NCBI GenBank assembly: GCA_038496445.1
Contig: JALMLS010000504.1
Span: forward strand, 132,399 to 196,398
From: Trichosphaerium sp. ATCC 40318
Taxonomy: Eukaryota; Protista; Tubulinea
Reading direction: 5' to 3'
DNA: 64,000 nt
The position numbers and the translations under genes were made by a program. Every line of letters begins with the position of its first letter. The first letter of the stretch is position 1. Under the pieces are notes generated by a model. The model was not told where the DNA came from and searched no databases. It saw nothing but the letters and a program-made list of their open reading frames with translations. Below are positions 1 to 64,000 of this stretch, piece by piece.

Positions 1-2844
1 TATACTACCGTAGTCGCGAAGGAGTGGCGTATAACGACACATCACCTCCTTTTGAAACAGCTATACTGGAAGGACGACCTAGGGTAAGAGACGTTAGCCT
101 GGGAATACTTGGGAAGCCACAAAACCCTCGTACACAAAAAACAGCGAAAAGACTATCTCTCCTGCACACCTTCTTTGGACAGTTTGTTATGCATGATATA
201 ACTCAAGTACGTGCGGTTATTTTGGGGACAAGTTCGTACTTTTTTTTTTTTTTATCACGTGACAGCACGCAAAAACTAAATAGGGTTTTTAAATAGACAG
301 CAGAATTAGACACGCCTAATGATCCACTCCGCGAAGATACTTTGGATACTCTTATACTTCGTGATGACGACCCTTTTCTGTTCCTTCGTACGTTATTCGA
401 CAGTCCTCCGAAGACAAGGTGTTTTATCCTGTCGTTCATTTTCATTTTATGCGAAAAACGTTTAAAATTATCGTTGAGCAGGTTTTCACCCAATTTGTTA
501 GCTTTCCCTCCGTTTAGCAGAAAGACAGGTCTTGGTCCATTTCCAACACCTGTTGGAATTTCCAGATCGCGAACCCAGATAGTTGATGACGTTAGAGAAA
601 TTATAAATGAACAGACACATTTCCTTGACCTTTCGACTATTTATTGGCACAATAAAACATACCAAGACGCCTTCAGAACAAGTACGCACAGTTGTTCTTT
701 CGCATTATATGACTGTTTTGGCCAACGTTGCATTGCTAACTCGATATTACGCAGATGTTGGAGGTGAAATGATTGTAGAAGATCACGAGATTGTATCCGC
801 TTATAACCCTGATAATCCAACAATTGGTACAGAGAATCCTGAGAGGAGAAAGTTGTTTGGAACGCTTCCAAATATAGATACGACACGTGAGCATCATTCA
901 AAGACAACGCTGTTTGTTACTCACTTACGTGGTTTATAGAGACTCCAAATGGTAGAGGACAGCATGGAGATGACCCTCGAGAAACTGTTTTCGCAAGCGG
1001 AGATGAACGAAGTTCATCAGTACAAGGTCTTACTTCGATACATCATGTTTTTTATCTTGAACACAATAGAATTGCAAAAGAGCTTCAATCCCAAGTACAA
1101 CAACCCGTTTATTACTTTGCATTCCATTTCTAACAGGTTATTTTAAGAACCCTTCATGGACTGATGAAGAGGTGTTCCAAAAAGCAAGAGCTATAAACAC
1201 AGCTCAGTATCAACATATTGTCTACAATGAGTGGTTACCTTTGCTCTTTGGAGATTATCAGATAGCAAGATACCTTGGGTAAGCGTAAAATAGAACATCA
1301 CGTGATAGTGTTCCAACTATATTCTAACTTTGCAAAAGACGTTGGAGAGGATATAATCCTTCCGTCGATCCTCGTGTTTCAGCTCTTGTCAGCGGCGTTG
1401 CAAGTCGCTTTGGAATAACCGAAGTTCTTGATTTGACACCTACTTATGATAAATGTGGCAACCCTGATATCACGCTGGGATGGGGTGGTGTACTTATCCA
1501 AGGAACAAGCAATGGCGGTCCTGTTTTCCCATTAAGAATTGTACGTTTTTTTTTCTTCATAAAAAGTTTTCTCTTTATCTTATGTTCTTTTCATAGACTT
1601 GCGCAGCTGGAAGCTTTGATAATGTTCTACGTGCTATTATATACACACCAATAGAACAAATAGATCATATGGTATCAGATATTTTGAGAAACTTTAATAT
1701 TCCTGCACAAACCTCTGTTGGAGTTGGTAAGTGTCGAATTTTACTGTTTTACTTCATCCCAAAATCTCTTCTAATAGTTTATAGACGTTGTGTCTTTGTT
1801 CATGGCCCGTGCACGTGATAATGGTATAGCTGATTTCGAAACAGTATACAGCAGCTGGAATCCACTGGAACCTGGAACAACAAGCTTATATGATTTTTGC
1901 AATTCTACACCATTATCTGCAGTTGACGATGTAGAATGTTTCGAGTCATGGCTTGAACAATTCTCTGATGTACCTGACTTGGCCGCCAATACGAGAGACG
2001 TAATACATGAGTACTTTCATACCTTGCCTAATAACGTTACACAGGTATATCAAAAGCTTACTGCCTTGGACCCTTGGTTTGCTTTTTTGGCGGAAGAAAA
2101 AGAAATTGGATCAGCGATGGGTAGAACCTTATCCAAAGTGCTTCTTGACCAATTCCGACGTCTTAGAGATGGTGATAGGTTCTGGTATGAGAATCTTCCT
2201 TCTCTGGGTAACATGCCTGGTATCAATGAGCCTGGTCTGACACAAGGTATGTTAAACAAACTGCGGATATGCTATGTCTTAAAATACACCTGAGATTATC
2301 GCTTCTAACATTGTTCTTTAGCTGAACTTGACCAAGTCCGTCAAATAACAATGAATACAATACTTGAGAGGATAACTGATGGTTCTGTGCCAGAAGAGGC
2401 ATTTATAGCACCACTTTCTGGTGATAATTCTTGCGCAACAGTTCCTAGCATAAGAATATTGAGTGGAGCAACTGTTTTGAAAGAAGCGTTGTTTAATGGG
2501 AACATTATTGATGTCACTGATGTTCAAACACCAACTGTAACAATTGAAGCGTCAACAGTTGGACCTGTTGGGTCAGTTACTTTTGACATAAGCGGTGTAG
2601 GGTCACCACAGTCAATGTGCGTCTCACATTCCTTGTTTTTTCTTAACTAACACACGACAATAGAAACGTGAATTTACCTGCAAGTGTAACGTTGCCTTTG
2701 AATTCTAATCCAATATGTGACTCTCAAAATGATGAAGTTGATTTAACTATTGTTGCAACTCCATTCAGTCAACAAAACGGAGCAGGTGACTCTGGTTTCC
2801 CTCTTGTAACTATCATTACTATAGTAGGAAATAGTCAATGCTAA
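1..2844 (+). CDS. Animal-type (peroxidase-cyclooxygenase family) heme peroxidase homolog, 5' end outside window, multi-exon; proximal His absent
   Basis: Spliced exons give FGQFVMHDIT, TDEEVFQKARAINTAQYQHIVYNEWLPLL, GYNPSVDPRVS..ASRFGITEV, ARARDNGI and LLDQFRRLRDGDRFWYEN. Stop TAA at 2842-2844. Confidence 0.85.
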
Positions 2845-3299
2845 AAGCCAGTCATCACATGCCATTACTTTTTGGATGTTTGTCTGTTTTGTCAAAATAA
2901 AACTGTATCTGATATGAATTAGTTATTGGACTATCATTGTTAATAACGACTTGAAGCACAAGCCTTTAGCCAATTTTTAAGTACATTATGTTTGATGGTA
3001 TTCCATATTTTATGTCCTCCTATTGTGTTTCAATTCTGTTCGCTTGATCAGATCGCATTGGAGCTATTTTTTCTCCAAAAAACCTCAACCTGGAACGATA
3101 CAAATGTGTTAGTAGTACACGTGCAATTACGCTAGGTCAAGGTCCCGTGCAAAACAACCGATGGCAGCGGATTCAAAATCAATGACGAAAAATCGAAATG
3201 ATAACGTAATGACACGTGCGTTTTACCTCGCTTCCACAGAAACGGTAACTGATAGTAAAACACGTGCTTTTAAATACTAGCTACCTCCAACGTGCTTCC

Positions 3300-5363
3300 A
3301 TGTATCCAAAGCGAAGTCAGTCCGAGGTAGATAGCAAAGGAGCTGAGAATAAACGCCATCTGAGGTAAGAGAACTGGATAAAGTCACAAAACGCTGTTTT
3401 TTAATGCATGTATTTTAGCCAAATGGATAAATACACACCGTCTGACTCTCGTACAAAGGTTAACGCAAACCTCTTTACACTGCCTAATGAGATTTTGGGC
3501 GTCATTCTCTGTTTTACTACCAAAGCACGTTATTCAGCCGCTCAGAGTTGTCACAGACTTGCCGCAATCGTTCATGATGTTATTGGGTACTACAGCGCGA
3601 CGTTGAAGACGATAGATGATGCCAAGGCTTTCGCAAAGTACAAGGGCGCTCTACAACACACCAATGTAAAAGTACTCAAATCAGTGCCAAGTGAAGGCAT
3701 CAAACTGCTTAAAGGCGTTCGTAGTGTCAATCTCAAGTATACCAATGTAACAGACGAAGCATTATCGTTCTTATCAGGTGTACACACCATCAACCTAAAG
3801 AGAACTCTGATAACAGACAAAGGTACTCATTCAAACTTAAACACGTGGACTGTCCGGTCTGAAAACACTCATCAGTTTAATACAACCATCTCCAATCACA
3901 TTTTTCTAATTTTATTCAACGATACCATCACGTTTTTTTTAAAAGCTTATCACGTGTTAGGTTTAAAAGCGCTTAAAGGTGCTCATACAATCAATCTTCA
4001 AGGAGTGCGAAGAATTACAGATGAAGGTATAAAAGCGCTTAAAGGTGCTCATAGTATCGACCTGAGACAAACCAAAGCAACAGACAATTCAATAAAAGTA
4101 TTCTCTGGGATTCACACTATTAATGTTGGTCGTACTAGAGTAACAGATGAAGGCATCAAAGCGCTTGCTGGTGTTCATACTATTGGCCTTGATAGAGCAA
4201 GGAAAGTTACAGATGAAGGTCTGAAAGCGCTTGCTGGTGTTCACACAATAGATTTTGACAACTGCAGGTGTACTATTGATGGTATAAAAGCGCTTAAAGG
4301 AGTTCACAAGATTAATTTGGCTGGAGCGGTTACAGATAAGATGCTCATGGTTCTGGCAGGTGTTCATACGATTGATCTTAGGTCTTGTTATCAATTTACA
4401 GATGAAGGTGTAAAAGCTCTTGCTGGGGTTCACACAATTAACCTGGAAAGAACTACAGTTACAGATGAAGGTGTGATACCACTTGCTGGTGTTCATACAA
4501 TTAGCCTTAATGATACCATGGTTACAGAAAGAGGTGTCAAAGCACTTGCAGGGGTTCATACAATTAGTTTAGACGGAATTTCAATAACAGATGAAGGCTT
4601 GAAAGCACTTGCGGGCGTCCATACAATCAGACTTGGAATGAATCAGGAATTTACAATTAAAGGAATGAAAGCTTTGGCAGGTGTTCATACTATACACCTT
4701 CCAGCATGTGATATTCCAGAACAGGGTGTTATATCACTGGCCGGCGTGCACAAAATCAACCTTTGGGAATCTAATATCACAGATAAAGGTCTCAAAGCTC
4801 TTTATGGAGTTCACACAATTTATCTCGGTGGCACTAATGTTACAGATGATGGTGTAAAAACACTTGCTGGTGTTCACACAATACACCTTCGTTCTACAAG
4901 AGTGACTGATGAAGGTGTAAAACCACTTGCAGGAGTCCATTTCATTGACCTGGAGTACACTGAAGTTACAGATGAAACATTAAAAGCACTTGCAGGAGTT
5001 CATACCATTAAACTTGCCCATTCTTCCCTGATAACGGATGAAGGTATAAAAGCGTTGAGTGGTGTTCATACGATTGATCTTAAGGACACTAAAGTTACAG
5101 ATGAAGGTGTCAAAGCACTTTCAGGTGTACACACTATAGATCTAGAGAGCACTAAAGTTACAGATGAAGGTGTAAAAGCACTTGTTGGCGTCCACGAAAT
5201 TTCTCTTAGATTTACAAGTGTTACAGATGAATGTGTTAATGCCCTAGCAGGTGTTCACACTATTAAAATGGGAGGAACAAAAGTGAGTGACAAAGGTATA
5301 GAAGCACTTCAGCTGGCTGGCGCATTTGTTATATCAAGTGAAAACAATGAAGGTTTCTGGTAA
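3300..5363 (+). CDS. F-box-like N-terminus + ~21 LRRs (GVHTIxL..T.VTDEGVKALA), copy A
   Basis: ATG at 3300; introns 3365-3418 and 3823-3960 (GT-AG). F-box-like LFTLPNEILGVILCF followed by ~24-aa LRRs. Near-identical inverted paralog at 30432-32508. Confidence 0.9.
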
Positions 5364-5839
5364 AATGTAGAGGGAATCATTTTGGTTCTATAAGATTAAT
5401 TTAGGTCTTAGATAGAAGAATAAACAAACTTTTTAGAGTAATCTAAAACATTTCAGTCAAGCTAATAATATTTTTTACAATACACATTTTTAATGGTTGT
5501 ACATGTTTTACTCCGTTACATATATTTTGATAAACTTCAGTTGACTTGTATAAATCAGCAACAACATACAAAGCTTAAACAACATGGCAAGCAGGAGCAA
5601 TCACCCACATCTCCCAAAAATCTCCTTTATAGTTTATCTTCTCCAAAAACCTTTCTTTTATTTTCTGAGTGTTCTTATATAATTATACCAAATACTTGGT
5701 GCTGTGCTAGAGCCACAAGATATTTTGTCTTTCGCCCAACATCGTCTATAGTTAGTTTTCTGCGGTTAGATAGAAGAGAGTAAAATGACAGTGATAGAAC
5801 TCTATCACTTTAAACAGTGAAATCAGATCTTTATTATTT

Positions 5840-6330
5840 GTTGTTCGTTGTGTTCAAAGGTAGCAAGAGGAAAACACTTGGTTTCTCAATATCCAAATTG
5901 TCAACACTGACTTTCCAAACCTACACAGCATTTAACTATCTACTAGTTTTGGTGTTAAAAATAATCAAACCTTTACCTGAATACTAAGAGGTTTGGGTAG
6001 GTCACATGTTTGAGGATCATTTCCACATACAAACCATCTGTATTCGTAATAATATGATGTTGACTCTTGTTTCTTGTAACCCAAGCGATTGTAATGTGGA
6101 TGATCATACTTACGATTGGCGACTGTTCAATAACAAAAACGCTGCTGAAACTGTGGGCTATTGTTGTTGCACAGACAATACTAGAGCAATAGGATGGAAA
6201 TGGATATTGTGATGGGGGATTTGGTGCTATCGATGACACTTGAGCTCTAGGGAAAGCATACTTGGCTCTCACTGTAATATGCAGCAACAACGTGAGCTAC
6301 AAAATCAAGTTTGCCTCCAACAATAGCAAT
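5840..6330 (-). pseudogene. Decayed partial copy of the MRH-like repeat gene (27559-29181)
   Basis: Nucleotide match to about 28290-28625 and 28950-29075 (SIAPNPPSQYPFP; cacatgtttgagg...catacaaaccatctgtattcgtaa). The intervening exons are deleted and the frame is disrupted. Confidence 0.75.
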
Positions 6331-6382
6331 ACAAAAAAAAAATGTGATTGACTAACTTTATTGTCGTGAAGTACAAGTTGTA

Positions 6383-7870
6383 TTAGTTCATAGTAATACT
6401 ACCTGTGTACGTATTACAATCGAACTGTATAGTAGCTTTGGTCCATTTACGAACAAATACACCACTATTACTTGATGTTTCATGACAAACCTCCGTTGGT
6501 GTTCCGTAGTCTACTTTTAGTTCATCTGGGAACAAGTATGGTTTTCCTCCAGCTCCTGGAGGATCGTTACCTTTTGAACAACCGCTCCAACCATATCCAA
6601 GCCATGCGTAAGGTCCTCTAACCAGCAGGAAACCTGCCAAGTCTTCATTGAACTGAGGAAGAGGAGAGACATGCTCATCTATTGTGTACTAAAACAAAAA
6701 AAAAGTCAGTGTTTTCTTATTTAGTCTAAAAGTTGTTTTACCTTGTAGTACAAAGCATTGGTATATGCTTCAGAGTCTTTGTTACATTCAGCTCTGAATG
6801 TAAGCGCACATTTTTCTTTTGTAGGCGTTGCAAAACCAGTAAACTGTTGCCAACTCCATCCACCTTTTCCAGCAATAGCAGCATGTACTTTGGCAATATT
6901 CGCTCTCCAAGTTGTATAAATCGCTGTAGTGTCGGTTTGTGTGAGACCCATATCTGCTGTACAATAGTAGTCTTCTTCAGTCGCCCCACCTTATAAAAGT
7001 CAGAAAAAAAGAAACGAATAATCCGATAAAATGCAATACCGTATTTGGAGTGATCGCAGAATCCCTGCTTTGGTTGCCATCCTTGTCTGTTTGCAGGGTA
7101 ATCTGTCCAGCCATCATCAAGATAAAATCCAGATATCTGAGGATTGCCAAGGCCTAAAAACGTTAGGAACAAATAACAACGGCTAAAAAGCCCAGAACTT
7201 GCCTGTTTCGCCAAGAATCACGTGATTTATCAAATAATCCGTTAATGTCGTATTACGATGATCCCAAAGGTATTCACCACATGGAACGCCTCCACAGTCG
7301 CATGGGTCGGTACAAGAACCATCTCCGTGAGGATGTTGAGGTGTTTGATCTTGATCATGATAAAACTCTGTACAAAGAGGAGGATCGTAGTTTTTGTCGC
7401 ATTGAGGCACGTGATAATTATTTTTACCAGAGAACTTTAAAAACCACCCAACGTAAGCAGAGTCCGTTATCTTTGTGCGTACATTCGTATACCAAGGAAG
7501 CGCTGATCACGTGCGTTAGTAAAAAGGCAAGTAAAAAAGAAATTAAACCGACGTTACCTTTGACAAGGTTTCTGTACACGAAAACTTTTGTTTTCGGATT
7601 AACGGCCTTTACAAGTTTCACTTGTTCCACCAGTAGCTCCTCACAGTTCATTGGTTTTGCGTTAGCCCATAACTGCTTCGCATTACTCCAATCAAAATCA
7701 GCAATACCGAACTGAGCAGCAAACTTGGCATCGAAGAAGCCAGAGTCATTACAAGGCATAAATATAGTCGACATTTGCATATCATAAGTTGGCGTCCAGT
7801 TTGGCGTTGTACCGCAGTACCCCAACGCCAATAAGGCGATGAATACTGCTAGAGATGCGTCGTGTATCAT
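6383..7870 (-). CDS. Secreted putative glycoside-hydrolase-like protein (GHL15/PF14885-like, tentative)
   Basis: Signal peptide MIHDASLAVFIALLALGYCG. Motifs VKAVNPKTKVFVYRN, EYLWDHRN, ISGFYLDDGW, AGFLLVRGPYAWLGYGW, DYGTP...GVFVRKWTKATIQFDCNT across GT-AG introns. Confidence 0.65.
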
Positions 7871-8172
7871 ATGTTGGTTTGGGTAATGGCTACTTATTTC
7901 AATGTGCACCGGCTGGAACAAGGAATATTACTTCACCTTTTAACTTGTTTTTTTTTTCCGAGTTCTCATCCAAACGCGCCAATACAAGGGTAGCTAACTT
8001 GATGCGCCTATCCACTATCTTAATATGCCGAATTATGAGCTATTTACGTGTGAGAATATCTTTTAACCGTCGGCTAAGATGACCGAAATCAGAATTTTTT
8101 GCGAAATTAACGTCTGCATCTTCAGAGTTACATTTTAACAAGTATCTTTGTACAATACATCTTTTATTATTA

Positions 8173-11100
8173 TTAGACAGTGAGAGAGTTACAAACATCT
8201 TCCATTGAAGGCCTTTCATCTGGGTCTATCTGCCAACATTTCTCCATCACAGCCATGTATTTCTTGGGTGTCAAGTCTTCATTGACCGCAGGTGTAACAC
8301 CTTTATCTCTGATACGAACTGCCAAATTTAACATATCGTCTCCAACCTCTGACCAAGGCTCTGTCTCATGAAAAACTTCAAACTATAGCCACAAATGTAA
8401 GCAAACAATATCTCTCAAAGGTGCACGTGACAAAAGGGTCGTACAAGGAAACTAGCAAATGACCAAACATCTGATTTTGGAGAATATTTCTTTTTCATGT
8501 TCTCTGGTGCCATCCATCTATAACATTATTAATATCAGTCTCTTGTGTTCTAATATAGTATAATATACCGTATTGGACCGATGGAGCTTTTTGTTTTGGC
8601 ATAGTTTGTCTCGTCAGTGCCAAGGAGTCTTGACATACCGAAATCACTTATTTTTGGTGTGTTTGATTTGTCTAGCAACACGTTTCGCGCTGCCAGGTCT
8701 CTATAGTATCATATTAGTAATTTTATTGTCTAGTGGTTATCAACATTACCTGTGTATGATGCCTTCTTTGTGTAAGTGATGAAGACCCTTTGCAACACCC
8801 AATATGATTTTTTCTTTTTGTTTCATTGATAGTTTTGAAGAATCTGAGAAAAGAAGAGTGTCCAAAGATCCACCTATTAAAAAGTACGGTTACATAAAAC
8901 GATCAAGTCAAGTAAAGCAAAAAGTAAACGAACCAGCCATGAATTCCATTACTAGCAAGTAAATCATATCATCTTTGACACTCACACCAAACACCTAAAA
9001 ATATAAGAAAAAAGAAAGAAAAAGCAACGATATTTTTTCAGTACCTGCACGACATTGTTATGAGGTCTCAACTCAACCATAAGTTTGGCTTCTGCAACAA
9101 AGCTTTCTGTAGCAGCAACATCCGAACAAAATTTTATAGCAACACTATTGAATCGCCAAGTTCCTTTCCTCACAACTCCATAACTTCCAGCTCCTATTCT
9201 TTTTCCAAGTTTTAATTCATCATAATCGATTAACCACGTGTGGTCCATGTTGTTATGCAACGCTTTTTCCAAGCCTTGACTATCTAAGTTCAATGTTAGA
9301 CTATATTTATTTTATGCAATAAAAGTACCACTACTGAGAATCTCGACAGGACCGTAAACTGAGTCGCCTACCAATCCAATAATTAGTTCAGAAAAAAATA
9401 GGAAAAAAAAAAGTTTACAACAAACCTTTGTCATTAGAATCATTAACACGTGGATCTAATGAAATTAGCTAGATTTATGTATCTCTTACTTACTTATTGG
9501 TTGGGTATCCATTGTAGTCTCTCCGTAATTTGTTTCTGACTTAACACGTGTTTCTAAAACCAATATAAACTTAGGGCTTTGATCTAGAAATCATACCAGG
9601 TAAATTATGTGATGTTGATTCCGTCTTTTTCTTCTAATAAAAACGGTTATTCCATGAAATTAGACATGAGGCACAAACCTTTCGTTTTCTGAGCCAATAT
9701 ATTAACACTACAACTACGCATACACCTAAAATGACTCCAATAACAACAATAATGGCGATTAGTGCTGTTACTACTCCGGCTAGCCCTCCACCTTCCATAC
9801 TGTCTGTAGATGTATCTCCTTCGACAGGCGCGAGCGTAGGCGGAAGTGTTGGAAGGGCGCAAGCATTGCAGGGTTGCAATACCACCGCTCCAGATGTATT
9901 CTGTTCGATATTACAACATACTCCGTTACCTTTAAACTGTGAGACAAGTAGGTACTATCATATCTCGTTGCAACGTACGCATATCATTCACAGGCTCTAG
10001 TATCATAACAGTTAATACCAAGGTGTCTGCATTTTTCTCGTCTACCATCACATCTGCAATTTGATCGGAATGGCCGCGAACTTGCATGGCTATTCGTTCT
10101 CCAATAACTTGGAGGGTCTCAGAACGATTTTCACTAATGGTAACCTCATAAATGAATTCTAGTAAATATTTAGACGCTAAAATCACGTGCGGCATACCCT
10201 TGAAAACACATTGTGAAACACTTAAAAATGTGTTTTGGTTGGCTTTAATAGTGCGAGTAGCTCCTTGCTCTACCACTGGTTGTGCCATTCCATCTCTAGT
10301 TATGGTATAGAACTAATACATGCATTAGATTTTCTATAAATTGCATGTGGTAAAGACATGCAGTGCCAGTTCGATCAAGTAGAATCATAGTATCACTTGG
10401 TTCTATAAGTGTCTAAATAGTTTATTTCGTCAGTAGTCGTATTTTTAGACAAATGTTAAACGTACAACTATATCAGCACATGGTCTAGCCATTGTGGCTT
10501 CGCGACTAAAATCTCCTGTTCCTTGTCTTTGGTATAACCCTGCATCAGTTTCCGAGCACGCCCATACATCACCTTAATATTAAATCATTAACAAAATCCT
10601 TTCTCAGAAACAAAGATAAGCGGGCGCTTCATCGCCTCTTTAACATACCTGAGTTAATTTCAGTGACTTTATACGGCCCCGCATTCGTAGAAGGCACAAC
10701 AATACGTCCAAATGGTATGGTAAGAGAACTATCATATCTCTAGATATTTGTAAGTGGCTGATGAAGAAAAAAAAACAAAGTTGTAATTACATAAAGCTGT
10801 TCGTCTGCAACTACAAGTAACAGATTAAGACTAAGTGAATCCTCATTGCTTAATGTAATATCCAGAGATGTATTACGAGATGGTTGGTTAGGAGGAAATT
10901 GCACTTTAACACATTCTTCATTGCCACCTGGCGCGATAAATTGACCTGCAGCAAAGCCACAAAGATACCATTCGTTAATAGGAGGACCATTATAACACAG
11001 ATACGCAAAGTCGAAGTCTTCGTTGCCAGACAAAGCTACAACTTCGCACCTTAGGCATCCGTTAACATTATTTGTGTAAATAGTACGTACGAGCGTAAGT

Positions 11101-11564
11101 TATTTCGATTGGTAAGTGCTTCAGGCATTTTTACATTGTATTGGTATCCCACTGAACCGAATGTTTTAACGAAAAGGTTGTCTGCTGACCTAAAGGCTTA
11201 AATTTTATACACATAACACGAGCACGTGCTCATTTATCAAGTTGTCTCTTTAAAATAATTAGTTCTCACCCATACATTCCAGCTATTGTCTGGTTTTTGT
11301 CGTCATCTTCTGTTTTTAATAGGTCCAGTATTATACATGCGTCTGTAACCAAACTATCAGTACTATCAATAATACAAGCTTCTATTTCCTGTTCACAGGC
11401 TCCCAAGCATTCAGTTCCGTCAAAAGTATTGCTAGCTTATATTTGCTTTAAAAAAACGTGTATTTCACTCAAACGCTACCTGTATAAGTGCAGTACTCCT
11501 GATTTCTCACCAAATGAATATAATACACGCTAATTAAAGCTAAAACAGCGAATACCGCTCGCAT
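8173..11564 (-). CDS. Single-pass receptor kinase with tyrosine-kinase-type motifs (TK/TKL)
   Basis: Signal peptide at 11564 and Cys-containing ectodomain. TM segment [32 protein letters not shown]. Kinase motifs GAGSYG, VAIK, HRDLAARN, DFG, GPIRWMAPE. Confidence 0.85.
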
Positions 11565-11790
11565 CGGTGCCACGTTTTATTCAAACTTGTTGGTGTAGAA
11601 AACTCACCAAATTTGGGTTAACGACAACACTAATTTCCCGGTCTTATCACGACGTTACTCACAGCGAAATAGTAGACTTCATGTGTTGTTTTTACGGATT
11701 GGTAAAGTGAAAACACAACACGAAGCTCCCCGGTACAAATATAGCACAGCCAGCGCACCACTCAAAAATGAAGAGCGTGGTTGCTTGAGT

Positions 11791-14700
11791 TTATTTTTTG
11801 AAAAAGGGTCGTCTGGGAGATAGTTGGGGAAGAAGTCTTAGTTGTTTCCAAATAGCAGAAAACGATGGCCTCATATCTGGTTGTTTGGACCAACACGCTT
11901 GTAAAATATCAACCACAGATTTATCTACATCTTGTGGTATCTCAGGCCTGTTTCCTTCAAGAACATGACTTCTTATTTGAAATTGAGTCAGACCTATAAA
12001 CACAATAAGCAAGCAATCCACTTTTCTCCACTTCGTAGATTTGTGAGAATAATTTAACCGTATCCCTTACCCGGATAAATCGGTTGGCCAACTACCACTT
12101 CCCACATGACAACACCGAAACTATCACGTGATGAGATATTTCCAATTAGAGAAATATGTATTGAGGGTAGGTACCTATACACATCACTTTGTTTAGAAAC
12201 TCCGCTGTTTGTTATCACTTCAGGTGCCATCTAAGTACACGCATTATGTTTGGGTAGTCTTAGAGTGTCCTTTATGTTACCCAATGTGTTGATCCTATGA
12301 TGCCATCTGTTGGTTTTCTTGTAGTATTGCTCAGTCCAAAATCGCATATTTTTGTGATTGTACAATCTCTTGATAGAAGCAAGTTGAGGCTCTTTAAATC
12401 AGCATGAACGAAGCCTTGCCGTAAAAATTATCATCTTATAGTTTGGATGATATCTATCCTCACGTACCCCGCCTATGTATGTGATTCATACCCTTCGTTG
12501 TATCTAATAGAATATTTATCTTTTCCTTTGCGGAAAGCTCAGTCTAATGCAAGGTGTTAAAAAGGCAATTCACTTCAAACAACGTACTTTATTTTGATGA
12601 ACTCTTGAGTACAGGCTACCGCCTTCCATGTATTCCATCACTATCCCAAATTCAGGAAGCTCAATAACAGCTGCCATCAACAACACTATATTTGGATGCT
12701 GAACCTGACTGTTAAGAACATAATTAGTAACAAAGTGACTAGCGCTTGATACCTTAAAATAGTGATTTCTCGTCTAAATTCATCTAAATTATCTTCGTGA
12801 CTCTGTTTCCATACTTTTACGGCGACCAAGTCAGGTCCCCAATTCGCCTTGCAACTGTGAGTATCCAGGAATATATTTTTTTCATGTACCTTGTAAAGAA
12901 TTGCACCTGAGCCTCCGGAACTGACTCTTTCCATTGAAGTGAAATCGCTTTTTTTAAGCTCTGAAATACCAAATTGATTATCAGTCACAACATACTTTGA
13001 TGGAGTTTTAATGATAATAAACCTATCAGAATCACCTAAATACACCTTAATTAAGCCAAAATAAGAGTCTATCAAAATACCTTCAGCTGTAAACATTGCA
13101 ATAGTATTAACACTTCGATCTGTTGGTATTTTTATTTTAACTTCAACTGTCGCTTGCTGTAACAATCATTAAGGAGTACTCGTGTTTCATGACTTATAAC
13201 TTACTGGGACAACATTCCCTTGTCTTGGTTGTATTCGTATCCATGGCATAGATGTGTCAACTTGAATAAAGAATTGTCGCTTTCTCTTAGATGGATTGTG
13301 TATTGTCAGAGAAGAAACAAAGTATCCACAATAAACTGTGAATTCTGGTTGTCTCGTCGAAAGTTGGAATGGCGCTGACGACGAAAAAAGTCTTGTTAAA
13401 ATATTTGTAGTGCCTAAGCAATTAATTAATCACCACGATGGATAATAACCGAGTACTTTTTTTTTCAAGCATCGACTCAGCTCTACAAGAAAAAAAATAA
13501 TTAGGGTACCGAACTAAGAAAATAATAAGAAAGTATTTAATTACCTCTCCAGAAAACTAGACATGTGCTGGTATGGTGAGTTCGTGATCAAGTTATTCAA
13601 TTGAGATTGCATAGCATCTTTATTACTCTCAGAAAACCCCAACATTTCATTGAGTCTCCAATCGTCAATAGCAAACGAGCAACATCCACCAGCAGCTATA
13701 ATATCGATAGCTCTAGAGATTCATTAAAAACGACATCGTATGGAGGTGTTTTGAGTACCTATCCTCAAGTCCTTCAACGAACATAGGTGAGCTCCGTATT
13801 TTTGTATCCCCCATACCCAAACACCCGTATTTATTGGAACCCCAAGTATATACACAAGCCGTTGCTAAAAAATCAACTTTTAGAACCCAAAAAAAAATAA
13901 AAAAATAGAGATTACCAGTCAACGCTACAGTGTGATAAGCTCCACATGCAATTTTGATAACCGTTTCTCCTACCAAGCCTTTTACATGTTTTGGTGCTGG
14001 AACAGCGTTTTCCTTGACACCATGTCCAAGTGAACCTGAAAAAATATAAAAACCTCCTTACCAACATTCCTTTTTTTGGCTTACCGTAGAACCCAAGACC
14101 GAATGTATAAACCTTTCCACCTTCTTATGTTAGAATAACAATGAATTTATTTAGGTGATTAAACGCTTACCAGCAATACCAACAATATGCTGCGCTCCTG
14201 AACTGATAGCAGTAAATCTCTCTTTTATATCTTTAGACACATGAAACATTTTTACACGGTTAGCTGGAGTATGCTCAACATTACGTCTATACGCTACAAG
14301 TCCAATCGCTTGAGCTAACTTGAAAGCAGCGGATTCTTTTGCTAGAGAAAAAAAGGGTTTAGATGGCATACAAAGGTCAGAGTTCCTCTGACAACGTACC
14401 TAGCGTTCCCAAGTTAAGCAAAAAAACCTCACCCTTTCCTTTTGACTTGTTAGTACTTTTTTTCGTTCTGTATTGTTAGTACTCACTGCTGAGAAGGACC
14501 AATGCTTCATCAGTGAAACTAGCGTCTTTTATATTCTTTGCTACTTGGACACGTTTTGTGGAGTTTTCAGTTGCTCCCCATACATACACTGTATCATCTC
14601 CTTTTAACAAAAAGTAAGTGTTTTCTGCACTAACACTGTACATGCAACGAAAAATATAGGCTTACTTGTTATAGCGCATGAGTGTACTGTACCAGCAACC

Positions 14701-15578
14701 ATATCTCTAATCTTTACACCGCCAATAGTATTTGTAATACGTTCAGGAGCCAAAACAATATCTGGATATCTAGCCTCAATTTGACATTTGTTATTGTTTC
14801 CCCACGCCCATACTGTGAACTCTTCTTTTGAAGTATCAGAGTATGCTATCGTGTGATCCTTCCCACATGAAATTACTTATTCAATAGTGTTATGTAATAT
14901 CATAATAAGGAGTAGTTTTATTCACCTTTTATTTTAATATGATCCAATCTGCTGATATGAAAAGGTTGACGTCTATCAACTTCATCGCCTGTACCGAGCT
15001 GAATTATTAGGTACAGTTTAATCACTGCGTGAATACCTTTCCATACCTTCCTTGTCCCCAACAGAAAACTCTGTCGTCATCTAATAATAATAATCAAAAA
15101 ACATAAACGACTGTTGGCATCACGTGGCCTTATTTGATAAAAAAAGATCTAAACGATTTTCTGTACCCAGTATCGCTGCTGCGTGAAAGTAACCGCAAAA
15201 AACTTTCTTAACACTCGATGTAAAAGATAATAAACGTGGTACTAATGTCCCCTGAGTAGTCTCTCCAGCTTGGTACCCTCCCCATGCGTATAACTTGGCA
15301 ACTAAGTAAAAAATACTGTCAATACCCAAAATAATTTACTTCCTTCTAAAAACAGAATAAAAAAGCACGTGCCACGTCCAGTACTACTACCCGTAATACT
15401 CGAAGACTATTTATCGATAGATGTAAATAAAATAGTAGAATAGGTAAAATACACTATACCTGTGGCTTATCGCCTGAAGAAGCCGATCCCGAACTGTGTT
15501 GAAGGTCAATATTCAAACTTTTGCGGTAAAAAATTAAATTGCCTGATAGTACCCTTCTTTTGATGCTATGGCATCCAT
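11791..15578 (-). CDS. RCC1-repeat + Ig/MSP-like linker + TKL protein kinase
   Basis: RCC1 repeats (LYAWGG, VFCGYFHAA, IACGAYHTVAL, VYTWGSNKYGCLG). Kinase motifs VAVK, HADLKSLNLLL, ICDFG, WMAPE, SDVYSFGVVMWE, CWSKQPDMRPSF. Confidence 0.85.
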
Positions 15579-16330
15579 TGACGCACTACTAGGCGTCTAA
15601 AAGCATAATAATAAATATGGACGGTATTTATCGGTTAGTATTACGCGTACATCGACAAGAAGCCAGTCAATCTCTACGTTAGCCATTCAAAAGTGGTTCA
15701 TTGTTATCGAGATTTACAAAAAAGATCCCCAAAAAGAGATTATTGGCAGTCAAAATCAATCTCTATCTGAATCAGATTTACAGCTGTCTGTCCTTTATTA
15801 CTCTTCGCTAAAACATTAAATTAGAACAATATAATGCCGTAAAATGATGGGCTTAGCCATTTGAAGTTATCTACAGTTTCATAATTTTTTAAGAATCATC
15901 AAAGAACCAATACAAAACTAATAACCTGTCAATGTGAGTCCTAATCTCAACCTCTAATAAGATAAAAAACGATAAAACTTGGACCTATTTATTATTTACT
16001 TGTAAGAAAAGTGTTGACAAACCTTTACAATAAATATCAGAAACAGTAATCAACAGAAAAGCAAATCAAGCAATCAAGCTCAAACGGGTAATGGAACGAG
16101 CAAGGAGGAACAGAGAGGAATATCTAATCAACGAATACACATACCAAAACTTGTAGAGAGTAGAGAGGACGTTTCCCAAGCTAAGGCTTGTGTTGTACTA
16201 TAAATAAATGTAACACGAAGTGTGCTCGACTACAGTAAAACATAGTCAAATATTCCAAACAACAATATCAGAAACACTATATTAATGCCATAGTGTAATG
16301 AGGGTAAGGTAGTCAAGAGTTGTTGTAGTG

Positions 16331-17445
16331 TTTACTTTACTTTACTTTACTTTTATTCCGGTCAAGTTTCTTATTGACGGTTCTTTACAAGTATGTTTTA
16401 CAACGTGTTTGTCTTCCCATCATCTTCCCCTTGTCGCCAGGGCCCCTATTCGGGACTCACATAAAGTTAGCCCATGAAAGATCATCGACCAAGGTAAACC
16501 AGACTGTGTAGAATACCTGCCCAGCTCGGACCGCGCACTAGCTTCGTATGGTTGCGTCGCTAGTCTGTGTTAGTGTTAGTAAGGGTTTTATATTTTTCAT
16601 GGAAGAGGTTGTTTCTTTTATCGTAGATGCGCTTGTGTCCGTTGACTATAAGGAGTTGGAGTTGTTTGAGTTTGTCTTTGGTGTATTTTTGGTCGTATCC
16701 TGCGTTTGTGCACACGTTTATGGTAACGTTTGCTATGTACGCTCCTGTGTATGTTTCTTTGGGGTATTTAGTTTTCTTTGCTTTTTTGTTTTTTCTTGCT
16801 TTGGTTTTATGTAGGTTCTTCTTGATGAATTTACTGATTTCTTTTGCATTTTCTGTTCTGATATCACTGGTGGCTTTGCAGTGGTTTATTATATGATTGG
16901 TATCCTCTTTTGGGTGTCCGCAGAGTATGCAGCTAGGTTCTTTGTATTTTTCGTTGAATTCTTTCGTGTTGTGTGGGCCTGGCTTTGTTTAGTGCGTATC
17001 TCCCACTAAGGTTATTATTTCTTAGTTTGAATTGGAAGCACGCGATTGTGTCCATAAGTGGAATTTTATTGTATACTATTTGGTTGGATATCTTGTGGCT
17101 AATTTGGTTTAGGTAGGGGTATTTCCGTTCCATGTCTCTTTTGTGTTCACGATTGGTGGCTTCTTTGATGTATTTCCTGACATTCCCTTTGATGATTTTG
17201 TTTTCGTGGTTGTATAGCGTGTATTTAAAAGCTATTCTTCTTTTTGGCATGTTTGGTTTGTTTAGTAACGTTCCCTCTTTGGCCAAGGTATCTGCCTCCT
17301 CGTTACCATCCAGAATCCATTCTATGTTTTTCCCAAACTGTTTTTCGAGGTTTTTGAGTTCTTTGTTGAGTAATTTGAGTTTTTTCGGTTTGTTTGCGTA
17401 TTTGGTTTGTTTTTCTAGTGTTGTATACTCTTTATTATGGTCTTA
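16331..17445 (-). mobile_element. 5'-truncated non-LTR retrotransposon (RNase H C-terminus, CCHC zinc knuckle, 3'UTR, (GTAAA)n tail)
   Basis: Minus strand reads WILDGNEEADTLAKEG (RNase H motif). After a frameshift near 16975 it reads CILCGHPKEDTNHIINHC (C-x2-C-x8-H-x4-C), stop near 16560. The 3' end has AATAAA then (GTAAA)4. The coding strand is strongly A/C-rich and intronless. Confidence 0.8.
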
Positions 17446-17944
17446 AGGACCGTGTACATAGTTATGATTGATTTCAACCTTACATAGAACATATCACGTG
17501 ACCTTTCAGATGAAATGTAGTCATAGTATGTATTTTATTTCACATAGATTTTCAGAGGTAACGTACCTCCATCAGGGAACAATGTGCAAGGTTAATAGTA
17601 TGAACTCCTGCAAATAACTTGACAATATCATCCTTCCAAAGAGCATCTTCGGTTTTAATGCTTGTGTGCCGGAGAGTACTTGAATGTTTTAACACTGCTT
17701 TTGCTTGTGAGGCGTTTGAAATACAAACTGTACCGTATCCAATAATATCGTGAATGACAGAAGCAAGGCTATGGCATGTTTGACAGGCTGCAAATCGTGC
17801 TTTAGTTGTGTACTGTAAAATATGGCTTAAAATCTCTGTAGGAAGGTCTAGAATGCCTTTTCCCGTACTATCATGTGGTTAGATTAGGTTTATAGATTAA
17901 TTTACATACATTTGATCTTTGGCGGTTAGTTCCTTTTGAAACAT
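17444..17944 (-). pseudogene. Third, divergent F-box/LRR paralog truncated after about one LRR at the retroelement boundary
   Basis: ILDLPTEILSHILQYTTKARFAACQTCHSLASVIHDIIGY...LFAGVHTINL aligns with copy A LFTLPNEILGVILCFTTKARYSAAQSCHRLAAIVHDVIGY. Intron near the 5' end. Confidence 0.75.
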
Positions 17945-18308
17945 TGAAAAGAGGCGAAATATTGAGTGATAAAGAAATGTAAGGGCACAAGAATTGAAGA
18001 AGACCTTTTTCAGATTTTAATTGTGGTGGGTCAGTTAAACCTGGGACATTTTATTACGGACTAATAATTTGTTACAATTCAATTACAGGTACAGTTCTTA
18101 CAGCAACAACAAAAGGATTTAAGTGATTGCAGGCGCCTAGAAAACGCAATATTTGCTCTCGTCCAACCCTACTTGTTCGCGGACTTGGCGCACAGCATAG
18201 TTTTTACGATTAAGACAGTTTTTTCCATGTTAAGTCAATATTGAATAAAATAACTCAAAAATAAAAACGTACCATCACTGCAATATCAGAATAACTACCT
18301 CACAAACA

Positions 18309-19517
18309 ATGAGCAAACCAGTACTTCACCCGAATTCACCATTATTCTCAAACAACGAACAAACTACAAACAACCAATACCAACAACAGTACAGCAATGC
18401 TCCACCAGTTATCCCACCACGTCAGTACGCTCCGCAACCTCAACAACAAGGGAATCCTTATCCAGCGACGCCTCAACCAGTTTACACCCAACAAATGCCA
18501 TACACGCCTAATACAGTACCCGTTGAGGCTGTAGAACCCCTAGACGTGCCCAGGACAAAAGACAGAGGTAATCACCCGGAGAAATTAGTTGAACGGTTTT
18601 TTACAACCAACACGTATTTTGGTTGGGTTTCCTACAATTCCCAAAAGGCGTTGAGCACTTTTTGTAAAAAAACAACTACAGAAAAACGTTACTGAAAAAT
18701 ACTCATTTTTATCACGTTTTTTGAACCGTTAATTTTATGATTGATTGTGTTATCTTCTTTTTTAACATATTGATTTAAGAATGGATACAAGAAACTCTTG
18801 ATGCAGCTGGGCTAGAGCATATTGTTGATGTTTTTACAACAAATGGAATTGTATTCTCAGACGTATTCATCAGCTTGACTGAAGGTGATTTGACGTATAT
18901 TGGTATAACGCAACTTGGCGATAGAACTCGCATCATGGCGTTACAAAGAGAATTGATGAAAGACGCGAAACCAGGTATTAAGAAAAAAGGATTTAAAAAG
19001 AAGCCGAAGCTAAACCGAATTTCCTGTTTTCGGGGCTTTTTTCTTCGCTCATCACATCACGTGTTTGCAAAAAAATTATTAATTTTATATCTAGACAAGA
19101 AAAAACACCACGTGCGCCGATGGCTTAACCATAGTGAGAAGAATCCAATAAACTTGAGATCAGTTGATGAATGGCTTGCTTTTGTAGGCCTACCAGAATA
19201 CAAACAACACTTCGCAACAGCCAGTACGTATTAGGTTTAATCTGCTGCATTTGTTTAATGAAAGTATAGGGATCACAACTAGTGGCCAACTTGCACTTCT
19301 TACAGACAAGGACCTGCTGGACATTGGTGTCTATAAATTTGGACATCATCGCAAACTACATCTAGAGATTAACAAGCTTCCTGGTTCACCAGGCCATAAT
19401 CAACGGCAATCTACTAAAAACAGGAAAAAGAAGAATAGAAACAGTAAGATTAAGCACTATGCTATATTCGCTGGCATCTTGGCAGCTATCTCTGTTTTTG
19501 TAAATATTCTATTTTAA
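18309..19517 (+). CDS. Pro/Gln-rich N-terminus, two SAM domains, C-terminal TM (tail-anchored)
   Basis: LDAAGLEHIVDVF...LTEGDLTYIGITQLGDRTRIM and VDEWLAFVGLPEY...LTDKDLLDIGVYKFGHHRKL. Hydrophobic C-terminus AIFAGILAAISVFVNILF. Confidence 0.8.
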
Positions 19518-19806
19518 CAAGAAGGCACAAGTTAAGATTTGCTCTTCTTTTTTTCCGATGCCACTTTTTATGATCAGGCTGTAATGTAGTCAAGAAATAT
19601 TTCTTACACCTCTTCCTTTGTTATTTATATTTTACTTTATTTGTTTTTTCAATGCCAAGCAGCAAGTTTACCCAAATTTGCCGGTAAGACTTTTTACACG
19701 TTGTTTTTTTTGTTGGTTTTTTTTATCAAATGACTCCATCACAAATATTCAACTCAACAAGATTGTTGCGATTGATTTCTTTTGAAGACATTCATCAGTT
19801 CAGGAT

Positions 19807-22800
19807 TTAAACGCCTGGAGGAAAGTTTACAACATTCTTATCTTCTACAGGAGCGCCATTAGATTTATAAGCCAATCGAATCATGATAATCACAGGTTGC
19901 TGTTTGAAAAAAAAAGTTAGTAAAAAAAAACACGTGTTTGATTCGTACAGCGCCATGTTGAGAATTGACAATTTTGATTTGTTGCATAATCTTGCCAGTG
20001 TGAACAGGTGCCAATTCAGTACCAGAAGCAGGTTCTAACTTGATCTTGAGGTAAGTAGGTACAGCAGCTTGTAACTGAAAGTCTGTAATCCTGTTTGCTG
20101 AAGAGTTTGTATAAGTCGCATTCACAAGTGTCAAGTGCATCTGTGTTGGTTGTTTCACAACAGAAAAATTGATTACAATCCCTATACGATTAAGAAATTA
20201 GTCGTGGCTCTTGAACCAAAAAAAAAAAGTATTCACTCGAGATTGACTCTGTCACGTACCATTCTTGTCATAAGCAACAAATTGAATAGGAGCTGGTGCC
20301 GCTACCATTCCTGGGTGCATACCTGCAACTGGCATACCGCCAGCAACTGGCATGCCTCCCGTGACAGGCATACCGCCTGTAACTGGCATACCTCCTGCAA
20401 CAGGCATACCAGGCATCATACCAGGTGTGCCTACAGCAGGTGCAGGTGTGGCGTGCAAGGACATGATTTGATCGATTACAGATGGTTTACTTTCTGGCTG
20501 TCCAGGTGTTGGAGCAGCTCCACCAACAACAGGTGCAACACCGTTACCTTGAGAGGAAACGTTAGCACAAAAAATAAAGAAACAAGTTCCAACAAAAGAA
20601 AGAAAAAAAAACATACCAGTAGGAGGAGGAGCTCCTGTGTTTCCAAACAAAGTTTCTAAAATAGCATTTGGATTGCCAGCTGGAGCAGCAGTACCGTTTG
20701 AAGAGTCACCACCCATACCGAAATCAATGAGCTAAGTAAAATTGTGAGCAAGCAAAGAACGCTTTTTTTTGGTTAAACAAAACGTACAGGCACGTCAGCA
20801 ACAGGTTCTGGTGCAGCAGGTGCGACTGCTGTAGCTGTAGCGGTTGTTGGTAGAGTAGTAACACGACCAGGTGTTGACGGCTCGGACGTCGTTGGTTCTG
20901 ATGATGTACCATAGTCTTCGCGTTCTGGGCGTACATATTCTCGTGGTGGAATCTTTTCGAAAATCTTCTGTGAAAAGGAGTTCCAGTCACCCAAGATCTT
21001 GAGGTACTCGCAAGCACGACTTTGTAATTCCAAATCAAAATCAGCCTTGTGATTCTCCAAAATGCCCTTTTATGCTTCAGTCAGTACCAAAGAATATTAG
21101 GATAGAAGTGTTGACCGTACTCTGATTTGTGCTGTGACAGCTTGAGTAAATTTAATTGAGAGTTTGGATAGAGCATTGAGGGAGTATGTTCGTGTCACTT
21201 GTGTGGTTGTTGGGAAAGTGAGGATGCGTGCCAAGAGGTCAATAACATCCTTCTCAGTAACAGTGACTGAATTATCGCCTTCTACAACTTGTGAAAGCAA
21301 TTCACCAAATTCACCAATACACCATACACCAACTTGGACCATGGATTGCTAAATAACACATAAGCAACAACTTCAAATAACGTAAAAAAAAAAAAAAAAG
21401 GAAAAAGAGTAAAAATAAAAAAGATTGACATGCAGATGGTGACCGTGCGAACATGCTTATGTATTGTGGTGTGGATGATGTCGCATAGTTACTGCTGTAC
21501 CCTGCGATTGTCTACACCCATTCAAAAATACAAAATAAATACATATAGAGCAACATAATAAATAAATAGCATGCAGACAGCCCAAATGCTTTGAACTAGA
21601 GTGATCATCTGAACACACTCCCAGATGATCACAATAGCCACATGCGGTAAAATTAATATGTAACGTAAGTGTACCTGAGTGATATCATTTGTTAGAATGA
21701 GATACATTTTGTGAACAGCATAAGCTTGTAATTCAGGTGTTGAAGATATTAGCGCAATGAGGTTAGAACAGACTTCATCTGGGACATGATTTCCGGACTA
21801 CAAACACAAAATCAGTACATCAACGTTCACACACGGGAAAATGACGTACAACTGCCATAACACGAAGGATTGTATCAACATGCCAACGTTTAGCTGGAGC
21901 AAATTTTTCTGTAACATAACAGAGCTTAGCGGTCAAGTCCGCCCTGAATTCAACATCTGCGACCATCAAGAAATTTAACAATTCCCGTACAAGCACACGG
22001 ACATTGTTTGTATTCACAAGAGAGTAAATGAGCTCTAAGGCACGTCTACGAATAGATATATCATCATCCTGTCTAAATGTGAGCAACTGAATTGAAGAAA
22101 AGAAAAGAAGAAAAAAAGAGGACATTTGAACATACCTTCAAACAATCAACAACTGTATTACGATGACGCTGTACTGCCTTTGGCTCAACAGAAACGACCT
22201 TGCATAGTGTATTGAGAGCAACATAACTAGTACAATGTCAGTAAAGGTTTCACAATGCTATATCTATGCACTTACCGGATGTTGTTATCCCTGTTTGATA
22301 AGAACCTACCAAGGATATTCACAGCCAAAACACGAAGGCCATTTTCGGACTCAATGGACATGATAGTATTGACACACTCATAAAGGATAGCGTTACCAAC
22401 ATTACGCATATTGTCAGTGTTTGTGGCAACTTGAGCGAGAATATCGTTCATGAGCTCGCTGGCTTCAGCATCACCTTTACCAAGAATACGCAAACAATGC
22501 AATACTTTGACTTGTATGAACGGATCAGTAACACCATTCACATCATATTCAGGTGCAAATCCAGACTGGGTTAGATGACGAAGGATGCGAACGAGTTGTG
22601 GGACAAGCTAGAAAAAAAAAAGCGGTTAACGACAATCAAATAAAAACAAAAAAAAAAAGAAATACAAGTGACCAAGTTAAAAACCTTACTTTTTTGAACT
22701 TAGAGATAAACTCTCCATCGTTGATGCGACATAATTCGATGAGAAGGCTCAATGCAGTTACCAATACACCTAAGAGAGTCAATGAGATAAATTACGAGTT

Positions 22801-23699
22801 GATAAAAGAGGTACATTTTCAAATAAAAAATAAATAAATTCAACTTTCAACGCGTTCCAAAAACCCCAAAAAAATCGTGACACGCTATTTTAAATAGCTT
22901 ATAACCCATAGTTACGTGTTTTTAGCGTACCGTGATTTTTTTCGCTCAAAAGACTCTTCATACGCGAAATAAAGTTCTCTGTAAGGTCAGGAGCCTTTCT
23001 TATAATACGTAGGGCACATAGTGCTGCCTGAGGGAATAAATTAATTTTAAAAAAATCCCTTGCGTGTCACAGGATAACAAGAGACTGTACCTTTTTCCTG
23101 ATGTAAGGGTTGGTGTGTTTGAGTAGTTTTTCAATTTCAGGAGCAGTATCTCTGGCAATACTTGGAGAGGCAATGTTTCCCAATGCACACAAAGCGAGAC
23201 CAACAATGTATTGGTTTGCGTGAGTTAGGTCGCTAGATAGTGAAGGAAAATAGCGTTTAAAAATATAAAAGCGTCGCAATGGCTTCCCTAGGCGCGCGAA
23301 ATGGCGACAAAAAGTGTTTTAAGCAAAAGTTTTCGCTGATCAGCGTATAACCGCCAAAGGCGTCAAAAACATCATGAGAGGATACGATTTTAGTGAGTTA
23401 GTGACGAGCATGAGTACTTCTTGGTTTTCGTCCAGTAGAACCATCAGACCAAGATATCCGATCCTTTTGTCTGCGTACGACGGTTTTACGATCAATTTGA
23501 GGCATTCCATTTGTCCAAACGACGTAGGATAACTGAGCATGTGAAAATAGAGTAGTTTGGCGACATTTCGAGTGCGGTCTTGTTGGTTGTCTTGTCTAAT
23601 ACCTCCCCTAATTTGCGCAAGCTCTTTTGTAATCAAATCACGCTCTTCCGCAGCAGTTTTGCAAGCTCTGACGGCCTTGATGAGATCCCGCAAACGCAT
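19807..23699 (-). CDS. AP1G1: AP-1 complex gamma adaptin
   Basis: [66 protein letters not shown], and ear domain [19 protein letters not shown]. Confidence 0.96.
20320..20420 (-). repeat. 18-bp coding tandem repeat (GGMPV[A/T]) in the gamma-adaptin hinge
   Basis: [30 protein letters not shown]. Confidence 0.85.
21569..21645 (-). ncRNA. Candidate structured intronic RNA (three-way junction) in a 326-nt AP1G1 intron
   Basis: Three helices pair on the minus strand, using G-U wobbles: GCAUGUGG/CUGCAUGC, GUGAUCAUCUG/CAGAUGAUCAC and AGUUCAAA/UUUGGGCU. Confidence 0.35.
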
Positions 23700-24077
23700 A
23701 CTTGTTAGAAGCTCTTTAAGACTATTTGACGTTTAACAAACTGTAAACGTCTCACTAAAAAGAACTGTTTTGACTGGCGCACTGACAGCCGCGTACATAG
23801 GCCTAACTAAGCGCTCTGTGCTGTAAACGTGTGCTGGGACCATTTAACGGTGCCCACGTGCGTATTGCAACAAATTAGTAAACCGACTTGTTGCTAATGA
23901 TTGAACTACCTCTAGCGCATTACCAATACAATCATAGTCGACGAGACGCCAGAAAGGACGCTTTTACTGCTAAAGACTTTTTTTGCTTTTTCTATCTCCA
24001 CTTAGCAATTTCATTCAATTATACCATTGGGCACAACAACGCAGTTGTCCGTTGGCAATGACAGTAACTGACCGTTG

Positions 24078-27000
24078 ATGACAGAGTACAATGAAAAAAG
24101 AGGAAGCTACGATGCCAATAACGATAAGCCGTGTGTTATTTGGACAGTAAGCAAGCTGAAATTGGTGTAAACGCCTACCAGCAGTTACTTACCTAAAATT
24201 CTAGCACCAATCGTACAGAAACGGTGGACATGATAAAACAACGAAAGCCTTGAGGAAAATTGGATGGGAAGTTTGTGTGTGCAATACAACCGCTGAATCT
24301 ATGCGCAAAATGAGGAACCACAAAGCGCAGGTACGCTAACGCCGAAAGATAGAGGAAAATCGCAGCTGTTTGTTAAACTTATAATAATCTTACAAACGGA
24401 CGCAGGTGGTAATAACAGACATGTTACGAGTAGAACGGGTACGCATTAATTCGTTTATTCTATTTTGACGCAAAAATGGCTGTTCAATTGGTAACTCTAT
24501 TCTCAGGGCTTTGTTAACCTCGTATTCGCTCCAAAAGCAGGTCTAGATTTACTAAAACGCGTCAGAAATGAAAACGGATCCATATGCTTGATTGTCTATT
24601 GTAAACAGCTCTCTCAAGCTACGATACAAGATTGCTTTGATTGCGTACATGATCAGTTTAATTTTTTTTTCTTCAATTCTGCCATCTTTTGAAGTTGACA
24701 ATTTTTTGACTACAGGGCGCTTCCATGGTCATTACAGAGGATGGACAACTGTTGTCATTTATGAGACACTTCTATACTTCACAATCATGGGTAAAAGACA
24801 ATGATACTGGTCGTATGAATTTATTACAGCGCATGTTTAAGTTACCAAGTACGAACGCCTACTTTTTTAAACCTCGCAAAAATGAGGTCAAATTCAGAAA
24901 TATCAGAATTTTCTCAAAATCCACGAAATTTCGTGTAGATACGTTGTATAATTCAACGTACTTATCTTCTTTCTCTAGATGAGATGGATTATCGTAGTAA
25001 GCCTGTTGATCCATCACATGCCGATTTTAAACGCATACAAGAGAGTATTGAAGGTAAGTTACCTTTTTTTTTTGTGGGCAAATAGAAGTTCAGGCAAAGA
25101 ATCGTCAATGTGTTGCTAACTCACTTTAGGAGGTATTGTTGCGGATCAAAAAGCTTCAATCGTATGTATAGATGCTATTACTAATAGTAAACAAAGACGA
25201 CTGTTTCTTACTAGGCTGGCACAGCTGAAGGACTACCAAACTTTTAACCTTTTGTAAGGATTTAACTTTTTTTAGAGAATTTTCTATTTCGTTGACTCGA
25301 CGTCTGACGCTATGTAGGTATGCTCCAATTGTACATAGTGATATAGTACGACAAGAAATAATAACGAAGGGCATAAAAGCACCTGTGCGTCGCCACAAGA
25401 AACAAGAGAGAGTGACCCCTGTTGGCATGTATTTCGCAACAAAGCCAATCGCAGCATTAAAGTCTGAAAAATGGGCTTCAGGGAGTTTTGTATCTCTTCT
25501 CGTTTTTACAGTGGCTACTGGATTACATGTACCGCTGGACCAGGTTACCACACTATCATCCAGCAACGTGTTGCACACTTATGATTCAGTGTTCATCGAA
25601 GGTACGAGCTGAAATCACTTGCATTAATGCTGATGGTGTATAGGTGGAAGGAGCACATCTAAAGCGATGTATGATGAATACATCATATTTCATCCGCGAC
25701 AAGCTATCCCTGTACGTATTCTATAGAAGAGTGGTGATTCTAAAACATGTATTTCAGGCTTACTTGGTGACTGTTGAATTGACGGATATAGAAACTTTGA
25801 GTTCACACAGTCGACAAACGTCTTCTAGTGGTCTACAAGTCTCTGTAGATGGTGATGCAACACCTTTACCAGCTCTAAATTGGGCCGAACTGTCAGTAGA
25901 TGAGTCTGCCAAGCTTGGAACAGGCGCTTTTGTAAGTTACCGCATACGTGGTATTGTATCTCACTTTTTGGGTGATCTAGGGTTCAGTTTACAAAGGATC
26001 CTGGCGAGGTGTAGTAGTTGCTGTAAAGAAACTTCATGGCGTGTCTGCAGACGCGATAGAATTGCTAAAACTTGAGTCATCTTTGATGCAGTACGTACAT
26101 GTTTTTTTTTGACCTATAAAATCTAACACTATCGTAAAGCAAACTTGGAAACCACCCGCATATTATTCGGCTGTGTGGAATCTGTTATGAACCGCTTGCT
26201 ATAGTGACGCCATTCTATCCTAAAGGATCAGTTTCGGATTTATTGCTTGTACATAAGTCTGATATTGCGTGGGAGAGGCTTGTTCAGATTGCTGCCAATG
26301 CTGCAGCAGGTGTTCTTCACCTTCATCTTGAGAAGGTTGTACATCGTGATATCGCCGGTAGAAACGTACGTAGATACACGGAGTATCGATCTTCTAGAAA
26401 GTAATCGTTTCTTTTGCTAGGTTCTCGTCAACAACGACTGGCATGGTATTGTTTGCGATTTTGGACTTGCTACAGTCATGACAGGTAATGTCTTGTTTTT
26501 ATGTTGGTGTCTGACTCACCGGTTATTAGGAGACTATGTGCGTACATCTGGACCATCCCCTATAAAGTGGATGGCACCCGAAGCTATTAGAGAAAAGAAG
26601 TTTAGTATGAAATCTGATTCTTACTCCTTTGGCATTTTTTTATGGGAGTTGGCACGTGATTTTTTTTTATTGTAAATGTTATTCAGTGTTTATTCTTACA
26701 TTATTCTTTTAAAAACGGTTTTTTTCTTACATTGCATGTTTAGGTAGCAAGATCTTCACCGTACCCTGGTTTAGAGGTTTATGAAATTCCATTCCGTGTT
26801 GTACGTGAGAATTTACGTCCAGAGATACCGGAAGGATGTTGTCCTACATTCAAGGTATGTATCATTTTTTGATTTGTATATTTGCTGATGGTTAATGATT
26901 CAAGGAACTCATGATACAATGTTGGGACGCTGATCCAGAGAAACGACCCGATTTTAAACATATACACAGCACACTCAATAAATTAGCAATAAGTTTACGC

Positions 27001-27131
27001 ACCGAGGCGCCACGTACGTTTCTTGGATCTTCAAGGGATTTTTTATGTTTTTTTCTTATGAATTTATTGCAGCGGTCGCAACGTTTGACAAGCTTGTCAC
27101 AAATTCTTCAACAGACGCTTATTATGAGTGA
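24078..27131 (+). CDS. Receiver-like domain + PARP-like ADP-ribosyltransferase domain + tyrosine-kinase-like kinase
   Basis: Spliced exons: CVIWT...LRKIGWEV...VVITDMLR...[10 protein letters not shown]...LIVY (receiver); GMYFATK...LLVFTVATG...YDSVFIEG...[18 protein letters not shown] (PARP fold); [29 protein letters not shown] (kinase). Confidence 0.75.
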
Positions 27132-27558
27132 TTGTTTATTCACGCTATATGCGCTAAATAATGGCGCTTGTACAGTTGTACATTATCACCAAATACCATT
27201 AAAGGAAAAAAATTTCAACCAAACTTGTAACATGTAGGCACAAAAAAAAAAAAATCAAGTTGAACTGGCAAAATAAATAAAACACTTCAACTTTTCTGAA
27301 CAGAAACAAGCTTTTATTTCGCGTCCATTAATAACCAACACGTACTATATTGCTGGCAATCCATCTGCTGATTTGTACATACTGTGGTAAGGCACTTAGT
27401 CCAATTCTGCTTACAAGTGACAAAGGAAGAAGCAATCGCATTGTTAGAGAATATTGTGCACTAAAATTAGGACTGACTAGATTCCTAAAAATACGAGACT
27501 AGACTTCCGATTTCCATGACATTTTCCAACTCTCATCGTCAAGTTCGAAGCTTCTCAT

Positions 27559-29181
27559 ATGACCACAGGAGTTACAATATTCGTTGTTATGGCTTGTATC
27601 ATAGCTTTATCATTCGGCTTTCCACCAGACTGCTCAAAACTGTCGTGTACGTAGCTAACACGTGAGTATGATGCTTATTTTTACGTTTTTAGTTGGAAGT
27701 AGCACCTACGATCTCTCTGCTTTGACAGTACGCGTTTAGGTTCTTTTCGGTTCTGTTTAACGTTTTACAAGGCTCTTGGTATTCAAGAAAGAGTGGGATA
27801 TCCAAATCCATTATATCAATATCGATTTTTTGTATGCGGCAACCAAGGTCAGAATTGTGGAAAAGTTGAAAAAGGCACGTGCGATTAATCAATAGTTTTA
27901 AAGGTGTGACACAAACTTATTTAATACAGACAAGTGTGGTGTTTGTAGCGCATATGAGGGGAAGTGGAATATCACAGAATACACGTACTGCGAAGGACTC
28001 TATACTGAACCCGAAACAGAGATAAAGGAATACCGAAATGGAGATGATGTCGGCATTTCTATTACCTTTGGATGTACATATTCTCATTAATACCCCAATA
28101 ATAAATATTATAGACGCTGCTGTAGAATCAAATGCAGAACTGCATCTTATATGTGATCCCAATTACAGTGGTACAGTACCATTAATTTCATAAACTTGTT
28201 AAATATTCACTTTTTTTGTTAAGGATTCGACAATACATTTGTTAACAACATCATCCTCTGTCCAGTTGTACGAAACTTAAGCTATTACTGGAGGCAAGCA
28301 TGATTTTATAGCTCACGTTGTTGTTGTAGATTACAGTGAGAAACAAGGATGCTTGTCCTAGCGTTCAAGTACCATCGATAGCACCAAACCCACCATCTCA
28401 ATATCCATTTCCACCAGATTGCTCTAATATTGTTTGTACGTTTGAAGAGCTCTAGTAACTTCATGGTTTAAATCCCTTAAACGTTTTTTTTTTATTGAAC
28501 AGTTGCCAATCGTAAGTATGATCTATCCACGTTACAATCGCTTGGGTTACAAGAAACAAGAGGGTCTTCGTATTTTTACGAATACAGATGGTTTGTATGT
28601 GGAGATGAACCTCAAACATGTGGAACAGCAAGTACGGTTCCTTTTCCATTTTTTTTTGAGTGTAGTCAAAAAAAAATAACTTTATCTCTTCAGCGGACAC
28701 GTGTGCTGTTTGTTCAGCATTTGAAGGGCGTTGGCATGATCCAAACTCTGTTATTTGTGAGGGAAAATACACAGAGCCTTCTGTTCAAATTTCAGAGCAC
28801 TTGGGATCAGGTGTGACATTCACCTTTACTGGTGCGTACCATGAATAAACACTGTCTCATGATTTTCTATATGCCTTGCAATAGTAACTGTTTTTCAGGA
28901 GGTGACCTTGGTGATATTTCAGAAGTTACTCTTGCATGTGACCCTCGCTATTCAGATAAAGCGTTGATTATTTTTTAATACCAAAACTAGTAGATAGTTA
29001 AATACTGTGTAGGTTTGGAAAAAGTAACCGTTGACAATTCGGATATTGAGAAACCAAGTGTATGTGTTTTTCCTCTTGATAACAACCATAATATTGACTT
29101 GTTTAGGTTTTTGTTCGTACAAGAGATGCATGTCCACAAACCTTGGAAGACAAAGAACTTAACAAAGTTGTCATTGTCTAA
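27559..29181 (+). CDS. Secreted protein with two tandem Cys-rich mannose-6-phosphate-receptor-homology (MRH)-like repeats; one splice donor is mutated
   Basis: Signal peptide MTTGVTIFVVMACIIALSFG. Two repeats of FPPDCS..YDLS.L..Y.YR.FVCG..C..C.VCSA.EG.W..CEG.YTEP..G.T.TF..L.CDP.YS, ending TRDACP. Not captured by the ORF track because the exons are short. Confidence 0.65.
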
Positions 29182-30431
29182 ATAAAAAACAAATAATTTC
29201 ATCCAACCAAAAAAGGCATTGAAAATATGTTACCGTTTTCTTTCACGTGCACAAAAAAAAATAAACTAGCAATGGAGTAACAAACTGATTTTCAGGCAAC
29301 TAACAACAGTCAACTATTCCCATGTTCATTGGTGCAACATCAAGCACAGCTCTTATTGTTGTTATGATTTTGCTTACAGAAGAGTCTCTTCTTAACGAAT
29401 AAGGTACTATAGCGTGTCTACACTTAGGTACTATAAAGATGATAAGAATAACAATTACAACCTATCAACACAATAGATGAATGTACATTAACTTACCATG
29501 GCAAGAACAACAAATGTAACAACCAACACTATGACCGTTGTGTATTCCGTGTCTCCAAAACTGCTAGATTTCGAAGTAATGACGAACTCACTATAACAAG
29601 GAACAGTGAGATTCGGTTGGGATAGTACAATAATATAACCACGTACGACGAAATAGTTTGTTCAAGCCTTGCCAAATCATATTCTGTTGATTTCACTAAG
29701 CCAAAATACCACAAACTTTTCTTGTGTCTTTTGATGAAAGCTTTTCGTTGAGACTACCTAACACCGCTTGTGAAGGCGCCAATGGCTGGTTATCAAGCCT
29801 CTAACCCCAAAGTCCATGGTAGGCAAACGAGAGCAAGATCAGATGTAAAGACCAAGAAGAAATGACAGAAACTTCTTTTTGGCAGTAAAAAATCTGCTAG
29901 TCTTTGTTGTTTGTATTGAACACAAAAATGATATTGGTGCTTTTAATAACCATAGACTACTTTGATTGGCGAATGCAAATATTGAGAAGGTACTGGGCTT
30001 TTAGACGTGGTTTATAGGCGTAGTACCCAGGAAGGATTTTTTAACATAACAAAACGCTGAAGAATAATGTTATTGGCTTGATTATGGCAAGAAGGAAATG
30101 CAAGTAATGGCACCTGCTGATAACGATGGCTCAATTAGTAGACAATAAATAAGTAGATACAAAATCAAATATACTAGTATTGAATTTAACAAAGCAAGCA
30201 CCTCTTTTATCAGGAGATGACATTTCAGAAGTTGTTTTTGCATGTGATTTTTTGGAAAAGTATTGTTGTCTTTTGCTATGTTTGTGCAACATTGTTAAAA
30301 TTTTTTAAGACTAGGCGGCCAAACCCAAGGAGGAAAAAACTGTTTACGCGATAACAAAAAAGTTTGTTTATTTCTTCTATTCTTTTATAATTCACTAAGA
30401 CCTTAATCTTACATAACTAAAGTGATTCCCT

Positions 30432-32508
30432 CTAGCATCTACCAGGTCGGCGTTCTTGACGGCCTAGACGTGATATAGAATATGCGCCAGCCAGCCGAAG
30501 TGCTTCTATACCTTTGTCACTCACTTTTGTTCCTCCCAGGCTAATAGTGTGAACACCTGCTAGGGCATTAACACATTCATCTGTAACACTTGTAAACCTC
30601 AGAGAAATATTGTGGACGCCACCAAGTGCTTTTACACCTTCATCTGTAACTTTAGTGCCCTCTAAATCTATAGTGTGTACACCTGAAAGTGCTTTGACCC
30701 CTTCATCTGTAACTTTAGTTTCCTTAAGATCAATCGTATGAACACCACTCAACGCTTTTATACCTTCATCCGTTATCAGGGAAGAATGGGCAAGTTTAAT
30801 AGTATGAACTCCTGCAAGTGCTTTTAATGTTTCATCTGTAACTTTAGTGTACTCCAGATCAATGAAATGAACTCCTGCAAGTGGTTTTGCACCTTCATCA
30901 GTCACTCTTGTACAACGAAGGTGTATTGTGTGAACACCAGCAAGTGCTTTTACACCATCATCTGTAACATTAGTGCCACCGAGATAAATTGTGTGAACAC
31001 CAGAAAGAGCTTTGAGACCTTTATCTGTGATATTAGATGCCGTAAGCTCTATTTCGTGCACACCGGCCAGTGATATAACACCCTGTTCTGGAATATCACA
31101 TGCTGGAAGGTCTATAGTATGAACACCTGCCAAAGCTTTCATTCCTTCAATTGTAAATTCCTTGTTCATTCCAAATGAGATTGTATGAACGCCCGCAAGC
31201 GCTTTCAAGCCTTCATCTGTTACTGAAATTCGCCTTAACCTAATTGTATGAACCCCTGCAAGTGCTTTGACACCTCTGTCTGTAACCTTGGTTTCATTGA
31301 GGTTAATTGTATGAACACCTGCAAGTGGTATCACACCTTCATCTGTAACTGTAGTTCTTTCCAGGTTAATTGTGTGAACCCCAGCAAGAGCTTTTACACC
31401 TTCATCTGTAAATCGACTACAAAACCTAAGCTTAATCGTATGAACTCCTGCCAGAACCATGAGCATCTCGTCTGTAACCACTCCATACAAATTAATCTTG
31501 TGAACTCCTTTAAGCGCTTTAATACCATCAATAGTACACCTGTAGTTGTCAAAATCTATTGTGTGAACACCAGCAAGCGCTTTCAGACCTTCAGCTGTAA
31601 CTTCACTCGCTCTATCAAGGCCAATAGTATGAACACCAGCAAGCGCTTTGATTCCTTCATCTGTTACTCTGGTACTACCAACATTAATAGTGTGAATCCC
31701 AGAGAATACTTTTATTGAACTATCTGTGGCTTTGGTATATCTTAGGTTGATACTATGAGCACCTTTAAGCGCTTTTATACCTTCATCTGTAATTCTTCGC
31801 ACTCCTTGAAGATTGATTGTATGAGCACCTTTAAGCGCTTTTAAACCTAACACGTGATAAGCTTTTCAAAAAACGTGATGTCATCGTTGAATACAAAATT
31901 AGAAAAATGTGATTGGAGATGGTTGTATTAAACTGGTGAGTGTTTTCAGACAGGACAGTCCACGTGTTTAAGTTTGAATGAGTACCTTTGTCTGTTATCA
32001 GAGTTCTCTTTAGGTTGATGGTGTGTACACCTGATAAGAACGATAATGCTTCGTCTGTTACATTGGTATACTTGAGATTGACACTACGAACGCCTTTAAG
32101 CAGTTTGATGCCTTCGCTTGGCACCGATTTGAGTACTTTTACATTGGTGTGTTGTAGAGCGCCCTTGTACTTTGCGAAAGCCTTGGCATCATCTATCGTC
32201 TTCAACGTCGCGCTGTAGTACCCAATAACATCATGAACAACTGTGGCAAGTCTGTGACAACTCTGAGCGGCTGAATAACGTGCTTTGGTAGTAAAACAGA
32301 GAATGACGCCCAAAATCTCATTAGGTAGTGTAAGGAGGTTTGCGTTAACCTTTGTACGAGAGTCAGACGGTGTGTATTTATCCATTTGGCTAAAATACAT
32401 GCATTAAAAAACAGCGTTTTGTGACTTTATCCAGTTCTCTTACCTCAGTTGGCGTTTATTCTCAGCTCCTTTGTTATCCACCTCGGACTGAGTTCGTTTT
32501 GGATACAT
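30432..32508 (-). CDS. F-box-like + LRR protein, copy B
   Basis: Same exon structure as copy A (ATG at 32508). The apparent frameshift between ORFs 31831-32400 and 30432-31853 lies inside the shared intron. Confidence 0.9.
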
Positions 32509-32569
32509 GGCAGCACGTTGACTAGTAAATAAAAACACGCGTTTACTATCAGTGTCCAGTCTATGTGGT

Positions 32570-33043
32570 TGTTACAAACAATTACTAACAGCCCAGTTTC
32601 TGAGTCAGAGAATATTCAGACGCTGATTTCCAGAAGTTCCAGAGTTTCCGGAAAATTTCTGGAACTTCTGGAAAATATTTCCACTTTGTTTCCAGACAGT
32701 TCACGTAACCAATTTCCGGAAGGTTCATATAACCATTTCCAGCGCAGTTACAAACAAAAAAGTGTTTATTTACAAGCAAATATACAGTGGTTTCGCGTCT
32801 TTCGTGTTGAAGAGAACGTGACAAATCTGCGATAGACATGTCTGCTCACTCCAAAGAGTTCTAGAAGGTAGAAGTGTCTCTTAGCGTTGTTTGCTTTTGT
32901 ACCGCTTTAAGTGTCATTTAAACACACGTGCTTTTGGTCTTTTTATGTTTTGATATCAAAGCAAAAGAGAGCGCTAGGTCCTTCTGAAAGAATTTTCCAG
33001 TTTTTCCAGTTGTTCCAGAAAGTCCGGAAATCAGTGCAGCGAT
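32570..33043. mobile_element. MITE-like insertion upstream of LRR copy B with degenerate inverted ends and a 48-bp palindrome
   Basis: Absent at the equivalent site of copy A (~3235). CTGATTTCC.GA occurs in inverted orientation at ~32623 and ~33034. Perfect 17-bp inverted arms at 32627-32643 and 32658-32674. Confidence 0.5.
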
Positions 33044-33703
33044 GAAGCGAGGAGGTAAAACGCACGTGCCCCTTTTTTTTATTGTCTTAACATGTGCGAC
33101 ATTTCATGCGGCGTTTGAACAAGGTGGACTGCTCCAAAAAAGACAGGCACCAACCGACAGCAAGCAGAAATCACCTACCCGCAACCACCCTTGAAAACTG
33201 TTCAAAAAAAAAAATTCAGTTTTCCTTTATTTGTTTTTAATGCACACGCGATCGTGTTATGTAAATAAACCACACACGCTCGCTCTGCGCCAGAGGTATC
33301 GGCCAGGGACAGTGTGTTCCCTTCCTCCAGATCGTCTTGCAATAGCTTTTGTTGGGATTGAGGATTGGTCTAACTGGAATTAGACAACTTTTTTGGCTCA
33401 CTTTTCAAAACAGACCACAATTTTGTAGAATGTAGACTGCGCTTCAGGCAACCCAGTATTAAAGTTCTAGCTTTTTTTTGTTCACTTAGCTAAGCCTCTG
33501 TGATTCATGCATCAATAAATATCAACAATGTAGGCTTCACAGGTTACCATATGCGCACAATACATCCCTTCAATTATTTTTCTGCATTCGTACAACAATT
33601 TGGAGGTCAACTGTTTTCTCCAGCCTTTTTTTTTGTGGGAAGAAAACTATTGAACACGATATTATTTTAGACTACTTGAACCTGAGCCATACACAACATT
33701 CCT

Positions 33704-34057
33704 ATGACAGAGCCCAAAGCCAGGAAGCCCAAAAGAACCAACAATAAAGCAAATACAAGCAAAAACAGGGCTAATTCATCCCAAGATGCTGAATCTATTG
33801 TTGGAAAGCTTGTATACGTTGTAATACAGACGACTGAAACAACTGCTAATGCGGATGCCAACACGAGCCTTATTGGTGTTTTTAAGGATCGCGAAGCTGC
33901 ACGAGCTGCTGCAAAGCGCTCACTGCTATCTTCATATTTCGAAACTGAAATTCAAGATGGAGGCAGCTGGATGACTGGTGGGGAAGATATCGGGAATGGG
34001 GGTGACCATGGACCAACTTATGACACAGTTACAATTGAAGAAACAGAAATTAGATGA
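33704..34057 (+). CDS. Small intronless hypothetical protein
   Basis: ATG-initiated 117-aa ORF with a basic N-terminus and a globular-looking VYVV...IGVFKDREAARAAAK segment. Confidence 0.5.
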   Translation: MTEPKARKPKRTNNKANTSKNRANSSQDAESIVGKLVYVVIQTTETTANADANTSLIGVFKDREAARAAAKRSLLSSYFETEIQDGGSWMTGGEDIGNGGDHGPTYDTVTIEETEIR

Positions 34058-34503
34058 TAAAAAAGTGTTGGTTGAAGGTTGCATCGCTGTGTATAATGAA
34101 CCCAAAGCGCTGATTGAAGATATTGTACATTGTAACCGCTGGTTGACCAAGATAGAATTCAACAACAGTAGCAATAGTAACCAATCTCGAACCTATTTTA
34201 ACACCTTTAGTTGTATTGATAATGCCAATCTTATAAAAATTATTATGTTAAATATTTCTTTCTATTTTCTGGTTTGTGTGCTAATCAAAGACAAACACAA
34301 ATTGTAGCTTACCACAAAATAGTTGTTAGCTTCTGACACAGCTCCCTGCTTTCTTTACAAGTAGTACGCTAAGTAAAGGAGACCTCTTAAATGTGGAATA
34401 TTATCCACCAAATGTAGTTAGTTGTTTAATGGCACAGAAGCCAGTTCGATTTTTGAAGACGTTGAAGAGAGGTTAGTAGCTAATTTTACAAAGTTTTATT
34501 ATT

Positions 34504-36963
34504 TCAAACATCTGATTGTTTAAAGGCTAGTGTGCTAGAAATATAGTAGCTCAGTAGGAAGCTAGAAATAATAGCGACATCAACAACAGAAAATTTAAAG
34601 TATGTGAGTACTGGAACAGTCAATAATGATAACATTGTATAAAGACCAGCCATTGGATATAAGAATAGAGCAACGAATGAAAAATTGCCAAAAATACGTG
34701 CTTGGAAAATAAATACAGAGACATACTGAAATAGCAATATAATACCTTAAAAAAAAATCAATGAACGAACAAAAAAGCAATTTTCTTGTTTTTTTCTTTT
34801 TTGGTCTTGTTGCTTACCTACGAGCCATATTCTTGCCAGGAGTACCTTTCCCATATTACCACAATACTTCTTGATCTTTGTTGATCGAGAATCATAGCGT
34901 TTTGAGCCTGATACTTGCATGTCTTTGATGTAATACTTTATGATTGCAAGTTCATAAGTGAAAGCAAAAAACAATGGAACCCAACATCCTATCAACAATA
35001 GAAATCGTCTATAAAATGCACCACGTATTTGCTCTAAGGAACCAAGAAAAACAGAACCAAGTGAGAAGTGCCAAGGCACATTAAAAAAGATGAGTTGAAG
35101 CGCTATCAATAAAATATCAGCAAAAAAATATGATTGAAAACGGCGTACTCGCGAGCCACACCAAGCATGCTCCGAATACTCCCAATGACATGTAAGGAGA
35201 TGTTTCGTATTTCCAAGGATCCTTGAGAGCATCCAAGAACCCAAAATTGGCATGTTTTCTGACCATGTAATGAAATGTGACAAAGAACAGTATTGCAAAG
35301 AGAGCCATTCCCTTTTAAAAAAACATAGTGAATATCGACATCAAGAATGCTCCATTATATATTATACGTACAATGAGTTGCATTAAATAGGCCACGGGCA
35401 CTGGTATAAAAGCGAATACGAGTCCAAGAACGAAAGATAGACCCCAAATCAGTCCAAGAAGAAGCCACCTAACAATACAATATTTAAGTCGCCTTTAAGG
35501 CACAAACTGAGTGTTTTGTACCATATATACGACAGCACAGACTGCGTCTTTGTGTCGGATGCAAAGAGGTATTCGTAGGATACTACATCTTTCCTGGTGA
35601 GGACCAAAGACAGTACACACATTAATGCGGATATCCAGGAGAGTCCACATAACACACTTAAGAATTCCATACCAATCACATTTGGCGTCTCACACATTTC
35701 AGGTGTGACTGTTGCATTGGTGTATAGCATACGTTGCATCCATTTAACAGATTCATCTATGAGTTCAGGATCTGCTACTTCGAACACGTGATCAGATGTT
35801 CCAACAACGAAACGACGTAATGAAAAATCAAAATTATTTCCGTAGTCAGCATTTTCGATTATATCGCTAGCATCCATCCCCATCATATCTGCAAGTTGTA
35901 CTTTAGAGTCCTTATAACTTATCAATTCATCGTTTTTTCCAATAGCAACCAGCAAATTTGGTGGTGCTGTTTTGTTTGGATAGAACGTGTTGTTTCCTGT
36001 AGATGGAGCATAAGTTAATGATCTTGCGTAACTGTAATTAGAACTTACCAGTAGATATAGGTATTGTGTTTGCCCCAACGATTACAGTGGCCAACAAACC
36101 CTCCTGAGGACCAAAATATTCGCCGATACTGCTCAGTGTTTTAGCATAACCAACAGTCGAAATCAAAATATAGGCAAATAGTATTTACGCTTAGTATGCT
36201 TACCGTAGTACCGCGCCACCGCCCATTGACCACCCCAATACGCCTACATGGGTGGCATCGACGCATGTCAAATTTTGTAAATATCTGAGCGTATTTATCC
36301 CTTTTTGTTAAATCACGTGTCAGTTCCTTTCTTTTTTGTTTCAATATTAGAGTACGTACCACCCTCTCTCAATGATTCTGTATCTAGAATACTAGTACTA
36401 GCACCATGACCTGCTTGATCAACAGTAACTGTTACAAAACCTGATGGGGTGGATAAAGTCAGCCAAGTTTTGTTGTTGTCTTTGTTTTTTTTTTTCCTTC
36501 TTTAATAACTAAGTACCTGCAGCTGTGAGTTTTCTTGCGTAATGGATCATCCATTCCTTTGATGCCAACAAACCGTGAAATATAGCAACACCTGGTCTAG
36601 GGCATAATGGCGCATTATCAGGGTAACCGACGTATGCGGCTAGCGTTTTGTCACCTGTCAAATGACGTTACGATAAAAGCATGATGAAAAGTCTTATTAC
36701 AATTTCTGCTTTTATTAATAAGCGAAACACATTTTTCTGAGTGAATGGATGGCGTTTGAACCGTTTATATAAAATGACATTTCGAAATACCAAAAAAAAA
36801 CGTTATTTAGTCTGTAATTACCTGATTGTATTTGCACTGCGTTAAAAGAGCCACATTTACTCATAAGCGAACTGTATAACAGTGTAAACAGTAATACAGC
36901 CGCGAATGATGTAACTATAGCTAGAATATACCATAAATACCTCCTGGCTAGTCGAACAAGCAT
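34504..36963 (-). CDS. Alpha/beta hydrolase with N-terminal TM and multi-TM C-terminal domain
   Basis: AIFHGLLASKEWM, VTVDQAGHGAS, nucleophile elbow VGVLGWSMGG, NLLVAIGKNDEL, SDHVFE, followed by many hydrophobic segments. The 3' end is approximate. Confidence 0.75.
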
Positions 36964-37475
36964 GGGGAATGCTTCTTTATAATTATAGGCGGTGTCACAC
37001 TAATTGTATTTGGAGATAGACCCACGGGCTTTTTAGAATGCTTTAAGAGTTGTGTAACCAATTTATGAGCGTCAATAAAAGTATTCAAGACATTGTGTCA
37101 TTTTCCAAAACAAAAAAAAAATCGATTTCTCGTTTTTTAATGTTACATTCATTTGGAGATGAAAACGGACACCAAGATTACTACTTACAAAACCCTCCCT
37201 TTCCCTTCCATCGTGCGCAACCATTTATGCAGCATTGGGTATAGCTCTTCATATTTCACTCGACTTACTGCCGAGAACTTACTACCTAGTAGTGCTCCAT
37301 GCGTTGATCATGGCAGCTAAAACTACAGCCACCCATATTTCAATCATTCTCGCGTGCTTAACCCTCACATTCTGTAATGGCCAAATATTGTTTCAGTACG
37401 TCGGAAAAAGCGATTGTGTAGATACCGAAAGAGCCCTACGACTTAGTTATTGTTTGAACAATTTTGACAGTAATG

Positions 37476-38493
37476 TCAGCTGCACCTTTGATTAGATCTC
37501 TTATATCTCAATGCTTGTCGCTTCGTTGTTGCATTACAATACGCAATAGGGTACAATCTATCCACTAGATCTGTCCATACCTTGGTCATGCCACCGCCGC
37601 CAATCGCAGCTACTTGACTCTGCGACACACGTTGCCAATCTGCTGCTGATTCTATTTTGAGCACATCAGCCATAGAACGCATGAACACCTTGACATTGTC
37701 CTCTTGTTTCCAAAAATGTTTCGGTTTTCTAGGCACTAACGACAAATGTCAGTAAATACATGCACACTCATGTGACATACCCGTAGAGTCAAATTTTGAG
37801 CCTATCCAATCATGATGTGGATACATGGTGCTCAGCATGCGACTGAACGAACCACGATAGTGTCTAAGAGTACATAAGCATGACTTCCAATCTTCTTGGG
37901 TACCTTAGAAAGCCAAAAGCTCCATCATACTCAAGAACACGTGTCAAGGCTACATTCTCCCAATCTTTAGGCTGTGAGATGTTTAGCCTGGCTTCCAACT
38001 AATAAAAACATTACAAAAGGGATGGATAGCATGGATAGATCATACAACTGTCAAGAAGTCTCGTCTGTGTTTAGCTGTGCACCAGTACCCACGATGTGCT
38101 TGTTCTAGAAAATGCACATGTTACTCACGTGAGCAATGAAACAGATTCTCTTCACGTACCAAAGCGCCAAGGTACCCAGTTGTGTCGTGGGTAATGGCGT
38201 TGGAGAAACTTTAACAAACTGCCGTACACGCTGTGTAAAAAAATGTCAGTTATGTTTTTTGTCTAATTGGCGTTTACTTCATCAAGCCAATACCACCAAG
38301 CGATCTGATTTGCGTTGTACGAACTGAGTGCCAATCATCCAGTTGATGCAGCGAAAGTGTCTCACTGACCTACACAGAGTGTCACGCTATAAAATAAAGC
38401 GTTTTTAGGTACGTGAGAAATAAATTTGGCTCTATTAGCGCGTTTGTTCCAGTAACACGGTGGAATCCTTCCTGGCATAATGCGACCGGCCAT
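37476..38493 (-). CDS. ~70-aa DWY tandem-repeat protein, paralog 1 (3 repeats, no nuclease)
   Basis: PPCYWNKRANRAKF..LDDWHSV..GGIGLM..YGSL..YPRHNW; HRGYW..PKDW..YRGSF..YPHHDW; PKHFW..ADWQRVS..GGGG. Confidence 0.75.
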
Positions 38494-38600
38494 TTGAGCG
38501 CTTATTTATACAACAGATTTTAAAGAAAGTCAGAGCTGGTAAAAAAACCGAATTGTGAAGAAAGCTCTGACAGGAGACACTGAACGACAGTGTTGAACTC

Positions 38601-39162
38601 ATGCCTCCAAAAGTTTACTTTGCTAGAGCGCCACTACGCATCCATCGAAACTATCTCGCGTCAAAGGGCCAAGTTGTATTTCGCACTAAACCAAACCAAA
38701 ATAAGATCGTACGCAATAATTTAGTTATTTATCTCAAAACAGCCCTTTAGCAAATAAAACAGTACCTCGAGAACATATACAACGTAAAGGTGCTGCGTGT
38801 GAACACAGTAAACTACGATGGCAAAATAAAAACCTTCCAAGACAGAAAAACAGGCAATCGATACACATACAGGCGTCCAGGTTCGTTATTAAGCCAATTA
38901 ACACATGAATTGGCGCATATACGGTGCTTTCGCTTACATGGCCTTTCTAGCCTACAAAACAGCGTACGTCACGCTTGTAGATGATGAAGCACTTCAAATG
39001 GCGCAAAGAGAGGTGTTAATGCAGAAAAAGCTGGCACAAGAGGCCGCCATTGAAGGTTCCCAACCAAAGTCAAAATTGAGCCAAAAGGATTTACGTGACA
39101 TGAATGCTATGCGTTTTCAACAACAACAAAAGGATAAGGAAGAACACGAAGCAAACTCGTAA
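38601..39162 (+). CDS. MRPL23: Mitochondrial ribosomal protein uL23m
   Basis: VVFRTKPNQNKIQIKQYLENIYNVKVLRVNTVNYDGKIK...YKTAYVTL across two introns. Confidence 0.85.
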
Positions 39163-39463
39163 AACTTGACAAGCACTCTATCCCAGACGAACACGTTTTT
39201 TTTTTTGAAGCGCTTCACACGCATTATATACACTGTTTACGCTGCTTGAGCGTACCACGTGCCTCGATCAGCGTTTTGTATTTTGCCATTTTGTACTATG
39301 TAATATTAACAACAAGATGTTAACCCAATCCCTCCTTTTGTAAGTGCCATTGGCCACTGTGAACCTTGTTTGAAAATTGCGGACTTGCTTCACGAAGTTT
39401 GTACGGAAGAGTTCTTTTAAAATGTATCTCGCCTGTCGTCCCTTATAGGTCCAGAACACTGCT

Positions 39464-42443
39464 ATGGCGGATACGTGGGGAACGCTCAAGTCCTTTGGAG
39501 GCCTTGTAGCTGGTACTCTTCGTAGTGCGAATGACTACGTGGATAAGATGGTGGACGACGCAGATAAGGCCAGAGAAGAACAAACACTGGCAAAAGCACC
39601 TACAGGCGGTAATAATGGCAAGTACAAGATGTGGTATTTAACTGACGCCCTCAATAGATGCTACAACTAATGGCAATAAACCCAGTGATGTGCAAGAGGG
39701 TGTAAACACGCCCCAAACAAAGGAAAACAATGTAGACGTGACAACAATTCAAGAAACTCCGTCTGAGAGCGTCTCTGATGACGTCGTGGTTACTGAGGCA
39801 AATGAAAATGTCCAAAATGATGATGGAGCTGTAGAACCACCAAAAACCCAAACAGACGCTCCAAAAGCGATCGAAGAACCACAGCAACAACAGGAACAAC
39901 CAAGTGTTGACACGTCTTTACCCCAAAAACCCCAACCTCCTGTCGCGGATGAGAGTGAACTAACACCTCAAGAAAAGCAACTAATGGCAAAGAGTAAACA
40001 AATGGCTATACTAGCAGAAGAAAAAGCTGCTTTGGAGCAAGCAAATTACAAATTACGTTTGATCATTGAAAATAGCAACAAATCCAACAACAGCAACGAG
40101 ATTGATGCTCTAAAACAAGAGTTTTCACAAAGGCTAGCATCTATGGAAAAGCGCATGAACGCTGCCTTCAAAGGACGTGATACAGCCGTCAGAGAATTAA
40201 AAAAACTTCGAGATAATCCGGACACAAAAAACCTCAAAACAAAGTTTGAGCTACTTCAAAAGGAAGGTCAGGTACGATTAATGATAATTATAAATCCTTG
40301 ATATTTATAGAACTTTGGAAAATTTGTGTCCTCAAAACACGTGATCATCCGTATTTGGAATAACAAGTTTTATTAAAAGGAATTGTCTCAAAAAGTTGGT
40401 CAGCAAAGGGATACAATTAAGAAGCTTCGTGCACAAAAGAAAGAAGATGATACAGCATTACAAAGGGCTAAAGAAAAGTTGGAACGCGTACAATCTGAGT
40501 TTGCATCAACTTCCGATCGTGCCAAGGCTTTGGCGATCAATGTACACAAATCTAACGAGACTATGAATCAAATGAAGAATCTCAACGCAAATCACATTAA
40601 AACACTTGAAGAGAGGCAAAAGGAATTTGTAGACCAAACAGAGAAGATAAATCAGCTCCATCAGCTGCTAGACAAGGTACAAATCAAATTGTAACCTCGT
40701 CTTTATATTAATCATCATTTGGTTTAGGCTATGGCTGAGATTAATCAGTACAAGAAGAATGAGCAGCAACTCAAGTTGGATCATGCCAAGGAGTGTGAAG
40801 ACATGAAAAATAAGTTCAATCAAGAGTATCACTCTTCTTTGCGTGCTCAAGCAACAGAACAAGCTAAGAAGGAACAACACCTGAAACAGACTATAAATAC
40901 GTTGCGACAGGATCTCAAAGGAAAGAATAACATCTCTGGGGACAAAGTAGAACAGTACGGTGCACGCATTGAAGACCTGCAGCGTACTGTGGCTACACTC
41001 CAAGAGAAGAATATGCATCTCATCAACAACACCCAGAACAACACAAGACCCTTACTCAGGGAGATTCAAGGTACCCAATTCAAACAATACATGTCACCTT
41101 CCCTCATCTAACCATTTGCTTTAAGAATTGAAGAACCAATTACGAGAGAAACAAGCCCTAATGGAAACAGTTGAAACACAGTTGAGGTAAAGGATAACTA
41201 ATTAGACAGCACCTCTCCAATTGTATGTTTAGGGAACGTATCAAGAATGCTGAAGGTGTTGCACAAGAGGAGAAAATGAAACAAGAGGAATTGAGAACAC
41301 ATGCAGAGTACATTGTGCGTATTTACCCTCTTTGAGAAATTGTTCCGTTTTGATTGCTTCTGTAGAGTTCACAAGTCAAGTCTACGACAACAAAGCTCAA
41401 TCTTAAGACGAAAGAGACGATTAAATGGATAACAATGCATGAACATCTTTCAGAAAAGTTCAAAGCGCAAACAGCGGAGAAGATTAGACTTGAAACGCTA
41501 TTGGAGAACATACAAGTGCGCAATCAAAAGTTGTTTGTTAATGTTGTTGTAACACCCACGAATTAGACACAAGCCCAAACACATGAACAGGAGATACACC
41601 ATGCTAAAGAAGCCAAGGTACGATAAACAAAAAGGGTATGACTGTAGATGTTTAGTGACATTTGTATGTTTTAGAAAAACATTGAACAAAAAATGTCAGC
41701 ACAAAGTGCAGAGTTATCAAGAACAATAGCAAGGCTTGAAGACAATATAAAACAAAAAGATGAGCAAATCACACAATTGCGCATGAAGGGTTCAGTTCGC
41801 AAGATGCCATCTGTAAAGTCTAGTGGAGACCTTCAAGAATCACCACACATGCGCCCCTTGCATCGTGTTGCATCTGATGCCGACTTGCTCCAAGTGCGTT
41901 TCAACTTTCAAATTCATCATCTTATGTTGACATTACTTCAGCTGAATAGCGGTGTTGTAAGCCCTGCAGCATTGGAGAACCTCAGAGACTCGTACTTGCG
42001 AAAGAAAAACGAATTAGTTTCCTTGACAGATAAGTTTAAGGTCCTTTCTGAGAACAAAGGTACAACTCCTTATCCAAACACTATTTTTGAGACTGACAAA
42101 TATCTGAATAGAAAAACTGGAAGGAGAAATAGTCAGTCTTACCCTGCGAACACAACAATTGTGCGTTTAATACCCTCCTTCTTTTTTCCTCCTTGTTAAG
42201 TGTTTGTTGCTGTTTAGAGAAGCTCAGAGTCGTAAAGATAAGGCTGAAAAGGCAGATGTGGATATGCGCTATATGGCCTGTTTGGAGATGATTGGGGAGA
42301 AGACAGAACAGTTAACTGATGCACAACAAGATCTCAAGGATTGGAAAGAACTTTATAAACAGCAGATACAAGAACTGTTACCCAAATTAACACAACTTGA
42401 AGAAGAGAACGCCAACCTCAAAAAGGCAAATCAACAAGAATAA
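39464..42443 (+). CDS. TMF1: TMF1/Sgm1-like golgin coiled-coil protein
   Basis: LQKEGQELSQK...TIKKLRAQ and C-terminal RYMACLEMIGEKTEQLTDAQQDLKDWKELYKQQIQEL. Confidence 0.8.
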
Positions 42444-43045
42444 CTTTTTTTCAAAAACTAATTTTTACCCGGAAAAAAAATTGCCATTGTACATCAGAAA
42501 ATAAAAATAATCAACCAACAAACATGTTGCACACAACAGATATTAGTTCATTTAAACTGTCCCAATTCCGTTCTGGGATTGTTTATTATTTGGCATTCCA
42601 CCAAACAGAGTATTTTTACAATTGACATTTTTTCTTTTTTTGTCTACAAAAGCTAATTGTTACCCTACCCACCACTCAAGGTTTTATCGTAATAGCCAAG
42701 GCATTTAATGCAAAAGCTAGTAGTGCCTTTGATAGTGCAATACAAAAAACAGGTAGTTTTTTGAGCTTGTAGGAAAGTTGTTGGGTTTTTTAACTCATTT
42801 GCAGCCACAACTTGCGAAATAGATGATTATCCTCGTTACAATTGCACTAATCCATTTATGTTAATATCCCTTGACGTTTGTAGTGTCTGTGGCTCGCTTT
42901 CTATTGATGCAGTCGCTGTTGAACAAAATCGGTAAATGTTGCTGCAGGAGTTAGTGCAACGTTTTGAAACACGTGTTCTTTTAAGATTAGTCCTGATACA
43001 ATGGTCTAACAGCACCGCCCTGTATACTTTAATCAGTCCCTTGTT

Positions 43046-45577
43046 CTATAGTGCCGGAAATAGTTCTTTTGTAGAGTGAATTAACCACCTATTTACACTT
43101 ATTAAGACAAGAATAGATTTCGATGACCGACGACTTGTTTTGTGCTTACCATTGGTTGGATTTCTTTTCCTTTCTATTGAACCTCGACCAATCCCACGGA
43201 AACTCAGGATATAGTACATCCTTAAGTATGCGTGGGTAGTATCTGAGCATACCACCTGCTCCAAAATGAGCCAACTGATCTCTAGAAACACGAATCCTAG
43301 CGAAGTCGAATAAGTTGTATGATTTGAAGTGAATGAATTACTACTAACCAATCAGAAGGTGTTGTTAGGTCCAAATGCTCCTCTACATGCTGAAGAAATG
43401 CTGTAGCATTTGTGCTGGATCTCCAAAAGCCCTTGCGATGAGGTTCTAAGGTCTGTAGCCGCATACGCCTAATGTACAGTACTTAGTAAGTGTTGAAGCT
43501 ACAATCAAAAGTAGTAATTGAGACTGACTTGTGTGCGAACTGGTCCATGTCCCAATCATGTGAATCGTAAAGATTAGACACGGCAGCAATCAATGATCCA
43601 CCGTGTTTGTTTATGATTGACAGACCTCCGTGGTTACAAGCGTCAGTACGCTTGGCATTATACCAATCATCCAACACGTGTATCCGTAGTTTTTGTCCAA
43701 GTGCATCTATTTGTAATCTCTCGACTGCTATCTCCTCAAGCATCCTAGCGTGTCTTTCAGACCCAGTAAGTTTGGCATATCGTACAGAGCTTTATTGTTA
43801 CCTGAAGTTGTTGAGCGACCAAGCGTGATACGGATAAAGTGTCTTGAGTGTCGAGGCCAAACTTCCACCATAACTATGGCGTAACAATGAGCTCTAACGT
43901 TTTACTGGTATACACGTGTACGCTGCGATGATTGATGATGCGCCATGTTCATGCACGTCACTTGGATCCACGGCATACCACCCATCTAACGTAGTTACTA
44001 CCAAGAGTTCTGCCAATCCTTCAAAGAGCGTCCTTTGTGCTGCAACGCTATTGATTGTTGATCTAGGAGCACTCCTTGAAACACTGTTAAAACAATGCAC
44101 GACAGCTTTCAGCACATACGCAAAGAGGTTATCTTGCCAAGAAAATGAAGGGAAAATAGACTGTACGGCCTTTTTGACCGATCCAAGGTACTTGTTAATC
44201 ACACTCGATCCACCAGCAGCGCAAATATCTTTTTTGGTAATGTAGTACCAATCTGCTAGCACCTTCATCTTGTACTCCTCCCCTATAGTCTCAAACTTGG
44301 TTCTTTGATTGCTCATATCGTCCCAATGCCTCATAGGTGCATGCCTTGATATCAAACTGTCAGATATACCACACTAGATCACTAATAACTTACGTAAAAC
44401 GAGTTTGACTCCACTTGATATGAGGATATACAGCAGCCAATGTCTTGGATAGGGAGTCCCCATGCCTACAGTCAATTATTCATTGCTCCGACTATATGAG
44501 CGCAAGACAATACCTTGAAAGCAGGTTTGATCCCTTGCGTGAAATAACTTGTTGGTATGTCACGTTATACCAATCCTCCATTAGGTGTATCCTTAATTGC
44601 CTTGCTATGGCACTCAATAGCTCTTCTTCACTTGGTTGCATTTCAACCCTAACAGTGCGTTCACTTTTGCGAGTGCTTCGAGTCTTGGAGTGACTGCTAA
44701 CACTTGTATAAACAACCACAAAACGCGTCTTATTCAAGACGCACTAGAATCGATTCAAGTCCCAGTTGTGTTCCGAGTATATAGATCTCACAGCATCCAC
44801 TATCGAATTTCGATATCTGTAACAACATTCAGGAAAATAAGTTGGTAAACACACGACCATGAGTACTTTTGAAGGAGACCACCAGCAAGTGAAACACATT
44901 TGTCATTTGCTATGAAGTACCAATCATCCAGTACTTTTATGCCTAACGTCATGCCTACAGCATCAAGTTTTGTACGTTGATTGCCTTTGAACGACCAATG
45001 ACCCATTGGCGCACACCTACGTATATTGGCATTAGACACGTGTGCACCAAACGTTATGAAATTTAACTTTATTATTGGACAAGAGAGCTAACCTTGTAAA
45101 CGCGTTGGCATCCCAAGTATTAGATGGATACACTGATGTGAGTGCCTTGCATATAGAGTTGTTATACCTAAGCAAAAAACGCACATGGCATGTCACGTGG
45201 AGTGTCCAGTACATGAGATAAACAAAAAGTCGCACCTATTCATCATAGGCTTGCCCCCAAGGCGGTTAATGTCATCACCGGTGACATCGTACCTGAGGAT
45301 TTGTGCTGTGAGCAGATTGGCGCAAATGGGAAAACCCCAAAATCAAAATACAGGGTTTAGGTGATGCGTACCAGTCTGGTACAACGAATACGCATACATG
45401 TTGCGCTATTTGTTCGAGATAGGCTCTTTGATTTGAAATGTTTTCCCAATATCCCGCTGGCTTACGTCCAGCGCCATCAGGGACATTTTGAGTGCGTCGA
45501 CGAGAGGATTTGGCGACAGCTAATGGCATCTGTAAATACATGCTTCGAAAGGCCTTTGTACCGCGTAGTATGGACAT
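43046..45577 (-). CDS. ~70-aa DWY tandem-repeat protein, paralog 2 (~7 repeats; stops where the nuclease domain would begin)
   Basis: KPAGYWENISNQRAYLE, LDDWY, MEDWY, LADWY, LDGWY, LDDWY, PSDW. Ends KKSNQWWLIHSTKELFPAL*. Basic, acid-free N-terminus. Confidence 0.8.
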
Positions 45578-45732
45578 TGACGCCACGAGACGGCTAGTCT
45601 AGTGCACGCTAAGCGTTGCGTTGAAAATAATGGACAAACTTGACGCTGTGACCACACACGACCATCACATACCGCTTTTTAAACCACGCTCGTGGTGACT
45701 CTTACACTAAAACTCTCAACAAATAATGCTGG

Positions 45733-48083
45733 ATGGGTGACCAATTACTATTGCATCCGTCACGCCGTAAAGGTATACAACAAGAACGCCCAGGGGAGGA
45801 GGAGTCATGGACAACGTTAGATATCTCCAACATGCAAATACGCACGTTGAGCCCCAACGTAGCAATTTACACTCATATAACCGAGTTGTGCTTACAGGTA
45901 CGGGTCGTTCAATGCGTTAAAGCGTTGAAAGGTTTAATTTTTTTCTAAATGTAGTGCTAACCCCCTGTTCTTGCAGAACAACTGCTTAACAACGCTACCA
46001 GTGTCGATTTTTACCTCATTGCTGTGGTTACAATCTCTGGACTTGTCCTGCAATAATATCCAATGGATACCGGCTGAAATATCGAATCTCTTGCGTTTAA
46101 AGACGTTGTTATTGTTTAGAAATCAAATTCGTGAGCTACCATGGACAATGGGCAAGCTCTTTAGACTTGAGCAATTATCGCTGGAAGGCAACCCAATATG
46201 TGCGTTGCAATTAATTTATTGTTGTGTTTTAGCGTTCAGTGTGTTTTGTTTCGAAATTTTTTTTTTTGCGTTGTTTTTGGCTAAAAATCCGCAACGTTAC
46301 AACCAATCTGACACTACCTAGCACGACCTTCACCAGATATTCTACGTATGGGCGCTGCAAGGGTACGTCATTCCTCTATTTTATTCCAACACTATTTAAC
46401 GCAACTGTAGACGATAATGTATTTGAGAGACAACATGCCTGGTACATTTTTTTAAATAGTTGAGATGATAGTTAAACCAAAAATGTTTTATGCTTTTCAG
46501 AATTTTGGTGTTTTTTCGTTACTGACATTTGTCAACAAGCTGGTGATCCGCCACCGCCTAGAGACTGGACTATTAACAAGAAAATAATGAATGGAAACAT
46601 CTACAAGTCGCTTGGTAAGGAGACATCCAATCTTTATTGATAATATGTCATGACTGCCTATCAACCCTCTTGTCACTAATATTCGTTGTTTGTAGAGCCA
46701 ACACGGGTGCTGTGCTATAATGTACTTGCAGAGACTTATGCACTGCCATCACGATGCGTGTACTGCCCTGATTGGGCATTGTTGTGGTCATACCGCAAAC
46801 TCCGTATATTGGCTGAACTTACAGACTACAAGGCGGACGTAATGTGTCTACAGGTACCAGATTTTTTTGCAACAAAATTTGAAATCATATTTTTTTGTAA
46901 TTATATTGTTATTGTTTTTGACGTGGTTTGGTTGTAGGAGGTAGAGATGGGCCAATACAAAAACTTCTTCTTGCCAAAACTGGCCGCACTTGGTTACTCC
47001 GGCATGTTTCGTCCAAAGAGCAGAGCGAGAACAATGGATAATTGTGAAGGCGTCGATGGTTGCGCCACATTTTATCGAAACAGCAAATTCGAACTTGTCA
47101 AAGGTACCTACCTAGAACAAAAGTGTGCTTTGGCGCTAACAAACGGGTCTCTCAGAGTATGGACTCGAGTATCAGAGCGTAGCCCTTCAAAAGCACGAAG
47201 CATTGCGTACAAAGACGTCAGAAGCAGGCTTTAATAGACTCATTTCAAAGGACAATATCGCAACAGCTGTCCTCCTACGACCTAGGGCCAAAGCATACGG
47301 GCAAGGCATCACACATAAGGATCGCTTGTTAGTTGTAAATACTCATGTGCACTGGAATCCAGGTATGACAAAACCTCTTCATCGCAAGTGTCCTCGTGCG
47401 CTCATGTCTTGTGTTTAGAGTACTCAGACGTAAAGTTGATGCAATGTAATCTCTTAATTGAGCGAATAGCGGCCATACAACAGGAAAATGGTACCAATAA
47501 CTGCGCAATTGCGTTTTTTGAGCAATTACTGACAACAATTGCAACAGGCGGTGGAGAATTGCCAATGTTGATATGTGGCGACTTTAATTCTGTACCTGGA
47601 TCTGGTGTGTACACCTTGCTCTCTGAAAGAAAAGGTACAAAACCAACAATATCCGATATCGTTGAAAACCTAACACACGCCACAGTGGACAGTACACATC
47701 CTGATTTCAAAGGACTCGCCTATGGTAGATACACTCGCCATGGATTACACCATCAACTGCACCTCAAGAGCTCGTATTGCGAGGTAAGATTCACGTCATT
47801 AACAAACAATACAAAACGCTGACTGATTTTGAAGGTTGGCGGAGAACCAGCGTTTACTAATTACACTGGCGACTTTAAGGGCGTACTAGATTATATTTGG
47901 TACTCAACGCGATGCTTGGACGTGAAGAGCGTGCTGGCACCGATAGATGAGCAATCTGTGCTGGAGCTCAGCGGCGCGCTGCCCAATCCCTACAACTGTT
48001 CAGATCACATCCCACTAGTGGCTGATGTACTGTTCCGCCTCTCGCCGAAAAAGAGGTCAATGAACCAACCCAACTCGCGGTGA
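45733..48083 (+). CDS. CCR4: CCR4/CNOT6 deadenylase (LRR + EEP domain)
   Basis: LRRs, then VLCYNVLA, DVMCLQEV, VDGCATFY, NTHVHWNP, ICGDFNS, FTNYTGDFKGVLDYIWY, SDHIPL. Confidence 0.93.
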
Positions 48084-48524
48084 AGCACCAACAATCAACC
48101 ACGATAATCCACAATCCTAATTGCTACCTGTAAATATTTGTGTATTTCCCCCCTTCCTCTCTTCTCGCTCTTTCTTTTTTATTGCACAAACGAATTCTTG
48201 ACAAACGTTCCGAAATTATCAAACGCTCATAACAAAACGAACAGAATTCGACCAAAAAAAAAAAGTGTGATAACGGATTAAACGTCACAATTAAAACAAT
48301 AACATCACTACTCGCTAACGCACGCAAGCCCACAGTACCGAATCCCGTATCGTGTACCTGTGTTCGCCCATGTGTCAGTGTCTCGTAGAAGTGAAAAAAA
48401 CTAATTGTAAGTTTACCTCATCACAAACAAACCAGCCGTAGAGTACTCACACAAGTCAATAAAACCTAGTACATTTTTTTTCCAGCATCTATTTATTACA
48501 TTTTCACTATCTGCTGTTTTCGGC

Positions 48525-49206
48525 TTAAGCGGTTGTTTTGGTACCAATGTGACCAATAGACCAATCGTATTTAAGAGCGTACAATTCGTTGATTTTTTCA
48601 TCACCGGTTAGAAAAACTTGCTTGCCTGATTTTGGGGAAGCTTGAGTACGTTTTGGAAATACAAATTCTACAAAAATGCGTTAGTTACAACCGTCTTCGT
48701 ACAGGGAAGAAAAAACAATAATTATTGTTAAATTATTTGTTTGAAGGCGCACAGTGCGTTTTTACGCCGCTGAACGAAGCTTTTTACCGCTAGAAACGAA
48801 AAACCAAGCAATTGTTGAGAATTTTTTACGTACTTGTTCCAGCGAGCTGGCACTGGCGTCTAAGGATCTTAGCAGCTTCTCTGCGCGCGTGGTAGTCTTG
48901 TAGACACTTGGAAGGGCGAACGTGTTCGATCCTGACCCAAACCTTCTTCATCTTCAAATAGTTGTCAATGCGCTTGTAAAGCTCGACACCGACAGCTCTA
49001 GGGGACACAGCAAAGATTCTTCCTGTTTTCCCGTGGTAATGCCTGTGAGGCATACCTTTTTGTTGTGCTGGGTTTGTAACAATATCAACATACTCCCCAC
49101 GCTTGTAGATTTGCATGTAGGTGGATAGAGGGATATATCCTTTATCGCGGCGTGGTCTGGTGTGTACTTGACGACATTTGCTTCTGAAACCTTTAGCCTT
49201 ACCCAT
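48525..49206 (-). CDS. RPL21: 60S ribosomal protein eL21
   Basis: IPLSTYMQIYKRGEYVDI...QKGMPHRHYHGKTGRIF...VRIEHVRPSKC. The second exon ends at TAA 48525. Confidence 0.95.
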
Positions 49207-49520
49207 TCTCTACCAAAACAACCAGTTAGCGTTTATTACTCGTTTCTGAATAATTACCTGCGCTACGAACTAAATCGATGTTAACAAAACTGACGACTGA
49301 AAAAAAATTAGCAGATTCGGTCAAACTTAGTATACTCTCGTTTCGCAACGTTTTGCATTACATTGGCGCAAGGCGAGTTACCATTGCCGCCCAAGGTATC
49401 TAATTGCGCCTACTTCGTTCTTACACCAATACAAAATTTTTTAGGCACTCATGTACACTTGAGTCCTCTACCTTGCAAACAATCTTTCTATATTGTAATA
49501 TAGTAGTTCAACGGTAATTC

Positions 49521-50436
49521 ATGGATCCAGTGAAGCGCCACCAGTTGGTAATTGCCAGCGGTGTTATTCTGGTGGTATATGCGGATCACTACCTTCTCCC
49601 CACGCTAGAAAACAACGACATTTTGTACCGTAAGACTCTAAAGTTGCTCGTTCACGCCTAAAAACGCGTAGGCATCGCTAAGTTAGTGCGCAACACGGTT
49701 TATACCGCAACGTTTTTGTTTTTGATTTCAAACGAAGTACAATACCTCTACTGCGGCGGACACACAGGTACATCGTAATTTTCGCCAGTTGGCGTTGTTT
49801 TTACGCTATTGTAGTTTGCGGGACGCTTCTGTCACAGTTTGCACGGTGGTTGACTGCCAGAGGAAGGTAACGTGAGCCTTAAAACTCGCCTTTCATTAAC
49901 TCGCGTACGTAGAGTCGCAATTGCGTTTAGATGCGTCCAGTTGGCCTTGTGGTGGAATCAATTTTGGTGCATCAACCAGGTAACCTTTTTTGTCTCCAGT
50001 CCACGACACCCGTTGCTAAAGTGTATGCATAGAAGCCTGTCTTGATAGATAATTTCAAGCACTTGGCACTCATTGCCACTATTTTAAAGAGGTACAAACC
50101 GATGCTGTTTGTTGTTGTGACCATTTTTTACAACCTGTTGCAAAGGTGTCACATTTTTTTTTTTTCGTCACAATTGATTTTGACACGTGGATTTAGTCCA
50201 ACAAAGATTGCAGCTTACACTAAAAAGCTCGAGGCACTCACTGGCAAAGTACGTTGTGCCGTGTTTAAGGGATTTTGATCTAACGTTTGGGATTTGTTTA
50301 GGCAGTTGGGATGCCTCACATTGCGCGCACTACTAAAATAACACAAGGCATAAATAGATGGCGACAGACATTCAAAAATGCGTTGCAAGGCGTGTTATAC
50401 CGCCGACTTGTCGATCAAGTCACTTCTACATCGTAA
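49521..50436 (+). CDS. Hypothetical multi-exon protein
   Basis: Seven short exons join in frame across six GT-AG introns from ATG 49521 to TAA 50436. No family recognised. Confidence 0.55.
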
Positions 50437-50579
50437 AAATGTACTCCTTGCAGCAATGATATAGTTCGTTCTCATGAGAGCGCAATAATTGTACAAAAAC
50501 AATTTAAAATTTTTCAACCAGTTGGCTTGACAGTGACTTTGTGATGACTTTTTGATTTGCTTTTTTGACACTCAGCACA

Positions 50580-51451
50580 ATGGGCAAGCAACCGTTTCAG
50601 TTTACTTACGCAGAGTATGAAGAAGGTGATCCAGTGTCATGGGTGTTGGCTATGGCGTCTATGCTGCCATTGTTCATCATTGTATTTCTGTACTAACAAC
50701 GGTTACGCCCTAACACACCAGTTAGGTGGCTCATTGTGCTATTTGCTTAGTACGACGCGAAGTATTCACGTTTTGGTTGGCTGCAGGCTATTTCGTTTGT
50801 GAGGCCTTAAACAAAGTGCTTAAGCGTATTATAAAGGAACCTAGACCTGCTGGTGCGTTTACTGGTGATTATACGTGGCGTCTCATGTCATACCAACAAT
50901 AGGTTCCTATCGCGTGGATTCGTATGGTAACCCATCAGATCATGCACAAATAGCAGCCTGCTTTGCGACATTTATCGTCTTATTGATGCTTGTTCGGTAT
51001 GTCAAATCAAGTTACAGCAAATTTTTTCACATTTTTTGTTGGCTGTCTTGCTTAAACTTTCACCCAAGCGTATGGCTTCCACTATGGAGAAAAATGATTT
51101 ACATGGCTGTCAGCGTGGGTATAGCAGTGTTAACTGCAGTTTCTAGGTACGTGTATTAGGCTGACGGTCGTTGGGTGTGCGGTTGCGAGTTCCAAACGAC
51201 AACTGACAGTGTATTGTAGAGTGCATCAAGGTGTACACTCTGTCAAGCAAGTCACTTATGGAGCTGTTGCTGGGTGCTTGTTTGGGTGTATCTGGTTCGC
51301 TATTGGTCATGCCTCATCATCCTTGTTTCGTTGGCTTGCTCAGTCTGGATTGGGACGCTTCTTCTATCTCCGCGACAGCACTAACATACAAAATGTTTTA
51401 TTACACGACGCCAACAAGTCTGGCACTTCATCTCGCCCCAAGACGCAATAA
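50580..51451 (+). CDS. DOLPP1: Dolichyl-diphosphate phosphatase (PAP2 family)
   Basis: PFQFTYAEYEEGD, EALNKVLKRIIKEPRP, YGNPSDHAQ, SRVHQGVHSVKQV, FFYLRD. Confidence 0.85.
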
Positions 51452-51806
51452 TGTAGTAACAACCGAGTTCAGGTAATGATTTGGCTTTACACACGCACGT
51501 AGAAAAAAGAAACAAAAATGCCAAGGTTGTCAAGGATGATTTAATTGATATCAATAAAGATTCATCTCAGCTGCATTAATTGTGCGAACACCGGCCAGCC
51601 AACGCCTGTAAAGCTTCATGTTTCTTTACTACCCAATAGATGCGAGTTAGTGTACATCAACAACAAATGTATTTGACTGCCAACAAGCTCCTAACACAGG
51701 GAAAAAGTAAAAAATTTTTCAAGTAAAAAATTCCGCTAGTCCATTCAATTTGTTTTTCTCCAATGATCCAAAAATTCGACAATGCCAACTTTAATTTATT
51801 TATTGA

Positions 51807-53860
51807 TTAGTTTGTAGAGATCCTACAAGTTGCCATTTTCAATCTACAACCCAATAAGCATAAAAAAAAAGATTGTGAATCACGTGCCTGTACAGTTGGA
51901 ACGATTCAAATAGTGCCTCGTTAGACTTCTGGGTGAGGTGACCTTGTTCTATTGTACGCAAGAATGCATAGAAATCACAGACGGCCACTATTCGCGTGCG
52001 GCAGTGCAAGCATATCGGCACTGCTGGATTGTTTCGTTTACCTCTCAACAACATAAAACTACACTCCATCTGGTTTTAAAACAGTTAGGTCAGTACATGC
52101 AACACAATGGGTATGTGTCGTTATCTGAGATCGTACTTGTTGAAGGCACGTTGAGCACGTGTCAGCTCTGTTTTTTTCGGGAGCGAGCTCTATTTCCAGC
52201 GTTCTATGCTTGATGTGTCGCAGCACGTCATTGGCACGTCGGAATCTGACAGTAGGTATGACCTGTGAAAGTTCTCATTAGTGAATTATTGCCATTTATT
52301 TGATGTGCGCGTGTGTACTTCTTCCTTTTCAATTCTAGACAACAGTCTGCTGCTCTTCAGGATTGGACATCCGCTTTTGACATACTCCATCCATTCCTAC
52401 AGTGGGGTATGTGAGTGTTGATCATTCAAAGTCAGGTCGACCACGCACCTCCAGTTGTTTTGTGGAAGGCTCTACCTTTAATTCTGGGTTATCACTCATC
52501 GCGTGCACAAGAAAGGGTACGTACTGTAATGCGTATATGAGGGTTGTTATCTTTAATTTTTGGCTTAGGAGATGCCCTTTTCTTTTCTGTTTTCTCTTTT
52601 TTTGCAACATTGTTGTTGTCCTCTGTCGCATCTTTGTTGAAGAATGAAGGGCTCATTATAGACCCTGCCGTACTGCGCTTATCAAAGCTACACGCACCGC
52701 CTTCAAACGTCTTGCTTCTCCTCCCAACTGGCGAGATGTATGTGTTAGCACAACTGTCTCTCTTGTAAAATGTATTGACTAATAAGAAGGTGTACCAGAT
52801 CCATTTGACACTAACTGAATTGTATGCGCTTCTTGGTGTATCTACATATTTTAGTGATCGCTGCAATGATCACAAAGCCCATTGTACCTGAGCCGATATT
52901 CTTTTGCGTAGATCGCCAAGAACAGATTCTTCTATCGACAATCTACCAAACATATCAAAAAAAAAAATGGTTTGATTCAATGTGGGTGTCATGTGCTAAA
53001 TACCTGTGTTTGGTTTGTTGTAGTTCTGATTCCAGCTGTTTCTTTATTTTTAGTATCTTATGCTGCGCACGTGGTTAGTTTTACAATGTTATTTCCGCGT
53101 TGTAGCAAACTACTCCACCTTTTCTTTACATTCTCCCTCTACCTGAACGCTAGTGTAAGCAATTTTTTAATTTCCTTTAATGATGGTATGGCTTATTTTT
53201 AATATAATATTTAAACGTGCCATGTCGTTTGCGGCCTGAAACAATTGCGCCGTCAATTCCTCTAGCTCCTCGTACAGCTTCTCTCTTATATTTTCTGCTT
53301 CTTCACGGAGCTCTCGCTCTTTGTTGGCCTGTACTGTCAAATCGTCCACCAATGTCTGAGGGCAATCATGTCATTTTTTTTTTTTTTTGTTATTTGTTTT
53401 CAACAATTATGATTGACATTAATACCTGTAATCTTACGGTTTCTTCCTCGAGCGTGAGTACTTTGTTTTGATCTTCTGCGATAATGTTTTTCAAGTCTGC
53501 TAGCTGTTTCTTTTGCTCGTCACTCACTATCTTGGCTTCTTCTAGCTTCAGTTTATCCCGTTTGGTCCGTATTTCAAGCTCCTACAACGCACGATAAATT
53601 AAAGCTGTCAAAAAACAGGAAGAACGTATTTTTCTTGGTGTAGACATATACCTTGTTGCGCTTATACAAGTGGTTTCGCAACTGTTTGAATTGCTCGATA
53701 GCGGATTTGTTTGCTGTTAGCACAGCACCTAGTTCCTCTAGTCGCAACTACAAACAGCGTAAGGACGAAAAAAAAAGCACGTGACAACAACAAAAGGCTG
53801 TATCGGAAGTACCTTTGTAGCGAAAAGCTCCTTGGCAAGATGTTGTTGTTGCGCTGCCAT
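51807..53860 (-). CDS. SEC2: Sec2/Rabin8-like Rab GEF
   Basis: EELEELTAQLFQAANDMV (Sec2 domain) and C-terminal ICLHCRTRIVAVCDFYAFLRTIEQG. The start is approximate. Confidence 0.85.
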
Positions 53861-54055
53861 GATCTCTTCGTACTGGCGGGTAATGAATCTTACCACTTGG
53901 AGATTGTTGGCCTGAAGAAAAAGTTGGCGCAAAACCAAAGTCAAAGCAGGTATTAATATAATTTTTTTTCTGATTGTTTTTTGTTGGCACACCGTGACAC
54001 ACTTAGTTTTATTGGACTCTACAACTTAACTGTGTATCCACACCTCCAAAAAGTG

Positions 54056-55637
54056 CTACTCTATGTACTCTCTACTTTGAATACCCGTGACAATGAGATT
54101 GTTGAGCGTATCCTCTCGTCCTTCAACGTATAGTGCTTCTATCTCCACTTTTATTCCACCTTCGATCTTTGACATATGTTAAAGGTAGACGAGGAACATC
54201 AAGTACCATTGCACATATTTGTTCGTCAGCTGATTGACACCACCCTCGATTGCTTATGTTGGCAATACAACGTGTATCACCCTCTGTCATTGGTTTGTAT
54301 TCGGTGTGAGGTACCTAGTCACGTGATTACAAACTATATATTTTGTTCCAAAGCCTACCTTATATTTGTTCAAGTGATGCCCTAAGACACCTAGCCACTT
54401 GATGTTTACATTGTATCGACAGTTTTCCATGCCCAGACTGTATCCTCCTTGCTTGTAGCTCAGTAATACCCCTACACCACCTACAACACTTGTTTGTCGA
54501 TGACAAGGATGTTTGTTGGTTAGCGTACCAGGGTTGTAGTCAAAGACGCCATAGCATGGTAGATGTAAAGATTGCTGCAATATCGAAACAAAACGCCTAG
54601 TCTATAGACCAAATACGTTATGGACAAGCTCTCAAAATGAAGTCAGTCTACTAACCATGAGCCCAGGGTAGCCGTTCCCTGTTACCACTATAAAGTTGGG
54701 ATACTTCTTTATGAAACCGCTTGCTACCAAATGCTCAAAAACAGCATCCTTCTCTACTACAACGATGGCTGTCGCTGAAGATTCGAGATCAATGTTGGGA
54801 TGCGATAGGGTGTATGCAGTTTCGTCAAATTGTGCTATGCGATGGAAAAAAGAACCTAACACGGCTTTTCAACACTTGTGCGGGTATATCTATTGAGAAC
54901 GTACGGATCACAAATGGAACAGTTGACAAATCTACCCAACTTCCTCCTAACCAACTTATATGAGTGGACATTCTAAATATGTTCTTTCACCTGCTATACT
55001 AACACGTAGGGTTCCAGCAATGAAGCGCCCTTGTTCGGCGGGATGTATGGACATGGCACTTCGTGGACATTTCAATATGCTTTGGAGATCTACGTTGTTT
55101 TAGCAATGCGGGTAAGGATAAGTAGGTACCTCCAAGTATGCCAGACACTTTTGTGTAGCTGTTATCCATCGACCATTTTGCACTTAGACAGTAGTACGCC
55201 TGTCATGGTTTAGATTGTACGTGTAAGCGCTATACCTCTCTGATGGATGATCTCTGGTTGTTTCGCACTTGGCTGTAGATCATTGCAAGAGCTGAGAAAA
55301 TACGAGCATACTTCTTTGGCTTGCTTTTGAATGAGCACTTTGCATTGTTGCGGGCAAGGAAAATGCAGCCATCAGTATCGGCTACTCGAGCTTAGCAACT
55401 TTCCTTCTACGTGCACCTGCCTGAGTTAAATGCGTTGTCGCTAGTGCGTATTGCCACGTTTACAGGATTCAATGTAGACTGTTTCAAGCTGCTGGCAAAG
55501 GAAATGAGCCAACCCTCTATCCTCGCTAACACCTGTACAGTACAGTGTTAGCACGCTTTCCGTGGAAATGCAGCGTGCCGTACTTGGGTAGGACCAATGT
55601 TATGTGCATAGTGGATGGAAGGAAGCTTATAAAACAT
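54056..55637 (-). CDS. SPO11-2: Meiotic recombination protein SPO11-2 type (TopoVIA family)
   Basis: QVLARIEG, SIREAYY (catalytic Tyr motif), IVVVEKDAVFEHL, TGNGYPG, VFDYNPGGVGVLLSYKQGGYSLGMENCRYNVNIKWLG, KVEIEAL. Confidence 0.88.
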
Positions 55638-55841
55638 GGATTCTGCCAAGCTCATCTTAGCTGCCGTTGAAGATCTTGTTTTTTTGCAATGTGTGACTTA
55701 ACTTCGTGCGTTTTGATTGTTTAGCTGGTTTATTGTGGCAAGTACATGCTGTCATGATCACAGAATCGACGCACCTGTCTTTGTTGGCTTGTGACACGCC
55801 GCACGTCAGTTTCTGTTATTTTAGCGTCAGTAACGCATAAA

Positions 55842-58654
55842 ATGCGTACAATACTTAACGCAGGTACGAGCGAACGGTTTATTTTCTCTGTAATTACAAT
55901 TACAGAGAAAGCGCGCTATTCTGTAGCAGACAGTGCAAATACTGTTGGATACACACTCCAAGTGCGAACGCTAGACGATTGGTATCGCGTAAAAGGTTGT
56001 GAAGTGGACAGTGCTGCTCGACCTGTTATTGAAGAGTACGCTAATGAGAGTGTAGACTAATGCTTACGCGTGGTGTAGGCATAATGGATCTATCAGTGAC
56101 TACTTAGTAGCGGCTTATCCTCGTTATAAATGGGATCGCATGCAATTCACGTGCGCAAGTTAAGTCTTTGTACTGCACGCTAAATTTGATGGTAGGCACG
56201 TACCAAATGCTTACACAAAGCATTGTTCTCGATTGGCTGTCATGGACACATTCGCACAAGACAATGACCTTAAAACTTTGGATTCGTGGTATGACCTTGA
56301 TGTCAGTACTATCCGAAGAGCGAAGGGTTTATCCAGTTTGCTGGCAGGGTATCCATTCATGTTTTCTATTTGCACGCCTAATAATTGTTTGACAATAGGT
56401 ATTACGACAACAGCTTAGAAAAGGCGCTGTATACATTATATCCTGAGTATGGATGGCTTGATACCAAATTTTTGTGCGCGTTCAAATTGTCTTGGTAATC
56501 CTCCGTATTAACGTTATATATGCAGTCACGCTAAGGGCTATTGGTCTCACATATCAAATCAAAGAGATAAACTCGAGCAGATATCAAGACGCAAGCGCTT
56601 CATGACTTTTGATGGCTGGTACAGCATGGATTGGCAGTCAGCGTGCTACCTCGGTGCAGGCTCAATGTTGCAAAGGTATGTATATATAGCTAGTCACTGG
56701 TCGTTTCTTGCAGTAACGTGTACACCCAAGATATAACTCATCAATCGCCTCAGCCTTAGAGGCTATCTTTCCAGAGCATCCATGGGCACGCCAGGCTTTC
56801 AGGTATGTGATGGGTAACAAGATGGGATGCTAACTAGGTTGTTATTAGTACGGTTCCAAGAGGTCATTGGGATAGTATTCAATCGCATAGAGATACCTTC
56901 AACAGACTGGCTGAAACATTGGATATATATACAATGGACATGTGGCTCAGTGTAGACAAGAAGCAAGTGAGTACGCATGGAGGTGGTAATGTACTTGCAA
57001 AGTGCGTTAATTACTGTTTGCTTCATCTTAAAACTTGATTAAAGGTACAACCATGACCTCAAGGCTGCTCTTGATGCTATTTATCCTTCTTTTTTGTGGT
57101 GTGAGACCGAGCTGCAGTGCGTATTACCCATTATTTGATTGACTAGTAATTTAACTTACACGTCCAGGCAAGCGCAATTGAGTCACATCTCCGCCTATCA
57201 CGGTCTCTGGATAGCTAAGGTGGGCGAGTATTTGGGCGTTAAGACCTTGGAAGAGTGGTATGAGGTAACCTTAGAAGACAAGGTACCCAATGGCGTACTT
57301 AACAACGTGGTGTCGAGGTACGATCCACCAGCTGTAGAAACGTGATTAACAGCTGTGCTGAGGTATTCAAATTCAATGTACAGTATGCTAAAAGCATTGT
57401 ATCCCATGTACGACTGGCAAATGTACAAATTTAGGTACTCAACAGAATTGGTAAGATCCCATTCTTATACCGTTGAGGCCATTGTCGACTAGGCGTAGAG
57501 TGACGATAAAGTACTTTGACCAGGTTGACAATCAGCGTCAAAAGTTAGAGAGTGTTGCACAAGCCTTAAAGGTTAAAACGGTGGATGCATGGCGTTTGAT
57601 CTCCAAGCAACAGTTTGTACAGCATGCAAAAGCAGTCTTGAAGAGGTACAGGGGATCAATCAGCCGTACCTTGGACGCCATTTACCCTTTGACAGCCGCC
57701 AGTCATTGCGAACTCAAGTACAACTTCTATATTGACCTAAGCTATCACTGACTTGTTGTAGGACTCGTAAAGAGCAAAGAATTAGTGGTTACTGGAAAGG
57801 TAGTGTGATATGTTCACTCATTTTATTTCGGTAGCTTACTCGCGTAGATACTAAAAACGTTACTAAGTTTTTGAAGAAGCTAGAACGCAAACTCAGCATT
57901 TCTAACCCGACAGCATGGTACTTAGAAAGTTGATACGTTAATAACGCATACATGGTAGGTATAGAGTATCTCTAGGCCAACTATTAGCACATGGAGGCGG
58001 TGGACTTGCACACCATTTCCCGTCAGTGCTGGCACAACTACATCCGCATGTAGATTGGCATTGGAACTCTTTCTCATTAAGCGATAAGCGCTCAGTTCAA
58101 AGGTACCTATTTTACACATGCAAGCTGTTTAGTATTTTTTTTGCTATGTGCTATGACAAATACTAATTTTGTGACCAGGAATCTGGTTGAGTACGTTCGT
58201 GCAATTTTTCCAAATTTGGTGGTGGAAGAGGACCATTCTATAGGCACTCTAGATAGCAACGGTGCGCCCATAGTAGTTGATGTGTTTGTGCCTGCACATA
58301 ACCTGGGTATCGAGTATCAAGGCACGTTTTATACACAAAATGGTAGTCACGTGAAGCTAAGTGATCTTGCGTACTGTAGGTGAGCATCATTACATGGATG
58401 TCCTCAAGAACGCACATCCAGTCTCCGTGTACGCTTCAAGGGATGTGGAAAAGGCGGAACAATGTCAATCGCTTGGTGTTACACTCGTAAACTTACCTTA
58501 TTGGCGTCTGGACGGTATACAGTCTGTAGTTGAGGTCATAAGGGTCCAAGCTCCACATACTGTGGCTCATTGGCCAGGTAGCTCATTTGGCTGCCGATTG
58601 CCACCTACAGAGCAGCACAATTCAGGTACGCCATCATGTAGTGGGGGCGGGTAG
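55842..58654 (+). CDS. ~70-aa DWY tandem-repeat protein, paralog 3 (7 repeats) with C-terminal Vsr/DUF559/RAP-like PD-(D/E)XK nuclease domain
   Basis: Repeat cores DDWY, DSWY, DGWY, DMWL, EEWY, DAWR, TAWY. Then IFPNLVVEED..IVVDVFVPAHNLGIEYQGEHHY..RDVEKAEQCQSLGVTLVNLPYW. The start codon is uncertain. Confidence 0.8.
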
Positions 58655-58884
58655 ATGAACCAGTAACATGATTGACACGTGATAGGATATTCAACTGCCT
58701 TCGCACGACAACAAATGCAAGTTGCAGCACTTAGATTTGGCGTTGAAACTGTACAATAGTAAAATTTACAAACATAACATAAATACATGAAGAAAATTTT
58801 CAAATCGTTTATTTTTGACACTTTGAAATCTATTTGACGTTCGTTTACCACAACAATACGCTAAACGAATGATAAGCAAGAAGC

Positions 58885-61517
58885 ATGGCCTCTCAATCTG
58901 AAAGTAGTAAAGGCACCAAGTTTATAAAGGAATGCCTTGAGAAAGATCTATTGAGGATATTGCTTCAGCATCTTGAAGCAAAGGGATACAATGAAACCAT
59001 GCATAGGTGTGTTGATGCGTTTAGTGGAAATGTGTAATTTAACATGCGCCTTTTTCAGCTTAGAGGCTGAAAGCAAGTATTATTTCGATAAAGAATACTT
59101 TGCAGGGCTATTTGTAGATGGATCATGGGATTTATTGTCCCAATACATGAATAAGTTCTTTACCCGGCCCCTCAATGGCCCGAAACGCGATATAATGTAT
59201 GACATTTGTCGTCACAAGTTTTTAGATGCTTTAGACAAGTGCGCATTACATTTTGTTGAAATGTGACTAAACCAACGTAGAGGAGATAAACTCACGGCAA
59301 AGGTCGTATTAAAACGCGAATTGGCGGTTTTTTTAAATGCAACACCGCCATGTGACACATCAACGCCTTCGTATATCGCATACCTCGATATGGCGTCGCT
59401 CTTGCATATGGATAACTTCAGGTTTGTACTCAATGTGTTGTGGGCGCGATTTCACATTTTTTTCAATCAGGGAGCATCCTCACTTGGTATGGCGTGGTAA
59501 TGCTAAACAAATGAGAGAACACAGCGTCAATAAGGTAGGTGTTACTCATATTGTGTTTTAAGTGGTATTTATCTATTAAACAGATTGTGTCGCACATACA
59601 GGAGCATTTACCGCTTACTGTTACACCAGAACTGCCAAAGATACCCGAAAAGGAGAGATTGCGATCGCTTATAAATCAAAGGCATGTGCAAATACTGTGA
59701 GACACGCAACACGTGACACAGTTGTTTTTTGAGATGACTGATTGAAATATTTAGTTTTAATTATCAAACACACAAGGTCGGCACCCCTGGCGGAGCTAGG
59801 CCCACTATTCACACGCTTCTTGTCGATTTTGGCAAGGATGATGAGAGGAATCCCTACGGACACTATGGGTTATTGTCTAAGAAGAAACGTAGCCGCGAAG
59901 TATCGTCTTCTAGTAGCCAACCTGCGCCAAAGAGATCGAAGCACAACTTTGCAAAAATTAAACCGATAACAGTATGTCATGCTACCTGCACTTCATTCTG
60001 TAACCATTCGATAGGCACACGATAAGATGTTGGAGAGTGGGAAAGTGCATATACGTAACAACCTATTACAATTTCCACGTGCAACCGAATCGTGCATATC
60101 ATTTCACACAAAGAAATTCAATTACGTATTGAGTGCGTATTATCCTACATGTATCATACGCATAACACTCGATGCAATGTAGTGAACCATGCCACCCAGA
60201 AATTAGGATTGTTTGACACATCAACAGTTGAGTTGCGCCTTGTTATGGAAATTGACACAGAATGCACTTCAGTTGGCAAGTTGGCATGGGATCCTACTGG
60301 CACATACTTTGGTTCGTTCTCTTTATTTTGAAGCTACAGTGTACCGTACAGTAGTACTTATTATTGTATGTTGTGTATAGTTGCAGCAGACATTGATCAA
60401 TGGGAGTTGTTCAAAGTTGACTGGACAGCAGGAACAGCAAAGTCAGTAGCAGTGACAAAGGGTTCAGGATTAACAGATATCATTTTCGCGACTTTACCTA
60501 TAGGTCACCGCGTCTCGGTACCAGAAAAAATGTTGTGCCTCCTCTACAATCAAGACAATACTATAGAGGTAGCTACATATTCATAAAATCCATAACTATA
60601 AGGTCTTTGGTTGACACATGCTTGATATAGATGTACGATGTTGAAAACAAGAAACGCGTTTGTAGGTTTGAAGGGCACAAGGTACGCGACCCACGGAGCA
60701 CACACTACACCAGCGCCACTGTGCACCTTTAAATAGTAATTTAATGTGTTTTAGGCGCCAGTAGCCTCTATGGATACCATATTTCGTCAAGGAGGCCAAG
60801 TACCATTCCTTGTTTCAGTCGGTACGCATATTGCACATTGACATTGGTTTAGTAAGGATGATGAGGCTAACTAATCTTTGTTTGCAACAGATGTATCAGA
60901 GAAAATGAACATATACCCCTTTGAGCTATTAGGTGATAGTAACGTAATAACTATTAAACCAGTGGCAAGTATGGACAATCCCTATCAAACGTGCGCTCTG
61001 CTTTTAATAAACAATGTGTACCTCCTACTAACTCATTATTTCTACAGTATTAGGACTGTATGTTGCCCCGACAGCGAGACACTGATTACAATCAGCTCAT
61101 CAGACTCATCTTTCATACAATGGAGTACAGTAAGTGTCAAACACAAGGTAATTTGTGGGTTGTGTGACTCATCACTTATTAGGACGGGCAAGGCATCGTC
61201 AAGAATTTTACACCATACAAATGCACAACACACACCAGGCTTATGTCTGTGCGCGATCTACTGGCTGTAAATCACGAAAAGTATCTAAGCGTTTGGCAGC
61301 GCACAAATGAAAATGTAAGTTTAGTTGTCAGTAGGCTGTGGCTCATTTTTTTTTGTAGTCAGTGGGCACTGTGAAATTTAAAGGACCAGTGAGGTCTTTT
61401 GCTATTAGCGCTGATGGCAAATGTATTGCGGCAGCTGTAATAAGAAATGGTCAAGTGACACTTTCATTGGTCCACAACATTTTTGACAGTTGGGGTGTAA
61501 ATGTAGATGTTGTTTGA
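58885..61517 (+). CDS. TOPLESS-like protein (LisH-CTLH-CRA + degenerate WD40)
   Basis: DLLRILLQHLEAKGYNETMH.LEAESKYYFDKEYF..GSWD, ICRHKFLDALDK, LLHMDNFREH, RLRSLINQSFNYQ..IHTLLVD. WD-like LAWDPTG and FAISADGK. Confidence 0.8.
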
Positions 61518-61585
61518 AAATATCCTGCAATGCTGAAATACAAAGTTGTACATGTTTTTTGTATTTTTGGTTTGTTTTTCTATTG

Positions 61586-63912
61586 TTACAGTTTGGCCAA
61601 TTCCTTTAGCCTTGTTAAATGTTGTACATCTTGCAGTGGCACGCCCAACGTTTGAATGTGTTTAACATACGCTGTGACATCTAGTTTGAACTGTAGCGTC
61701 ATAAAAGCGATATCGCTTTCAAGTGACGTCTGCTGTAACGATGTCTTGCGTGCCAGCCTCGTTTTCTCGCCAGCAATCTTCTCGACAACGGACGTTCCCA
61801 AGATGGCGTAGCTATCACCTGGTTAAAAAACACTCCAAGAAGAGGTACAGCTTACCTGTGCGTCAGCTCAGAAAGTAGTGGAATGTGAAAGTAATTGGTG
61901 CAGTATGTGTTGTCTGGAAGTACAGGAGCAGCCAACAACCTCGTCCACCTGTGTATAGGTTCAAACGCAGCGTTGACATACGCCATGCATTTTACAGGCT
62001 TTGCCTTTCCTTGCTAAGAAATGTAGGTTAGACCAAAGCTCTTTGGTGGGTGAGTAAGTACCATACGGTAGTGCATGACAGTCATTTTAACCTTTGTCAA
62101 GCTCTTTTGTGCTGTTTTCAAAACTCTTTGTTTGGTGCGCTCCAGCAACCGTTTAATGGCTTCCACCGGTGCACTAACTCCAGCCACTACCTTGCGCGCA
62201 CCGTGTTCCATCTGCGGGTCGATGTTTGCCAGCAGTTTCCCTACTTTATCGGCGTATGTAGTGGATTGGTGTTTGTATAGTGCCGATAGATCTGCGATCA
62301 AGTTATCTGCTGGTGCGCCCGTCTCCTCCGCACAACACCATGTGCTGTACCTGCAATAAAATAAGCATGGCTGACGCACAGTCGGGCTTACCGTTTAATG
62401 ACTTGGATAGCTAGTTTTAAAAAATCGTGTGCAAGTGGTCGAAGAAATAATTTTGGAGACCAAATCTCGTCCAGAAGTGTCACTGTTTGAACGGAGGATG
62501 CCAGTTTGAAGTTGAACAAGTTCTCAGTTGCACGTTTTGGTGCAACAGTTTCAGTGAGCTGTGCAAGACACTTGTCGACCAACTCTTTCTGCACCATCGT
62601 GAAGTACACGCGCAATGGCATCGTCCAACGCTTCATCAAGTTGGTGTAGTGTCCACTTTGTCTGAAAGCCAGCAAGTACTTGTGTTGTTGAGGCAACCGC
62701 GCTTCTAACCCAGAACATAACATCATACACGCAGAGTAATTGGCGTGTATGGCGGCAGGTACTGTTGTTGGAAAAACAATACGGCTAATCGATTGTTCTT
62801 GCAGCGCCTCGACTACAGGCTGGAAAACGCCTAGTGTAACTATTGTTGCCACCAGGCGATTGTGTGATGCCTCTGCTGCGACTGCCAGGAGGCGGCCGAG
62901 TTGTTGGTCCACGTGTTTGAGTAACTGATCCACAAATTGGTCGACAGCACGCGTTCCTCGCAGTTCCTTCGATCTCTTTTGCCACAAAAAATTTAATGAT
63001 AGATTTTTTACAAAAGGACCAAGTGTTCGCACGCACCTCTTTAAGAAAGGAGTCGATGTAGTGGTGTTGTATGACATGTACGAGCGGGTGTGGATCCGTT
63101 GATTGTGCGTGATTGCCATGCGCAAGCATGTACACGGACAGGGCATCCCGTAAGAGTACCTTTTGACCATCGCCATGATCCACCTGGCCTTCCAAAAAAA
63201 CGGGCGCCATTCTCTTTAAAATTCGCGATCGCACGACTTGTAATCGCTACGTGACACGTTAATAATGTACAAGCGTTTGACGTGCGCAGAGACGTTTGCT
63301 AACCTTGTTCATCAAAATCACGAATGCTTCGCTACCCTCCCACTCTTTTACAGATTCTAGCAGGTTCCTCACAGTGACGAGCAAGTTGGCTGCGCCTAGC
63401 AGCGTGTCACATTCTTCTGTTGCGTCTGTAGCACTTTGCTTGAGTAAAAGTGCTTCAAGCTGTTCTGTAGCATTGCATATTGCTTTGTAACGCGTCAAAA
63501 TATCGTTAGAGCGACTACAGCGCTCTGCCACCGCTAGCTTATCAGATAGATCATTCCAGCACTCAGTAACGCCGTCTTCAACTATGTTCGCCTCCTGTTG
63601 TAGCACTAGGAGCTTTGGGCGAATGTGGTGAATTTTTTCAATGATTTTGTCTCGTTCTGCGTGTAAATCTTTAAATAAGTGTAAATTGTCGTGTATGGCA
63701 ACTGCCAAGTCGCTCGAAATCTTTTTCAGCTGTGTGTCGAGATACGACCGCACATAGTCAATAGAGCCTACCCTACTCTGTCCTTCTACAACCTTGTACG
63801 AGTAATCAATGCTTGGTTTGTTTTTGACACGTACAATATTCAAAACGGGCTGGTCGCCTTGTAGTTGTTGGTCTATCCAAAACTCAAATGATTTAAGTGC
63901 CGGTGTCAATTG
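61586..63912 (-). CDS. COG2: Conserved oligomeric Golgi complex subunit 2-like (first exon not resolved)
   Basis: DLAVAIHDNLHLFKDL, LMKRWTMPLRVYF, IWSPKLFLRPLAHDFLKLAIQVIKR, LQFKLDV match the COG2 pattern. Confidence 0.7.
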
Positions 63913-64000
63913 CTGTCATTTGCAATGGACTTGTGAACATTAAGAATTTGCCACCCAAAATCTTAGTATTGTTTTTTCCAGTGTCCTAAATTTGTTTTTT

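What the first reader, a model, noticed from the sequence alone, without database searches (positions are those of the whole stretch)
55842..58654. Tandem ~70-aa repeat array fused to a PD-(D/E)XK-type nuclease: candidate modular sequence-targeting nuclease
Seen: after splicing, seven divergent ~70-aa repeats share a fixed scaffold (P.G[YH]W....NQR..L / L.I..LD.WY / GG..LL..Y.[GN]S...AL..IYP...W....F) with variable residues between. They are followed by VVDVFVPAHNLGIEYQGEHHY...RDVEK...C..LGVTLV.LPYW. Known: D-x10-E-x-(Q/D)G-x-x-HY followed by RD.xK is the Vsr/DUF559/RAP-like endonuclease signature. Repeat-array + nuclease layouts underlie TAL-FokI fusions and organellar OPR/HPR-RAP proteins. 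Inference: each repeat may be a small helical module reading DNA or RNA, giving a natural programmable nuclease or RNA-processing family. I recall similar repeats in hypothetical protist proteins but know of no functional description; this needs verifying.
Basis: partly seen in the sequence, partly recalled or inferred. Interest (0 to 1): 0.88.

Follow-up and report, generated by a model that had tools for sequence, protein, structure and literature searches.

The report
Repeat array fused to Vsr-like nuclease
An expressed, 18-exon protist gene encodes seven ~75-residue helical modules followed by an intact Vsr/DUF559-type nuclease domain; it belongs to a very large, unnamed and untested protein family (protists, some bacteria, viral metagenomes) that may be a new class of nucleic-acid-targeting enzymes.

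Summary
A repeat profile built only from other organisms' proteins finds exactly seven repeats (33-70 bits each; shuffles reach 5 bits at most). The C-terminal domain keeps all six residues that are invariant in the family (D572, E583, G586, H589, D607, K610).

The repeats are confident five-helix modules (pLDDT 96) with no solved relative. Their nearest structural kin is DUF4046, a family of unknown function. No Pfam model detects them reliably.

The family is huge: 7,713 representative proteins, 5-25 repeats each. More than half of the best 153 carry this nuclease. Some add a LigE-type DNA ligase. One bacterial MAG encodes the same architecture without introns.

I found no functional description. 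My reading is a repeat-guided endonuclease, with DNA slightly favoured over organellar RNA. A one-repeat-one-base 'programmable' code is untested. First readers of this scan noted the same family on other pieces of this genome. Verdict: new variant of a known kind, interest about 0.6.

The parts
55842..58759 (+). Whole coding region: 18 exons, 17 introns, 691 aa. Exons: 55842-55863, 55906-56035, 56079-56150, 56196-56348, 56399-56473, 56526-56675, 56731-56802, 56849-57001, 57045-57116, 57168-57317, 57363-57434, 57478-57717, 57762-57799, 57848-57917, 57959-58102, 58179-58321, 58380-58625, 58686-58759.
   Evidence: Spliced transcript contigs X1, X2 and X3. Splice sites and translation checked.
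55842..56150 (+). Repeat 1 (aa 6-74), exons 1-3. It is N-terminally truncated: it lacks the P-x-G-Y-W start, and the protein begins 5 residues before it.
   Evidence: hmmsearch domains.
56196..56473 (+). Repeat 2 (aa 76-150), exon pair 153 + 75 nt.
56526..56802 (+). Repeat 3 (aa 151-224), exon pair 150 + 72 nt. Keeps the G-Y-W and N-Q-R motifs.
56849..57116 (+). Repeat 4 (aa 226-299), exon pair 153 + 72 nt.
57168..57434 (+). Repeat 5 (aa 300-373), exon pair 150 + 72 nt.
57478..57717 (+). Repeat 6 (aa 381-453), a single 240-nt exon. Strongly basic (pI 10.0).
57762..58102 (+). Repeat 7 (aa 460-528), three exons, basic (pI 10.2). The end of exon 15 already encodes the first helix of the nuclease domain.
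58179..58625 (+). Core of the Vsr/DUF559/DUF2726-like PD-(D/E)XK domain (exons 16-17), carrying D572, E583, G586, H589, D607 and K610. The GC-AG intron 58322-58379 splits the G586 codon inside the E-Y-Q-G-E-H-H motif.
   Evidence: Family profile hit of 112.7 bits. Invariant columns. Fold of the homologue's domain.
58686..58759 (+). Last exon: a 23-residue C-terminal tail and the stop codon.
   Evidence: Joints and loose ends at 58626/58685 in X1, X2 and X3. Translation.

Best explanation
This is a normal, expressed nuclear gene for a repeat-guided endonuclease.

Shown:
- Seven ~75-residue modules, each of five short helices, form the N-terminal 530 residues. On a homologue they are predicted to pack into one rigid array.
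- The array is basic overall (pI 9.3). The two modules next to the catalytic domain have pI about 10.
- It is followed by a Vsr/DUF559/DUF2726-branch PD-(D/E)XK domain that retains every residue invariant across the family.

Inferred:
- The array lies along a nucleic acid and positions the C-terminal domain to cut or nick it.
- Conserved polar residues (the N-Q-R at the start of helix A, and basic positions 14, 23 and 27) would make backbone contacts.
- The variable positions of helices A, C and D, which I take to be surface-facing, would give each paralogue its own target.

I favour DNA as substrate. This could include organellar DNA for paralogues that carry presequence-like N-termini. The window copy has no such extension.
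For: - The gene is expressed and spliced.
- Seven repeats are found by an independent profile.
- AlphaFold2 on three repeats of homologue P0057 gives pLDDT 96 and pTM 0.80, all helical.
- The family is basic: median pI 9.4, 88% above 8. The window protein has pI 8.9 and repeats 6-7 about 10.
- Nuclease domain: D, E, G, H, D and K are invariant in 40 divergent members and all present in the window protein. The model has an alpha-beta-beta-beta-alpha-beta core.
- Pfam DUF2726 matches 15 of 40 members. DUF559 scores above threshold in two repeat-bearing relatives.
- The architecture is conserved in 84-90 of 153 top members and in an intronless bacterial ORF.

Pointers to DNA:
- Vsr and I-Bth0305I are DNA enzymes.
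- More than 400 prokaryotic and 272 viral-contig relatives of the nuclease domain exist. One is fused to NUMOD3 and treble-clef zinc modules typical of homing endonucleases.
- Family members fuse the nuclease directly to a LigE-type ATP-dependent DNA ligase.
- The repeat fold recurs in prokaryotic proteins named restriction endonuclease, DUF559, LAGLIDADG or HNH.
Against: - No binding or cleavage has been measured for any member.
- Both structure models are of a homologue (28% identical overall, 41% in the nuclease domain), not of the window protein.
- Five of the window's seven repeats have lost the N-Q-R motif, and repeats 1, 2, 4 and 5 are mildly acidic. This copy is therefore a degenerate member.
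- RAP domains match the nuclease model as well as Vsr does, and at least one RAP protein (FASTKD4) binds RNA without cutting (PMC11879112).
- In P0113, P0115 and P0148 (of the five ligase fusions read) the ligase motif-I lysine is replaced, so those fusions may not ligate.
- The variable positions show no code-like pattern.
Confidence: 0.5

Rival explanations
1. It is an organellar RNA-processing or RNA-stabilising factor, the functional counterpart of OPR-RAP, HPR-RAP and FASTK proteins. The helical array would bind a specific mitochondrial transcript, and the Vsr-like domain would cleave it or merely hold it.
For: - UniProt and ESM Atlas automatic names for family members include 'RAP domain-containing protein (Fragment)'.
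- N-terminal extensions of 82 family members are enriched in basic residues and poor in acidic ones: 19% and 5%, against 14.7% and 11% overall.
- A paralogue 10 kb away starts with a presequence-like 46 residues.
- The family occurs in Amoebozoa and Heterolobosea, lineages where a survey detected no RAP proteins (PMC8190603).
- First readers reported many paralogues in this genome.
Against: - The Pfam RAP model matches none of 40 nuclease domains at E <= 0.1.
- The window protein itself has no N-terminal extension; repeat 1 starts at residue 6.
- Bacterial members cannot be organellar.
- The fusions are to DNA-type ligases and the prokaryotic kin are homing-endonuclease-like.
- No such protein appears in solved mitoribosome structures.
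Confidence: 0.3
2. The repeats are a protein-protein or non-specific scaffold. The C-terminal domain would be a non-targeted or inactive nuclease fold, so there is no sequence-directed activity.
For: - This copy's repeats are degenerate and partly acidic.
- Surface variability is what any repeat protein shows.
- Nuclease-less paralogues exist in the same window.
- FASTKD4 shows that a Vsr-like fold can lose catalysis (PMC11879112).
Against: - Strict invariance of six catalytic-type residues across members only 21-34% identical to the reference argues for an active site under selection.
- The family is basic overall.
- The array is repeatedly joined to nucleic-acid enzymes: DUF2726-like, DUF559 and DNA ligase.
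Confidence: 0.12
3. It is a selfish or recently transferred element: a homing endonuclease or a giant-virus-derived gene, rather than a host gene.
For: - The nuclease's closest characterised relative by fold includes the homing endonuclease I-Bth0305I.
- Atlas clusters of the family are partly labelled Nucleocytoviricota.
Against: - The gene has 17 spliceosomal introns and a composition like its surroundings.
- It sits between ordinary nuclear genes: Spo11, TOPLESS-like, COG2.
- It is not inside an intron or intein.
- No match to isolate viral proteins in BFVD.
Confidence: 0.04

Closest known systems
RAP-domain helical-repeat proteins (human FASTK/FASTKD1-5, Chlamydomonas OPR-RAP, apicomplexan HPR/RAP proteins)
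   Same: - An N-terminal array of helical repeats followed by a C-terminal Vsr-like PD-(D/E)XK domain.
- Many members have presequence-like N-termini.
- Some are auto-named RAP.
   Different: - The repeat unit is a ~75-residue five-helix module, not a 34-40-residue helical hairpin.
- The Pfam RAP model does not match.
- The catalytic-type residues are strictly conserved here, whereas FASTKD4 is reported as non-catalytic (PMC11879112).
- Members occur in bacteria.
Vsr endonuclease, DUF559 (NGO0050, PDB 3hrl), DUF2726, and the homing endonuclease I-Bth0305I
   Same: - A D ... E-x-(Q/D)-G-x-x-H ... (R)D-x-x-K pattern.
- DUF2726 or DUF559 Pfam hits in family members.
- I-Bth0305I also couples this catalytic domain to a separate DNA-binding region (PMC3239194, abstract).
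   Different: - Those proteins lack the 75-residue repeat array.
- The window domain belongs to a distinct E-Y-Q-G-E-(Q/H)-H / P-Y-W-W subfamily that current Pfam models catch only weakly (best E 6.7e-6; 15 of 40 members).
DUF4046 (PF13255) and the homing-endonuclease-associated repeat (PF18780)
   Same: - Three repeats of the family superpose on DUF4046 proteins at TM 0.63-0.74 over more than 215 residues.
- A minority of family members carry precomputed or weak PF13255 hits.
- Prokaryotic proteins with the same repeat fold are named restriction endonuclease, DUF559, LAGLIDADG or HNH.
   Different: - Sequence match to PF13255 is below threshold (4 of 60 members, best E 0.01).
- Match to PF18780 is weak in structure (TM 0.40), and PF18780 was not among the 25 most-matched Pfam families.
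- DUF4046 itself has no known function.
TALE arrays / TALE-FokI fusions, PUF and PPR proteins (one repeat per base)
   Same: In concept only: a tandem helical array that could carry a nuclease to a site.
   Different: - The unit length is 75, against 33-36 residues.
- There is no discrete hypervariable residue pair.
- No fold match.
- No binding data.
Prokaryotic and viral E-Y-Q-G-x-Q-H nucleases with other targeting modules (e.g. locus L007, a Woesearchaeota MAG: NUMOD3 + DUF4379 treble-clef fingers + nuclease)
   Same: - The nuclease domain is 30-48% identical, including the helix that precedes it.
- The logic is modular: DNA-binding modules plus nuclease.
   Different: The targeting modules differ. 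Only one of 160 fetched loci (L018) has the 75-residue repeats.

Membership tests
PD-(D/E)XK superfamily, Vsr/DUF559/DUF2726 branch | An alpha-beta-beta-beta-alpha-beta core fold that matches Vsr-like structures better than other PD-(D/E)XK enzymes. | tested here: met
   [not shown]
PD-(D/E)XK superfamily, Vsr/DUF559/DUF2726 branch | Conserved acidic, His and Lys residues at the active-site positions. | tested here: met
   D, E, G, H, D and K are invariant in 40 members. The window protein has D572, E583, G586, H589, D607 and K610.
PD-(D/E)XK superfamily, Vsr/DUF559/DUF2726 branch | A Pfam model (DUF2726 or DUF559) above its gathering score. | tested here: inconclusive
   The window domain is split by an intron, and its two pieces give no hit. 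In the family, P0149 scores 29.6 bits on DUF2726 (cut-off 24.7) and 15 of 40 members match at E <= 0.1. P0180 and P0206 exceed the DUF559 cut-off.
PD-(D/E)XK superfamily, Vsr/DUF559/DUF2726 branch | Metal-dependent phosphodiester cleavage. | not testable with these tools
   Needs a biochemical assay.
RAP domain proteins (PF08373; FASTK, OPR-RAP, HPR-RAP) | A match to the RAP sequence model. | tested here: not met
   0 of 40 nuclease domains match PF08373 at E <= 0.1. A language-model search lists a RAP cluster only at score 0.77. Some UniProt entries of the family are auto-named RAP.
RAP domain proteins (PF08373; FASTK, OPR-RAP, HPR-RAP) | An N-terminal array of 34-40-residue helical-hairpin repeats or FAST_1/FAST_2 domains. 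| tested here: not met
   The period is 75-77 residues with five helical segments per unit. No FAST, PPR, OPR or TPR Pfam hit.
RAP domain proteins (PF08373; FASTK, OPR-RAP, HPR-RAP) | Import into mitochondria or plastids. | tested here: inconclusive
   N-termini are presequence-like in many members and in the neighbouring paralogue. The window protein has no extension. No targeting predictor or experiment was available.
DUF4046 (PF13255) | A Pfam model above its gathering score (22.8 bits). | tested here: not met
   The window repeats give no hit. 4 of 60 three-repeat segments match at E 0.01-1, and the reference segment P0057:94-316 scores 15.3 bits (E 0.03). A few relatives have precomputed PF13255.
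DUF4046 (PF13255) | The same repeat fold. | tested here: met
   TM 0.71/0.63 to a Bacillota DUF4046 cluster. TM 0.63-0.74 and Foldseek E 1.6e-5 to AFDB DUF4046 proteins.
TALE/PUF/PPR-type one-repeat-one-base readers | A few hypervariable specificity positions per repeat, with a demonstrated recognition code. | tested here: not met
   Entropy over 1,059 repeats shows about 20 variable positions, which fall in helices A, C1, C2 and D on the model's secondary-structure map. There is no discrete pair. Binding could not be tested.
Homing endonucleases (mobile) | Encoded within a self-splicing intron or intein, or free-standing in a mobile context next to its target site. | tested here: not met
   It is a multi-intron nuclear gene between Spo11-like, TOPLESS-like and COG2 genes.

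The most novel reading that the evidence does not exclude
The ~75-residue modules are a previously unrecognised class of sequence-reading units. Each module would contact a fixed number of nucleotides through a few surface positions. The expanded paralogues, with nuclease, nuclease-ligase or no effector, would then form a natural, re-targetable toolkit for cutting and in some members rejoining specific sites in organellar or nuclear nucleic acids. This would be a third protein-only 'code' besides TALE and PPR/PUF.
Probability: 0.12. Interest if true: 0.92.

Novelty: new variant of a known kind. Interest (0 to 1): 0.62.

Why it matters
Helical-repeat arrays joined to Vsr-like domains are how animals, green algae and apicomplexans control organellar RNAs (FASTK, OPR-RAP, HPR-RAP). 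Modular binding domains joined to nucleases are how homing endonucleases, and engineered fusions such as TALE-FokI, find their sites.

This gene represents a third, structurally different solution, and it is not rare. A profile of its repeats retrieves 7,713 representative proteins, with 5-25 repeats each. They come from Amoebozoa, Heterolobosea and other protists, some bacteria and viral metagenomes. All those with a functional name are called hypothetical. No Pfam model reliably detects the repeat, no solved structure matches it, and I found no paper on it.

The family includes members in lineages where RAP proteins were reported undetectable. It also includes fusions of nuclease and DNA ligase behind the same array. 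If the array proves to bind nucleic acid specifically, two things follow. It would explain part of organelle or genome maintenance in these protists. It would also give a compact, confidently predicted scaffold for engineering.

If the array does not bind specifically, the finding is still a large family with a predicted fold that lacks a solved relative, and it deserves a curated model.

Tried and rejected
- Pfam on single exons of the window gene and on unspliced ORFs gave nothing meaningful. The nuclease domain is split by an intron, and the spliced protein has no reference to hand to the tools. I therefore worked through family members with ids and checked the window protein locally with HMMs.
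- The search for homologous proteins found only 2 hits with P0057 and with the three-repeat alignment, because of its word index and length window. It worked with the bacterial ORF L018.
- The search for related loci with the repeat alignment failed: no stretch was conserved enough.
- A profile search of PDB sequences with the nuclease alignment found nothing real.
- The Myb_Rap1 hit in P0004 and the SAM_TNK, TagF_N and CH hits are scattered and mostly sub-threshold, and I treated them as noise. The P0004 Myb_Rap1 hit exceeds its cut-off only by summing over Trp-rich repeats.
- Organism identification by exact look-up of a window ORF failed. I did not pursue it further.
- Literature searches found no description of the family. 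Terms tried: DUF4046, PF13255, PF18780, HNH_repeat, DUF2726, UniProt accessions of members, and DUF559 + repeat + mitochondria.
- Pseudogene reading: rejected. The spliced frame is open over 691 codons and all invariant residues are kept. The X1 junction at intron 3 remains unexplained.
Full report
GENE MODEL AND OBSERVATION

The stretch is eukaryotic, with many short introns. Four public runs hold near-identical sequence. Laid on window 55700-58900, contigs from three of them are spliced: one 2,035-nt contig of run X1 spans nearly the whole gene, and shorter contigs of X2 and X3 confirm several junctions.

From these junctions and the sequence I built an 18-exon model with 17 introns of 41-76 nt. 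Sixteen are GT-AG and one is GC-AG (58322-58379). It translates without a stop into 691 residues, CDS 55842-58759.

All three runs remove a last intron (58626-58685), so the protein ends 23 residues later, at 58759.

One discrepancy remains. X1 shows a non-canonical junction at intron 3 that adds 4 nt. X2 supports the in-frame GT-AG junction 56151-56195, which I used.

THE REPEATS ARE REAL

The repeat exons of this gene align with unsplit repeats of two paralogues on the minus strand (43.1-45.6 kb and 37.5-38.4 kb).

An HMM built from 1,053 repeats of other organisms' proteins, with the window excluded, finds exactly seven repeats in the window protein. They score 33-70 bits each and 351 bits in total. 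200 shuffles of the protein reach at most 5 bits.

Repeats 1-5 are each encoded by an exon pair of about 150 + 72 nt, with introns at the same positions of the repeat. This agrees with another first-reader note (s1-372734). There is no DNA-level tandem repeat, so the array arose by old duplications of a two-exon unit.

This copy is a divergent member. Only repeats 3 and 6 keep the family's N-Q-R motif. Repeats 1, 2, 4 and 5 are mildly acidic, and repeats 6-7 next to the catalytic domain have pI about 10.

A VERY LARGE, UNNAMED FAMILY

A profile of the window's repeats, scored against 1.84 billion representative proteins, gives 7,713 proteins at E <= 1e-3 and 1,429 at E <= 1e-30. The listed 150 have 5-25 repeats each, with a period of 75-77 residues.

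Named sources are transcriptomes or genomes of:
- Cavostelium apophysatum and Physarum polycephalum (Amoebozoa);
- Heterolobosea sp. BB2;
- an MMETSP protist;
- many unnamed ENA, JGI and Logan assemblies.

ESM Atlas clusters add Tubulinea, Discosea and metagenomic Nucleocytoviricota labels.

One bacterial MAG contig (L018, Deltaproteobacteria) carries an intronless 577-residue ORF with six repeats and the same nuclease. It lies beside a Schlafen AlbA_2/HATPase_c_4 gene. Its 209 detected homologues include Desulfobulbus and Thermoguttaceae entries. Of the 120 listed, almost every source name given is 'hypothetical protein'.

Pfam has no model that detects the repeat. Five literature searches found no description of it. 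The closest full-length relative of the window protein among the hits is P0057: 28% identity over 651 aligned positions, E 2e-92.

THE C-TERMINAL DOMAIN

84-90 of the 153 proteins in hand carry the same domain after the array. In an alignment of 40 of them, D, E, G, H, D and K are invariant and Q, P, Y, P, W, W nearly so. The pattern is D ... E-Y-Q-G-x-x-H ... (R)D-x-x-K ... P-Y-W-W.

The window protein matches the profile of this alignment at 112.7 bits over aa 510-648. It has D572, E583, G586, H589, D607 and K610. The GC-AG intron lies inside the E-Y-Q-G motif.

Pfam results:
- DUF2726 matches 15 of 40 members (best E 6.7e-6), and one member exceeds the cut-off.
- Two repeat-bearing relatives exceed the DUF559 cut-off.
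- The RAP model matches none.

A language-model search with the window's own exon 17 points to the same set of families as leads.

THE REPEAT FOLD

AlphaFold2 on three consecutive repeats of P0057 with 60 aligned triplets gives pLDDT 96 and pTM 0.80. Each unit has helix A (positions 10-23, starting with N-Q-R), short helix B (29-34, D-W-Y), helices C1 and C2 around the G-G pair, and helix D (56-63). A P-x-x-x-W-x-x-x-x-F turn then packs on the next unit.

The high pTM, together with TM 0.7-0.92 to other family members in AFDB, indicates a fixed inter-repeat geometry.

The nearest described family is DUF4046, of unknown function: TM 0.63-0.74, Foldseek E 1.6e-5. At sequence level the match is sub-threshold. 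The homing-endonuclease-associated repeat PF18780 is a weaker structural neighbour (TM 0.40). Prokaryotic proteins with this repeat fold are named restriction endonuclease, DUF559, LAGLIDADG or HNH in AFDB.

Across 1,059 repeats, the conserved positions are aromatic or aliphatic residues, which I take to form the core, plus N12, Q13, R14, D18, D31, G44, G45 and S55. About 20 variable positions fall in helices A, C1, C2 and D on the secondary-structure map of the model. No discrete hypervariable pair stands out.

CLUES TO FUNCTION

The family is basic: median pI 9.4, 88% above 8.

The nuclease subfamily is widespread in prokaryotes (more than 400 loci) and in viral contigs (272 loci). There it follows diverse N-terminal regions. 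In a Woesearchaeota MAG it follows NUMOD3 and treble-clef zinc modules, a homing-endonuclease-like layout.

Several family members place an ATP-dependent DNA ligase domain directly after the nuclease (P0113, P0115, P0117, P0148). In Physarum P0108 the order is nuclease, ligase, repeats. The P0108 ligase matches three solved minimal ATP-dependent DNA ligases (E 1.7e-18), which from memory are of the LigE type, and exceeds the PF01068 cut-off. P0108 and P0117 keep the motif-I lysine; in P0113, P0115 and P0148 it is replaced. This agrees with first-reader notes on other pieces of this genome (s1-378509, s1-383639), which I did not check on their own DNA.

N-terminal extensions of 82 members are rich in basic and poor in acidic residues. 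The paralogue at 45586 starts with a presequence-like 46 residues. The window protein has no extension.

A published survey did not detect RAP proteins in Amoebozoa or Excavata (PMC8190603). The FASTKD4 structure paper shows that RAP is Vsr-like and can be non-catalytic (PMC11879112).

INTERPRETATION

Shown:
- An expressed gene.
- Seven repeats.
- A conserved array-plus-nuclease architecture.
- Catalytic-type residues retained.
- On a homologue, a Vsr-branch fold and a rigid all-helical array.

Inferred: the array binds a nucleic acid and positions the nuclease.

I put DNA slightly ahead of organellar RNA. The reasons are the DNA-ligase fusions, the homing-endonuclease-like prokaryotic kin, the Vsr/I-Bth0305I similarity and the bacterial members. 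The RAP-like similarity and the presequence-like N-termini keep the RNA reading alive at about 0.3. The two readings could both hold for different paralogues.

A one-repeat-one-base code is neither supported nor excluded (about 0.12). The gene is not a mobile homing endonuclease: it has 17 spliceosomal introns and sits among ordinary nuclear genes.

VERDICT

This is a new variant of a known kind (helical array plus Vsr-like nuclease). It belongs to a large family that is present in databases only as hypothetical proteins, and no function has been described for it in the literature searched. Interest is 0.62.

Noticed in passing
window 43046-45586 (-) and 37476-38436 (-): Two paralogues of the same repeat family, 10-18 kb upstream on the other strand. 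The C-terminal nuclease part of the query finds no match there. The first begins with a 46-residue basic, presequence-like N-terminus before its first G-Y-W motif.
   Followed up: partly
window 56151-56198: Transcript contig X1 joins 56155 to 56198 with one extra G. This is a non-canonical junction that adds 4 nt and would shift the frame. X2 uses the canonical in-frame GT-AG intron 56151-56195. It could be a strain difference, an unproductive isoform or an assembly artefact.
   Followed up: partly
window 58322-58379: A GC-AG intron, the only non-GT donor of the gene. It splits the glycine codon inside the catalytic E-Y-Q-G-E-H-H motif. The junction is seen in all three runs.
   Followed up: yes
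window 54632-54862 (-): An exon of a Spo11/topoisomerase VI-A gene lies just upstream on the opposite strand (Toprim domain, 34.5 bits).
   Followed up: partly
window 58885-59266 (+): The next gene downstream starts about 125 nt after the stop. It looks like a TOPLESS-like protein: a sub-threshold TPR1-like CTLH-domain hit (24.9 bits, cut-off 27), and the N-terminus resembles a LisH motif by eye.
   Followed up: partly
window 3408-5363 (+) and 30432-32400 (-): Two near-identical, inverted copies of a long LRR_6 leucine-rich-repeat gene lie 25 kb apart. The first is one 651-residue ORF. The second is split into two ORFs of 189 and 473 aa, so it has an intron or is broken.
   Followed up: no
window 62388-63909 (-): Probable COG2 (conserved oligomeric Golgi complex) gene. 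It shows an ordinary nuclear housekeeping context.
   Followed up: partly
L018:1792-3525 (+) (Deltaproteobacteria MAG contig JAUXGL010000049.1): An intronless bacterial ORF of 577 residues with six of the same repeats plus the same nuclease domain. It lies next to a Schlafen AlbA_2/HATPase_c_4 gene. It would be a convenient protein for biochemistry.
   Followed up: partly
proteins P0108 (Physarum polycephalum), P0113, P0115, P0117, P0148: Family members in which the nuclease domain is followed directly by a LigE-type ATP-dependent DNA ligase domain. Motif I (K-x-D-G) is intact in P0108 and P0117, and the lysine is replaced in P0113, P0115 and P0148.
   Followed up: partly
L007:3395-4495 (+) (Woesearchaeota MAG): The same nuclease subfamily is fused to NUMOD3 and two DUF4379 treble-clef zinc modules, on both sides of the nuclease. 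This is a homing-endonuclease-like layout.
   Followed up: partly
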